A DNA stretch of 53,802 bases. Origin: Myxococcota bacterium. GTDB taxonomy: Bacteria; Myxococcota_A; UBA9160; PR03. The notes beneath the pieces are model-generated. The model was not told where the DNA came from and searched no databases. It worked only from the letters and a program-made list of their open reading frames with translations. The first letter of the stretch is position 1; each line of letters opens with the position of its first letter. Both the position numbers and the translations under genes were made by a program. The stretch covers positions 1-53,802 of the forward strand of contig JBFIML010000030.1 of assembly GCA_041611735.1 (NCBI GenBank), given 5' to 3'. Below, in pieces: positions 1 to 53,802 of this stretch.

Positions 1-2
1 CG

Positions 3-347
3 ACGGCTCCCATCCCCGACAGCTGGTCCTTCACGGAGGCCGTGAAGACGGTGCAGCTCGAGACTCTTCCCGCCGACCCCTACTCCGTGAACATCTGGGT
101 GATCGCCATGGGCGAGAACCTCTACGTCCACGCCGGGGCCAATCGCAGCACCTGGGTGGAGAACATGGAGGCAGACCCGGAGGTCCGGCTGCGGGTGAAC
201 GATTCGATCTATGAGCTGGTGGCCTCGCGCGTCGACCGACAGCAGGAGTTCGACCGCTTCAGCGACGCCTACGAGCAGAAGTACGGGCGCCGCCCGCGCA
301 ACGGGAACGTTGCCGAGGCCTACCTGTTCCGGCTCGGAGCGCGCTGA
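3..347 (+). CDS. 5'-truncated hypothetical protein, possibly DUF2255/nitroreductase-like split-barrel fold
   Basis: The frame is open from the window edge (TAPIPDSWSFTEAVKTVQLET...PYSVNIW...W..N...DPEVRLRV...Y..KY), so the true start lies outside the window. Confidence 0.6.
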   Translation, partial: TAPIPDSWSFTEAVKTVQLETLPADPYSVNIWVIAMGENLYVHAGANRSTWVENMEADPEVRLRVNDSIYELVASRVDRQQEFDRFSDAYEQKYGRRPRNGNVAEAYLFRLGAR

Positions 348-531
348 GGGCCCACCCGGCGCGGGCGCAACTCCTGCGCCCGGACGAGCAAGTGGCCTGG
401 CGAGCAGATCAGGTGCCGGCCGACGCCCTCGCTATGATCGACGGCGTGCGTGGAGCCCTCCGGGTGACGGCGCGCACCAGGACCGCCGTGCGGTTGGTCG
501 CAACTCCCCTGACTTCTCGGTGAGGTTGTCC

Positions 532-1401
532 GTGCAGGAAGAAGCGCTTCCGCTCGATCGTCGACGCCGAGTCCACCTGGGGATCCTTCGGAACGAGCTG
601 CGGGGTAGGTCCTACGAGCGGCATTTTCGTTGGGAGATGAGTGCCCTGCCCGAGCATGTTGAACGAGCGCTCCAACACGGGGAATCCAGTACCGACGACG
701 TTCTTCCGAGAACCCAGGTCAACCGCCTGCTCGATCCCGGGTATCTTCCGCTCGAGACTGGTTTCGCAACCCTACCCGATGGGACCAGCCACGCCGCGGT
801 TCTCACCCGGTTTCCCGGGGCGACCGGTGAAATGATCGACTGGTGGTTCGGCTGGCATGGACTCGAAACCGAGCGCTACAAGCTCTGGCATCCGCAAGCC
901 CACCTCTTCGCCCAGATGCGCTACGAGCGCACCCGACCCGGCCTGACCGCACGGCAGAAATACGTCGGGAATACGTCCTACGTCGATGAATACATTGGCC
1001 CGGCTGTCTTCCGGCTCACGATCCGCTTCTGTGAGCCTCGAGACTTCGGCTTCGCCGAAGACCGCTTCGAGGCTGCCGGAGTCAGCACGGCGATCTGTGC
1101 TCGTGTCGGTTTGAGCGACCGGCCGTTCGAGACGGGTTACCTGATCCATCTGATTCGCGAGACTGCACAGGGTTGCGAGATGCGCAGCAGATTCTGGCTC
1201 GGCGAAGTGCACCTCCGAACCTTGCCCGAAGGGAATCCGATCGACCGCATCCTTGCGATACGCTTGGTTCGAAAGACGATGATGCCCGAGCGACTCTGCC
1301 GCGACCTCTTCGTCCACTGCGCGGAGGAGATGAATCATCTTGCGAGCTTCCTTCCCGCTCTCTTCGCTCAGGAGGGGGGTACTGCTTCGCCCACCGCGTG
1401 A
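532..1401 (+). CDS. DAPG (2,4-diacetylphloroglucinol) hydrolase family protein, PhlG-like
   Basis: Motifs MIDWWFGWH, RYKLWHPQAH, DEYIG, GCEMRSRFWLG and HCAEEMNHLASFLP. GTG start at 532 follows GAGG; about 289 aa. Confidence 0.85.
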   Translation: MQEEALPLDRRRRVHLGILRNELRGRSYERHFRWEMSALPEHVERALQHGESSTDDVLPRTQVNRLLDPGYLPLETGFATLPDGTSHAAVLTRFPGATGEMIDWWFGWHGLETERYKLWHPQAHLFAQMRYERTRPGLTARQKYVGNTSYVDEYIGPAVFRLTIRFCEPRDFGFAEDRFEAAGVSTAICARVGLSDRPFETGYLIHLIRETAQGCEMRSRFWLGEVHLRTLPEGNPIDRILAIRLVRKTMMPERLCRDLFVHCAEEMNHLASFLPALFAQEGGTASPTA

Positions 1402-1603
1402 CGGTTCGCCGACCTCCATGACCTACGGCGAGCAGCTTCCCAATCGGCCCCCCTCTGGAACCTCGGTCCCGCGAGCACTGCCGAGCAGATCGAAGGGAAG
1501 CCGGCTCCTGGTGGACCTGGGCATTGCCGCTCCTCGGAAGGGCGAGCCGCCAGCGGATCGTCGCATGTACCCGATCGATGCGAGAAGCCGACGGTTGTTG
1601 GAA

Positions 1604-2203
1604 TCAGGAAGTCCCGGGACCCCCGCCGGCATGCGCCGCATCGGATTCCCCTGGGGAATCTCGGCCTGCGGGGCGCTCGCCCGGAAGCAGCAGGTCCTCC
1701 AGGAAGAAGGCCGCCAGCTCGGCCCGTCCGCCGAGGTTCGACTTGCGGTAGACGGCGACAGCATGCTGGCGCACGGTGCGCTCGCTTCGCCCCAGCGCCG
1801 CAGCGGCCTCCTTGTGTCCGAGCCCTTTCAGCAGCAGCAGGGCCACCTCGCGCTCGGTGGGGGTGAGCGACCAACGCTCGAACTGGGCGTCGATCTCCGC
1901 GCCGAGCCCCTGGAGGAGCCGGGTTGCGCGCGCTCGCCAGCGGTCGCGTTCGAGCGCCTGCTCCGCCAGCCGTTCGCGGGCGGCCCGGAGCCCGCTCCGG
2001 GCGCGCGTCCAGCCGAGCCAGAGGTAGAGGACCGAGGCCAGCGAGAGGCCTACGAAGGCGACCTCGAAGAGGACGTGGAAGGAGCGCCAGGTCGCCGGCC
2101 GGTCGAGGGCCAGGTCCACGGCGCCCCAGGCGGCGATCGCGACGAGCAGGAGGGAGAGACCGATCCGGAAGCGCAGGCCTACGTCATCTGTCGGGGGGGT
2201 CAT
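1604..2203 (-). CDS. Membrane-anchored LuxR-type HTH transcriptional regulator
   Basis: Two N-terminal hydrophobic helices and a C-terminal LTPTEREVALLLLKG...RSERTVRQHAVAVYRK HTH. Start could also be 2236. Confidence 0.85.
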   Translation of the reverse strand: MTPPTDDVGLRFRIGLSLLLVAIAAWGAVDLALDRPATWRSFHVLFEVAFVGLSLASVLYLWLGWTRARSGLRAARERLAEQALERDRWRARATRLLQGLGAEIDAQFERWSLTPTEREVALLLLKGLGHKEAAAALGRSERTVRQHAVAVYRKSNLGGRAELAAFFLEDLLLPGERPAGRDSPGESDAAHAGGGPGTS

Positions 2204-2316
2204 CCAGCCGACCCCCGGAGCGCGCTCCTGCGACATCCGCCGGATGGCCGAAGGCGGGCGACGCCCCGATCCTTCCTTGTGTGCGGGCCCGACGCCCGCA
2301 AGGAGGATTCGTCGTC

Positions 2317-2841
2317 ATGCTTCCCGATCCGCTGCATCCGGCCGTCGTGCACTTTCCGATCGTCCTGGCGGTGCTGCTCCCGCCCCTGGCCGCCCTGGCG
2401 CTCTGGGCCGTGGGCTCCGGCCGGGTGCCCCGGCGTGCCTGGCTCGCCGTGGTGGCGCTCCAGGCCTTGCTCCTGGCCTCCACCTGGCTCGCCGTGGAGA
2501 CCGGGGAGCCCGAAGAGGAGATCGTCGAGAAAATCGTGGCGGAGCGCTACATCGAAGCCCACGAGGAGGCGGCCGAGCGCTTTCTCTGGGTGGTGGGTCT
2601 CGGGCTCCCCCTCGCTGCGGTCGGCCTCCTGGGGGGCCGGCTCGGCGGCGCGGCGCGTGCGCTCACGCTCGGGGCGTCCCTGGCCGCGCTCGGCGCCGGC
2701 GCCTCGGTGGGGCACAGCGGAGGCGAGCTGGTCTATCGGCACGGGGCCGCGACCGCGTACGTCGAGCGGTCAGCGGCGGCCGACATGGCGTCCTCGCGAG
2801 CGCTCCCGCGGGCGCGGCGCAACGACGACAGCGACGACTAG
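2317..2841 (+). CDS. DUF2231-like membrane protein
   Basis: LHPAVVHFPIV at the N-terminus, GHSGGELVYRHG near the C-terminus, 4 TM segments. SD AGGAGG at 2301-2306. Confidence 0.8.
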   Translation: MLPDPLHPAVVHFPIVLAVLLPPLAALALWAVGSGRVPRRAWLAVVALQALLLASTWLAVETGEPEEEIVEKIVAERYIEAHEEAAERFLWVVGLGLPLAAVGLLGGRLGGAARALTLGASLAALGAGASVGHSGGELVYRHGAATAYVERSAAADMASSRALPRARRNDDSDD

Positions 2842-2844
2842 AGG

Positions 2845-3600
2845 GTCCAGTTTCGTAAAGGCGTAGACAGTCTTGTTCTTCTCATCGCGCTGCTCCGCAG
2901 ACGAGCTCGGCCGGTGTGCGGCCCCGGAGCCGGTAGCCATGGTGCGGCCGCTGCTCGTTGTAGAAGCGCAGGTGGCGCTGCAGGGAGGCTTCCAGCTGCG
3001 CCGCGTGGGTGAAGTAGCGGCGTCGGAACTCCACGCGCCAGTGCTCGTGCAGGATCGTGCCCCTGGAGGCGCTCGACGAAGCCGGTCAGGATCCGCTTCA
3101 GGGGCCAGCCGGCGCGGCGGTAGAGCGGGACGAGGACCTCCCGCAGGAAGCGGGCCGTGGCTTCGGCCGTGGGCTGGACCAGGACGGCGACGTGGGCCGT
3201 CGCGTAGGAGGACGCGGCATCGCAGGCCGTGATCTGCCAGACGCGCCCCACGCCCTTGAGCTTGCCGATGTAGAAGCAGTCCAGGCAGACGAGCTCGCCG
3301 GGCACCGAGGCCGCGACGTGACGCTCGCTCCGACGGATCCGGCGCAAGCGCTCTCGCGTCCGCTCCGTCAGAAGCCCCGCCTGACGGGCGCTGTGCTGAT
3401 CGAGCACGCCGAGCCGCTCACGCCGCGTCCCGAGCCCGGCGCGCCGCAACGTCCGGTAGACCGTGCTCGGTGCGATCGCGCTGCCCTGGCGCGCGAGCTG
3501 GACCGCGAGGCGGTTGGGGCCCCAGGTGGGCCCGGCCAGCGCGAGCCCGATCACCGTGCGCTCCAGGTGGGCAAGAACTTCCGGGGGCCGCGCGCCGGGC
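2845..3600 (-). pseudogene. IS481-family transposase remnant
   Basis: PTWGPNRL..PSTVYRTLRR, PGELVCLDCFYIGKLKGVGRVWQITACD. In-frame deletion at ILT^GFVERL. Frameshift near 3060 into TILHEHWR..FYNEQRPHHGYRLRGRTP* (stop 2882). N-terminal HTH missing. Confidence 0.85.
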
Positions 3601-3603
3601 GGC

Positions 3604-3810
3604 GCCATCCCGGACGATGATTGGAATGGTGTTCCAGACGATTGCAACAACGCGCCGGATTGCGCGGGAGCCGGGCGCCGAGCCGGATGAGATCTGGCCG
3701 CCGAATGGTGCGTTCCGGGACATCGCGATCGCGGGCGTTACGGACCAGGACGGCGACCCCGTGGCGGTGACGATCGCGGCGATCTTCCAGGACGAACCCG
3801 TACGAGGGGC
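3604..3810 (+). pseudogene. Frameshifted fragment of an extracellular protein domain (xWPPN...GVTDxDGD type)
   Basis: DDDWNGVPDDCNNAPDCAGA in one frame continues as EIWPPNGAFRDIAIAGVTDQDGDPVAVTIAAIFQDEPV in another. No start codon or signal peptide. Confidence 0.55.
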
Positions 3811-3989
3811 GACGGCACGTCGAGTCCGATGCCAGCGGCCTGGGGACGGATACGGCCCGGGTCCGCGCTTTTCGATTCCACCGATGCCACCGGGAGGGAT
3901 CGCCGATGGGTCAGATTCCGCTCTTGGCCTCGGCCGGGCGGTCACTTCTCGTGGTGGGAAAGTCGCAGCATCCACGAGATCGAGTACGG

Positions 3990-4340
3990 GGCGACGGTCT
4001 TCCCGAACTTCTCCGGGGGATGCTGATACCGGAGTACGTCCGGAACCAGGTGTTCGACGAGATCGTGCGCAGGGCCCTGGGCGACGGGCGCCGCTTCTCG
4101 CCCCATGCTGAGCCTCCCTCCACATGGCCCGGGGGACGCCCCTCAAGTGGATCCAGGAGCAGGGTGGCTGGACCCCGGCCAAGCTGCTGCTCCCCACCTA
4201 CGGCCACTTCATGCCCACCGAACTCCGAGGCTTCGCCGACGCGCTGGCGGCGGCCGTGGACGGCCCCCCGGCGGCCCCGGAGCGCCGAGCCGGCTCCCCC
4301 GCGGAGCCGGAACTCCCCGCAACCTCGAAGGAACCCAGCT
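3990..4340 (+). pseudogene. Tyrosine recombinase/phage integrase C-terminal remnant
   Basis: Read across three frames: VFPNFSG / MLIPEYVRNQVFDEIVRRALGDGRRFSPH / ASLHMARGTPLKWIQEQGGW..AKLLL.TYGHF. Box II W and catalytic Y are present; the HxLRH motif is disrupted. Confidence 0.75.
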
Positions 4341-5319
4341 CCACCCCGTCCTCCACCGGACCCAGATCCCCGATCATGCACTTGACCGAGCCGCCGCCCT
4401 TCTTGAGGAACTCGGAGACGTCCACGCAGACGGGCGCGACGCCGCGCTCGCGCACCTGGCCGAGCAGGCGCTCCGAGAGACCGTCGGGCATGACCAGGAA
4501 GCTCTCGCCGCCGCGGTCGAGGGTGAAGGAGTTGGCGGCGTAGCGGACGGCGTCGGCCTCGGCCAGCTCGATCACGGCCGGGCCGAAGGTCTCGTACACG
4601 AGCGCCCAGCCCTCGCGCGTGAGCGCCGCGGGATAGGCCAGCAGGTGCTCCCGCCCCGGTCCGAAGGCGCACAGGGCCGTGTCGCCGTGGTAGTGGGCCT
4701 CGCGCACCAGCTCGAGGGCGACCACCCGCCGGGGCGCCACCCGGGGCGCCAGCACCTCCCGCACGCGGGCGGCGGTGCGGAAGCCGTAGACGCGTCGCCA
4801 GGGCGGGAGCCCGAGGCGCGGCACGAAGCGCTGCCGCTCCAGGCGCCCGTGGGTCAGCAGGTAGCGGTCGCCCACGGGAAAGAAGTCTGCCTCGCCCTCG
4901 AAGCGGTAGCGCGGCGGAACCGAGCCGAGGCGATAGCCGGCCTCCCTGAGCACGCGCTCGTAGTGGGGCCGCTCCCCGGCGCGGGTCTCGATCAGGTTGG
5001 AGAGGAAGAAGGTCTTCTCGGCGGGCGGCTTCTCCGCGTCCAGCTCGGTCAGGAAGCCCGCGTTGGCCGGGTAGACGAGCCCCGGCTGGGCGGGATCCGG
5101 CGGCACCACCAGGATGCGCACGCCGAGCTCGCGCAGCACGTCGCGCAGGCGCCCCCATTGGCGGATGGCAAGCTCCCGGTCCACCCGTCGCCGGGTGCCG
5201 AGCCGGGTGCGCGTGTGGGGGTTTGCGCCGCCCTTCACGCTGAAGTGCGTGGGGTCGCCCATCAGGATGGCGCGCACCCAGCGCTTCGGGGCCGCGCCGG
5301 GCTGCGCCCGGGCGCTCAA
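4198..5319 (-). CDS. Amidinotransferase/dimethylarginine dimethylaminohydrolase-family (pentein) protein
   Basis: LVYPANAG, FEGEAD, HYHGDT, YAAN, VSEFLKKGGGSVKCM with catalytic Cys. The TTG start overlaps the upstream TGA. Confidence 0.85.
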   Translation of the reverse strand: MSARAQPGAAPKRWVRAILMGDPTHFSVKGGANPHTRTRLGTRRRVDRELAIRQWGRLRDVLRELGVRILVVPPDPAQPGLVYPANAGFLTELDAEKPPAEKTFFLSNLIETRAGERPHYERVLREAGYRLGSVPPRYRFEGEADFFPVGDRYLLTHGRLERQRFVPRLGLPPWRRVYGFRTAARVREVLAPRVAPRRVVALELVREAHYHGDTALCAFGPGREHLLAYPAALTREGWALVYETFGPAVIELAEADAVRYAANSFTLDRGGESFLVMPDGLSERLLGQVRERGVAPVCVDVSEFLKKGGGSVKCMIGDLGPVEDGVELGSFEVAGSSGSAGEPARRSGAAGGPSTAAASASAKPRSSVGMKWP

Positions 5320-6734
5320 GGGCGCGGCATTCCGGGCGGGAGCGTGTCCGGGTCGAAGCCGCCCACGTACTCGAGGCGCGCCTGGGGGACGGTGCAGTAG
5401 ACCGTGGCCAGGATGCCGGCGGGACGGTCGTTGCCGCTGCGCCGGCCGCCGCCAAAGGGGAGGCGTCCGCTGGCGCCGACGGTGCCCCGGTTCCAGTTCA
5501 GGATCCCGGTGCGCACGCGCCCCACGCAGTGCCGGAAGCGCTTGTGGTCGCGGGTCATGACCGAGGCGGCGAGGCCGTAGTCGGCGTCGTTCACCGCAGC
5601 GATCGCCTGGTCCAGGTCCGTCACCGGGTAGAGGGCCGCCTCGGGGCCGAAGATCTCCTCGCGCTGATAGGGATGGGCCTGGCGCAGCTCGTCGAAGCAC
5701 ACGAGGCCCGGACCGATCCAGGGCGGCGGGAGCCCGGCGTCCGGCACGAAGAGGCGCTCGCCCCCCGCCTCGGCGGCGAGGGCCCGGTAGCGCGCCACCT
5801 TCTCGAAGGCGGCCCGTGAGACGAGGGGGCCCATGAAGACGCGCTCGTCGAGCGGCGACCCCGCGCGCACGCCGCCGAGCACGCGTTCGAGCTTCTCGCG
5901 GAAGCGATCGAAGACCGCCTCCGCCACGAACAGGCGCGAGAGCGACGTGCAGCGCTGGCCGGTGGTGGCGCAGATCGAGACCGCCGCCTCGGCCACGGCG
6001 AGCGCGAGGTCCGCGTCGGCCAGCACGATCATGGCGTTCTTGCCGCCCATCTCCAGGGCGAGGAGCTTGCCCGAGTCCAGGGTGGCCTCGGCCAGGGCGC
6101 GTCCCACCGCCCAGGAGCCGGTGAAGAGGATCCCGTCCACGGCCGGGTGCAGGGCGAGCGCGCGCCCGGTCTCGGCACCTCCCTGCACCAGCTGCAGGAC
6201 TCCCTCTGGCAGCCCCGCCTCCCGCCAGGCACGGGTCATCCAGTCGCCCACGGCGGGGGCCCGGTCACTCGGCTTGAGCACCACCGTGTTGCCGGTGGCC
6301 AGGGCCGGCACCACGTGTCCATTGGGGAGGTGGGCCGGGAAGTTGAAGGGCCCGAGCACGGCCAGCACGCCGCGCGGCCCGAACTCGGCCCGGGCCGCGG
6401 CGTCCGCCTCGATGGGCGCCACGAAGCGCATGCCCTCACCCAGGGTGGCCTCCACCTTGGCCGGCAGGAGCGCCGCCTCGCTGCGGGCGTCCCAGAGCGC
6501 CTTGCCCACCTCCCGGGCCAGCAGGCGGGTGAGCTCCTCGTGGCGCTCGCGGGCCACGTCGGCGAAGCGGCGCAGCACCGCGGCGCGCGCCTGGAAGCCG
6601 GCGTCGCGCCAGGCCGGGAAGGCGGTCTGCGCCCGCGCCACGGCGGCGTCCAGCGCCGCCGCGTCGGCCACCGGGAAACGCCCGAGCTCATCCGCGGGGT
6701 CGGCGGGGGAGATGCTGCGGAGGATCTCGCTCAC
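5316..6734 (-). CDS. astD: Succinylglutamate-semialdehyde dehydrogenase (aldehyde dehydrogenase family)
   Basis: GPFNFPAHLPNGH, FTGS, LALEMGGKN, TTGQRCT, EEIFGP, GASGRLPFGG..RSGNDRP. Adjacent to astA. Confidence 0.8.
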   Translation of the reverse strand: MSEILRSISPADPADELGRFPVADAAALDAAVARAQTAFPAWRDAGFQARAAVLRRFADVARERHEELTRLLAREVGKALWDARSEAALLPAKVEATLGEGMRFVAPIEADAAARAEFGPRGVLAVLGPFNFPAHLPNGHVVPALATGNTVVLKPSDRAPAVGDWMTRAWREAGLPEGVLQLVQGGAETGRALALHPAVDGILFTGSWAVGRALAEATLDSGKLLALEMGGKNAMIVLADADLALAVAEAAVSICATTGQRCTSLSRLFVAEAVFDRFREKLERVLGGVRAGSPLDERVFMGPLVSRAAFEKVARYRALAAEAGGERLFVPDAGLPPPWIGPGLVCFDELRQAHPYQREEIFGPEAALYPVTDLDQAIAAVNDADYGLAASVMTRDHKRFRHCVGRVRTGILNWNRGTVGASGRLPFGGGRRSGNDRPAGILATVYCTVPQARLEYVGGFDPDTLPPGMPRP

Positions 6735-6738
6735 GGTT

Positions 6739-7764
6739 CTAGGGGAGTGGGGTCACCGCCACGCGGTCGCCGGCCCGCACGCCGAGGGCGTCGCGGCACG
6801 TAGCGGAGACGATGGGCGATTCCTCTTCGTCCAGGGGCACCACCGTGGCCCGGAAGCCGAGCTTGCCCTCCGCCAGGAGCAGCGCCAGGGCGCCGCGCAG
6901 GGGGGCGGTCTTGGCGGACGGCAGCCCCGGCAGCACCAGCTCGCGCCGCTCGCGCACCGAGACGATGGCGTCGCGCGCGGCCCCGTAGTAGGGCCCGCCG
7001 TCGAAGGGGTCCACTTGGTTCAGGGGGCGGAAGCCCACCTTCTCCAGGATGCGCAGGGCGGCCTGCGCGGAGGGCCCCGTCTGGCCGATCATGTCCTGCA
7101 CGGGCTTCGGAAACAGCGTCGCGTACACCGGGTCGCGGGGAAAGAGGTCCGCGATGAACTGCTTGTTGCGCAGCGACAAGCGATCCGCTTCGCGGAAGGA
7201 GAGGCCGGTGAAGCGGGCCCCGAAGGCGTCCCACAGGCGGTTCTTGCCGGGCGCGTCGAAGGGCGAGAGCATCTCGGCGATTACCTCGCGCTCGAAGCGA
7301 TCCGGATGGGCCGAGATCCAGGCGAAGCGCACGACGGAGAGCGCCTTGCCGCACTTCTCCGGGTGGCCCCGGTAGGCGGGGTCCAGGATCAGGGCGCCGA
7401 TCTCCGTCGGGCCGTCGATGCTCGAGCGCAAGCGCAGCTTGGTGTGCACGAAGCGGCGCCCGAGCTCGGCGCTGCGCCGTTCCTCGCTGAAGACCTCCAG
7501 CCAGTAGTGGGGGGAGTCGGGCGTGCCGTGCTTGGCCAGGATGGCGGAGGTCCCGACGCAGCGGCCGCTCTCCAGGTCCTCCAGGGCGAAGACGAACACG
7601 CCCTCGCTCGGATCGCGCAGGTCGCCGGCGAAGGAGCGTCTCGAGACCTCGATGCGGGCGGCCAGGAATTCGGGGTCGCCAGGCAGGTTGGTGAGGTCGA
7701 GCTGGCGGGCCAGCCCCACGAGCGCGTCGAGATCGCGCTCGGCCACCGGCCGCAGGATCAGCAC
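6739..7764 (-). CDS. astA: Arginine N-succinyltransferase
   Basis: ILRPV..DLDAL, FVFALED, GPTEIGALIL, GKALS..RF, VIAEM, FIADLFP..PVY, VDPFDGGPYY; about 341 aa. Confidence 0.88.
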   Translation of the reverse strand: MLILRPVAERDLDALVGLARQLDLTNLPGDPEFLAARIEVSRRSFAGDLRDPSEGVFVFALEDLESGRCVGTSAILAKHGTPDSPHYWLEVFSEERRSAELGRRFVHTKLRLRSSIDGPTEIGALILDPAYRGHPEKCGKALSVVRFAWISAHPDRFEREVIAEMLSPFDAPGKNRLWDAFGARFTGLSFREADRLSLRNKQFIADLFPRDPVYATLFPKPVQDMIGQTGPSAQAALRILEKVGFRPLNQVDPFDGGPYYGAARDAIVSVRERRELVLPGLPSAKTAPLRGALALLLAEGKLGFRATVVPLDEEESPIVSATCRDALGVRAGDRVAVTPLP

Positions 7765-9140
7765 GAGAGCGCCCGGCCTTCCGCCACCCGCGCCAGGGCC
7801 TTCTCGAGCATGGTGAAGCCGGCCTCGAGCTCCTCGTCGGTGGTGTTGACGGGCAGCAGCATGCGGATGCGCGTCGGCTCGGAGCCGGCCGTGTAGAGCA
7901 GCAGACCCTCCTCGAAGGCCGCCTCGAGCACCGCCCGCGCCACGGCGGCGGAGCCGTCGAAGGGGACGAAGGCGTGCATGGCGCCGATCCCCTCGTAGCG
8001 TCCCACTGCCTTGGGCAGGCGTCGCGCCAGGGCCTCGTAGCGGTGGCTCACGCGCCGGCCCAGCACCGCCACGCGGCCCTCGGGGCCCAGGTAGCCCTCG
8101 CTCTCGAGCCGCTCCACGATGCGCGCGCCCACGGCCATGCCCACCGTGGCCCCCGCGTAGGTGCCGGAGACGAGCCCCGGTCGGGGCGCGTAGGCGCGGC
8201 TGAAGAGCACGGCGCTGCCCTGGAGCATCTTCCCGGCGGTCACCACGTCCACGGATTCCTCGAGGCCGAGGGTGCGGAACGCGAACAGCTCGCCCGTGCG
8301 CCCGAAGGTCTGCACCTCGTCCACCCACACCGCGACGCCGGCCTCGTGGCAGCGCGCCATGAGCGCCGCGAAGAACTCACGGGGCGCGGTGCGCACGCCG
8401 CCCTCGCCCTGCACCAGCTCGAACAGCATGCCGGCGACGCGCCCGGGATGGCGGCGCAGGTTGGCTTCCAGGGCGGCCAGGCTGCGCTCCGTGGAGCCCG
8501 GGTCGAAGGGGTCGAAGAAGGGCACGTGCAGGACGTTCCCGCGCAGGGGCAGACCCTCCCGGAAGCCCGGCTTGTCCGTCAGCTCCGCCAGGGTGGTGGT
8601 GCGTCCCGCGAAGCCACCGTCGAAGACCACCAGCCGGTCGGCCGGGTGGTGCTTCTGGAGGATCATCTTGAGGGCGTTCTCGTTGGCCATGGCCCCGGAG
8701 AGCGAGAGGAAGACGTGGCGCAGGCGCTTGCCGCCGTGCCGCAGCAGGGCCTTCGAGAGGCGCAGGTACTCGGGCCCCGGCACCAGGTGGCCCTGGAAGA
8801 CCACGTCGCTGGCCGCGGCCACCACGGCGGTCTCGAGCAGGCCGCGGTCGCCGTGCCCGAAGCCGTAGACCCCGATGGCGCCGATGAAGTCGAGCTTCCA
8901 GGTGCCGTCCGCCAGGCGCACCCGGGCTCCCCGGCCGAGCCCCGAGGAGATCGCCGCCAGGAGGAGCGGGCGTCCCCGCAGGCGCTCCACCTCCCGGATC
9001 GCGCGCTGGTAGCGGCCGGGCGGGAGGGCCCGGCAGGCTGCCTCCTCGGCCACGGCGTCCAGCAGGGCCGCGGCCGCCTCCCGCACCGCCGGCGTGCCCG
9101 AGAGGGGGTCGAGGGGGCTCGGATGGCGCCGTTGGGCCAT
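7758..9140 (-). CDS. Class III PLP aminotransferase (succinylornithine transaminase AstC-like)
   Basis: SGAMANENALK, FAGRT, FELVQGEGG, VDEVQTFGRTG, TAGK (PLP lysine). First gene of the ast cluster. Confidence 0.85.
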   Translation of the reverse strand: MAQRRHPSPLDPLSGTPAVREAAAALLDAVAEEAACRALPPGRYQRAIREVERLRGRPLLLAAISSGLGRGARVRLADGTWKLDFIGAIGVYGFGHGDRGLLETAVVAAASDVVFQGHLVPGPEYLRLSKALLRHGGKRLRHVFLSLSGAMANENALKMILQKHHPADRLVVFDGGFAGRTTTLAELTDKPGFREGLPLRGNVLHVPFFDPFDPGSTERSLAALEANLRRHPGRVAGMLFELVQGEGGVRTAPREFFAALMARCHEAGVAVWVDEVQTFGRTGELFAFRTLGLEESVDVVTAGKMLQGSAVLFSRAYAPRPGLVSGTYAGATVGMAVGARIVERLESEGYLGPEGRVAVLGRRVSHRYEALARRLPKAVGRYEGIGAMHAFVPFDGSAAVARAVLEAAFEEGLLLYTAGSEPTRIRMLLPVNTTDEELEAGFTMLEKALARVAEGRALSC

Positions 9141-9287
9141 GATCGAATGCTATCGGCCCACCCGGCGTCCCGCTTGGGCGCCTTCCGTGGAGCGCTGGGA
9201 TCCCGGGGGGATTTCCCGACGTTCCGGGGTTCCCCCGATGCCGCCTGCTACCTTGATTTTCCCAACTCCCGTGACGATGGATTGCCG

Positions 9288-10124
9288 ATGGCCACCACGC
9301 GCAAGGTTCGCCGCTCCCAGCGCCGGGAGCATCGGGCCCGGACCAACGAACGGCGCCGGACGCTGGCCGCCCAGACCCCCTACCTGGGGCTGGTGCGTGC
9401 ACCGGCCCAGGCCGCCTCGCTCCCGCGCGCACGGCGCGAGATCACCGTGGCCACCTACAACGTCCACCGCTGGACGGGCCTGAACGGGCGCCGGGAGCCG
9501 GACCCCGCCCGGGCCGGCTACGTGATCTCCGAGCTGGACGCCGACGTGATCGGGCTCCAGGAGGTGCTGCGGCCCTTCGGAGACGACCCCCTGGAGCGGC
9601 TCGCCGACGCCCTGCGCCTGCACCTCGTGTTCGTGACCACGCGGGTCCACCGCCTCGGCGAGCTCGGCAACGCGATCCTGTCGCGTTGGCCCATCGCGAG
9701 CGCGTCGCTCCTCGACCTCTCCTTCTCACGCATCGAACGCCGCAGCGCCGTGGCGGCCCAGGTGCACGCGGGCGAGGTCCCGCTGGCCGTGATGGCCACG
9801 CATCTCGCGCTGGTGGACCGCACCCGGCACCGACAGGTGCGGCACCTGCTCGAGCACCCGCACTTCGAAGCCGGGCCGGTCATCCTGCTGGGCGACATGA
9901 ACACCTGGCGCCGCTGCCGGGCGACGCGCCACCTCGAGACGGAGCTGCGCGGCCGGGGAGAGATCAGCTGGCCGGCCAGCTTCCCCGCGGCGCGCCCGGT
10001 GCTGCCCCTGGACCGCGTCTACGCGCGCAACGCCCACGTGGTGGAGGTGCGCGCCCACCGGACCGCAGCGGCGCGCCGGGCCTCGGACCACCTGCCGGTG
10101 GTGGCGCGCGTCGCGTTCGACTAG
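9288..10124 (+). CDS. Endonuclease/exonuclease/phosphatase family protein
   Basis: ATYNVH, DVIGLQEV, GNAILSR, THL, LLGDMN, LDRVY, ASDHLPV. Confidence 0.9.
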   Translation: MATTRKVRRSQRREHRARTNERRRTLAAQTPYLGLVRAPAQAASLPRARREITVATYNVHRWTGLNGRREPDPARAGYVISELDADVIGLQEVLRPFGDDPLERLADALRLHLVFVTTRVHRLGELGNAILSRWPIASASLLDLSFSRIERRSAVAAQVHAGEVPLAVMATHLALVDRTRHRQVRHLLEHPHFEAGPVILLGDMNTWRRCRATRHLETELRGRGEISWPASFPAARPVLPLDRVYARNAHVVEVRAHRTAAARRASDHLPVVARVAFD

Positions 10125-10315
10125 GAGCCTGGCTCAAGAATGAGCTGGCAAGGCGGCATGCCGCCGCGCAGCGAGGCGTAGCCGAGCGCAGGCGCGCCCG
10201 CGCTGGTTGGCGCGCGACCGAGCCCTGGCGGCGCTACGGTGCAGGGAGCGCAACGCGGGCCGCGGCGATGGATCGGCGTCCGGACGTCGCGCCCAGTCTT
10301 GGGTCAAACGCCTGG
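10121..10315. mobile_element. MITE-like non-coding element with imperfect terminal inverted repeats
   Basis: Left end CTAGGAGCCTGGCTCAAGAATGAGC versus reverse complement of the right end CCAGGCGTTTGACCCAAGACTGGGC: 17/25 identical. Lies between convergent genes and begins at a TAG stop. Confidence 0.55.
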
Positions 10316-10326
10316 CCCTGCACGCC

Positions 10327-10788
10327 TCAGCGCGGGCGCGCGACCTTGTAGATCACCGACGAGGTGGTGGTCAGGGTTCCGGAGGCTCCGCGCACCTCCG
10401 CGCGGCAGAACACCGTGGAGCGACCGCGCTTCTCGACCCAGCCCTCGCAGATGGCGTCCTCCCGGGCCACCGGCGCCAGGTACTGGAGCTGCAGGCTGAT
10501 GGTGAACAGGTCGCGGCGCTCCGGGTAGGCGCAGCCGATGGCCGGCACCACGGTGGTGTCGATCAGGGTGGCGAGCGCACCGCCGTGCACGACGCCCGCC
10601 GGCTGCTCGAGCTCGGACCGGTAGGGCAGCCGCATGCGCGCGTAGTCCGTACGCACCTCCTCGAGGCGCAGGCCCAGGAAGCTCGGGAAGATCACGCGCT
10701 CCGCGGCGGGGAAGCGCGCCCAGCGCTCGAGCCGCTCGGGGGGGAGCGGGGCGAAGCGGGCGGCATTCGGCGCGGTGGGGTCGGTCAT
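10327..10788 (-). CDS. PaaI-family hot-dog thioesterase
   Basis: FPSFLGL, QPAGVVHGGALATLIDT, TISLQLQYLAP. Confidence 0.9.
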   Translation of the reverse strand: MTDPTAPNAARFAPLPPERLERWARFPAAERVIFPSFLGLRLEEVRTDYARMRLPYRSELEQPAGVVHGGALATLIDTTVVPAIGCAYPERRDLFTISLQLQYLAPVAREDAICEGWVEKRGRSTVFCRAEVRGASGTLTTTSSVIYKVARPR

Positions 10789-10843
10789 GGGAGCGTCAGG
10801 GTAGCTGGGCCGGGCTTCCTGCCGCGATGCGTCGAGAAAGGGC

Positions 10844-11572
10844 TTGATTCTTGACGCGACGCGTCTATCCTCCCGTCCCTTGCCGTCGGCCACCGACAGA
10901 ACCCGTGGGCCCGCGGGCCGCTGCGCACGCGGGGCCCTCCTGGCCGCGCTTGCGGTCTCCTGCCCCCTGAGCCTGGCAGCGCCCGGGCTGGCCTCCGCCC
11001 CGCCCCGACCGCCGGCGGTGGCGCTTGCGCCGGCCCTCGCGGCTGCGGCGGTCGCAGAGCCGCCGCGCTCCGCCGACCGGCGCGTGCGCTCGATCGCGAG
11101 CCGCCTGGCAGGCCACCGCACCGGTCTCCGGCGCCCGGCCGTGGATCGCCTGGCGCGCACCCTGGTGCGCGAGGCGAACCGGCGCGGCTTCGAGCCGGAG
11201 CTCGTTCTCGCGGTCATGAAGGTGGAGAGCAGCTTCTACAACTACGCGATCTCCCGCGCGGGGGCCTACGGGTTGATGCAGATCCTGCCCTCCACGGGCG
11301 AGGCGCTGGCCCGGCGCCTCGGGATCGAGTGGAGCGGCGAGGAGACGCTCTTCGACCCCATCGCCAACGTGCGCCTGGGCATCGCCTACCTGGAGCAGCT
11401 CCGGAACCGCTACGGGCACCTTCCGACCGCGCTCGCCGCCTACAACTGGGGGCCGACTCGCATCGACCGCCGCCTGGATGGCGGAGATTCGCTGCCCGGG
11501 CGCTACGTGGGCAAGGTCTTCGACGCCTACGCGGAGCAGCTCCGACTCGGCCGCGAGGCACGTCTCACCTAG
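10844..11572 (+). CDS. Lytic transglycosylase, SLT domain
   Basis: LAVMKVESSF, GAYGLMQILPST, LFDP..NVRLG, ALAAYNWG. Start uncertain (10844 or 10880). Confidence 0.88.
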   Translation: MILDATRLSSRPLPSATDRTRGPAGRCARGALLAALAVSCPLSLAAPGLASAPPRPPAVALAPALAAAAVAEPPRSADRRVRSIASRLAGHRTGLRRPAVDRLARTLVREANRRGFEPELVLAVMKVESSFYNYAISRAGAYGLMQILPSTGEALARRLGIEWSGEETLFDPIANVRLGIAYLEQLRNRYGHLPTALAAYNWGPTRIDRRLDGGDSLPGRYVGKVFDAYAEQLRLGREARLT

Positions 11573-11614
11573 ACTCCCGCCGCTGCGACACCCCTCGTCG
11601 CGTGGAGACGTGCC

Positions 11615-12358
11615 ATGGAATGGATCGCCGATCCGCAGGCGTGGATCGCCCTGCTGACGCTCACGGCGCTCGAGCTCGTGCTGGGCATCGACAACATCGT
11701 GTTCATCTCGATCCTGGCCGGGAAGCTCCCGCCTGGCCAGCGCCAGCGGGCCTGGCGGATCGGCCTCGCCCTGGCCATGCTGATGCGGATCGCCCTGCTG
11801 CTCTCGATCGCCTGGATCATCCGGCTCACCGCCCCGCTCTTCACGGTGTTCGGCAACGAGTTCTCGGGTCGCGACCTGATCCTGATCGCCGGCGGTCTCT
11901 TCCTGCTGGGCAAGAGCACCCACGAGATCCACCAGAAGCTCGAGGGGCACGAGGCCAAGCTCTCCGCCCGGGAATCCGTGTCCTTCAAGAGCGTGATCCT
12001 CCAGATCATGCTGCTCGACATGGTCTTCTCCCTGGACTCCGTCATCACGGCGGTCGGCATGGTCCGGGAGGTGGCGATCATGGTGCTGGCGGTGGTCCTC
12101 GCCGTGGGCTTCATGATGGCCTTCGCGCGCCCGATCGGGGACTTCGTGCAGCGGCATCCCACGGTGAAGATGCTCGCGCTCTCCTTCCTGCTGCTGGTGG
12201 GCACCGCCCTCATCGCGGACGGCTTCGACCTGCACATCCCGCGCGGCTACATCTACTTCTCCATGGCCTTCTCGGTCTTCGTGGAGATGTTGAACCTGCG
12301 CCTGCGCAGGCGGCGCGTGGCGCCGGTCACGTTCCACGAGCCGTACGTGGGCCGCTAG
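11615..12358 (+). CDS. TerC family membrane protein
   Basis: LELVLGIDNIVFISI, GRDLIL..GGLFLL.KST.EI, DMVFSLDSVITAVG, HPTVKMLALSFL. Confidence 0.93.
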   Translation: MEWIADPQAWIALLTLTALELVLGIDNIVFISILAGKLPPGQRQRAWRIGLALAMLMRIALLLSIAWIIRLTAPLFTVFGNEFSGRDLILIAGGLFLLGKSTHEIHQKLEGHEAKLSARESVSFKSVILQIMLLDMVFSLDSVITAVGMVREVAIMVLAVVLAVGFMMAFARPIGDFVQRHPTVKMLALSFLLLVGTALIADGFDLHIPRGYIYFSMAFSVFVEMLNLRLRRRRVAPVTFHEPYVGR

Positions 12359-13581
12359 GAGAGGCCGAGCAAGCCCGGGAGACGGTCGAGGCCCGCCGGC
12401 AGCGCGGCGCGCAGGCGCGCCCCGAACGCCTGGGTGCGTTCGAAGAGCACCTCGTTGTCGAAGGTCGCAGCCAGGGCGGCGGCCAGGCGGTCCGCCCGCA
12501 GCCGTCGGCGCGACAGGGCGGGCGGCCCGAGCCCGAGCTGCTGCACCCGCCGGGCCCAGTAGAACTGATCGGCCACGTGGGGAACCACGACCTGGGGGAT
12601 GCCGGCCCGCGCCGCCGTGGTGGTCGTCCCCGCGCCGCCGTGGTGCACCACGGCGGCCAGGCGCGGGAAGAGCCGCGAGTGGGAGACGGCCCCGACCACC
12701 TGCACGTTGCCCGGCAGCGGACCGGCGCCGAGCCCCGCCCAGCCGCGGCCGATCAGCGCCCGGCACCCGAGCCGCTCCACCGCCGCGAGCACCTCCCGGG
12801 TGGTCCGGCCCGGGTCGGGATCCGTCATGCTGCCGAAGCCGAAGAAGACCGGCGGCGGCCCCGCCTCCAGGAAGTGGCGCAGCTTGGCCGGGAGCGGCGC
12901 GCCCTCGCTGGGGTGCAGGCAGGGCACCGGGTCGCAGGGCAGGCGGGCGTCGGCGGGCGGCGGGGCGAGCTCCACGTCTGCGGCGAGCAGCGGCCGCTCC
13001 GTCAGCAGGTGGCCGTACGCGTCGCGCACGGGCGGGAGACCGAGGGCGCGTCGCTGGCGGTTCAGCTCGCCCCGAAACAGCACGTCGTGCAGCGGGCGGT
13101 TGAGCCGCCAGGCCAGACGGTTCGCCCAGGCCGGGAGCGAGCCCCGCGGCACCACGAAGGGTGGGTGCTCCGCGGACGGGAGCATGATCGGACAGTACGC
13201 CACGTAGCGGTACGCCACGCCGAGGCGCTCGGCCACGGAGCGGGCGGCGAGCTGGATTCCCGCGCCCAGCACCCGGTCCGCCCCGGCCACCGCCTCGGGC
13301 AGGGCCGCGAACTGACGCGCCAGGCTCTCCCGGGCGAAGCGGGCGCCGATGCGCAGCGCGGCCACCCCGCGGCCCGTGACCACGTCGGCGTGGGCCTCCA
13401 GGAAATCACGGATGCTCACCCCCACCGCGTGGAAGGCGAGGCCGCGCTTCTCCGCCGCTCCCCGGAAGTCCGGCGGTGCGCACACCACCGGCTCGTGGCC
13501 GCGGGCCGTGAGCCACGTGCCCAGGGCGAGCAGCGGGTGGATGTCGCCCCGCGTTCCTTCGGCGGCCAGCACGATGCGCAT
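12355..13581 (-). CDS. GT-B family 1 glycosyltransferase (sterol/glycopeptide GT-like)
   Basis: GTRGDIHP, PVFFGFGSM, VVHHGGAGTT..AARAGIPQVVVPHVADQFYW. Confidence 0.9.
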   Translation of the reverse strand: MRIVLAAEGTRGDIHPLLALGTWLTARGHEPVVCAPPDFRGAAEKRGLAFHAVGVSIRDFLEAHADVVTGRGVAALRIGARFARESLARQFAALPEAVAGADRVLGAGIQLAARSVAERLGVAYRYVAYCPIMLPSAEHPPFVVPRGSLPAWANRLAWRLNRPLHDVLFRGELNRQRRALGLPPVRDAYGHLLTERPLLAADVELAPPPADARLPCDPVPCLHPSEGAPLPAKLRHFLEAGPPPVFFGFGSMTDPDPGRTTREVLAAVERLGCRALIGRGWAGLGAGPLPGNVQVVGAVSHSRLFPRLAAVVHHGGAGTTTTAARAGIPQVVVPHVADQFYWARRVQQLGLGPPALSRRRLRADRLAAALAATFDNEVLFERTQAFGARLRAALPAGLDRLPGLLGLS

Positions 13582-13644
13582 CGCCCCCCGACCATCGAGG
13601 GGACGGGGCGGGCGCTTGAGGCTCCGAGCAGCGCCCCGGGGCCC

Positions 13645-14199
13645 TCAGAGCCGGCCGGGGCGGGCGTGGGCCGCGTAGTCCTCTTCCAGGATGCGCGTCA
13701 CCCGTGCTGCGGTGGCCGCATAGTTGTGGGTGTGCTCGAAGTCGAGCTCGCTCGACATGGCGCCCTGCTGCACCAGCTCGCGACCGCGGGCGTTCGTGAA
13801 GCGCACGATCTCGAGCCACACCCGATGCTCCTCCCGCTCCGCCAGCTCGTGGAGCCACGGCCGCAGCCGCTCGCGCGCCTCCGGCTCGAGGGCCGCCAGC
13901 ATGGAGGGCCCGAGCAGCCGCTCCTCGTCTCCCGGGCGCGGGTGCGGCTCCAGGTGCCGGAGATCGCCCGCCAGGTCGTGGCACACCTCGCGGGCCACGA
14001 AGGCCTCGCTGGCGTGGAAGCCCCACTGCTCCTCGAAGTCGCGGGTACGCTGCTGGGCGATCGCCCGGGCATGCAGCCAGGCCGCTTCGCCGGTCTGCCG
14101 CGACACCTCCCGCTCGCAGCGCTCCAGGATCTCCTCCGGCCGTCCGTGCACCGCCTCGGGATGCTCGTTCAGCCACGTGAGCACTTCCCCTCGGTCCAT
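13645..14199 (-). CDS. Hypothetical protein
   Basis: Natural helical Glu/His-rich composition. ATG preceded by GGAGG-like SD. Fills the gap between neighbouring genes. Confidence 0.7.
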   Translation of the reverse strand: MDRGEVLTWLNEHPEAVHGRPEEILERCEREVSRQTGEAAWLHARAIAQQRTRDFEEQWGFHASEAFVAREVCHDLAGDLRHLEPHPRPGDEERLLGPSMLAALEPEARERLRPWLHELAEREEHRVWLEIVRFTNARGRELVQQGAMSSELDFEHTHNYAATAARVTRILEEDYAAHARPGRL

Positions 14200-14509
14200 G
14201 ACTCGACCCTCCCCCGCTTGCGGGCGACGCCGGGAGGGCGGTTGGGGAGGAGCGGGCGGGAGGTCCAGGCTACGCGGGCAACGGGTGGCAGCGGCCGGTC
14301 CGCGGCAGCAGCAGCGCCCCAGCCCGCCTCGCCGGGCGGGCCCAGCTAGCTACTTCGATTCTACCACCGCCGGGCTCGCAGGGGAACGCCGCTTCGGCCG
14401 CGCGCACGCTCCCGCACGCCCCGCGACGCGTTTCGGGGGCGCTGCCGCGCGCGCGGGCGCGGACGCCGGTGATAGGGTCGCGCCGCCGGGCCGTCCGGCG
14501 CGAGACGAG

Positions 14510-15772
14510 ATGCCGACCGTGCTGGTGGTCGACGACCGGAGCGAGGTGCGAGCGCTCGTGGCCGAGCCGCTCGAGGCGGCGGGTCTGCGGGTCTGCCTGG
14601 CCGCCGACGGCCTGGAGGGCTGGCGGTGCTTCCGCGACGCCCGGCCGGACCTCGTGATCACCGACCTGCACATGCCCCGCTGCGACGGCCTCGAGCTGCT
14701 GCGGCGCGTGCGCTCCGTCTCCGCCGTGCCGGTGGTCCTGCTGACGGCGCGCGCCGACGTGGCCACCGCCGTGGCGGGTCTCCAGGGCGGAGCCAACGAG
14801 TACCTGCTCTTTCCGGAGCAGCTCGACCGCCTGGTGGCGCGGGCGCGCGAGCTCGTCGCAGGCTGCGGGCGGCACGCCGACGCCGTGCGTGCCGCGGAGC
14901 TCTTCCCGGGACGCAGCGTCGCCAGCTGGCGCGTGCGCGAACGCCTGCACGCCCTGGCTCCCTTGCGGGTGCCGGTGCTGGTGCGTGGCGAGCCCGGGAG
15001 CGGTCGCGACACGCTGGTGCACGCCCTGCACGACCTGGCCGGCAGCGGCGCCGCTCTCGTCGTGCTGCGGCCCCAGGCGCCTTCGGCCGGGGACCCGCGC
15101 AGCGCCCGGCTCGACGCTCCGGTCTACCTGGACGAGGTGGGGCGTCATCCGCGCGAGGCCGGGCGCCGCTGGGCGGAGCGGCTGGCTGCCGCGGACGCAG
15201 GCTCGCGGGGAGGCTTCCGTCTCTACGCCTCCACCAGCCAGGACCTCGCAGCGCTGGCCCGCAGCGGCGCCTTCGATCCGGCCCTGGCCCGGCGGCTCGC
15301 GCGCTTCTCCATCGAGCTTCCCCCACTGCGCGCCCGCAAGGCCGATCTGCCGCAGATGGTGCGCGCGCTGACCCCGCGCGTCGCCGCCGCCCTCGGTCAC
15401 CCGGGCGTGCGCATGCGACCTTCCGCCGTGGCCCGCCTGCGCGCTCACGCGTGGCCCGGAAACGTGGCCGAGCTCGTGGCGGTCCTGGAGCGCGCGGTGG
15501 CCTTCGCTCGCGACGGGGCGGTGGCGGGACGCGGGATCGGGGAGGTCCTGGCCGAGTCCGTCGAGACGCTGCGGGTGCTGCGCGAGCGGCGCGGGCACTC
15601 GGAGCGGGACCGTCTGGTGGGGTTGCTGCGCGAGTGCGCCGGCAACCTGGCCGAGGTGGGACGGCGCCTGGGGCTGAGCCGCGGAGCCGTCTACTACCGC
15701 CTGCGCAAGCACGGTCTCGTGCACCCGCGGGCCTCACCGCGCCGGCCGGGAAGCAGCGCCGATCGCGGCTAG
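14510..15772 (+). CDS. NtrC-like response regulator (REC, degenerate AAA+, Fis HTH)
   Basis: VLVVDD..TDLHMP receiver, VLVRGEPGSGRD, VYLDEV, IELPPLRAR, WPGNVAEL, C-terminal LGLSRGAVYYRLRKHG. Confidence 0.85.
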   Translation: MPTVLVVDDRSEVRALVAEPLEAAGLRVCLAADGLEGWRCFRDARPDLVITDLHMPRCDGLELLRRVRSVSAVPVVLLTARADVATAVAGLQGGANEYLLFPEQLDRLVARARELVAGCGRHADAVRAAELFPGRSVASWRVRERLHALAPLRVPVLVRGEPGSGRDTLVHALHDLAGSGAALVVLRPQAPSAGDPRSARLDAPVYLDEVGRHPREAGRRWAERLAAADAGSRGGFRLYASTSQDLAALARSGAFDPALARRLARFSIELPPLRARKADLPQMVRALTPRVAAALGHPGVRMRPSAVARLRAHAWPGNVAELVAVLERAVAFARDGAVAGRGIGEVLAESVETLRVLRERRGHSERDRLVGLLRECAGNLAEVGRRLGLSRGAVYYRLRKHGLVHPRASPRRPGSSADRG

Positions 15773-15784
15773 ACTGGGCCGCCC

Positions 15785-18106
15785 ATGGGTGCGCGCCCGC
15801 GACGTTCCCGCCTCCTCCCGAGCGCCCTCGCGGGCCTCGGCTTCGTCCTCGCCGCCTGCGGCGGCGGGGACCCGGGGGTGGCGCCGGCCGCGCCGCTGCG
15901 CGAGCTCGGCCCCGCCCTGCGGCCCGAGCGCCACGCGATCGGCGACTTCGTGGTGTCCTGGGAGGGAGAGCGACCCGAGACGGGACGTCTGCGCGTGGTG
16001 GCGGCCGCCGAGCCGGAGCGCGTCCTGTGGAGCACGCCTCCGGGGCGTGCCTTCGTGGGCGCCGGCCGGGGCCGCGAGCAGGTCCGCGAGGCGTACGGGC
16101 ACTTCCGCGTTCGGGACCATCTCCTGGAGCGCTGCGGCGGCCAGCGGGTCGCGTCCCTGCGTCGCGTCGGCGCAGCGCTCGAGGTGTCGGGGACGCTGCG
16201 CTGCGCCTCGGGTCCCCTGGACTGGACGCTCTCCTTCGCGCCGCTGCCGGAGTCCGGCGCCCAGCTGCGCTTCGCGCTGCGGCTCGGACGCCCGGAGTTC
16301 GACCGGGTGGCGCTCGTGTGGTCCGCCGAGCGGGACGAGCGCTTCTACGGCTTCGGGGAGCAGTTCAGCCACCTGGACGTGACGGGCCGGCGCGTCCCGA
16401 TCCTGGTCCAGGAGCAGGGCATCGGGCGCGGCCGCCAGCCCCTCACCTTCCTGGTCGACCTGGTGGCGGGGGCCGGAGGGGACTGGGCCAGCACCTACGC
16501 CGTGGCCCCCCACTACCTGACCAGCCGGCTGCGCTCCGTGACCCTGGAGAACGGGGAGTTCGCGCGCTTCGACCTGCGGGCGCCGGGCCGGGTGGCGGTC
16601 GAGGTGTTCGCCAACGGCATGGCCGGCCGCATCCTCCACGGCCGCAGCCCCCTCGAGCTGCTGGAGACCTATACCGAGTGGGCGGGGCGCATGCGTCCGC
16701 TCCCGGACTGGATCGGACGCGGGGCCGTGGTGGGCCTCCAAGGCGGGACGGAGCGCGTGCGCGAGGCGCACCGCATCCTGCGCGCGGCGGGCGTCCCCGT
16801 GGCGGCCTTCTGGCTCCAGGACTGGGTGGGACGGCGCCAGACGTCCTTCGGCAGCCAGCTCTGGTGGAACTGGGAGCTGGACCGGGACCACTACCCCGGC
16901 TGGGAGGAGCTCGTCGCCGACCTGCGGCGGGACGGGGTCCGCGTCCTCACCTACGTCAACGTCTTCCTGGTGGACGCCATCGAGAAGCCCAACGCACGCC
17001 GCAACCTCTTCGCGGAGGCGCGCGACGCGGGGCTCCTGGTGCGTGCACCGGACGGCGCGCCGGCCCGGGTGCGCAACTCCGACTTCGATGCGGCGCTGCT
17101 CGACCTCACCCACCCGGCGGCCCGGGACTGGATCAAGGGCGTGCTCCGGGAGCAGCTGCTCGGGGTGGGCGCCTCGGGCTGGATGGCGGACTTCGGGGAG
17201 GCCCTGCCGTGGGATGCGGTGATGTCCGACGGCACGCGAGGCCCCCACTGGCACAATCGCTACCCGGAGCTCTGGGCGCGCGTCAACCGGGAGGCCATCG
17301 AGGAGGCGGGGCTCGGCGAGGAGATCGTGTTCTTCACCCGCTCCGGCTTTACCCACAGCCCGCGCTTCTCGACGCTCTTCTGGCTGGGGGACCAGCTCGT
17401 GAGCTGGGATCGCCACGACGGCCTGGCCTCGGCGCTGACGGGGCTCCTGTCCGGCGGGCTGTCGGGCTTCACGCTCAACCACAGCGACGTGGGCGGCTAC
17501 ACGACGCTGCGCACCCCGATCCTCACCATCCGCCGCAGCCGCGAGCTCTTCCAGCGCTGGGCGGAGCTCTCGGCGTTCGAGGCGGTCTTCCGCACCCACG
17601 AAGGCCTGATTCCGCAGCTGAACCACCAGTTCGACTCGGACCCCCGCACGCTGCGCCACTTCGCACGCATGGCGACCCTGTACGCGGCCCTGGCCCCCTA
17701 CCGGAGGCAGCTCGTCCGCGAGGCGGCGCGGCGGGGGCTGCCCCTGGTGCGCCCGCTGTTCCTGCACTTTCCCGACGACCCGCAGGCGTGGACGCTGCCG
17801 GCCACCCAGTTCCTGCTGGGGCCCGAGCTGCTGGTGGCGCCGGTCCTCGAGCCCGGACAGAGCGCCGTCACCGCCTATCTGCCGGCGGGCCGTTGGGTCC
17901 ACCTGTGGTCCGGCTGCCCCCACGGATCGCTCTCGGCCGGCTCCTGGGCCTCCGTGCGCGCGCCCCGGGGCGAGCCCGCCGTCTTCTGGCGCGAAGGCTC
18001 GCCGGCCGGGAGGGGTCTGCGTCGCGAGCTCGCGGAGCGGGGTCTCGCCACGCCCGAGCCCGCCGCCGCCTGCCCGAAGCCCGTGCTTCGTGGCGCGGCG
18101 GGCTGA
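15785..18106 (+). CDS. GH31 alpha-glucosidase, YihQ-like clade, predicted lipoprotein
   Basis: Lipobox LAAC, FYGFGEQFS, WLQDW, GWMADFGE (nucleophile), WLGDQ (acid/base), HSDVGGY, FRTHEG, QFLLGPELLVAPV. Confidence 0.9.
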   Translation: MGARPRRSRLLPSALAGLGFVLAACGGGDPGVAPAAPLRELGPALRPERHAIGDFVVSWEGERPETGRLRVVAAAEPERVLWSTPPGRAFVGAGRGREQVREAYGHFRVRDHLLERCGGQRVASLRRVGAALEVSGTLRCASGPLDWTLSFAPLPESGAQLRFALRLGRPEFDRVALVWSAERDERFYGFGEQFSHLDVTGRRVPILVQEQGIGRGRQPLTFLVDLVAGAGGDWASTYAVAPHYLTSRLRSVTLENGEFARFDLRAPGRVAVEVFANGMAGRILHGRSPLELLETYTEWAGRMRPLPDWIGRGAVVGLQGGTERVREAHRILRAAGVPVAAFWLQDWVGRRQTSFGSQLWWNWELDRDHYPGWEELVADLRRDGVRVLTYVNVFLVDAIEKPNARRNLFAEARDAGLLVRAPDGAPARVRNSDFDAALLDLTHPAARDWIKGVLREQLLGVGASGWMADFGEALPWDAVMSDGTRGPHWHNRYPELWARVNREAIEEAGLGEEIVFFTRSGFTHSPRFSTLFWLGDQLVSWDRHDGLASALTGLLSGGLSGFTLNHSDVGGYTTLRTPILTIRRSRELFQRWAELSAFEAVFRTHEGLIPQLNHQFDSDPRTLRHFARMATLYAALAPYRRQLVREAARRGLPLVRPLFLHFPDDPQAWTLPATQFLLGPELLVAPVLEPGQSAVTAYLPAGRWVHLWSGCPHGSLSAGSWASVRAPRGEPAVFWREGSPAGRGLRRELAERGLATPEPAAACPKPVLRGAAG

Positions 18107-18129
18107 GGGCCCGTAGAATCGGCGCCGGG

Positions 18130-20179
<2,050 letters not shown>

Positions 20180-20205
<26 letters not shown>

Positions 20206-20887
20206 TGCGGACGCTGAGCTCGAGCTCCCCGGGCTGCACCGGCACTTGGGCCATGGCCTCGGCCCGGGCGAAGTACGGGCCCGGGATCGGCCCGGGAGCC
20301 CCCGCCTCCTCCAGCCGCAGCAGCCGCCCGAGCCTCACCCCCGCCGCCTGGGCGTAGAGCTCGGCCTTGCGCTGCGCGTCGGCCACCGCCCGTTTGCGGC
20401 CCTCGTCCAGCAGGGCGGTCGGCTCGCCCACGGAGAACGCGATCCCGTGCATGCGGTTGGCGCCGGCCGTCACGAGCCGGTCCAGCACGCTGCCGATCCC
20501 CTCCAGCTCCCGCACCCGCACGCGCACCACGTTCGACGCCTGGTAGCCCACGAGGCGCGGCACGTCGCGCTGCTCCGGGTCCGGCCGGTACTGGGGAGAC
20601 ACGTCGAACTGCTCGGTCTGGATGTCCTTGCCGGCGATTCCCGCCTCGCCGAGGGCGGCCAGCACCCGCTGCATGGCCTGGCTGTTCTGCTCCACCGCCG
20701 CTGCCGCCGTCTTCGCTTCAGTGACGACGCCGGCACGGACCGTCGCCGTGTCGGGCGGCGCCGCGATCTCGCCGGCACCGGCCACGGTGATGGAGGGCGT
20801 CGATGCGAGGTCCCCCTGCGCCGCCACGCTGCGCCCGCCCCCCAGGACGATCAGGACGATGCCGATGGCCGCTCCCCACTTGCCCAT
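20180..20887 (-). CDS. SIMPL (DUF541) domain periplasmic protein
   Basis: Signal peptide, ITVAGAGEI.APPDTA, IQT..F.VSPQY, GANR..GI.F, AVADA..KAELYA. Confidence 0.9.
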
Positions 20888-20986
20888 GCTGCCTCCCTGC
20901 CCGGCTCGGCCCTCGCGGGAGCCCGCCGCCGCACGCCCGCAAGGATGCAGCTTGCCGCCGGCGGCGCCAGCGGGTAGAAGGGGCTC

Positions 20987-21319
20987 GTGGGTGGGGCTTC
21001 GATCCGCCTCGCCGCCGCCGGGCTGGCGGCGACCCTGGCCCTGGGCTGCGCGAGCTTCCAGGCGGCGCGCCTCTACGGAAGCGGCAGCCAGGCCCTGGAG
21101 CGAGGCGATCCCCGGGCGGCGATCGTCGCCCTGGAGCGGGCGGCCGAGCTGGCCCCCCACGCCTCGGAGATCCAGAACCACCTGGGCCTCGCCTATCGGG
21201 CCGACGGGCGTGAAGGGGAGGCGCGTGCCGCCTTCCGCCGCGCCCTGCACCTCGACTGCGACAACCGGGCTGCGCGCACCAACCTGCGCGCCGCGGAAGC
21301 CGCGGCGGGCGCACCGTGA
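20987..21319 (+). CDS. Small TPR lipoprotein
   Basis: Lipobox LGC; TPR pattern NHLGLAY...A..AFRRAL.LD.DN..A..NL. Confidence 0.8.
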   Translation: MGGASIRLAAAGLAATLALGCASFQAARLYGSGSQALERGDPRAAIVALERAAELAPHASEIQNHLGLAYRADGREGEARAAFRRALHLDCDNRAARTNLRAAEAAAGAP

Positions 21320-21822
21320 GCGGCGACGACGACGACCGGGACCGCGACGAGCGCCCGCGACGCTCCTGGCGCGAGATCGACCGCATGCGCGACCGGCCGC
21401 GCGAGCGCGCCTCGGGGCAGGGGCAGCCACGCGGCCCGGCCGCCGAGGCCCGCGCCCGCGATGCGACCCGGCAGTACCTGAAGCAGATGCAGGACGAGCT
21501 CTTCGCCGAGCACCCCGCTGGCCGCGAGGGCGAAGCCCTGGCGCGTGCCGTGCGCGACGCCCACGGGACGCCGGGCCTCGCCGACGCGTGCCGCGCCTAC
21601 CTGGAGGCGCTCGGACCACCCCGGGATGCCGGGCTGATCTCCGCCTTCCTGGACGCGCGGGACGCGGAGGTCGTGGTGACGATGCTGCGCGCCCTCGAGG
21701 ACGCGGTGGCAAACCACGGTTTCCAGGCCGGCACGGGGCTGCGCGGGCAGCTGCGCATGCTCGCCGACGGGCTCGACGACGCGGCGGCCGAGGCGGCCGA
21801 GGCGGTGCTGGCGCGGCTGTGA
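21316..21822 (+). CDS. Hypothetical protein
   Basis: GTGA overlap with the upstream gene; RRSWREIDRMRD N-terminal motif; helical composition. Confidence 0.7.
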   Translation: MSGDDDDRDRDERPRRSWREIDRMRDRPRERASGQGQPRGPAAEARARDATRQYLKQMQDELFAEHPAGREGEALARAVRDAHGTPGLADACRAYLEALGPPRDAGLISAFLDARDAEVVVTMLRALEDAVANHGFQAGTGLRGQLRMLADGLDDAAAEAAEAVLARL

Positions 21823-21858
21823 GCGGACGTCGCACCATCCCTATTCTACACTTCCCGC

Positions 21859-22290
21859 ATGGCTCAGGAAATCGAGCGGGAGACCCTGGCCCGGTACCTG
21901 GAAGAGCACAATCTCAAGCGCACCCGGCAGCGCGAGGCGATCCTCGAGGTATTCCTGAAGATCACGGGTCACATCACGAGCGACGAGCTTCACCAGCGGG
22001 TCCGGGACCGCCACCCCCACATCGGGTACACCACCGTCTACCGCACCATGAAGATCCTGTGCGATGCCGGCCTGGCCAGCGAGCGGCACTTCGACGACGG
22101 CCTCACTCGCTACGAGATCCGTCACGAGCATCACGACCATCTGGTGTGCGTGCGGTGCGGCAAGATCGTCGAGTTCGAGTGCCAGATGATCGAGTCTGCC
22201 CAGGACCGCATCGCCAGCGAGTACGGTTTCCGCCTGCTGCGCCACCGGCACGAGCTGTACGGGCACTGCTCCCGCTGCCGCGACGAGTGA
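21859..22290 (+). CDS. fur: Ferric uptake regulator family transcriptional repressor
   Basis: T.QRE.IL, HITSDEL, TTVYRTM, HEHHDHLVCVRCGKIVEF, C-terminal CSRC. Confidence 0.9.
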   Translation: MAQEIERETLARYLEEHNLKRTRQREAILEVFLKITGHITSDELHQRVRDRHPHIGYTTVYRTMKILCDAGLASERHFDDGLTRYEIRHEHHDHLVCVRCGKIVEFECQMIESAQDRIASEYGFRLLRHRHELYGHCSRCRDE

Positions 22291-23924
22291 CGGGACGCCG
22301 GCTCGCCGGGCTGGCGGCCCTGGCGGCCCTGCTGGGCGCCGCCGGCGCCGCCGGCGCCGCCGCCCAGGCGCCGCCGCGCCTCGTCCTGCTCCTGGTGGTC
22401 GACCAGCTCCGCCCCGAGGCGCTGGACCCGGCCCGCCCGGGGGGCCTCGGACGCCTGGCCCGCGAGGGACGGGTGTTCGTCGACGCCTTGCTGGACCACG
22501 CCGCCACCGAGACGTGCCCCGGCCACGCGGCCATCGCCACCGGGCGGCACCCGGGACGGGTGGGCATCCCCGGCAACCAGTGGGTGGATGCGGCCCGGGG
22601 CGCGCTCGTGTGGTGCGTGGAGGATCCGGCGGCGGACGCGCACACCTTCGGCACCCGCCTGGGACGCTCACCCCGGCTGCTGCGCACCGACGCCCTCGGC
22701 GACTGGCTGCGGGCCGCCCGGCCGGAGAGCCGCGTCCACGCCGTCTCCGGCAAGGACCGCGGCGCGATCCCCCTGGGCGGCCGCCGGCCCGCTGGCGCGT
22801 TCTGGCTCGAGCCCGAAGCCCTGGGCTTCACGACGAGCCGCTACTACGCGGCGCGTCTGCCCGCATGGCTCGAGCGCTTCAACGCCGTGGCGTTGTGGGA
22901 GGGCCTGCCGGCGCGCTGGCAGCACGCGGACGGCTCGTCTGCAAACGGTGCCCGGCCGGACGACAGCCCGGGCGAAGCGCCGCTCTTCGGGCGCACCAGC
23001 GGACATCCCGTGCTCGGGCTCGATCGCAGGCAGACGCTCGAGACGCTGTCCTTCACGCCCTTCCTGGACCGGGCAACCCTCGACCTGGCGCGGGTGCTGG
23101 TGGCCGAGGAAGCGCTCGGGGCCGATGCGACGCCGGACCTGCTGGCGCTCTCCCTCTCGGCCACGGATCGCGTCGGCCACCTCTACGGGCCGGGAAGCCA
23201 GGAGGTGCACGACCTGCTGCAGCGTCTCGACGCCTGGCTCGGCGAGCTGCTCGAGTTCCTGGAGGCGCGCACCGCAGGGGGCGGGCTGCTGGTGGCGCTC
23301 ACCTCGGACCACGGCGTCCTCGAGCTGCCCGAGTGGGGGGCCGCCACCGGGGGTGGCGAATGCCCGGTGCCCGGGGGCCGCGTGGACGCCCGGGCCCTCG
23401 GGGCCCGGCTCGAGCAGCGCCTGGCCGAGCGCTTCGGCGAGCCCGGCCTGAAGCACGCGACGTGGATGCTGCAGGCGGGCTTCGAGCTCTCGGTGAACCG
23501 GCCCCTCGCCGCCGCGCGCGGCGTCGATGCAGCGCGAGTGGCGCAGGCGGCGGGCGAGATCCTGACGGCGGAGCCTGGTGTCGCGCGCACCTGGAGCGTG
23601 GAGGAGCGGCGCGCGGGCCGCGGACCCACGCCCTTCGCGCCGCTCTACCAGCGAGCCTTCGACCCGGAGCGCTCCGGCGACCTGGCGGTGCAGCCGGTGC
23701 GCGACTGCCTGCTGTCGCCCTTTCCGACCGGTACCTCCCACGGCTCGCCCTATCTCTACGATCGGGAGATTCCCCTGGTCTTCTGGGGCGCCGGCGTCCG
23801 GCCGGGCCGGGTGCGCGGCCGGGCCTCCGCCGTGGACGTGGCGCCCACCCTGGCGGCGCGGCTCGCCGTGCCCGCGCCCCCGGACTTGGACGGGCGCGTC
23901 CTCGACCTGGGCGCGCACCCCTGA
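22287..23924 (+). CDS. Alkaline phosphatase superfamily protein (PafA-like)
   Basis: Signal peptide, VVDQLR, TETCPGHAAIATG, SGKDRGAI, SATDRVGHLYGP, TSDHG, TSHGSPYLYD. Confidence 0.88.
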   Translation: MTGRRLAGLAALAALLGAAGAAGAAAQAPPRLVLLLVVDQLRPEALDPARPGGLGRLAREGRVFVDALLDHAATETCPGHAAIATGRHPGRVGIPGNQWVDAARGALVWCVEDPAADAHTFGTRLGRSPRLLRTDALGDWLRAARPESRVHAVSGKDRGAIPLGGRRPAGAFWLEPEALGFTTSRYYAARLPAWLERFNAVALWEGLPARWQHADGSSANGARPDDSPGEAPLFGRTSGHPVLGLDRRQTLETLSFTPFLDRATLDLARVLVAEEALGADATPDLLALSLSATDRVGHLYGPGSQEVHDLLQRLDAWLGELLEFLEARTAGGGLLVALTSDHGVLELPEWGAATGGGECPVPGGRVDARALGARLEQRLAERFGEPGLKHATWMLQAGFELSVNRPLAAARGVDAARVAQAAGEILTAEPGVARTWSVEERRAGRGPTPFAPLYQRAFDPERSGDLAVQPVRDCLLSPFPTGTSHGSPYLYDREIPLVFWGAGVRPGRVRGRASAVDVAPTLAARLAVPAPPDLDGRVLDLGAHP

Positions 23925-23966
23925 CCGGCGCCCGGGCCCTCGCCACGCCGGCCCCGGGTCAGGCTC

Positions 23967-24542
23967 CTACGCGAACTGCCCGGCCAGCCCCCGCAGCACC
24001 AGGCCGACCAGCAGATACGCCACCACCGCCACCGCGCTCACGAAGAAGGCGCGGCCGGTGTCCACGTCCAGGGCCTGGCGCACCGCCCGGATGAAGGCGA
24101 CCAGCGTCATGGCCAGCACGGCGACGCCCAGGATCGCCTGCAGCACCAGCACCGGGATCAGGGCGAGCACCAGCAGGATCTGGGGGGCGAACACGAAGCC
24201 GAGCGTCCGCAGCAGCTCCTCGAAATCCGAGGTGTGCCCGAACATCCGCACGCCGATCAGCCACACCACGGCGGTCCAGGCCAGCCAGCCCACGAAGCAG
24301 CCCACGAGGCCCGCCACCATGCCCTCGGCGCCGAGCGTTCCGATCGCGGCGATGGCGTTTGCAATCCCGGCCAGGCCGACCACGCCGGCCGCCTGGCCGA
24401 TGGCGTCCTTGTCGTGCTCCACCTCCTCGTACACGGTCGCGTCGAGCTTCAGGGCTCCGACGAGCCGCTCCACGAAGGTGCGCGGGCCCGGCGCTCCTCC
24501 CGCCTCGCCCCCCGCTCCGGCGCCATAGCTCTGCTGCGTCAT
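23967..24542 (-). CDS. YIP1-family membrane protein
   Basis: GALKLD..VYEEVEHD..A..QA, LLRTLGF, AVRQALD; about 5 TM segments; SD AAGGAGG. Confidence 0.8.
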   Translation of the reverse strand: MTQQSYGAGAGGEAGGAPGPRTFVERLVGALKLDATVYEEVEHDKDAIGQAAGVVGLAGIANAIAAIGTLGAEGMVAGLVGCFVGWLAWTAVVWLIGVRMFGHTSDFEELLRTLGFVFAPQILLVLALIPVLVLQAILGVAVLAMTLVAFIRAVRQALDVDTGRAFFVSAVAVVAYLLVGLVLRGLAGQFA

Positions 24543-24697
24543 GCTCTGCCTCCTTTACGGCTCGGGCCCAGGTCGTCGCGCTCCTGACCACCTGCCCCCC
24601 GGCAGCCAGAGGGATTCCAGCATCGCCCAGGAGCCTTCTAGAGTCGAGGGGATAGAGGCCGTTGCTGCCGGCAGGGCGAGGGGCCGCCGGAGCTGCG

Positions 24698-24727
24698 TTG
24701 ACAGACCGGGCCGCGGTCGTTTAGGCT
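24698..24727 (+). promoter_or_regulatory. Sigma-70-type promoter
   Basis: Perfect -35 TTGACA (24698-24703), 18-nt spacer, -10 TAGGCT (24722-24727). Confidence 0.7.
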
Positions 24728-24733
24728 CCAATC

Positions 24734-24752
24734 GAAATTGAATTTCAATTTC
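24734..24752. promoter_or_regulatory. Fur-box-like operator
   Basis: Perfect 9-1-9 palindrome GAAATTGAA-T-TTCAATTTC, 12/19 match to GATAATGATAATCATTATC. AT-rich island at the predicted +1, with fur 2.5 kb upstream. Confidence 0.8.
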
Positions 24753-24791
24753 TGGAGCCGTGCGGCCCCGGACGTCGGAAGGCCCTCCCCC

Positions 24792-24986
24792 ATGCGCGAC
24801 GCAGCTTGCGCCCCCGCCCGCCCGCCGCGCCCTCCCGCCGCCGGCGACTGCCGCTGCCTGTGCGGCAACCTCCTGGCCCGCATCGTGCCGGGCGGTGTCG
24901 AGCTGCGCTGCCGGCGCTGCAAGCGACACGTGGTAGTTCCCTGGGAGGGTTCCGAGCCCCCGCTCGGCGCCGGAGCCCTGCCTTGA
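24792..24986 (+). CDS. Small Com-like (phage Mu) zinc-ribbon protein
   Basis: DCRCLCGNLLARIVPGGVELRCRRCKR fits the Com-type RC..C.KLLA...IKCPRC pattern; 64 aa. Confidence 0.65.
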   Translation: MRDAACAPARPPRPPAAGDCRCLCGNLLARIVPGGVELRCRRCKRHVVVPWEGSEPPLGAGALP

Positions 24987-25056
24987 ACCCCGTCCGATTC
25001 CTGAGGCCAGAGGACGCGATCCCCGAGCCCCACCGCCGCGAGGCAGGGAGGTGGCG

Positions 25057-26421
25057 ATGGCTCGGGCCACGCACGCTGGAGTCCTGGTCGGATTGCTGAT
25101 GCTCACCGGAGCGCCCGTCGGCGCGCAGTCGGATGCGGACCTCGCCCGGGAGGACCGCATCTCGGATCTCGAGCGCAAGGTCGAGATTTTGACCGAGGAG
25201 CTCGAACGGGTGCGCTCCGAGGCGGCTGTGCCCAGCGAGCCGAGCGGGTATTCGGCCCGCTACGGCTATGCGCCCGCCGCCTCGAAGGTGTACGGTCTGA
25301 CCCGCGGGCTCTCCCTCGGCGGCTACGGCGAGGGTTACTACACCAACTTCCTGCACGACGACGGAGCCGGTGCCGACCCGGATCGCACCGAGAAGGGACC
25401 CGCGCTCGCTGCCAGCGAGGCCCTGGACCAGACCGACCTGCTCCGCCTCGTCCTCTACGTGGGCTACAAGTTCAGCGAGAACATCGTCTTCAACTCGGAG
25501 ATCGAGTTCGAGCACGCCAGGACCGGCGGCGCCAGCGCGAGCGCCGGCGAGGGCAGCGTCTCGGTGGAGCTGGCCGCCCTCGACTTCTTCCTGCACGACG
25601 CCGTGAACGCCCGCGCCGGGCTTCTGCTGCTGCCCATGGGCTTCCTGAACGAGATCCACGAGCCGCCCTTCTTCCACGGCGTCCAGCGGCCGGAGGTGGA
25701 GACCCGCATCATCCCGAGCACCTGGCGGGAGAACGGGGCAGGCGTCTTCGGGCACCTGGGAGAGGACCTCGAGTACCGGGCCTACGTGGTGAACGGCTTC
25801 GCCGGCTCGCTCTTCACCGACCGGGGCGTGCGGGACGGGCGCCAGAACGGCAACCGCGCCTTCGCCGAGGACCTCGGCTTCGTGGCGCGCCTGGACTGGA
25901 CGCCGACGCCCGGATGGCTGCTCGGCGGATCCGTGTACACGGGAAAGTCCGGCCAGGACCTGGAGACCCCGGCGGGCGTCCGGCTGCCCGGCGCCCGCTT
26001 CACCTTGTGGGAGCTGCACGGCCAGTATCGCCGGGGCGGCCTCGAGACCCGGGCGCTGTTCAGCCTGGGCCGGCTTGCCAACGCCGACGACCTGAACCTC
26101 GCCCTCGCTCGTCCTGCCGACGCGCCCATCGCCGAGCGCATGCTGGGCGGCTACCTGGAGCTGGCCTACGACGTCTGGCCGTGGCTGTTCGAGTCGGAGA
26201 AGTACCTGGCGCCCTTCCTGCGCGTCGAGTACGTGGACACCCAGGACGAGGTGCCCGGCGGCTTCACCGCGAACCGCAACCGCGCCTTCTGGCTCGCCAC
26301 CACGGGACTCTCCTTCAAGCCGCATCCGAACGTGGTGCTGAAGGCCGAGTACCGCAACTTCCAGGCCCGCTCCGGCGACATCCCCGACGAGCTGAGCGTG
26401 GGCATGGGCTTTGCCTTCTAG
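25057..26421 (+). CDS. Outer-membrane beta-barrel porin (OprO/P-like)
   Basis: Signal peptide, short coiled coil, GGYGE, FNSEIEFEH, NEIHEPP.F.GV.RP, IIPSTWRE, C-terminal Phe (GFAF). Confidence 0.8.
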   Translation: MARATHAGVLVGLLMLTGAPVGAQSDADLAREDRISDLERKVEILTEELERVRSEAAVPSEPSGYSARYGYAPAASKVYGLTRGLSLGGYGEGYYTNFLHDDGAGADPDRTEKGPALAASEALDQTDLLRLVLYVGYKFSENIVFNSEIEFEHARTGGASASAGEGSVSVELAALDFFLHDAVNARAGLLLLPMGFLNEIHEPPFFHGVQRPEVETRIIPSTWRENGAGVFGHLGEDLEYRAYVVNGFAGSLFTDRGVRDGRQNGNRAFAEDLGFVARLDWTPTPGWLLGGSVYTGKSGQDLETPAGVRLPGARFTLWELHGQYRRGGLETRALFSLGRLANADDLNLALARPADAPIAERMLGGYLELAYDVWPWLFESEKYLAPFLRVEYVDTQDEVPGGFTANRNRAFWLATTGLSFKPHPNVVLKAEYRNFQARSGDIPDELSVGMGFAF

Positions 26422-26962
26422 GCGCATCGGCGCAGCGCTCCTGGCCCTGGTGCTCGCAGGCGGGCTGGCCCCGTCGGCCCGCGCCAAGGTGTTCGCGAGC
26501 CGGGAGGAGGCCTTGGCCGCCGCCTTTCCCCAGGCGGAGCGGGTGGAGGCCGAGCACCACTTCCTCAGCGAGGCGCAGAAAGCGGAGGTGGAGCGGATCG
26601 CCCGCGCGCCGCTGGACTCGCGCCTGGTGACCGTCCACGTGGGCCGCCGCGGGGACGCGGTGCTGGGCTACGCCTTCCTGGACCTCCACACGGTGCGGAC
26701 GCTCCCGGAGGCGCTGCTCGTGGTGCTCGCCCCCGATGGCTCCGTACGCAGCCTGCGGGTGCTCGCCTTCCACGAGCCGCCCGAGTACCTGCCGCCCCCG
26801 CGCTGGCTCCAGCAGTTCGAGGGCCGGTCCGCGGATGCGCGCCTGCGCCTCCAGCGCGAGGTGCACGGCATCGCGGGGTCCACGCTGTCGGCCCAGGCGG
26901 TGACCCGGGCGGTGCGGCGGGTGTTGGCTCTCTACCAGGTGGTGGTGGCGGGCGGCGAGTGA
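26411..26962 (+). CDS. Exported FMN-binding (flavinylation target) protein
   Basis: Signal peptide, LAFHEPPEY, WLQQFEG, VHGIAGSTLSAQAV (variant of the SGAT flavinylation motif). Confidence 0.8.
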   Translation: MPSRRIGAALLALVLAGGLAPSARAKVFASREEALAAAFPQAERVEAEHHFLSEAQKAEVERIARAPLDSRLVTVHVGRRGDAVLGYAFLDLHTVRTLPEALLVVLAPDGSVRSLRVLAFHEPPEYLPPPRWLQQFEGRSADARLRLQREVHGIAGSTLSAQAVTRAVRRVLALYQVVVAGGE

Positions 26963-26969
26963 GGCCAGC

Positions 26970-27503
26970 GTGCGCTTCATCGTGACCGGGGAGTGGAGCC
27001 GGAATCGGCTGCTGCAGGGGATCGTCCTGCTCTACCTCGTCTTCGTGGTGGCGCTCTGGTGGACCAACGTGGGGCTCTACTTCGGCAAGATGGGGCTCAC
27101 CTATGCGTCGGTGGTGGAGTACTACCTCGGCTCGGAGGAGCGCTTCCTCACGCCGCGCAGCGCCCAGGCCATGCTCGAGATCGCCCACTTCCATCTCTTC
27201 GCCATGGGCCTGCTCCTGCTGGTGCTGACCCACGTGATGCTCTTCGTCCCGGTCGCCAACGCCACCAAGCTCGGGCTGATCGTCGTTCCCTTCGCGGCGG
27301 CGCTGCTCGACGAGGGCGCCGGCTGGGGGGTCCGTTTCCTGCACCCGGCCTTCGCGTGGGCCAAGATCGCGGGCTTCCTGCTGCTCCAGGCGAGTCTGGC
27401 GGTGCTGGTGGGGGTGTCCCTCTGGGCCATCTTCCGGGGCAGCGCCGAGGAATATCGCAGCGGCGAGCCGGACGTCCCCGGGCAGGAGGACCCGCGCGGG
27501 TGA
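26970..27503 (+). CDS. 4-TM inner-membrane protein with His residues (possible cytochrome b-like)
   Basis: Hydrophobic segments; YYLGSEE.F..P; LEIAHFHLFAM; LTH. Sits between the FMN-binding gene and apbE. Confidence 0.7.
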   Translation: MRFIVTGEWSRNRLLQGIVLLYLVFVVALWWTNVGLYFGKMGLTYASVVEYYLGSEERFLTPRSAQAMLEIAHFHLFAMGLLLLVLTHVMLFVPVANATKLGLIVVPFAAALLDEGAGWGVRFLHPAFAWAKIAGFLLLQASLAVLVGVSLWAIFRGSAEEYRSGEPDVPGQEDPRG

Positions 27504-28561
27504 GGGCGCGGGTGCGCCTCGCGGCGCTGCTTCTCGGGGCGGGGCTGGCGCCCGTCCCGGCCCTGGCCGGGCCGGCGGCGAGTGACGGCCGCTACGTCAT
27601 GGGCACGGTGCTCGAGATCACCCTGGCCGACGCGCCGGATGCGAGCGCGGCCCGCCGCACCCTCGACGTGGTCTTCGCCCGGGCCTCGCGTCTCGACGCC
27701 CTCTTGAGCCGCCAGCGCCCCGACAGCGCTCTGGCCCGGCTCAACCGCCACGCGGGCGCCGGACCCCAGGCGGTCGATCCGCACCTGGCGCGCCTGCTGG
27801 CCGAGTCGATCGCGTGGTCGCGGGCCACGGCCGGGAGCTTCGACGTGACCGTGGGGCCGCTGGTTCGGCTATGGGAGGAGGCCGCCCGCCGCGGCGCGCC
27901 GCCGACGCCGGCGGAGCTGGCCGGGGCCCGGGCGCTGGTCGGGGCGGACGGGCTCGACGCGGCCCCGCCGCGCCGGGCCGAGATCCGCCGGCCCGGGGCC
28001 TGCGTGGACCTGGGCGGGATCGCCAAGGGCTATGCCCTCGATCGCCTGGCCGAGCAGCTGCGGGCGGCGGGCCACGGGCGGGCGCTGCTCTCCTTCGGCC
28101 AGAGCAGCGTGTGGGCGCTCGGGGCGCCGCCCGACGCCGAGGGCTGGCGCCTGCTCGTGCGCGATGGTGCCGACGGCTACGCGGGCCTGGTGACCCTGCG
28201 CGACCAGGCGCTGGCGGTCTCCGGCAGCCTCGGCCAGTGGAGCGAGATCGCGGGACGTCGCTACGGACACGTGATCGATCCACGCACCGGGCTCCCGCTC
28301 GTGCGGCGTGCCCAGGCGGTGGTGGTCGCCCCCCGCGCGTCCGGAGCGGAGGCGCTGGCCAAGGCGCTGCTCATCCTGCCCGCCGCGGAGGCGCTCGGTC
28401 TGCTGGAGGCGCAGCCCGGCGTGGAGGCGCTTCTGCTCGCCGAGGGGCGCCGCTGGGAGACCTCCGGCTGGCGCGCCGCTACGCGCTTCGAGGCCGTGGC
28501 CGCGCCGCCGCCTCAAGCCCCCTCTTCCACCCAGGCCTCGAGATCCTCCGGGAGCTCGTAG
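27500..28561 (+). CDS. apbE: FAD:protein FMN transferase
   Basis: MGTVLEI, FDVTVGPLV.LW, DLGGIAKGYALD, GHVIDPRTG.P. Confidence 0.9.
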   Translation: MRARVRLAALLLGAGLAPVPALAGPAASDGRYVMGTVLEITLADAPDASAARRTLDVVFARASRLDALLSRQRPDSALARLNRHAGAGPQAVDPHLARLLAESIAWSRATAGSFDVTVGPLVRLWEEAARRGAPPTPAELAGARALVGADGLDAAPPRRAEIRRPGACVDLGGIAKGYALDRLAEQLRAAGHGRALLSFGQSSVWALGAPPDAEGWRLLVRDGADGYAGLVTLRDQALAVSGSLGQWSEIAGRRYGHVIDPRTGLPLVRRAQAVVVAPRASGAEALAKALLILPAAEALGLLEAQPGVEALLLAEGRRWETSGWRAATRFEAVAAPPPQAPSSTQASRSSGSS

Positions 28562-29601
28562 TGGTCGTCGGCGATGCGGCCTGCGAGCGCGCCCAGATTC
28601 GCCTGGAACATCTCATCGAAGTGCGCCTCGATGCGTGGGCTGAAGAGCCCGATGGCGCGCAGCGTCGGGATCACGAAGCCGCGCACGGGACCGCGGCGAC
28701 CTCCGGTGCGCTGGAGCTCGGCGAAGATCACGTCCCGTTCGCCCTGGATCTTCTGGATCGCCTCCTGGACGTCGATCCCTGCCAGGCTCCAGATCTCGAG
28801 CACGCTGTCGCGCATCGAGACGCCGCCCCGCGAGTCCACCAGCTTGCGCGCGGATTCGAAGGCGAAGTCCTCGATCTCGGCGCGCTTGGCGTCCGAGACC
28901 GTTGGCACCACGGCCGAGAGGTACTTGATGCCGTATCCGGTGTGGCGCGCTTCGTCGCGCGAGACCAGGGTGAGGAGGTCCCGGAGCAGCGGCTCGTCGC
29001 TCTGATTGCGCATGTCCCGGAAGCTGTAGAGGGCGATCCCCTCGGTCACGACCTGCATGCCCACGGCCTTGAGCATCCAGTCGTCGGTGGCGAGGACCGC
29101 GTCCAGCAGGCCCTTCAGCGCCGGCGCGATCGGATGCACCTCGTCGAGCTTGCGGATGTAGGCCGCGAAGACCTCCACGTGACGCGCCTCGTCGAGGGTC
29201 TGGGTCGAGGCGTAGTACTTGGCGTCCATGTGCGGCACGGCGTTCACGAGCTGGGCCGCCACCATGAGCGCCCCCTGCTCGCCGTGCAGGAAGTTCGAGA
29301 GCAGGAAGGCGGCGCTACGTCGCGAGACCTCCCAGCGCGTCTCCGCGGGGAGCGAGCTCCAGAAGCGCGTCTTCTGGATCGGGAGGCCGCCCACCGAGAA
29401 GGTGCGCGAGAAGCCCTCGCGGTCGATCTCGCGGGTCCAGTCGAGGTCGCGCAGCGCGATCCACTGCCGCTCCAGGGCGTTGGCGTACAGGGTGCGGAGC
29501 TCGTCGATCTCGGGCTCGTAGTTCCAGTTGTAGACCGCATTGAGCGCGGCCCGCACGGAGTCGTTGGGGACGGGGTGCTTCGGAGAGAGTTCGGTCGCCA
29601 A
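28513..29601 (-). CDS. Ferritin-like di-iron domain protein
   Basis: FLHGEQGAL, DEARHVE, EGIAL, DEARH di-iron ligand pattern. Confidence 0.85.
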   Translation of the reverse strand: MATELSPKHPVPNDSVRAALNAVYNWNYEPEIDELRTLYANALERQWIALRDLDWTREIDREGFSRTFSVGGLPIQKTRFWSSLPAETRWEVSRRSAAFLLSNFLHGEQGALMVAAQLVNAVPHMDAKYYASTQTLDEARHVEVFAAYIRKLDEVHPIAPALKGLLDAVLATDDWMLKAVGMQVVTEGIALYSFRDMRNQSDEPLLRDLLTLVSRDEARHTGYGIKYLSAVVPTVSDAKRAEIEDFAFESARKLVDSRGGVSMRDSVLEIWSLAGIDVQEAIQKIQGERDVIFAELQRTGGRRGPVRGFVIPTLRAIGLFSPRIEAHFDEMFQANLGALAGRIADDHYELPEDLEAWVEEGA

Positions 29602-29656
29602 GTGGGGGTCTCCTCGGGCGCAACCCGGCCAGTGTATCCGAGATCGGGCGAGGCCC

Positions 29657-30289
29657 TCAGTCCTCCAGTACGAGGGCCACGGGAAGCTCGTCGCGGTCCA
29701 CGGCGGGCGGCGGGTGGTGGGCGGCGAGCATGGCGCCGCAGCGCCGCACCGCGGCCTCCAGACCGTCGGCGGGTCGCCCCTCCCGGAGCCCCGCCACGGC
29801 CAGGCGCACGATCTCCTCCCAGCTCTCGCCCGCCACCAGCGCGCGGTCGATGCCTTCGTCGGCGAGCACCACGACCCGGCGCTCGAGCAGCGTCACGAAG
29901 ACCAGGATCCCGGTCCGATGCGCGGTGCGCGCGAGTCCGTGCTCGGCGAAGGCGCGCCGGGCGCGTTCGGCCACGCGCTCCCCCACCAGCGCGGCCGGCA
30001 GGAGCCCGCGTCGCACCCGCTCCAGGCGCGCCAGCCCGTGGCCCGTCGCGAGCGCGCCGGCCTGGGCCGCCAGGTAGACCCAGGCGGGGAGCGGCGGAGC
30101 GAACAGCCAGAGTCCGACGAAGGCCAGGGCGGCCAGTGCCACCCCGAGGCGCCAGCCGACGCTTCCGTACTCGTCGCAGGCGTGCACCACCACCACGACG
30201 ATCTCGCCCGCGGTGTCGCGCTCGGCTTCGAGCACCGCACGCTCGATGCGCAGGCGGTCGGCGGGGTCGAGGAGTCGGGAGGGTCGCAC
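29657..30289 (-). CDS. TPM domain membrane protein
   Basis: I..AV..AE..TAGEIVVVV, T..RTGILVFV...ERRVVVLAD.GI, DELP. Part of the lemA operon. Confidence 0.88.
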   Translation of the reverse strand: MRPSRLLDPADRLRIERAVLEAERDTAGEIVVVVVHACDEYGSVGWRLGVALAALAFVGLWLFAPPLPAWVYLAAQAGALATGHGLARLERVRRGLLPAALVGERVAERARRAFAEHGLARTAHRTGILVFVTLLERRVVVLADEGIDRALVAGESWEEIVRLAVAGLREGRPADGLEAAVRRCGAMLAAHHPPPAVDRDELPVALVLED

Positions 30290-30292
30290 CGG

Positions 30293-31171
30293 CTACCAGC
30301 GTCCCGAGGCGCCGCCGCCCCCGAAGCCGCCCCCGCCGCCCCCGAAGCCGCCGCCTCCTCCGCTCCAGCCGCCGTCCCAGCCGGAGCCCGATCGCCCGAG
30401 CCCGCGCCGCAGCGTCCCCGGCGAGGTGGCGAACCAGCCCACCAGGGCGCCCAGGGCGAAGGCGACCCCTGCCCACGCCAGCACGCGCAGCACGACGTAG
30501 GTGACCACGCCGCTCACCGCGCCCGCCGCCACGGCGCCCTGGACCCGACGCCGGCGGAAGGGGGCTGCGACCAGGAAGGCGAGCACCGACGTCCAGACCA
30601 CCAGGGTGGCCGGGTCCGCGGATGGCCCTTCATCCGCCCGGGGCCGCCGCGTCGCGGGGATCCGCTCGCCCCGGGCGGCCTTCATGAGTGCATCCACTCC
30701 GGCCTCGATCCCGCCCGCCAGGTCGCCGGAACGGAAGTGCGAGAACATCACGTCCTCGAGCACGCGCTTCGCGATGGCGTCGGGGACCACCCCTTCGAGG
30801 CCGTAGCCCACCTCGATGCGCGCCTGCCGGTCGTCGGGAGCCACCACGACCACGATCCCATTGTCGAGCCCCGCGTGGCCGATGCCCCAGGTCTCGGCCA
30901 CGCGCAGGGCGAACTCCTCGATGGGCTCGCCGGCCAGGGTCGGCACGGTGAGCACCACGATCTGGTGGGTGGTCTCGGCTTCGAACTGCTCGAGGCGTCG
31001 TTCGAGGGCCGCGGCGCGCGCGGGCGCGAGGACGCCGGCGGTGTCGTTGACGCGCCCCTCGAGGCTCGGGACTTCGAGGGTGGCCGGCGCCGGGATCGCG
31101 ACCCCGAGCGCGGCGAGTCCCAGGGCGGCAGCCAGCGCCGCCCGAGTGCCCGCCCAGCGGCGGGTGCTCAG
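30293..31171 (-). CDS. TPM domain protein (YgcG-like) with Gly-rich tail
   Basis: VPSLEGRVNDTAGVL, QIVVLTVPTL, DNGIV, RIEVGYGLEG, GGGFGGGGASGRW. Homology and signal peptide extend upstream to a CTG at 31171. Confidence 0.85.
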   Translation of the reverse strand: MSTRRWAGTRAALAAALGLAALGVAIPAPATLEVPSLEGRVNDTAGVLAPARAAALERRLEQFEAETTHQIVVLTVPTLAGEPIEEFALRVAETWGIGHAGLDNGIVVVVAPDDRQARIEVGYGLEGVVPDAIAKRVLEDVMFSHFRSGDLAGGIEAGVDALMKAARGERIPATRRPRADEGPSADPATLVVWTSVLAFLVAAPFRRRRVQGAVAAGAVSGVVTYVVLRVLAWAGVAFALGALVGWFATSPGTLRRGLGRSGSGWDGGWSGGGGGFGGGGGGFGGGGASGRW

Positions 31172-31752
31172 AATCGCACCTCCGGGGGCTCCTCGGTGCC
31201 CGGCCGGGCCTCGAAGCCGGGCCGGACCTCGGCGCCCAGCAGGAAGCGAGCGGTCAGGTTGGTGGGGAAGTAGCGCACCAGCTTGTTGTACTCCTCCACG
31301 GCCTCGATGTAGCGCTTGCGCGCCACGGCGATGCGGTTCTCGGTGCCCTCGAGCTGCGCCTGGAGATCCCGGAACGACTGGGTGGCGGAGAGCTGTGGGT
31401 ACTGCTCGACAACCACGAGCAGCCGGCCGAGGGCGCGGGAGAGCTCGCCCTGGGCGGCCTCGAACTTTGCGAAGGCCTCGGGGTCGTCCAGGAGCTCGGG
31501 CCCGGCCTGGATGCCCGTGGCCCGCGCCCGGGCCTGCACCACCGCCTCCAGGGTCTCGCGCTCGAAGTCCGCGGCGCCCTTCACCGTCGCCACGAGGTTG
31601 GGCACGAGGTCCGCCCGGCGCTGGTACTGGTTCCCGACCTCGGCCCAGGCGGCCTTCACCCGCTCGTCGGCGCCTTGGATGCGGTTGTAGCCGCAGCCGG
31701 CAGCGCCGAGGCAGGCCACCAGCAGGGCCGCGAGGATCCTGGCTCTCGTCAC
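31168..31752 (-). CDS. lemA: LemA family protein
   Basis: GCGYN, YQRRADLVPNLV.TVKG, E.YPQL, LEGTENRIAVARKRY. Confidence 0.93.
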   Translation of the reverse strand: MTRARILAALLVACLGAAGCGYNRIQGADERVKAAWAEVGNQYQRRADLVPNLVATVKGAADFERETLEAVVQARARATGIQAGPELLDDPEAFAKFEAAQGELSRALGRLLVVVEQYPQLSATQSFRDLQAQLEGTENRIAVARKRYIEAVEEYNKLVRYFPTNLTARFLLGAEVRPGFEARPGTEEPPEVRF

Positions 31753-31818
31753 GTCGATTCCTCCCGGGGCGACAGGCGCGCCAGTCTACCGGAAGGCCGC
31801 CGCAGGGGGCTCAAGCGG

Positions 31819-32004
31819 ATGGGCCCGAGCTCCGATCTCCTGGCCGTGGCCAAGGACCTCTCCTGCCCCGTCTGCCAGGCGGACATGCCCCTCTCCGGGG
31901 ACGAGAAGACCGGTGAGGAGGTGTACTGCGCCTACTGCGGCGCCCCCTGCAAGGTCCTGCGCGGCAAGGACAACGACGAGATCGAGCTGGAAGAGGATTT
32001 CTAG
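31819..32004 (+). CDS. Small acidic zinc-ribbon protein, LysW-like fold
   Basis: CPVC..D.PL.....GEEVYC.YCGA and acidic tail EIELEEDF. Start 31819 or 31846. Confidence 0.7.
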   Translation: MGPSSDLLAVAKDLSCPVCQADMPLSGDEKTGEEVYCAYCGAPCKVLRGKDNDEIELEEDF

Positions 32005-32091
32005 GCGGGCGCGTTCTCATTGACTTCTTCCGAGGCGGACCCGACAACCGACCCCGGAGCGAGAAGAAGTCAATCAGTCAAGAACGTCCCC

Positions 32092-33291
32092 CTACGGCAA
32101 GAAGCGGCCGGGGTGCTGGAGCTTGCGGGGCAGGTACTCGTCGATCACGTAGTTGAGCCCCCACTTGGCGAGGGCCTGCTGCTCGGCCCGCACGCCCATC
32201 CCCACCAGCTGCTCGAGGGCCTGCCGCCACGGCTTGTGGCGCTGGAAGAAGGGATCGTTCTTGAGCGCGTCCCGGGCCCGCTTCACGTCCACGTCCTTCA
32301 ACGGATGGGTCGGAAGCTCGTACTCGACGATGTCCTGGGGAGTGACCCCCAGGAAGCGCGCGCTGGGTACGCAGAAGAAGCGGTTGATGTGGGCCGCCGA
32401 GCCCGAGCCGACCTTGATGGTGCGGTAGATGTTGGCGATGCCGTACGGGTCGCAGTCCACGAAGGCGTAGACCGGCAGACCGTGCTCGTCCGCCAGACGC
32501 CGGACGAAGCGTCGTACGGAGCGGGTGGGGACGCCCCCCATCTCGACCAGGATGCAGTTGGCGCGCTCCCAGAAGCGGTGCGACTGCAGGCGCTGGAACA
32601 TGCCCCCGGTCTCGATCAGCAGCACGAAAGCGGCGGTCGTCTCGAAGTCGAGCCCTTCCACGGAGGAGGGCACCGAGTAGGCGCCGGAGCCGAAGGCCGT
32701 GCAGTCGATGCGGGAGACCCGCCCCGTGGAGTCCCGGTCCACCACCACCAGCGGGCCAGACACCGACCCGCCGTGCTCCTCGGGGTAGAAGCGCAGCTGC
32801 TCCCGCGCCACCTGGTGCACGCTGAAAAGCGCCTCGATGTCGTCCATCACCGTGTCCGACTCCACCTGCTCGTCGAACTTGCACTCCTCCCAGTTCTTGG
32901 AGATGTAGTAGGCCTCCCGCTTGGTGGCGAAATCGCTGTTCTGGATCAGCTCCTTGGAGAGGGCCATCATGCGCAGGGTCTGGGCGAAGTTCTTGACCGT
33001 GTTCACCGAGAGGGTGCGCACCTTCATCTGGCGCCCGATCTCGAGATAGCCTTGCTCGTTGCTGTAGGAGACGTTGGAGAGCGCGCGCACGGGCAGCCGC
33101 AGGTCTGGGCGGCCGCGCTTGCGGATCGTCTGGTGCACGCGCTCGGCGGTCTGGTCGATCTGGCGGCGGGTCTCGGTGTCCGTGGCCTGGACGCGCTTCT
33201 CGTAGCTGCCGGCCCCGCCAGGCGCCGCCTTGCGGGTGACGCGGCGGGTCGGGGCGGACTTGCCGGAGCCGGACTTCCTGCGGGCGGCCAT
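32092..33291 (-). CDS. top6A: DNA topoisomerase VI subunit A
   Basis: TKREAYY (catalytic Tyr), Q.ESD...DIE, LIETGGMFQRL, GVP.R..RRF, DCDPYG (TOPRIM DxD), AEQQAL. TGATG coupling to subunit B. Confidence 0.92.
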   Translation of the reverse strand: MAARRKSGSGKSAPTRRVTRKAAPGGAGSYEKRVQATDTETRRQIDQTAERVHQTIRKRGRPDLRLPVRALSNVSYSNEQGYLEIGRQMKVRTLSVNTVKNFAQTLRMMALSKELIQNSDFATKREAYYISKNWEECKFDEQVESDTVMDDIEALFSVHQVAREQLRFYPEEHGGSVSGPLVVVDRDSTGRVSRIDCTAFGSGAYSVPSSVEGLDFETTAAFVLLIETGGMFQRLQSHRFWERANCILVEMGGVPTRSVRRFVRRLADEHGLPVYAFVDCDPYGIANIYRTIKVGSGSAAHINRFFCVPSARFLGVTPQDIVEYELPTHPLKDVDVKRARDALKNDPFFQRHKPWRQALEQLVGMGVRAEQQALAKWGLNYVIDEYLPRKLQHPGRFLP

Positions 33292-35045
33292 CACATCTTC
33301 CTGCTGCGTTCGAGGACGTCGGTCAGGGTCTCGATGGTGCGCTCCTTCTCGCGCTCGTCGAAGCCGAGGATCTCCTGCAACGCGATCGCCAGGTGCGGGA
33401 TGTACTTCTCGATGTAGCCGCGCTTCTTGGCCTCTTCGGCCTCGCGGCGGCGACGGCGGATGTGGGCAGAGACCTTGCGCCCGCAGTCCTGGAGCGCCAG
33501 GCGCAGCTCCTTCACGATCTCCGGGTAGTGGGCGATCGCCTCCTTGCTCTCCGACGTGAAGGGCACCCAGACGCTCGCCACGTGCACCATGAGCAGCATG
33601 GGTCCGATGGGGAGCGCGCCCTTCGGCTGCTGGAGCCCGTAGGCCTTCCAGTCCGTGGAGTTGACGGCCTTGGTGATGGCACACGCGCCCTGCTGGTACT
33701 GGAGCGGCACGCGGTTCGCGTAGCGGTACAGGGTGATGGACTCCTCGGCGGACAGCTTGCCCCCGTAGGAGAGGCCCACCTCCACCAGGAAGGGATTGCC
33801 GCGGTAGACCGTCGGGCGCCGTGTCGAGGCGGCGAAGAAGTCCGCTTCGACCTCCGCCCGCAACGCCCGCTCGATCAACTCCTCGCCGATCGGTGCGATG
33901 CAGTCGGTGGGCGGCGCCATGATCTTGGTGGCCTGGATTGCGCGATGGACCCGCTCCGCCTCCTCGCGGGTCGTCTCGGACGGCCGGCGCGAGGCCGACA
34001 CCTTGGCCCGCGTGCAGATCTCGTCGGCGATGCGCGGGGAGACCCGCGAGAAGTCGCCGGTCAGGCAGCCGCGCAGGTTGCGGGAGCGGCTGTCCCGGAA
34101 CATCTGCATGAGGACCCCGAGCTCGACCCCATACGGATGGGGCTTGATCTCGGCGGTTTCGGGCGGGAGCGTCCTGGCCACGCGCGGGAAGGCGTGCTCG
34201 GCGCCGTACTCCTCGGCCTTGGGCGGAACGTAGGTGATCTGGGCGTGCGGGTTGGCCAGCGAGATCTGGCGGATGTAGGCGTCCACCGAGTGCTGGCCGC
34301 CCCGGTAGTTGCCTTCCAGCTCGATCTCGACGCGGGTCCCGTGGGCGCGGTTCCACTCCACGACGTCGTCGCGCTTGACGCGGGGCTCGTTCTTCTGGGT
34401 GTCGATCACGAGCTCGAAGTGGTGAGCCGGCTTCTTGGCGCCGGTGCGGGTGGTGATCACGATGGGCTTGCCCGTGGTGATCAGTCCGTACATGCCCGCC
34501 GCGCTGATCCCGATGCCCTGCTGACCCCGGCTCTGGCGCAGGCGGTGGAACTTCGAGCCATAGAGCAGCCGTCCGAAGATCTTCGGGACCTGGGCGCGCA
34601 CGATGCCCGGGCCGTTGTCCTCGATGGCGATCCGGAAACGGGTCTCGTCGAGCTGGGCGATCTCGACGCGCACGTCCGGAAGGATCCCGGCCTCCTCGCA
34701 GGCGTCGAGGGCGTTGTCGACGCCCTCCTTCACGGTGGTGAGGAGCGCCTTGCTCGGGTTGTCGAAGCCGAGCAGGTGGCGGTTCTTGGCAAAGAACTCG
34801 GAGACGGAGATGTCGCGCTGGCGGCGCGCCAGCTCGACGGCCGAGGAGCGCCGGCCGCCGCCGCCCTCGGGCGCCGGGGCCGGGTCGTGCGCGACCGGCT
34901 CCGCCGCGCCCGGCGCCGGCTTCCGGCCCCGCTTGCGCTCCCGGGGCCGTCGCCCGCCCGCTCGGGCCGGCGCACGGCGTCGCGGCCGCCCCGCCCCGCC
35001 CCCCGGCGCGGGGGACGCGAAGACGAACTTCTCCTGGTCCGGCAT
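33291..35045 (-). CDS. top6B: DNA topoisomerase VI subunit B
   Basis: ISVSEFFAKNRHLLGFDNP, KEGVDNALDA, EDNGPGI, YGSKF..QSRGQQGIGIS (GHKL), IKPHPYGV, RYANRVPL, VPFTSESKEAIA. Confidence 0.94.
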   Translation of the reverse strand: MPDQEKFVFASPAPGGGAGRPRRRAPARAGGRRPRERKRGRKPAPGAAEPVAHDPAPAPEGGGGRRSSAVELARRQRDISVSEFFAKNRHLLGFDNPSKALLTTVKEGVDNALDACEEAGILPDVRVEIAQLDETRFRIAIEDNGPGIVRAQVPKIFGRLLYGSKFHRLRQSRGQQGIGISAAGMYGLITTGKPIVITTRTGAKKPAHHFELVIDTQKNEPRVKRDDVVEWNRAHGTRVEIELEGNYRGGQHSVDAYIRQISLANPHAQITYVPPKAEEYGAEHAFPRVARTLPPETAEIKPHPYGVELGVLMQMFRDSRSRNLRGCLTGDFSRVSPRIADEICTRAKVSASRRPSETTREEAERVHRAIQATKIMAPPTDCIAPIGEELIERALRAEVEADFFAASTRRPTVYRGNPFLVEVGLSYGGKLSAEESITLYRYANRVPLQYQQGACAITKAVNSTDWKAYGLQQPKGALPIGPMLLMVHVASVWVPFTSESKEAIAHYPEIVKELRLALQDCGRKVSAHIRRRRREAEEAKKRGYIEKYIPHLAIALQEILGFDEREKERTIETLTDVLERSRKM

Positions 35046-35147
35046 GGACGCTTCACCCCCCTCGACGCCGGGAGGATCCCCCTGCCGGGCGAAGCGGTCA
35101 AGCAGCGGCGAGGCGAGAGCCGTGCGTGCGCGGGACGGGGGGACGGG

Positions 35148-35360
35148 TCAGCGCAGCACGGAGAGCGGCTTGTCGCGGAAGGCTCCCCGCAGGCGCACGC
35201 GACCGCTCTGGATCAGCGCCACCACCGCGGCGATGACCTCGCGCTCGTCCTCGGTGACCTCGCCGATCGCCCAGACGAGCTCGAGGAGGGTCGTGTCCAC
35301 CCGAACCTCTCCGGAGCCCTCGAGGGCGGCGCGAACTCGGGCCGGGGCCACGGCGGTCAT
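35148..35360 (-). CDS. Small hypothetical protein (70 aa)
   Basis: TTLLELVWAIGEVTEDEREVIAAVVALIQSGRVRLRGAF; SD GGAGG; upstream sigma-54-like site. Confidence 0.7.
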   Translation of the reverse strand: MTAVAPARVRAALEGSGEVRVDTTLLELVWAIGEVTEDEREVIAAVVALIQSGRVRLRGAFRDKPLSVLR

Positions 35361-35387
35361 GACGACGTCCTCCCGCCGAAGGGACGA

Positions 35388-35403
35388 AGCAGGATGCGTG
35401 CCA
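35388..35403 (-). promoter_or_regulatory. Sigma-54 (-24/-12) promoter
   Basis: Minus strand TGGCACG-CATC-CTGCT matches TGGCACG-N4-TTGCW, 28 nt before the small gene. Confidence 0.65.
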
Positions 35404-35566
35404 TTCACGAGATGCCGGATGGGGTCGGGACGCTTCGCTCCAACCCCCCGAACTTGCTGGGTCCCCGCCGGGATGTGCCGGCCCCGCCGCCGTCCCGGTG
35501 ACGATTTTCGGGCCCCGGGTGTCCATTTTCGGACGCTCCGCCCCCGCGTCGGCCGTGGCCGCCCGG

Positions 35567-37084
35567 TCACGGCGGTCCGTCCTCGCTGCGCCGGTAGCCG
35601 AGCGCCTCGGCCATGGCGTCGGGCCCGACGCGCGCCTCGCCCGCCAGGTCTGCAATGGTGCGCGCCGCGCGCAGGAGCCGCCGTGCGCCCCGGGCCGAGA
35701 GGCGCAGGCGCTCGAGCGCCCGGCCCAGCAACGCGCGCGCCTCGGCGCTGGCCGCCACCGCCTCGTCCAACGCCCGGTCGGGGATCTCCGCGTTCGTGCG
35801 CACGCCGAAGCGCGCCAGTCGCTCCCCCTGCCGGCGCCGCGCCGCCGCCACCCGCTCGCGCACACAGGTGCTGCTCGCTCCCGGACGCTGGCTGTCGAGC
35901 TCGTGCCACGCCAGCGCCGGAACCGTGACGTGCAGATCGATCCGGTCGAGGAGCGGACCCGAGACGCGCGCCGCGTAGCGCGCCACGGCGGCGTCTTCGC
36001 AGCGGCAGTCGCGCCAGCGGCTGAACCGCCAGCCGCACGGACACGGGTTCGCCGCGGCCACCAGCTGGAAATCGGCCGGGAAGACGAAGGTTCCGCCGGC
36101 GCGGGCGAGCAGGACGTGCCGCTCCTCGAGGATCTGCCGCAGCGCTTCGAGCAAGCGCCGTTCGAATTCCGGCAGCTCGTCCAGGAACAGCACGCCCCGG
36201 TGGGCCAGGGATACCTCGCCGGGTCGCGGCGGGCTGCCGCCGCCCAGCAGCCCGGCCGCACTCGCCGCATGGTGCGGGGCGCGGAACGGTCGCTCGGCAA
36301 CGAGCGGTTGCGCCACGGCGAGACGGCCCGCGGCCCCGTGGATGCGCGTTACCTCCACGGCCTCGTCGAAGGCAAGGGCCGGGAGCAGGCCCGGCATGCG
36401 GCGCGCCAGCATGGTCTTGCCCGAGCCCGGCGGTCCGACCAGGAGCAGGGCGTGGCCTCCGGCGGCAGCGACCTCCAGGGCGCGGCGGGCGCCCTCCTGG
36501 CCGCGTACGTCGGCGAGGTCCGCTCCCGACGTGGAACGCCTCTCCAGCGGCGGAGGCTGCGCCCGGGGGAGGGCGCGTCCGGTCTGCAGGTGCGCGAGCA
36601 GCGCAGCCAGGTCCACCGCCCCATACACCTCGAGCCGCGGCGCCAGCGCCGCCTCGGCCGCGTTGGCGGCGGGGACCACCGCGCGCCGGCAGCCGGCGTC
36701 GCGCAGGGCGAGCGCCAGGGCCAGGGTGCCGCGCACGGGACGCAGGCGGCCGTCCAGGGCCAGCTCACCCACCAGGCCCAGGCCCCCCAGGCGTTCGGAA
36801 GCGACGGCCGCCGAGGCGGCGAGGATGCCGATGGCAATGGGGAGGTCGAGGCCCGCTCCTCCCTTGCGCAGCCCCGCGGGCGCCAGATTCACGGTCACGC
36901 GACGGTCCGGGAAGCGGTGACCGGCGGCGACGATCGCCGCACGCACCCGCGCCGTACTCTCGCGCACGGCCGCCTCGGGAAGTCCCACCAGGTCGACGCG
37001 CGGCAGCAGCGAGCTCAGACGCACTTCGACCTCCACCGCAACGCCGTCCACGCCGAACAGCGCTGCACCGAGCACGCGCGCCAT
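35567..37084 (-). CDS. comM: YifB/ComM Mg-chelatase-like AAA+ ATPase
   Basis: VGLPEAAVRES, VNLAPA..RK.G..LDLPIA, GPPGSGKTMLARR, PFRAPHH, PGEVSLAHRGVLFLDELPEF, NPCPCG, SGPLLDRID. Confidence 0.93.
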   Translation of the reverse strand: MARVLGAALFGVDGVAVEVEVRLSSLLPRVDLVGLPEAAVRESTARVRAAIVAAGHRFPDRRVTVNLAPAGLRKGGAGLDLPIAIGILAASAAVASERLGGLGLVGELALDGRLRPVRGTLALALALRDAGCRRAVVPAANAAEAALAPRLEVYGAVDLAALLAHLQTGRALPRAQPPPLERRSTSGADLADVRGQEGARRALEVAAAGGHALLLVGPPGSGKTMLARRMPGLLPALAFDEAVEVTRIHGAAGRLAVAQPLVAERPFRAPHHAASAAGLLGGGSPPRPGEVSLAHRGVLFLDELPEFERRLLEALRQILEERHVLLARAGGTFVFPADFQLVAAANPCPCGWRFSRWRDCRCEDAAVARYAARVSGPLLDRIDLHVTVPALAWHELDSQRPGASSTCVRERVAAARRRQGERLARFGVRTNAEIPDRALDEAVAASAEARALLGRALERLRLSARGARRLLRAARTIADLAGEARVGPDAMAEALGYRRSEDGPP

Positions 37085-37336
37085 CGAAGCTCCGACGGGA
37101 ACCGGGCGGGGGAGGCGGGAGTCGTGGGGAAGGGTGGAAGGCAGGACCCCGGGGCGGTCCCTCCGTGGCCCTGCCTTCGCCCCTTTTCGGAGAGCCCGGA
37201 GGGCTCCCGCTGCTTAGGGAGTGGGCGTGGGAGCCGCTTGGGTGGCACGCGCGGCGTGCCGATCGGTCCGTGAGCGGGCCCCGGGCGATCTGGCATACTC
37301 GCGCCGCCCCCCGCAGAAGACGCTGGAGAAGACCGG

Positions 37337-38482
37337 ATGCAGAGCTCTTTCCGCGCCAGGGTCCGGTCCGCGGCCGCGTTCGTCGGGCTGGCCGCCGCCC
37401 CCCTCGTCGGGATGGGCTGCAAGAGTGCACCCGAGGTGGTGGAGCTGGAGGGGGCGCCGGTTCCGGCGGAAGTGCAGGCCGGGCTCGCGGGGGCCCGCGC
37501 CCTGGCCCAGGCCGAAGAGCTGGCGGCGCTGGTTGGATCCGAGAGCGGAGCCGCCGAGGCCGCGCGGGAGCGGGTGCGCGGCGGGCTCGAGGAGCTCGGG
37601 CTCCCGGTGGAGGAGATCGACTCGCAGCAGCTTCTGGACGAGGCGCAACGGGCGGCCGCCCGGGAAGCGGGTGAGCCCTCCCGAATCCACGTGCTGGCCC
37701 GCCTCCCGGGCCTGGAGTCCCCGGACGCCTTCCTGCTGGTCGCGCCGTACGCCGGGGGCTGGGGCGCCGGGGCTCCCGGCTCGTGCGAGGCGGCCACCCA
37801 CGGCAAGTCCGGCGCAGGCCTGCTCCTCGAGCTGGCTCGATCCCTCGCCGCCGAGCCGCTTCCCTACGCGGTCTGGTTCGCGTTCCTGGACGAGCGGGCC
37901 GCGGACCCGGACCTCCAGGGCCCGCTGGCGCGGATGCGGGGCAGTGCGCAGCTGGGCCTCGCACTGGCGCGTTCCGAGGAGATCGCTCGCGTGCGTCTCG
38001 CCGTCTTCTTCGCGGGCCTCGGCGAGCGGGACCTCGTGGTCGCGCGCGACCTCTACTCCCAGCGCACCTACCGGGAGCGCTTCTTCCGGGTGGCCGGGCG
38101 AATCGGGCAGGGCGCGATCTTTCCCGCCAGCCGCGAATTCGAGTCGCCGCCGGCGGGTCACCGGGCCTTCCTCACCTCTGGCTTCCGTTCCGTGCTGGCG
38201 CTGGTGGGCGCGCAGCCGCCGCCGGAACCCGCGGACGCGGCGGGCGCACCTGCCGCCCTGGAGACCGCCCGGGAACTCGGGCCCTGCTCCGCGGAGAGCC
38301 TTCAGGCGGTCGGGGACGTGACGTTGGCTGCGCTCGCCGACGTGTCCGCGCTGTTGCGCAAGGTGGACCGCTTCGTCCAGCCCCCGGCTCCGCTTCCCGC
38401 CGCCAGCCGGCCCACGGAAACCGCGCCGCCGGAGCCTGCAGAGCCCGTGCCCGGCCCCGAGGGGTTGCCAGAGGGCGAATGA
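37337..38482 (+). CDS. Lipoprotein with degenerate M28 peptidase-like fold
   Basis: Lipobox GMGC; LLVAPY, SGAGLLLELAR, VWFAFLDE, GS..LA and HRAFL..G correspond to the M28 scaffold. Confidence 0.6.
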   Translation: MQSSFRARVRSAAAFVGLAAAPLVGMGCKSAPEVVELEGAPVPAEVQAGLAGARALAQAEELAALVGSESGAAEAARERVRGGLEELGLPVEEIDSQQLLDEAQRAAAREAGEPSRIHVLARLPGLESPDAFLLVAPYAGGWGAGAPGSCEAATHGKSGAGLLLELARSLAAEPLPYAVWFAFLDERAADPDLQGPLARMRGSAQLGLALARSEEIARVRLAVFFAGLGERDLVVARDLYSQRTYRERFFRVAGRIGQGAIFPASREFESPPAGHRAFLTSGFRSVLALVGAQPPPEPADAAGAPAALETARELGPCSAESLQAVGDVTLAALADVSALLRKVDRFVQPPAPLPAASRPTETAPPEPAEPVPGPEGLPEGE

Positions 38483-38616
38483 TTCTGGCCTATACTCGGT
38501 CCAATCCGATCGAAGGCCGGGGCGGGTGTGCGCCGCCTCCTGGCCCGTCGTTTCGTCGTGGAACAGAATCGCGCGTGACGCGATGCGCCACGTCCGAGAA
38601 GGGGAGGTGAATACCA

Positions 38617-39321
38617 ATGGATCGTCTTGCACGGGTTCCGGGTTTGCGTAGCGCAGCCTGCTTGGGGCTGGCGTTCGTCCTCGTGGGATCGGGCTGTGCC
38701 ACCACCAACGAGGTGCTCGACACGAAGACCAAGAAAGGGGCCGTCCTCGGGGGCCTGGCCGGGGCCGCCGCCGGCCGCGCCATCGGGGGCCACGACAAGG
38801 CCGCCGCGGGCATCGCCATCGGTGCCGCCACCGGCGCCCTCGCCGGCGGACTGATCGGCCGCTACCTGGACAACCAGGCCAAGGAGCTCGACGCGATTCC
38901 CGACGCGGACGTGGAGCGCCGCGAAGACCGCCTGGTGGTCACCTTCGGGGGCGACCTCCTGTTCGACACCGGCTCCGCAAACGTGTCGCCCGGCGCGCAG
39001 CAGCGCATGAGCCAGCTGGCGGACACCCTGAAGCGCTACCCGGAGTCCCGGGTGGTCGTGAAGGGCTACACGGACTCCGTGGGCTCCGAGACCCTGAACC
39101 AGCAGCTCTCGGAGCGCCGGGCCCAGAACGTGGCCAACTACCTCATCGCTCAGGGGGTGAGCCCGAGCCGCATCACCGCCCTCGGGTTCGGGGAGCAGTT
39201 CCCGCTCGCCACCAATGCAACGCCCGAGGGACGCCAGCAGAACCGCCGCGTCGAGATCGAGATCGTCCCGATCGAGGAGCGGCTGCGCGAGGGCGGCGGG
39301 AGTAGCGGGGCCCGCTACTAG
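38617..39321 (+). CDS. OmpA-family lipoprotein with glycine zipper (YiaD-like)
   Basis: SGC lipobox, GAVLGGLAGAAAG, LLFDTGS, GYTDSVG, NQQLSERRA, GRQQNRRVEI. Confidence 0.92.
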   Translation: MDRLARVPGLRSAACLGLAFVLVGSGCATTNEVLDTKTKKGAVLGGLAGAAAGRAIGGHDKAAAGIAIGAATGALAGGLIGRYLDNQAKELDAIPDADVERREDRLVVTFGGDLLFDTGSANVSPGAQQRMSQLADTLKRYPESRVVVKGYTDSVGSETLNQQLSERRAQNVANYLIAQGVSPSRITALGFGEQFPLATNATPEGRQQNRRVEIEIVPIEERLREGGGSSGARY

Positions 39322-39339
39322 GCGGAACCCCGGACGGTC

Positions 39340-40686
39340 ATGCGTGCCCTGTCGACCGGCGTTCTGCTCGCCCTCCTGGGGCTCGTTGCGCCGCCGGCGG
39401 CCGCCGTCCAGCCGGAGGTCGCGGGGTCGTCCGCCACGCCGGACGACCTCGCGACCTTCGGCGCCGCGCCGGCACGCGCCGCCGGGGAGCCGCCGGTCCG
39501 CATCGTGATCGAGAAGCCCTCGTTCGGCGCCCGGGTGGAGAACCGCGTCCACCAGGCGTCGATCCAGGGCAGCGCCGTCGCCGAGGGCGAGCGGCCTGCC
39601 GAGTTCGACGTGATGCTTGCGATCGACGTCTCCGAGTCCACCCGCACCGCCAGCGGCGTGGACGTGGACGGCGACGGGGTGGTGGGCGTGAACCCGCGCC
39701 TCGAGCTGCTTCCGCCCGGCGCCTACCCCGACGATGTCTACTCCACCGACCCGGAGGACACCATCCTGCACGCGGAGGTGGCCGCCGCCCGGGCCCTGCT
39801 CGGCAGCCTGGACCGGCGCCGCGTGCGGCTCGGGCTGCTGACCTTCGCCGGGGAGGTGGACCGGCGCACCGGTGAGCGTCGCCGCCTGGACCAGCAGGAC
39901 GCCTGGCTCGAGGTCCCGCTCACGGACGACTTCGACAAGGTGCGCCGCGCCCTGGAAGCGGTGCTGGCGCGCGGACCGCGGGGGGCCACCAATTTCGCCG
40001 CCGGCGTGCGGCTCGCCATCGTGGAGCTGGCGGGTCTGCCCGGTCACGTCGGCACGCCGCACCCGGCCGCCAAGAAGGTGATCCTCTTCCTCACCGATGG
40101 CGTGCCCACCTTCCCGATCGGCAAGGGTGCCGTCTCCGACGAGGGAGACGTGGAGGCGGCCATCGACGCCGCGAAGCTGGCCCAGCAGGCGGGCATCACG
40201 GTGAACACCTACGCCATCGGCCCCGGTGCGCTTACCTATCCGCTTGCCACCACGGAGATGGCTCGGGTCACGCTCGGCACCTATACGCCGGTCCAGAACC
40301 CGGGCGACATCATCGCGCTCCTGCAGGGCGTCTCGTTCGCCAACATCGAGGACGTGGTCTTCACCAACCTGACCACCGGCGACTTCTCGACCGACGTGCG
40401 CCTGAATCCCGACGGGAGCTTCTTCGGCTTCGTCCCGGTGCGGGACGGCCACAACCGGGTGCGGATCACGGCGCTGGCTTCCGACGGGACGCGGGGCAGC
40501 GTCGTCCTCGATCTGGACTTCCACAAGAGCGGGCTCACGGACCGGGAGCTCGCTCTCGAACTCGAGCGCATCCGGCGCATGAACAAGGAGCTGCTGCTGC
40601 TCAAGGAGCGGCAACGCATCGACGAGTTCCGGCGGCGGGAGCAGAAGGAGCTCGAGCTGGAGGTGGGACCGCCCGCCGCCCCCTGA
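39340..40686 (+). CDS. Secreted von Willebrand factor A domain protein
   Basis: Signal peptide, MIDAS DVSES, TNFAAG, ILFLTDGVPT, embedded DVDGDG loop. Confidence 0.85.
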   Translation: MRALSTGVLLALLGLVAPPAAAVQPEVAGSSATPDDLATFGAAPARAAGEPPVRIVIEKPSFGARVENRVHQASIQGSAVAEGERPAEFDVMLAIDVSESTRTASGVDVDGDGVVGVNPRLELLPPGAYPDDVYSTDPEDTILHAEVAAARALLGSLDRRRVRLGLLTFAGEVDRRTGERRRLDQQDAWLEVPLTDDFDKVRRALEAVLARGPRGATNFAAGVRLAIVELAGLPGHVGTPHPAAKKVILFLTDGVPTFPIGKGAVSDEGDVEAAIDAAKLAQQAGITVNTYAIGPGALTYPLATTEMARVTLGTYTPVQNPGDIIALLQGVSFANIEDVVFTNLTTGDFSTDVRLNPDGSFFGFVPVRDGHNRVRITALASDGTRGSVVLDLDFHKSGLTDRELALELERIRRMNKELLLLKERQRIDEFRRREQKELELEVGPPAAP

Positions 40687-40706
40687 GCGGGGCGGGCGAA
40701 GCCGGC

Positions 40707-42017
40707 CTAGAGCGGCAGCAGGGCGGGATCCGAGATCTGCCGGCGCACCAGCTTGCCGTCCTCGTAGAGCGAGGTCACGTCCACCTTCCCGTCCCCGTTC
40801 ATGTCCTCCTCGCGCTTGGCCAGGACCGTCTTGCCGTCCTTCTGCTCGAAGGTCTCGAAGACGTCGGCCTGGCCGTCCCCCTTCGAGTCCTTCTCGATGC
40901 GGGCCACCGCGTCCTTGCCGCCCGTCTCGCGGTAGTGGGTCCAGGTGTCGGTGCGGCCGTCCCCGTCGCGGTCCTCCTCGGCTCTCACCAGGCGGCGCTG
41001 CTCGTAGAAGAGCACCCGCTCCACGTTCCCGTCGCCGTTGGGGTCGTGGCGCTCCTCCACGAGCGAATCTCCCTCGTAGCGGTAGAAGGCATCGCGCTTC
41101 CCGTCGCCGTCGCGGTCGATCTCGCGGCCGATCATGCGCCCACCGGCGTACCGCTCCCACACGTCCGGCTCTCCGTTGCCGTCCTCGTCGAGCTGGCGTT
41201 CCACCAGCTCGCCCCACTCGTAGCGGCTCCAGGCGTCGCCGCGGCCGTCGTAGTCGCGGTCCTGCTCCTGGCGGATCAGGTAGCCCGACTCCTCGTCGAA
41301 CCAGCGCACCTCCTCGGGCTTGCCGTCCCGGTCCGCGTCGAGGCTCTTCTTCACGGCGCGTACGCGTTTGGCGTTGCCCCAGGTCCCCTTGGCCACGCTG
41401 ACCCGCTCCTCCTCGAAGATCGCCGGCGGCAGGTCGCGCGGCTTCGGCGCGCGCGGCGCGGCCCGCGGGTCCGCGCGCTCCGCCAGCTCCTCCTCGCTCG
41501 CAGTCGCATCCCCGCCCTTCGGGCCGGCGGCCCGGGCGGCTTCCTCCCGGTCGAGATCCCGGAGGAGGTCCTCCTGGCGCTTGAGCTCCTCCTGGATCGC
41601 CTCCTCCAGGGACGCGTGCCGCTCGAGCTCCTCCTCGAGGGCCCGCTCCCGGGCCGCCTCCGAGCCGGCCCCGCTGCCTCCTCCACCGGATGCGCCCTGG
41701 AAGGGCACCTCGCCGGTGATGGCGCTGTAGACGAGCAGGGTGGTGGCGCCCACGGCGGCCCCGATGGGGCCCGCCTGGCCACCGATGATGGCGCCGATCA
41801 GCATGCCCTCGACGGCGCTGCGCGCCCGGTCGCCGCCCGAAGGGCCCGGATCGGTCTGGGGGTCGGCCGGCGGATCCGTCTGGGAGCCGGCGCTGGGGCC
41901 GGGGTCCGGGTCGGGCGCCGGGCCGGAGCCCGTGCCCGAGGTGGCGCAGGCCAGACCCATCCCGAGCAGCAGCGGGAGCAGGAGACGCACGCGCGAAACC
42001 GCAAAGGGGCGGGACAT
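40707..42017 (-). CDS. Lipoprotein with Gly-zipper, coiled coil and 8 DxDxDG beta-repeats
   Basis: Lipobox GLAC, Pro/Asp linker, GMLIGAIIGG..GPIGAAVG, repeats DADRDG/DRDYDG/DEDGNG/DRDGDG/DPNGDG/DRDGDG/DSKGDG/DMNGDG. Confidence 0.8.
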   Translation of the reverse strand: MSRPFAVSRVRLLLPLLLGMGLACATSGTGSGPAPDPDPGPSAGSQTDPPADPQTDPGPSGGDRARSAVEGMLIGAIIGGQAGPIGAAVGATTLLVYSAITGEVPFQGASGGGGSGAGSEAARERALEEELERHASLEEAIQEELKRQEDLLRDLDREEAARAAGPKGGDATASEEELAERADPRAAPRAPKPRDLPPAIFEEERVSVAKGTWGNAKRVRAVKKSLDADRDGKPEEVRWFDEESGYLIRQEQDRDYDGRGDAWSRYEWGELVERQLDEDGNGEPDVWERYAGGRMIGREIDRDGDGKRDAFYRYEGDSLVEERHDPNGDGNVERVLFYEQRRLVRAEEDRDGDGRTDTWTHYRETGGKDAVARIEKDSKGDGQADVFETFEQKDGKTVLAKREEDMNGDGKVDVTSLYEDGKLVRRQISDPALLPL

Positions 42018-42250
42018 GGGGGTTCCCCCGTCCGCGAAGACCGACTCCGTTCTACCACACTCGGCTCGTCCGCCCCACGGCGGGACCCGGCGCCGAGACG
42101 TCCTCGACGCAGCGCGGCAGTCTGTCCCAAACGGAGGTCCTTGCTCCCCCGGGGTCGGGCTCAGACCCCGCCTCCACCAGAGAAGCCGATTTAGAAGCCG
42201 ATTCCGCCGTGCCGTCCGCTTCCCGCAGGGATCGATCCGACATTACACCG

Positions 42251-42279
42251 TCGACTCGCCCTTGCCGGCGCGGTACAAT
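42251..42279 (+). promoter_or_regulatory. Putative sigma-70 promoter of the patatin gene
   Basis: TCGACT-N17-TACAAT. Confidence 0.45.
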
Positions 42280-42402
42280 AACGCGCTGCAGCGTGAAGTT
42301 GGTCACGTACCTCCCCGGGGGCTGGTCCGGACCCGCCGATCTGCCGATGGACCTACTGGTATGGAGGGTGCGGAGCGGCGGCCCGGGAGATGGAGGGACG
42401 GC

Positions 42403-43767
42403 TTGGGCCTGACCTTGATTCGAAAGAGCCGCGGTCGGCCGCGCAAGCGCAAGCCGCGCGTCGCCCTGGTCCTGGCGGGAGGCGCCGTCACCGGCGGTGC
42501 CTTCAAGGTCGGTGGCCTGAAGGCCCTCGACGACTTCCTGGTCGGCCGCAAGATCACCGATCTCGATGTCTACGTGGGGCTCTCCGCGGGCTCCATCCTG
42601 GCGGTCTCGCTCGCGTCGGGGATCAATCCCAGCGAGATGATCAAGGTCCTGGAGGGGACCAGCAAGAAGCTGGATCAGCTGCGGCCCCTCGAGTTCTACA
42701 ACCCGAACTGGCGCGAGTTCTTCGGCCGGCCGGCCAAGCTCACCTACGACCTCGTCACCTACCTGCCCGGCGTGGCGCTCGACTTCCTGAGCGCGCTGCC
42801 ACACCTTCGAGAGGCCGTGGGGGCGGCGCTCGCCGCCTTCCTGCGCGAGCCCAGCTATCACAACTTCGAGCGGCTGGCGCTTCAGCTCCGCGACCACGTC
42901 TCGCCCACCCGCGAGATCCCGGCCCTCACCAACCACATCCCCTCGGGCCTGTTCGAGAACGGGAGCCTCGAACGCTGGCTGTCCCGGGGCCTCGACCAGA
43001 TGCACCTGCCCAACGACTTCCGGGCATTCCAGCGACGGCGCAAGCGCGACCTCTACATCACCGCCTGCGACCTGGACACGGCGGAGCGCGTGTTGTTCGG
43101 ACCGGACGAGAACTGCGAGCTGACCATCTCCCAGGCCGTCCAGGCCTCCACGGCGCTGCCGCTCTTCTATCGCCCGGCGCGCATCAACGGGGTGGACTAC
43201 GTGGACGGCGGCGTGCGCCGCACCGCGAATCTGGACGTGGCCATCGAGAAGGGGGCGGATCTCGTGATCTGCTACAACCCCTTCCGGCCGTTCCTGAATC
43301 GGGTCGACCTGGAGAGCGGCGATTCGCACTACTTCGCCAACGGTCGCTACCTGGCGGACCGTGGCATGAAGCTGGTGCTGAACCAGGTGTTCCGCACCTT
43401 GCTCCATTCGCGGCTGAAGCTCGGCCTCCAGACCTATCTGGCGGACGATCGCTTCCAGGGCGACATCGTGCTGATCGAGCCTCGCGAGCTCGATGCGGAT
43501 TTCTTCGGGCTCAATCCGCTGGCCTTCTGGAAGCGGCAGGCGGCGGTGCAGCACGGCTTCGAGTCGGTGCGCGGCACGATCGAGCAGAACTTCGACGCAC
43601 TCAACGAGGTCTTCTCGTCCTACGGCCTCGAGATGAGCCGCACGGCGGCCCGGCGCCGGGCCGAGAAGGTGCGGGCGGAGCAGGGCTGGCGCAGCACCGA
43701 CGACGAGCCCGGCGCCGCGACGCCCCGCTCGCCGCGGCTGCGGCTGGTGGGCTCGGAGCGAGCCTGA
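42403..43767 (+). CDS. Patatin-like phospholipase
   Basis: ALVLAGGAVTG, GLSAG (nucleophile Ser), YVDGG. TTG start after GGAGGG. Confidence 0.88.
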   Translation: MGLTLIRKSRGRPRKRKPRVALVLAGGAVTGGAFKVGGLKALDDFLVGRKITDLDVYVGLSAGSILAVSLASGINPSEMIKVLEGTSKKLDQLRPLEFYNPNWREFFGRPAKLTYDLVTYLPGVALDFLSALPHLREAVGAALAAFLREPSYHNFERLALQLRDHVSPTREIPALTNHIPSGLFENGSLERWLSRGLDQMHLPNDFRAFQRRRKRDLYITACDLDTAERVLFGPDENCELTISQAVQASTALPLFYRPARINGVDYVDGGVRRTANLDVAIEKGADLVICYNPFRPFLNRVDLESGDSHYFANGRYLADRGMKLVLNQVFRTLLHSRLKLGLQTYLADDRFQGDIVLIEPRELDADFFGLNPLAFWKRQAAVQHGFESVRGTIEQNFDALNEVFSSYGLEMSRTAARRRAEKVRAEQGWRSTDDEPGAATPRSPRLRLVGSERA

Positions 43768-43878
43768 GAGGGCTTGCCCCGCGGGGCAGCATCTGGTAAA
43801 CTACCCGCGCTTCATGTGCAACCCCCTGAGCCAACCTGGCCCGCGCGCTGCCCTGTCCGTGGGCCCCGGCCCGGCACC

Positions 43879-44655
43879 ATGTGCACCCTGATCGCGCTGC
43901 ACCGGTGCGTGCCGGACGCCCATCTCGTGATTGCGGCGAACCGGGACGAGTACCTGGACCGCCCCGCCGAGCCGCCCGCCCTGCGCAGCTCGGCCTGCGG
44001 CCCCCTGGTGGCCCCGCGAGACGTGCGGGCCGGGGGCAGCTGGCTGGCCGTCAACCGCAGCGGCCTGTTCGCGGCGCTCACGAACCGGGCCACGCAGACA
44101 CCGGACCCCCGGCGTCGCTCCCGCGGGCTGCTGGTGCTCGACGCCCTTGGCTTCCCGAGCGCTCGCGCCGCCGCCGCGGCGCTGCTTCGCCTGCCGGCCC
44201 GGGCCTACAACCCGTTCAACCTGCTGGTGGCGGACGCGCAGGACGCCTACGCGGTGGTCTACGACGCGGGACCGCGTCGGCTGCGGCTCGCCCCCGGCGT
44301 CCACGTGCTCGGCAACGCCGATCCGAACGCGCGCGCGGTCCCGAAGCTGGACCGGATGCTCGGGCGGGCCGAGGCGGCGGCCCAGGCGGCCCCGGACCGG
44401 GTGCTGGACGAGCTCGCCACGATCTGCCGCGATCACGCCGGCGACGGCCCCCTGGGCGCCGCCTGCGTGCATGCGGGCCGCTACGGCACGCGCAGCTCCA
44501 CGCTCCTGCGGCTCGGCGCCGCCGGGCCGGTGCTGCTCCACGCGGAGGGGCCGCCGTGCTCCACCGCCTACCAGGATTTCACCCCCCTCCTGCTCGAGCT
44601 CGACCGTTCGCGAGAGTCCGGGCCGGGAGGCCCAGTGGCGAGGAAGGCCAGTTGA
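43879..44655 (+). CDS. NRDE/TANGO2 family protein
   Basis: MCTL, AANRDE, GGSWL.VN, LTN, SRGLLV, YNPFNL, YGTRSST. Confidence 0.9.
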   Translation: MCTLIALHRCVPDAHLVIAANRDEYLDRPAEPPALRSSACGPLVAPRDVRAGGSWLAVNRSGLFAALTNRATQTPDPRRRSRGLLVLDALGFPSARAAAAALLRLPARAYNPFNLLVADAQDAYAVVYDAGPRRLRLAPGVHVLGNADPNARAVPKLDRMLGRAEAAAQAAPDRVLDELATICRDHAGDGPLGAACVHAGRYGTRSSTLLRLGAAGPVLLHAEGPPCSTAYQDFTPLLLELDRSRESGPGGPVARKAS

Positions 44656-44978
44656 GAAGGATCGGGAGCAACATCCGCAAGCAGAACTCCGATGCGAAGA
44701 GCCATCGGCTGATGAAGAACATCATCCGCTACACGGACGAGGAGGGGCCGCTCAACGAGTACCCGCGTCGTATCGTGTCGCCGCCCAGTCCGGGGCGCTG
44801 CTGCATCGACGAGAACCGGGAGACCGTCGGATCCATGCGTGAGATCGACGGCTTCAAGTTCTGTTACAAGATCTGCAAGGTGTGCGGTCACGCGGTGAAG
44901 TTCTTCTTCCCGGCGTCCGGCGCCACGAACTCCGCGGTGAAGGACTACCGCAGCTGGAAGCGCTACCTGGTCCAGTAG
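44652..44978 (+). CDS. Small Cys-rich hypothetical protein
   Basis: TTGA overlap with the NRDE gene; LNEYPRRIVSP...CC...YKICKVCGH; strong GC3 codon bias; terminator follows. Confidence 0.75.
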   Translation: MRRIGSNIRKQNSDAKSHRLMKNIIRYTDEEGPLNEYPRRIVSPPSPGRCCIDENRETVGSMREIDGFKFCYKICKVCGHAVKFFFPASGATNSAVKDYRSWKRYLVQ

Positions 44979-45001
44979 ACCGGCGCAAGCACGCGACGAC
45001 C

Positions 45002-45034
45002 CGGGGCGGCCCTTGCGGCCGCCCCGTTTCGTTT
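45002..45034 (+). terminator. Rho-independent terminator
   Basis: Stem CGGGGCGGCC, loop CTTGC, stem GGCCGCCCCG, followed by TTTCGTTT. Confidence 0.75.
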
Positions 45035-45065
45035 GGAGGCGCCGCGCCGGAGCTATGCTCGCGCC

Positions 45066-46460
45066 GTGCCCCCCCGCTCCCGTGCCCGGCCCATTCGCAG
45101 CCTGGCGGAGGCCGCCGCCTGGCTGGAGGGCCTGCTCGACATCGAGCGGCGCCCGGACGTCCCCTACCGCCGGCTGGGCCTCGACGCGGTGCGGCGGCTG
45201 CTGGCCCGCCTGGAAGATCCCCACCGCGAGCTCTCCGTGGTGCACGTGGCCGGCTCCAAGGGCAAGGGATCCACGGTCCTGCTCGCCGAGGCGGTGCTGC
45301 GCGCGGCGGGGGAGCGGGTGGGCAGCTTCACCTCGCCCCACCTGGAGCGCTGGACCGAACGCTTCCGGATCGACGGCGCCGAGGTGGAGGAGGAACGGCT
45401 CGCCGCGGCGGTGGAGCGCCTGCGACCCCACGTGGAGGCCCTGCGCCGCGAGGACCCGGAGCGCGCCCCTACCTTCTTCGACGCAACCACCGCCGCCGCC
45501 CTGCTCCTGTTCCGGGACGCAGGGGTGGACCGCGCCCTCCTGGAGGTGGGCCTCGGCGGGCGGCTCGACTCCACCAACGTGGTGGACCCGGCCGTGACCT
45601 GTATTGCGAGCGTGGAGCTCGAACACACCGATCGGCTCGGGACGACCCTCGCCGCCATCGCGGGCGAGAAGGCGGGGATCGTGAAGCCCGGCCGCCCGCT
45701 GGTGGTGGGAGCCCTCGCGCCGGAGGCGGAGGCGGTGGTCGCGCGACGCGCGACCGAGTGCGGAGCGCCGCTCGCGCGTCTGGGGCACGAGTTCGCGGTG
45801 GAGCTCGTCCACGAGGACCTCTCGGGCCTGCGGCTCCGCTACCAGGACGGCGCCCTGCGCCTGGAGGCCGAGCTGCCCACGCTGGGCGCCCACCAGGCCC
45901 ACAACGCGGCCCTCGCCCTGGCCTGCGTGCGGCGGCTCGGGGCCCACCCGGACGCCACCCTGGTGGCCGCCGCCCGCGACGGCCTCGCCGGGGTGCGCCT
46001 GCCCGGCCGCGTGGAGGTGCTGTCGCGGCGGCCCTGGGTGGTGGTGGACGGCGCCCATACGGCGGTCTCGGCGCGCGGGCTGGCCGCCGTCCTGGCCCGC
46101 ATCCCGCGCCGGCGTGGGCGGCTCGTGCTGTCCGTCTCCGGCGGCAAGGACCTGGCCGGCATGCTCGCCGCACTGCTCCCCCAGGCGGACGAGGTCACCG
46201 TGACCCGCGCGGAGCCGACCCGCTCCCTGGCGGCGGCCCAGGTGGCCGCGGCGGTCCGGGCCGCGGCGCCCGGGGTGCCCGTGCACGCGGTGCCGGACCC
46301 GTTCCGGGCGGTTCGGGCGGCTCGCGAGTCCCTGGCGCCGGACGAGCTGCTCTGCGCGACCGGCTCCGTCTACCTGGCGGGCATCGCACGCCGCGTGCTC
46401 GCCGGACCCGTCGACCCACACGACGTTCCGCTGGCGCGCCGGGCCGGCTCCGCGCCGTAG
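45066..46460 (+). CDS. folC: Folylpolyglutamate synthase/dihydrofolate synthase
   Basis: HVAGSKGKGST, FTSPHL, PTFF, LEVGLGGRLDSTNVV, IAGEKAGI, PGR.E, DGAH, TGSVYLAG. Confidence 0.93.
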   Translation: MPPRSRARPIRSLAEAAAWLEGLLDIERRPDVPYRRLGLDAVRRLLARLEDPHRELSVVHVAGSKGKGSTVLLAEAVLRAAGERVGSFTSPHLERWTERFRIDGAEVEEERLAAAVERLRPHVEALRREDPERAPTFFDATTAAALLLFRDAGVDRALLEVGLGGRLDSTNVVDPAVTCIASVELEHTDRLGTTLAAIAGEKAGIVKPGRPLVVGALAPEAEAVVARRATECGAPLARLGHEFAVELVHEDLSGLRLRYQDGALRLEAELPTLGAHQAHNAALALACVRRLGAHPDATLVAAARDGLAGVRLPGRVEVLSRRPWVVVDGAHTAVSARGLAAVLARIPRRRGRLVLSVSGGKDLAGMLAALLPQADEVTVTRAEPTRSLAAAQVAAAVRAAAPGVPVHAVPDPFRAVRAARESLAPDELLCATGSVYLAGIARRVLAGPVDPHDVPLARRAGSAP

Positions 46461-46472
46461 ACGGACCGGCCC

Positions 46473-48434
46473 CTAGGCGAGGCCCGTGGACTCCCGGAGC
46501 GCCGTCAGCACGCGCCGCGGCGCGAGGCCCTCGTGGGGCGGCGGCGGCGGCGGCGGGCGGTTGCGTTCCAGGGCGCGGGCGGCGCGCTCCAGGCTGCGGA
46601 TGGACGCGGCCAGGCGCTTGCCCGTCCACGCGAAGTTCGAGGGGCGGCTGCGCGCGAGCCACAAGCGCCGCAGCGTCCGCCCGAGGCCGCGCTGCTCGCG
46701 GGCGAGCGCGGCCAGGGTGCGGGCCAGGCGACGCCGGCCGCGGGCCGGCAGGCGATCGGGCCGGTGGCGCCAGTCGAGCCAGTCCAACGCCGCCAGGGTC
46801 TTGCGCAGCGCCAGCGCCGAGGCGTCCGCCGCGTGGCGGAGCTCCGCGTGGGTGAGGGTGTCGTGACGGAAGCGCTGCGCAGCGTGGGCCAGCTGCGTGC
46901 GCACCCGCTCCAGGCGGGCCAGGCTGCGTCGCACCGGCGCGCGGCGAGCCGCGCCCAGGAACAAGGCGCGGTCGAGATCGTCGAAGTACAGGAACTGGAT
47001 CGGGGAGCCGTTGAAGATCGCGAAGCCCGCGTCGCCGACGGCTCCCAGCTCCCGGTACACGCGCGCCGTCTCGCCGCTGGCGTCGCCGAAGAGCGCGCGT
47101 CCGAAGGCCCGATCGAAGTGACGTGCATCGACTTCGCCCGACCAGGCCTGCTGGGCAGCGAACGCGTAGCCGAACCAGGAGACGCCCTGCAGGTTGTAGT
47201 GGCCGAAGTCGCCCCAATCGGTCATCAGCAGCCCGGCGGCGCCGTGCCGGCGGCCCGCCCGGGCCCAGCCCTCCACGTTGCGCAGCGAGTTCTCGATGCG
47301 CGGGAACAGCGCGTTCCAGCTCGAGGTCCCCGGACACACCCAGAACTCGAAGCCGAGCTCCGCGAAGGCGGCGACCCGGTCGAAGTCGTGCTTTGCCTCG
47401 TAGCCCCAGTCGAGCAGGACGAGTTCCCGGTCCAGCTCGGGGATCCGCTCCGGATGGTCGTGCACGAAGTCGGCCCAGACCAGGCAGCGCCGCCCGTGAG
47501 CCGCGGCGAGCTCGCGCACCCGGTGCAGATGCTCCACGAACAGTCCCCCGCGCCCCACCTCGGCCGCCCGCTGCGCAGAGCGTCCCTTGCCCAGATCGAA
47601 GGGCTCGTCGCAGTTGACGTTGAACAGGCGCGAGCGGAAGTTCGGCAGGTACTCGTCGTACCAGTCGCGGAGCAGCGCGTAGCTGCCCGGGTGGGTGGGC
47701 GCCAGGCTCCAGCGCAGCTCGCTCTCCGCCAGCTCCGCGTAGCGGGGCAGGCGCAGCACGTGCTCCAGGTGTCCCAGCGACTGGAGGCTCGGCACGAGCT
47801 GTACGTGACGAGCGGCGGCGTAGGCGTCGAGCGCACGCAGGGTCTCCGCGTCGAGCGGGGAGCAGCCGGCCCCGATCTCCGGGTGGCGCCGGAAGCGGAA
47901 GGTGTGCTCCACATAGAGCATCAGCACGTTCAGCTTGAGGCGCACGCAGTGGTCCACGAGCTCGCGCAGCGTGTCCAGGGTGGGAACCTTCCCGCGGGAG
48001 ACGTCGAGCATGACGCCGCGGTACGCGAAGTCGGGCGCATCCTCGATGCGGCAGGCGGGCAGTCGTCCGCGCGGGTCGGCGAGCTGGCCCAGGGTCTCCA
48101 CCGCGTAGCGCAGGCCCGCCGGTCCCGAAGCCACCGCCTCCGCGACCCCGCTTGCGGTGATCTTCAGGTGATAGGCCTGGCCGTCGTCCCCCTCGCGCCG
48201 CAGGACGATCCGCGCCCCGAGATCCTCGTCGTGCGCGTGGGTCTCCACGGCGAGCCGAACCCCACAGGCGTCTGCCAGCCGGTCGCGCAGGACGCAGGCG
48301 CTGGCGAAGTCCCCATCGTCGGCCTGGGGACCGAGCACGATCGGCAGACCGTCGCGCAGCTGCACGGCTCCGGGCCGCCGCTCGGCGCGACGCGGCTTGG
48401 GGAGCAGGGGGGGAAGGGCGCGCTGGCCGGACAT
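46473..48434 (-). CDS. GH20 beta-N-acetylhexosaminidase-like protein
   Basis: IEDAPDFAYRGVMLDVSRGKVP, LMLYVEHTF, QSLGH, NVNCDE (catalytic DE), TDWGDFGH. Confidence 0.88.
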   Translation of the reverse strand: MSGQRALPPLLPKPRRAERRPGAVQLRDGLPIVLGPQADDGDFASACVLRDRLADACGVRLAVETHAHDEDLGARIVLRREGDDGQAYHLKITASGVAEAVASGPAGLRYAVETLGQLADPRGRLPACRIEDAPDFAYRGVMLDVSRGKVPTLDTLRELVDHCVRLKLNVLMLYVEHTFRFRRHPEIGAGCSPLDAETLRALDAYAAARHVQLVPSLQSLGHLEHVLRLPRYAELAESELRWSLAPTHPGSYALLRDWYDEYLPNFRSRLFNVNCDEPFDLGKGRSAQRAAEVGRGGLFVEHLHRVRELAAAHGRRCLVWADFVHDHPERIPELDRELVLLDWGYEAKHDFDRVAAFAELGFEFWVCPGTSSWNALFPRIENSLRNVEGWARAGRRHGAAGLLMTDWGDFGHYNLQGVSWFGYAFAAQQAWSGEVDARHFDRAFGRALFGDASGETARVYRELGAVGDAGFAIFNGSPIQFLYFDDLDRALFLGAARRAPVRRSLARLERVRTQLAHAAQRFRHDTLTHAELRHAADASALALRKTLAALDWLDWRHRPDRLPARGRRRLARTLAALAREQRGLGRTLRRLWLARSRPSNFAWTGKRLAASIRSLERAARALERNRPPPPPPPHEGLAPRRVLTALRESTGLA

Positions 48435-48718
48435 GCGGGCGCGAGTCTACCCGGGGCCCGGCGGGCCCGCCGGGCGCTGGGCGCCGCGCGGAATAGGCGC
48501 CCGGACCGGCTCCTCGTACTCTCGTACGAGGGGAGGGGTAGCCGGCCCGGGCGCGTTGGATCGCGAGGTTTGCCCCTGGAGAAAGCAAGCTCCGTGCCCG
48601 CTCCACGGCGACCCCGCTCCCGTCTCCCGCCGGCAAGGGGAAGGCAGCCTGCCGGCACGCCGTCCGCAGCGGGGCGGCAGCTCCGCTCCTCCGCCCGACG
48701 TGGGTGACCCAAAATGCG

Positions 48719-49645
48719 TCACCCGCGAAGGCGCGTGCGCTGGAGGCGGGTCGCCACGGCCCGCAGGTGATCCGGCGTCGTGCCGCAGCAGCCGCCCAGG
48801 ACCCGGGCTCCGGCGTCCGCCCAGCCGGCGAGCAGCGCGGCGAAGGCGTCGGGCGGGCAGTCCTCGCTGCGCGTGAAGCCGGTCTCGTCGTTCGGCGCTC
48901 CGAGGTTCGGATAGGCGCCGTACGGGAGGCCGGCGCCGGACAGCACCCGAAGCGCCTCCGGGACCGCCGAGGGGGGCAGGCAGTTCACGAGCAGGGCGAG
49001 GGGGCCGAACGGTGCCACGGCGTCGAGCCCCGCCGCCAGCGGCTCCCCGGAGAGGAGCCGCGCCGCCCCCTGGCACACGAAGCTCGCGAAGAAGGGCAGC
49101 CCTGCAGCGCAAGCCGCCCGCGCCGCCGCTCGCGCCTCCCGGACCGTGTTCATGGTCTCCATCAGCACCAGGTCCACACCGGCCGCGCACAGGTGCTCCG
49201 CATGCTCCGAGTGCTCGCGATCCAGGGCCGCGTCCTCGGGGACCCGGTCGGGCCGGTAGCAATCGGCCAGGGGCGGCAGCGAGCCCGCCACCAGGGGCGT
49301 CGCGGAAGCTGCGCAGCGCGCGCCGCGGCGGGCCAGCGTCACCGCCAGGGCCGTCAGGTCCGCCGCGCGCTCTCCCAGCCCGGCGGTGGCGAGGGTGCGG
49401 CGCTGGGTGCGAAAGGTATTGGCCGTGAGCACCTCGCACCCCGCTGCCGCGTAGTCGGCATGGATGCGCTCGAGGAGCTGCGGCTGCTCCAGCAGGGCAT
49501 GGGCGGACCAGAGCGGGAGCCCGGTGCGCGCGCCGCGCCGCTCGAGCTCGGTGCCCGTGGCGCCGTCCAGGAGCAGGGGCGGTCCGGCGCGGAGTCGCGC
49601 CGGCAGCTCCGCCCCCCGCCCGTTCGCCGCGTGGCTCCTCGCCAT
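48719..49645 (-). CDS. Homocysteine S-methyltransferase family protein
   Basis: LLDGATGTELERRG, WSA, H.DY..AG, TANTF, VNC, YPN, GGCCGTTPDH (Zn ligands). Confidence 0.9.
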   Translation of the reverse strand: MARSHAANGRGAELPARLRAGPPLLLDGATGTELERRGARTGLPLWSAHALLEQPQLLERIHADYAAAGCEVLTANTFRTQRRTLATAGLGERAADLTALAVTLARRGARCAASATPLVAGSLPPLADCYRPDRVPEDAALDREHSEHAEHLCAAGVDLVLMETMNTVREARAAARAACAAGLPFFASFVCQGAARLLSGEPLAAGLDAVAPFGPLALLVNCLPPSAVPEALRVLSGAGLPYGAYPNLGAPNDETGFTRSEDCPPDAFAALLAGWADAGARVLGGCCGTTPDHLRAVATRLQRTRLRG

Positions 49646-49685
49646 CTCCCTCCCGCGCTCCGGGCCCCGGTATACTGACGCGCTC

Positions 49686-52316
49686 ATGAACCGGCACGCG
49701 GCCGTGATGCGTCATGCGGAGGCCGGCCGCCTGGAGCCGGTGCGCCTCTTCCTGCGCTACCGCGACTCCGACACGCCTCCCCGGGGCGATGCCCCCGAGC
49801 CGCGACTCGCCGAAGGCTGGCTGCGGCCGGGGACCCAGGAGGTCGGGCCCTTTCGCGTGCGCCTGGCCTGCGACATCGAGGGGGAGTGTGCCACCTACGA
49901 GCTCTCCCTGCGCAACGGGGCGGAGCGGCCGCTGCGTCTCGAGGCGCTGGGGCTCGGCTTCCGCTGGCGTCCGCCGCGCCTGGCGGCCCCCCGCTTCCTG
50001 CGGCAGGGATGGCAGTCCTGGTCCTTCGCCGGCGGCTGGCCGCTCGACGAGGTCGGCGAGCCCCCGTTCCCCTCGGGTCCGTGGCTGCGCGGCTTCCACC
50101 GCGGGCTGGCTCGCGTGCCGTCGGACCGCAGCGGCTGGCACGAAGCGGACCTCGTCACCGCCGTGGCCGCCGCCCCGGGCGGCCCGGCCGTGTGCGCCGG
50201 TGTGCTCGAGAGCGGGCGCGCCCTCGGCGTCGTCTTCCTGCGTCGCGAGGACGCCAGCGTGCGGCTCGAGCTGGAGCAGTGGTGGGAGCGCCCCCTCGAA
50301 CCGGGGGCGACGCTCGAGGGGGAAGCGGTGCGCGTCGCCCTGGGCGCAGAGGCGGAGCGGCTCCTCGAGGCTCACGCCGCCGATCACGGGCGTCGCGCCG
50401 GGGCACGCAACGGGGCGCCCTTCCGGCCCGGCTGGTGCAGCTGGTACCAGTTCTTCCACGAGGTGGACGAGGCGAGCCTGCTGCGCAACCTGGAGGCGCT
50501 GGCGGCCGCCCGCGAGACGATCCCCGTGGAGGTGGTGCAGCTCGACGACGGCTATCAGCGCGCCGTGGGCGACTGGCTGGAGACCAACGCACGCTTTCCC
50601 CGCGGATTGGCTCCCCTCGCCGCGGAGATCCGCGACGCGGGCTTCGTGCCCGGCATCTGGGTCGCTCCCTTCTGCGTGGTGCCCGAGAGCCAGCTCTTCG
50701 CATCCCACCCGGACTGGCTGCTGCGCGCCGAGGACGGGCTCCTGCGCGGGTTGTACCACGGCCAGTGGAGCCGCGAGGGCTGGGTGCACGTGCTGGACCC
50801 CTCCCACGACCCCGCACGCGACCACCTGTTGCGCACCGCCGCCGCCCTCGTGGCGCTCGGCTTCCAGTACCTGAAGCTCGACTTCCTGTACACGGCGGCG
50901 CTCACCGCCCGCGCCCATGACCCGACCCTGTCGCGGGTGGCCCGGCTCCGCCGCGGCCTCGACGCGATCCGCGCCGGCGCCGGGGAGGACGCCTTCCTGC
51001 TCGGCTGCGGCTGTCCCCTCGGTGCGGCGGTGGGTGTGGTGGACGGCATGCGCATCGGCCCCGACACGGCGCCCGCCTGGGATACGGTGGAGGCCCTGCG
51101 AATCCCCGGACTGGAGCCGACCCTGCCGGCCGCCCGCAATGCGCTTCGCAACACGCTCGCGCGCGCCTGGATGCACCGGCGGCTGTGGCAGAACGATCCC
51201 GACTGCCTGATGACCCGCGGGTCCGACACGGAGCTGTCGGCGGCCGAGGTGCGCACGCTGGCCGTGGCGGCGGCGGCCACCGGTGGCATGCTGGTGCTCT
51301 CGGACGACCTGCCGGCCCTGGCACCGGAGCGCCGTGCGCTCGCAGCGGGCACGATCGAGCTGGCGCGCCGGCTGGACCGGGCCGGCGGCGGCCGGCCGCT
51401 CGCCCTGCTCGAGGACGACGTGGCGGCGGGCGCCGTGGCCCGGGGGACGCGGGATGGCTGGCTCGCCCTGTTCAACGGCGGGGAGGAACGCGTGCGCCGC
51501 GACGTGGACGTGCGCGCGCTCGGGCTCCAGCCCGCGGACGCGGCGCCCGAGCCCCTGCTCGACTCCCCGCCCCCGGGCGAATGGAAGGAGGGGCACTTGG
51601 CCGTGGAGCTGGATGCGCACGAGGCGGTGCTCTACCGGCTGCGCATGCTTCCCCCGCTGGCCGTCTTCTGCGACTTCGACGGGACCTTCGCGGTCCAGGA
51701 CGTCGGCTCGACCCTGGCGCGCCGCTACGCCGGCGCACGCCGCGCGGCGCTCTGGGACCGGCTCACCCGCGGCGAGCTCACTGCCTGGGAGTACAACCTG
51801 GAGCTCCTCGACGGCCTTCCGCTTCCGGAGGTCGAGCTCGAGGCCTTCCTGCAAACCGTGCAGCTCGATCCCGGGGCGCGGGAGCTGGTGGCCTGGTGCG
51901 AGCACGAAGGCGTGCCCTTCCGGGTACTGTCCGACGGCTTCGACCGCAACCTCGACCGCCTGCAGGAGCTCCACCGCATCCGCTTCGACTACGACGCCAA
52001 CCGCCTGCGCTACGAGGCCGAGGCCTGGCGCATCGAGGCGGCCCATCCGAACCCGGCCTGCGATTGCGGCACCGGGACCTGCAAGCGCGGGCGCATCGAG
52101 GCCTTTCGCCGCGAGTACCCGGACGTCGTGATCGTGCACATCGGCAACGGGCGCGTCTCGGACCTGTGCGGCGCGTTGGCGGCGGACGTGGTGTTCGCCA
52201 AGGACTCCCTGGCCGAGGCGCTCGCGGAGCGGGCCATGCGCTTCGAGCACTTCGAGACCCTGTACGACGTGCGGGCCGCACTCGAGCGCCTGCTGGCGCA
52301 CCTGTCGGGCTCCTAG
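49686..52316 (+). CDS. GH36 alpha-galactosidase fused to an MtnX-like HAD phosphatase
   Basis: GWCSWY, QLDDGYQ, GIWVAPF, YLKLDF, MRIGPD, NDPDCL, then in frame FCDFDGT, LSDG, CDCGTGTCK, IGNGRVSD, VFAK. Confidence 0.85.
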   Translation: MNRHAAVMRHAEAGRLEPVRLFLRYRDSDTPPRGDAPEPRLAEGWLRPGTQEVGPFRVRLACDIEGECATYELSLRNGAERPLRLEALGLGFRWRPPRLAAPRFLRQGWQSWSFAGGWPLDEVGEPPFPSGPWLRGFHRGLARVPSDRSGWHEADLVTAVAAAPGGPAVCAGVLESGRALGVVFLRREDASVRLELEQWWERPLEPGATLEGEAVRVALGAEAERLLEAHAADHGRRAGARNGAPFRPGWCSWYQFFHEVDEASLLRNLEALAAARETIPVEVVQLDDGYQRAVGDWLETNARFPRGLAPLAAEIRDAGFVPGIWVAPFCVVPESQLFASHPDWLLRAEDGLLRGLYHGQWSREGWVHVLDPSHDPARDHLLRTAAALVALGFQYLKLDFLYTAALTARAHDPTLSRVARLRRGLDAIRAGAGEDAFLLGCGCPLGAAVGVVDGMRIGPDTAPAWDTVEALRIPGLEPTLPAARNALRNTLARAWMHRRLWQNDPDCLMTRGSDTELSAAEVRTLAVAAAATGGMLVLSDDLPALAPERRALAAGTIELARRLDRAGGGRPLALLEDDVAAGAVARGTRDGWLALFNGGEERVRRDVDVRALGLQPADAAPEPLLDSPPPGEWKEGHLAVELDAHEAVLYRLRMLPPLAVFCDFDGTFAVQDVGSTLARRYAGARRAALWDRLTRGELTAWEYNLELLDGLPLPEVELEAFLQTVQLDPGARELVAWCEHEGVPFRVLSDGFDRNLDRLQELHRIRFDYDANRLRYEAEAWRIEAAHPNPACDCGTGTCKRGRIEAFRREYPDVVIVHIGNGRVSDLCGALAADVVFAKDSLAEALAERAMRFEHFETLYDVRAALERLLAHLSGS

Positions 52317-52354
52317 GCCGCGCCGTCGGGCCCCTGCTACTTTGGCGCGGCGCC

Positions 52355-53701
52355 ATGCAGCCGCGAAAGGTCGTCGTCGTGGGGGCCGGCCTGGCCGGGC
52401 TCGTGGCCGCTCGGCGTCTCGCCGAGGCGGGCCTCGCCGTGTCGCTGCTGGAGGCGACCTCGCGTCCGGGCGGGCGCGCCGTGGCCGTCCCGCCCGCCTC
52501 CCTGGTCCATCGCGTCGTTCCGACCGATGCCCACCTGCTCGCGCTGGTGGAATCGGCGGGTCTCGCCGAGCTCATGCTGCCCCTGCGCTTCCTGGCGCTT
52601 GCGCAGCCGGGCCGCCATGGACTCGTCCCCATCGACCCCGTGGACCGCAGCGGCATCGCAGCCCTGCCCGGCGTGCGGCGGCTCGAGGCCTGGCGACTCG
52701 GACGGCTGCCCCGCCTGATGCGGCGCTACGCGCCACTCCTGGACCCCGCGTATCCCGAGCGCGCCGCGCCCCTGGACGACCGCAGCGTCGCCGACTTCGG
52801 GAGGCTCTATTTCGGTACCAGCCTGGTCACCGGCTGGATGGAGCCCGCCCTGGCCGAGACGGCACCGGACGACGAGCGCGAGACGAGCCGCGTGGCCTTC
52901 CTGCTGCGCCACGCCGTCGAGGGCGGGGCGCCGCCGGGCAGCCTGCGCGCGCCGGTGGCCCGTCTGGCCGAGGCCCTCGCGTGTGGCCTGGAAGTGCGCT
53001 TCGAGCGCCGGGTGGAGGGCGTGGCGTCGCCGGCGGGAGGCGGCTTCGTCCTCTGCGTGCGCGGACCCCAGGGTCGCGAGTCCCTGGAGGCGGACGCGCT
53101 GCTGCTGGCACTTCCCGCCGACGAGGCCCTGCGCATGGCGGACCCCGTCTGGACCCACGCCGAACGCACGCTCCTCGGCGCGGTGCGCTATGCGGCCTCC
53201 ATCACCTGCAGTGTGGCGCTTCCGGAGCGTCGGCTTCGCCACGCCACCCGGGTGCGCGTTCCACGCGCCCGGGGCGGCGCGCTCGCCAGCGTCACCCTCG
53301 AGCCTGCCGACCCGGATGCAGAATCCGCGGGCGTGCGCGCCAGCCTGGTGATGCGCGACGCCTGGGCCCGCGCGCGTCTGGACGCCCCGGACGACACCCT
53401 CGCCAAGGAGCTCGCTGCGGAGCTCATGGCGTTGCTGGGCGCGTCCCGGGAGCCCGAGGCCGCCGCCTCCGTCGCTCGTCATGCGCGCGCCTGGCCGCGC
53501 TTCGAGGTGGGCCGCTACCGGGCGCTGGCGCGCCTGAGGCGCGTGCTGGAGGACCGCCAGCGGGCCGGGCGTCGCTTGTATCTGGCGGGGGATTGGATGG
53601 TGGCTGGGACGCTGGAGGGGGCGGTGGTGTCGGGGATCCGCGCCGCCGAGCAGCTCCTCGGTTGTGGTGCGACTTCTGGGTCTGGCACGGGATGTGCTTG
53701 A
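52355..53701 (+). CDS. FAD-dependent oxidoreductase (amine oxidase/protoporphyrinogen oxidase-like)
   Basis: VVVGAGLAGL.AA..L, LEA..RPGGR, YLAGDW, TLEGAVVSG.RAA. Confidence 0.85.
   Translation: MQPRKVVVVGAGLAGLVAARRLAEAGLAVSLLEATSRPGGRAVAVPPASLVHRVVPTDAHLLALVESAGLAELMLPLRFLALAQPGRHGLVPIDPVDRSGIAALPGVRRLEAWRLGRLPRLMRRYAPLLDPAYPERAAPLDDRSVADFGRLYFGTSLVTGWMEPALAETAPDDERETSRVAFLLRHAVEGGAPPGSLRAPVARLAEALACGLEVRFERRVEGVASPAGGGFVLCVRGPQGRESLEADALLLALPADEALRMADPVWTHAERTLLGAVRYAASITCSVALPERRLRHATRVRVPRARGGALASVTLEPADPDAESAGVRASLVMRDAWARARLDAPDDTLAKELAAELMALLGASREPEAAASVARHARAWPRFEVGRYRALARLRRVLEDRQRAGRRLYLAGDWMVAGTLEGAVVSGIRAAEQLLGCGATSGSGTGCA
53682..53698 (+). promoter_or_regulatory. Sigma-54-like -24/-12 motif
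   Basis: CTGGCACG-GGAT-GTGCT, 12 nt upstream of ATG 53711. Confidence 0.45.
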
Positions 53702-53710
53702 GGTGCGGGG

Positions 53711-53802
53711 ATGCCGCGCCCGGCTCCGTCGCGTCCGCCGCCGTTCTGTCCGAACCCGGCCTGCGTTTTCCATCGCGATCCCAGGGTTTGGCGCTACACG
53801 AA
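53711..53802 (+). CDS. 3'-truncated Zn-ribbon protein, probable IS1/IS1595-like transposase N-terminus
   Basis: MPRPAPSRPPPFCPNPACVFHRDPRVWRYT runs off the window end. Confidence 0.45.
   Translation, partial: MPRPAPSRPPPFCPNPACVFHRDPRVWRYT

Follow-up and report, generated by a model that had tools for sequence, protein, structure and literature searches.

A Com-related zinc-ribbon gene and a conserved RNA site that look like a second, RNA-level control of bacterial iron import

The leader, its Fur-type operator and the operons behind it

The window, i.e., the whole 53,802-nt stretch of Myxococcota DNA that was analysed, carries a flavin/redox-linked operon preceded by a Fur-box-like palindrome, a gene for a 64-aa peptide and a short spacer. 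The features considered here are as follows.

21859..22290, + strand: gene of a Fur-family regulator (143 aa), 2.5 kb upstream of the leader
24698..24727, + strand: candidate sigma-70-type promoter (TTGACA at 24698-24703, 18 nt, TAGGCT at 24722-24727)
24734..24752, no strand assigned: Fur-box-like operator, a 19-bp 9-1-9 palindrome at about +1, GAAATTGAA-T-TTCAATTTC
24792..24986, + strand: small gene, an ATG ORF for a 64-aa Com-like Cys4 zinc ribbon
24849-24941, + strand: zinc-ribbon core of the 64-aa peptide (residues 20-50)
24987-25056, + strand: spacer of 70 nt between the small gene and the porin-like gene
25003..25031, + strand: conserved RNA site, comprising half-sites 1 and 2
25005-25013, + strand: half-site 1, GGCCAGAGG
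25021-25031, + strand: half-site 2, CCCCGAGCCCC, which reads CC(N)2GAG(N)2CC
25022..25066, + strand: predicted helix, in which 25022-25034 pairs with 25050-25054 and 25059-25066 (MFE and centroid)
25047-25052, + strand: Shine-Dalgarno sequence GGGAGG
25057..26421, + strand: porin-like outer-membrane protein, the proposed first regulated gene
26411-26962, + strand: FMN-binding protein (Pfam FMN_bind, E 5.2e-5)
26970-27503, + strand: 177-aa membrane protein (GC3 frame analysis of the operon)
about 27500-28561, + strand: ApbE flavin transferase (Pfam ApbE, E 3.7e-61)

A preliminary description of this DNA had already placed the promoter, the palindrome, the ORF, the 70-nt spacer and a spacer hairpin at these positions; the porin ATG is at 25057 rather than 25058. 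The two hexamers of the proposed promoter are present, and similar TTGACA boxes occur in relatives at a comparable distance 5' of the AT-rich box. However, the promoter scan called no promoter for TTGACA/TAGGCT because the -10 hexamer agrees with the consensus at 3/6 positions; this element is a candidate.

The palindrome is unique in the window, and no match with up to 3 mismatches was found in 100 window shuffles. It agrees with the E. coli Fur consensus at 12/19 positions; the 19-bp consensus used for scoring all boxes is the one we take to be standard. A Fur-type box scoring at least 12/19 lies upstream of the small gene in 52/71 loci versus 115/2107 control windows, and boxes of this quality were also found in 9 of the 12 leaders where the porin gene stands without the small gene. 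One such relative, G003, has the identical 19-mer immediately 5' of its porin gene. The Fur-box control proposed earlier thus has a palindrome that stands above chance by conservation. The product of 21859..22290 matches Pfam FUR (E 7.6e-34), its best NCBIfam matches are to ferric uptake regulators but score under the equivalog cut-offs, and in 18/80 other loci the gene immediately 5' of the small gene encodes a Fur homologue of at least 67% identity. We infer that Fur acts at 24734-24752.

The porin-like product is matched by Pfam BBP2 below the cut-off (E 1.6e-4). A porin homologue follows the small gene in 11/11 relatives' loci and in 37/80 wider loci, and the order porin-FMN-membrane-ApbE is kept in most porin-type loci. 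No phage genes were found among the 16 ORFs around the locus, as had been claimed, the genes downstream being those for the porin, FMN_bind and ApbE proteins. Elsewhere the small gene and its site, together called the cassette here, head porin-flavin, TonB-receptor/haem, ExbBD, FeoB, FTR1, EfeO-like and siderophore operons, mostly behind Fur boxes. The genes downstream encode TonB receptors/HmuY/HemS, ExbBD-TonB, FeoB, FTR1, cupredoxin/EfeO-like proteins, imelysin and siderophore synthesis, and synteny with iron operons is conserved across many importer types.

The small gene and its relation to phage Mu Com

The small gene is under protein-level purifying selection. Among 70 homologous loci, 71% of the differing codons are synonymous, versus 7-8% in shifted frames, and codon positions 1/2/3 differ between pairs of loci by 0.17/0.12/0.53 per site; codon-position GC is a further part of the coding evidence for 24792..24986. 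The 64-aa ORF of the preliminary description is thus a real gene. Its translation contains ..CRCLCGNLLAR..VELRCRRCKR.., with Cys22, Cys24, Cys40 and Cys43 invariant in 38 family sequences and a strongly basic second knuckle in which CRRCKR is invariant. The AF2 model has an overall pLDDT of 69.6 and a core of three strands with pLDDT 81-91. A Foldseek search of this model against the PDB returned 0 matches at E <=0.001 and generic zinc ribbons only, and the sole match in a PDB sequence search was the zinc ribbon of ribosomal uS14 (E 0.096). These structure matches do not separate a nucleic-acid-binding from a redox zinc ribbon.

The peptide had been described as Com-like, and this relation was recovered at the profile level. 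An hhalign comparison of the family profile with the Com family profile gave 95.7% (E 1e-8) over 34 columns with all four Cys aligned, versus 0.06% for HemP as negative control. A BLASTP comparison with Mu Com gave 11/27 identities (pairwise E 6e-6), the best PHROG match is 13819 gpCom (E 0.0028), and 11 of the 120 homologues listed at JGI are named 'phage FluMu protein Com'. In contrast, the Pfam Com model PF10122 (Zn_ribbon_Com) gave no hit to the window peptide when E values of up to 10 were allowed and matched 0/38 family members at E up to 1, while 21/21 close Mu Com homologues have it. NCBIfam has no family for the window peptide. In the alignment, the first knuckle of the peptide is CxC, with a one-residue gap versus the CxxC of Com. 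On this profile evidence, the family is related to Com within a wider superfamily and lies outside PF10122. Membership of HemP/HmuP (PF10636) was rejected, there being no Pfam hemP match besides the hhalign value given above; HemP genes occur in 6/41 relatives, and the site follows 0/6 of them.

The conserved spacer site and its coupling to the gene

According to published work (PMC6483171), Com binds 5'-CC(N)2-3GAG-3' / GAG(N)2CC, as determined by SELEX and EMSA, next to a structure that hides the mom start, and acts as an activator. The GAG-N-CC-like words noted earlier in the spacer are present and form its conserved part. Half-site 2 fits this recognition motif, and the CC-N1-GAG spacing of half-site 1 falls outside the 2-3 given in that source. 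Among the site instances, 51/59 fit CC(N)2-3GAG, a count that is partly circular because the regex defines the site.

Gene and site are both present in 12/12 loci of the order to which the window belongs, and the site lies within 400 nt of the gene in 62/80 loci across phyla, with no regex match beside the gene in the other 18/80. Elsewhere in 827 kb there were 29 plus-strand and 23 minus-strand regex matches. The site is single copy in the window's own genome. Among sequencing runs, none of RNA was listed as containing the locus. A genome-wide pattern count was dropped as a co-occurrence test in GC-rich genomes; with 2 mismatches allowed in the own genome, a backwards control pattern gave 4 forward and 1 reverse matches versus 1 for the true pattern. 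In 61 genomes of another lineage, 17 had both, 2 the RNA only (weak), 2 the protein only and 40 neither; some of the 61 had also gone into building the RNA model, and the counts are not independent because the genomes are kin. The small gene occurs in 14 of the 26 relatives that have the porin gene, with the site in all 11 loci examined; the other 12 have neither small gene nor site in the upstream stretches examined. In these cassette-free relatives, the same Fur box lies directly before the porin gene, and in them the operon works in the absence of the cassette. Gains and losses of the site go with those of the gene.

A scan with one genome per species (185,579 species) found the small gene in 189 stretches, which fall in Myxococcota, Candidatus Binatia, Methylomirabilota and Thermodesulfobacteriota. 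Corallococcus coralloides, Myxococcus dinghuensis and Pyxidicoccus fallax are cultured myxobacteria with the cassette.

Rfam 15, riboswitches included, gave no relevant match in the window leader (E up to 10), none in 12 loci at gathering scores and none in a terminator-type leader (E up to 10). A minus-strand Parecho_CRE match (E 0.0029) within the porin gene was taken as chance. A GGCC-NNN-GGYC mini-hairpin in half-site 1 was rejected, as it showed no covariation (GGCC/GGUY) and is broken in GACC/GACC variants. An IRE/aconitase-like reading was set aside since the site has no hairpin with a CAGUG-type loop, and a CsrA-like one since it has no conserved GGA.

These data bear on two explanations that give the peptide no RNA-binding role. 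The leader might act in cis only, translating ribosomes opening it by coupling or attenuation, with the spacer words serving folding. The stop codon of the small gene lies 18 nt before the site in the window, and in several loci (L002, L003, L006 and L011) the ORF extends across the site and into the porin start, with stop offsets of 129-168; both are as such a mechanism would have it. However, the stop-to-site distance varies across loci from overlap to >200 nt, further copies of the site with a terminator are 1-5 kb away from the gene or on a different contig and are not accompanied by a small ORF, and amino-acid selection on the 25-residue core is strong across phyla, unlike in leader peptides. 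Together with the profile relation to an RNA-binding protein, this makes a purely cis mechanism very unlikely.

Alternatively, the site could be the target of a different protein, of an sRNA or of a small ligand, with the peptide playing a non-regulatory part in iron handling, such as that of a rubredoxin-like iron-binding or electron-transfer protein. We consider this improbable. Known ligand-sensing RNAs are longer and more structured than the site, which is too short to be one of them and has no Rfam match, it fits the Com recognition motif in the source cited above (PMC6483171), and it comes and goes with the gene. The basic CRRCKR knuckle and the occurrence of the gene at non-redox operons, e.g., those of ExbBD and TonB receptors, also speak against it, although Cys4 knuckles can bind iron, the operon in the window is flavin/redox-linked and the structure matches are compatible with either kind of ribbon.

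Read-outs, proposed mechanism and known systems

The preliminary description had proposed that a hairpin sequesters the porin ribosome-binding site and forms a translational switch. The hairpin CCACC(25030-34)-GCC-GCGA-GGC-aggga-GGTGG(25050-54) is present and is part of the longer predicted helix, in which 25050-25054 is the 3' part of the Shine-Dalgarno sequence and 25059-25066 comprises the G of AUG and codons 2-3. Its stability is at chance level: the 102-nt leader folds at -39.3 kcal/mol (z +0.53), with 135/200 shuffles folding at least as well, and a 37-nt piece has z -0.51 versus shuffles. The palindrome, the ORF and the spacer words are above chance by conservation, whereas folding energy does not set the hairpin apart from chance. 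Start regions of porin genes are predicted to be no more paired than those of control genes (0.625 versus 0.61, p=0.16). Complementarity of at least 6 nt between half-site 2 and the start was found in 9/38 porin versus 3/71 control starts, for which the Fisher p of 0.003 overstates the case because the loci are related; the 8-nt complementarity in the window is the longest of the 38 porin-type loci. The final 6 nt of the site had an exact reverse complement downstream in 13/57 cases versus a 7.2% background, a weak signal in a register that is too strict, and duplex energy against 120 nt downstream gave a modest signal (median percentile 0.24, 18/57 under 0.10). As proposed, the sequestering hairpin is not supported, and the excess of start complementarity is modest.

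No intrinsic terminator was found between the leader and the porin gene in the window. In AT-richer lineages, however, the site serves as 5' foot to an intrinsic terminator, whose 5' arm begins inside AGAGCCC in 20/94 regex instances (23 under a wider T-run rule). The terminator stems diverge past AGAGCCC, with 3 pairs showing compensatory changes, and no alternative antiterminator structure was seen among these leaders. Five genomes with a single gene each contain 13 site-terminator elements, and 12 of these share a contig with the gene. In the window the site is predicted to pair with the Shine-Dalgarno and start region; in other lineages the predicted read-out is termination instead of the proposed translational gate.

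From these sequence comparisons we propose that the small gene probably encodes a Com-type RNA-binding activator or antiterminator acting through the leader site. In a first layer, Fur on the palindrome at about +1 would block transcription when iron is plentiful. In a second layer, the first gene of the transcript would give the 64-aa Cys4 zinc-ribbon protein of the Com kind, which would bind the single-stranded site just downstream, GGCCAGAGG ... CCCCGAGCCCC. Half-site 2 would be the 5' foot of a helix, pairing here with the porin Shine-Dalgarno and start region and forming the 5' arm of an intrinsic terminator in AT-richer lineages. The bound protein would hold this foot single-stranded, so that porin-FMN-ApbE could be translated here, or transcription could read through elsewhere.

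Both the binding of the protein to the site and activation rather than repression are inferred. With the opposite sign, the protein would stabilise the terminator or the start-occluding helix, or block the ribosome, as negative feedback that limits iron import after Fur derepression. The coupling of gene and site fits either sign and a brake on iron uptake is physiologically sensible; moreover, relatives express the porin from the Fur box without an activator, so the added cassette could equally be a brake. Nevertheless, the site overlaps the 5' arm of the terminator, where binding of single-stranded RNA would compete with the stem, no alternative antiterminator for a repressor to displace is seen, and Com, the closest relative, is an activator (PMC6483171). 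A repressing protein therefore seems unlikely, and activation is the reading carried forward.

More tentatively, and with some doubt, the Cys4 site might sense Fe(II)/Zn occupancy or thiolate oxidation and make the pair an iron- or redox-responsive protein-RNA switch. If so, it would be a bacterial counterpart of the IRP/IRE idea that tunes iron import after Fur release, via termination or translation, and the cellular family would be the stock from which Mu-like phages took Com.

Bacterial iron uptake is taught as repression by Fur (or DtxR/Irr) plus sRNAs. To our knowledge, the sole small-protein layer described so far is HemP/HmuP of proteobacteria, and we know of the Com mechanism from one phage gene. 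The same cassette heads many kinds of iron-uptake operon in several phyla, which suggests a second, so far undescribed layer of iron-import control at the RNA level. A literature search, with most subscription journals outside it, found no Com-like protein described at iron operons, and the earlier statement that the arrangement is undescribed holds within that scope. The cassette joins another kind of small protein to an RNA site of its own, occurs at nearly every iron importer class and has two predicted read-outs, termination and translation; it would extend the Com mechanism from a phage gene to cellular physiology. With ~35 residues and 30 nt, the protein-RNA pair is compact, and natural cassette-free relatives such as G003 offer a ready comparison.

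Compared with classical Fur-box repression, the 19-bp 9-1-9 AT-rich palindrome at the promoter/+1 and the Fur-family gene nearby are alike and the box itself is ordinary; the novelty is the cassette between box and operon. In HutP and BglG/LicT/SacY systems, a protein on RNA overlapping the 5' foot of a terminator likewise decides read-through, and HutP reads short direct repeats. Those proteins have unrelated folds and known ligands, whereas the cassette protein is a 64-aa zinc ribbon from its own leader, and its site also serves a translational platform. For HemP/HmuP/ChuP, the primary paper on HmuP-responsive elements (HPRE) is reportedly Amarelle et al. 2019. According to PMC9131926, which quotes two examples of HPRE, this small protein is the first gene product of a Fur-repressed haem/iron uptake operon, with a proposed post-transcriptional action on short C/G-rich 5' UTR repeats of receptor genes, some of them elsewhere in the genome. 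The cassette shares the small protein at the head of a Fur-type iron operon and the short 5' UTR elements, but its protein family is unrelated to this one, which has no cysteines.

The closest parallel is Mu Com-mom. There too a ~60-aa Cys4 zinc-finger gene lies directly upstream of the controlled gene, sometimes overlapping it, and the RNA target has CC(N)2-3GAG / GAG(N)2CC beside a helix at the Shine-Dalgarno or start (PMC6483171). Phage com loci share the layout found here: a (C/A)GAGC word, a CCCAC arm, the Shine-Dalgarno sequence and then a GUGG arm. Unlike Com-mom, the cassette is chromosomal and stands at iron uptake genes instead of a DNA-modification gene, its peptide is outside PF10122 with a CxC first knuckle, and its site lies in two single-stranded parts instead of a hairpin loop; for many lineages the predicted read-out is an intrinsic terminator, and one gene would serve 2-3 sites.

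Leader layout and neighbouring genes

The sequence features listed in the preliminary description of the leader (promoter boxes, palindrome, 64-aa ORF and 70-nt spacer) were all present on direct reading. The leader and its neighbours are as follows.

Features of the leader and adjoining genes
24698-24703: TTGACA, -35-type box of the candidate promoter (direct reading)
24722-24727: TAGGCT, -10-type hexamer, 3/6 consensus positions (direct reading)
24734-24752: 9-1-9 palindrome (direct reading)
24792-24986, plus strand: small ORF, ATG start, 64 aa (translation)
Between the small ORF and the porin-like gene: spacer, 70 nt
ATG at 25057: porin-like gene, weak Pfam BBP2 match
26411-26962: FMN-binding protein (Pfam)
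26970-27503: membrane protein, 177 aa, downstream of the FMN-binding protein
Downstream in the operon, true start near 27500: ApbE (Pfam)
21859-22290, upstream: Fur-family gene (Pfam)
Upstream, opposite strand: Yip1 protein (Pfam)
28513-29601, minus strand: AurF-like di-iron oxygenase
29657-30289, minus strand: TPM-domain protein
31168-31752, minus strand: LemA

The palindrome occurs once in the window (G+C 73%), where chance predicts none. Both proposed promoter boxes exist, but a promoter scan of the window called no promoter because the -10 hexamer fits only 3/6 positions. As originally stated, no phage genes lie near the leader among the 16 ORFs scanned with Pfam.

ApbE was listed as a 522-aa ORF (26993-28561), which in a different frame overlaps the 177-aa gene. 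GC3 backs the 177-aa frame, and in the long ORF the ApbE domain does not begin until residue 203, which puts the true ApbE start near 27500. Neither Pfam nor NCBIfam has a family matching the 177-aa protein, and the gene at its position in homologous locus L062 matches PepSY_TM (Pfam). The genes for the porin, FMN-binding protein, 177-aa protein and ApbE form a conserved Fur-linked operon (26411-28561) that looks like a periplasmic flavin-dependent ferric iron reduction/uptake system. Three further genes, convergent to it, occupy the minus strand at 28513-31752.

The small gene and its relation to Com

Codon-position GC within 24820-24910 follows the coding pattern of the host genome. In the 25-codon core, compared in the 70 loci where it is ungapped, codon positions 1/2/3 showed 0.17/0.12/0.53 differences per site, and synonymous changes made up 71% of differing codons, compared with 7-8% in either shifted frame. 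The small ORF is a genuine gene. Of 40 relatives' genomes, 14 contain homologues at E ≤2e-10; matches to the small gene in the remaining 26 are at chance level only. A scan of one genome per species (185,579 species) yielded 189 loci, 80 of which were retained for further analysis; by record title they belong to Myxococcota (including Myxococcus, Corallococcus, Pyxidicoccus, Sorangium, Vulgatibacter and Haliangium), Candidatus Binatia, Methylomirabilota/Rokubacteria and Thermodesulfobacteriota. Invariant across 38 sequences are R21, C22, C24, G25, L27, L28, A29, V36, E37, C40, R41, R42, C43, K44 and R45, and C20, the first Cys of the CRC motif, varies. The AF2 model has a confident three-stranded core (residues 20-50, pLDDT 81-91) with disordered tails.

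The peptide had been likened to Com, the small zinc-finger translation activator of phage Mu mom. It matches no Pfam or NCBIfam family even at E 10, and PF10122, present in 21/21 close homologues of Mu Com, matches 0/38 members of the small-gene family. However, its top PHROG match is the 'gpCom' family (E 0.0028), and BLASTP aligns it with Com of the annotated Mu record (27 residues, 41% identity, E 6e-6 pairwise). Profile comparison of the two families gave 95.7% probability (E 1e-8, 34 columns), against 0.06% for a HemP control; the four invariant Cys align with the four of Com, the first knuckle having a gap of one residue. Among the matches listed, 11 of 120 homologues carry the JGI pipeline name 'phage FluMu protein Com'. 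On these misses and matches we file the small protein as a distant Com relative, outside the Pfam family as now drawn.

A conserved RNA site, its platforms and its linkage to the gene

The repeated GAG/CC words reported earlier in the spacer turned out to be its conserved portion when relatives' leaders were aligned by eye. They make up a site at 25003-25031 (half-site 1, 25005-25013; half-site 2, 25021-25031) with the consensus GGCC(A/C)G(A/C)GG(Y)C, 3-12 variable bases, CCC(A/C)G(A/C)GCC, from which the regular expression used for counting was written. The site lies within 450 nt 3' of the small gene in 12/12 loci of the window's order and within 400 nt in 62/80 wider loci. Elsewhere, 827 kb of sequence gave 29 plus-strand matches, several of them true additional copies, and 23 minus-strand matches. 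The host genome has a single copy, and no Rfam family matches the site. The small-ORF frame passes through the site in some loci and ends before it in others; conservation is therefore at the nucleotide level. In its 3'-terminal part (24952-24967) the small ORF contains an additional CCGAGCCCC word, which forms with GCTCGG an inverted repeat (6-bp stem, CCCC loop) and may be a third word of the Com type or a product of chance.

According to one study (PMC6483171), SELEX with the Com zinc finger gave the core 5'-GAG(N)2CC-3', in most cases arranged as a bipartite motif, EMSA showed binding to 5'-CC(N)2-3GAG-3', a GA dinucleotide is protected on binding, and the natural target adjoins and partly overlaps the mom translation-inhibition structure. 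Window positions 25021-25031 read CC-CC-GAG-CC-CC, combining both published forms. CC(N)2-3GAG occurs in 51/59 site instances versus 9.6% of background windows, a fit that the regular expression partly builds in; half-site 1 has CC-N1-GAG spacing, beyond the published 2-3 range. By eye, in a few sequences, the window's layout recurs at the com loci of Mu, of phage Chuche and of a Mu-like insert, in the order (C/A)GAGC word, CCCAC-type 5' arm, SD and GUGG-type 3' arm.

In AT-richer lineages, AGAGCCC of half-site 2 makes up the opening 7 nt of the 5' arm in a canonical intrinsic terminator with a U-run behind it (20/94 regular-expression instances; 23 under a wider T-run rule), and the stems diverge past these 7 nt. 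Covariation was found in part: RNAalifold recovered the terminator helix with 3 pairs changed on both sides, but the small GGCC/GGUY hairpin that it also drew had no compensatory change. The window leader has no terminator. Here, in both the MFE and the centroid fold, 25022-25034 is paired with 25050-25054 and 25059-25066, which take in the 3' portion of the SD, the final base of AUG and codons 2-3; the hairpin originally proposed to sequester the RBS is the inner part of this helix. As a specific structure that hairpin was not supported. Stability did not exceed that of shuffled sequence (z +0.53; inner part z -0.51), and predicted pairing of -14..+3 was 0.625 in 38 porin starts versus 0.61 in 71 control starts (p=0.16). 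Contiguous complementarity of at least 6 nt between half-site 2 and the start region was found in 9/38 porin starts versus 3/71 controls (Fisher p 0.003), the window's 8 nt being the longest among the 38. Many porin genes start ATG-GCT-CGA/G or have CTCG just before the start, complementing the site's CGAGCC; GCT and CGA carry T and A at the third position, where host coding frames are about 90% G+C. At locus L050 the site reads CGCGCC and GGCGCG stands ahead of the start; L023 lacks such compensation. Given these mixed results across porin-type loci, predicted start-site occlusion in the GC-rich class is graded as plausible only.

A covariance model of site plus terminator (R1) found 13 elements spread over five genomes at 2-3 each, three of the 13 in the unpublished genome G043 (locus L060), which also contributes 2/23 rows of alignment A4. 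Each of the five genomes has exactly one Com-like gene, and 12/13 elements lie on its contig, some 1-8 kb away ahead of other cluster genes. A single small gene thus appears to serve several RNA sites. We compared 61 relatives of one R1-positive genome, all kin and at least three of them sources of R1 model sequences: 17 (one of them G043) had both gene and element, 2 an RNA match only (both weak: E 9e-4, and 1e-4 at a contig end), 2 the protein only (one weak) and 40 neither. Where both were present, the element was usually <250 nt 3' of the gene. Within the window's order, the porin gene is present in 26/40 relatives, including 14/14 with the small gene, and the site in 11/11 fetched loci of the latter. 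The fetched upstream regions of the 12 porin relatives without the small gene, one of which ends at a contig end after 242 nt, had no Cys-knuckle ORF and no leader site; 9/12 of these leaders carry a Fur-type box of at least 12/19. From these distributions gene and site appear to travel together.

The most similar porin (72%) is that of genome G003 (locus L124, G003:C30:2800-3700, reverse), where AGGAGG and the porin ATG come directly after a letter-identical copy of the 19-bp palindrome, with no small gene and no RNA site. This closest relative is a natural cassette-free comparator. Thus the cassette (small gene plus site) is an optional insertion lying between Fur box and operon.

Iron context and known systems

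The expected synteny with iron operons was recovered. The porin-FMN_bind-membrane-ApbE operon lies downstream in 37/80 loci (porin identity at least 40%). In the other 43, Pfam assigned TonB-dependent receptors with HmuY and HemS/ChuX, ExbB/ExbD/TonB, FeoB/FeoC, FTR1 with cytochrome c, Cupredoxin_1 (EfeO-like), imelysin with di-haem oxidoreductase, a multicopper oxidase, siderophore-type decarboxylase and N-monooxygenase genes (two site copies), divergent FMN_bind/ApbE sets and an ABC ATPase; about a dozen had no Pfam family match downstream, and in three cases the contig stops too soon. A Fur-type box (at least 12/19) lies within 300 nt upstream in 52/71 testable loci versus 115/2107 control windows and is mostly absent from terminator-class loci. 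A Fur homologue is directly upstream in 18/80.

Two kinds of small ORF follow site-terminator elements. The Binatia type, directly 3' of them with ExbB/ExbD next, has the conserved start ..(K/R)RW(E/D)I....GTVHLHY..; its L079 copy (6154-6435) matches no Pfam family, and it may be an additional small regulator or TonB-system component. The other, behind different copies, starts ..HY(S/V)TVFSN(Q)xGI(A/T)ARVCPRG.. and has no assigned family.

Small ORFs behind site-terminator elements
Binatia type: L107, about 1572-1790; L116, 1587-1835; L117, 89-703 (minus strand); also L046, L060, L079 and L092
HY(S/V)TVFSN type: L110, 1579-1791; L040, about 7420; L041, about 7375; L028, about 7490

Taken as sequence evidence, these results support a Com-like protein and RNA site as a probable second layer on a Fur-controlled iron operon, the core of the earlier proposal, but not its specific hairpin. 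The mechanism would also be wider than first described, with termination besides translation and several target sites per gene. Binding of the candidate protein to the RNA, the sign of its effect and metal sensing by it are proposals only.

The antitermination logic of HutP or BglG-type systems resembles that of the cassette. In the literature covered, which takes in few subscription journals and not the primary HPRE paper, no account of a Com-like protein at iron operons turned up. As a functional analogue, HemP/HmuP/ChuP with HPRE elements comes closest: PMC9131926 describes small proteins heading Fur-regulated haem operons, for which an action on short C/G-rich repeats in receptor 5' UTRs has been proposed. 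In sequence HemP bears no relation to the small-gene family, and it occurs in 6/41 relatives, with the RNA site after its gene in 0/6. The two HmuP-responsive elements quoted in PMC9131926 are built from GCCAGCC-type repeats resembling the GGCCAG word of half-site 1, within window 25005-25031; since the two protein families are unrelated, this likeness may be convergence or chance. The closest relative of the cassette is Com-mom.
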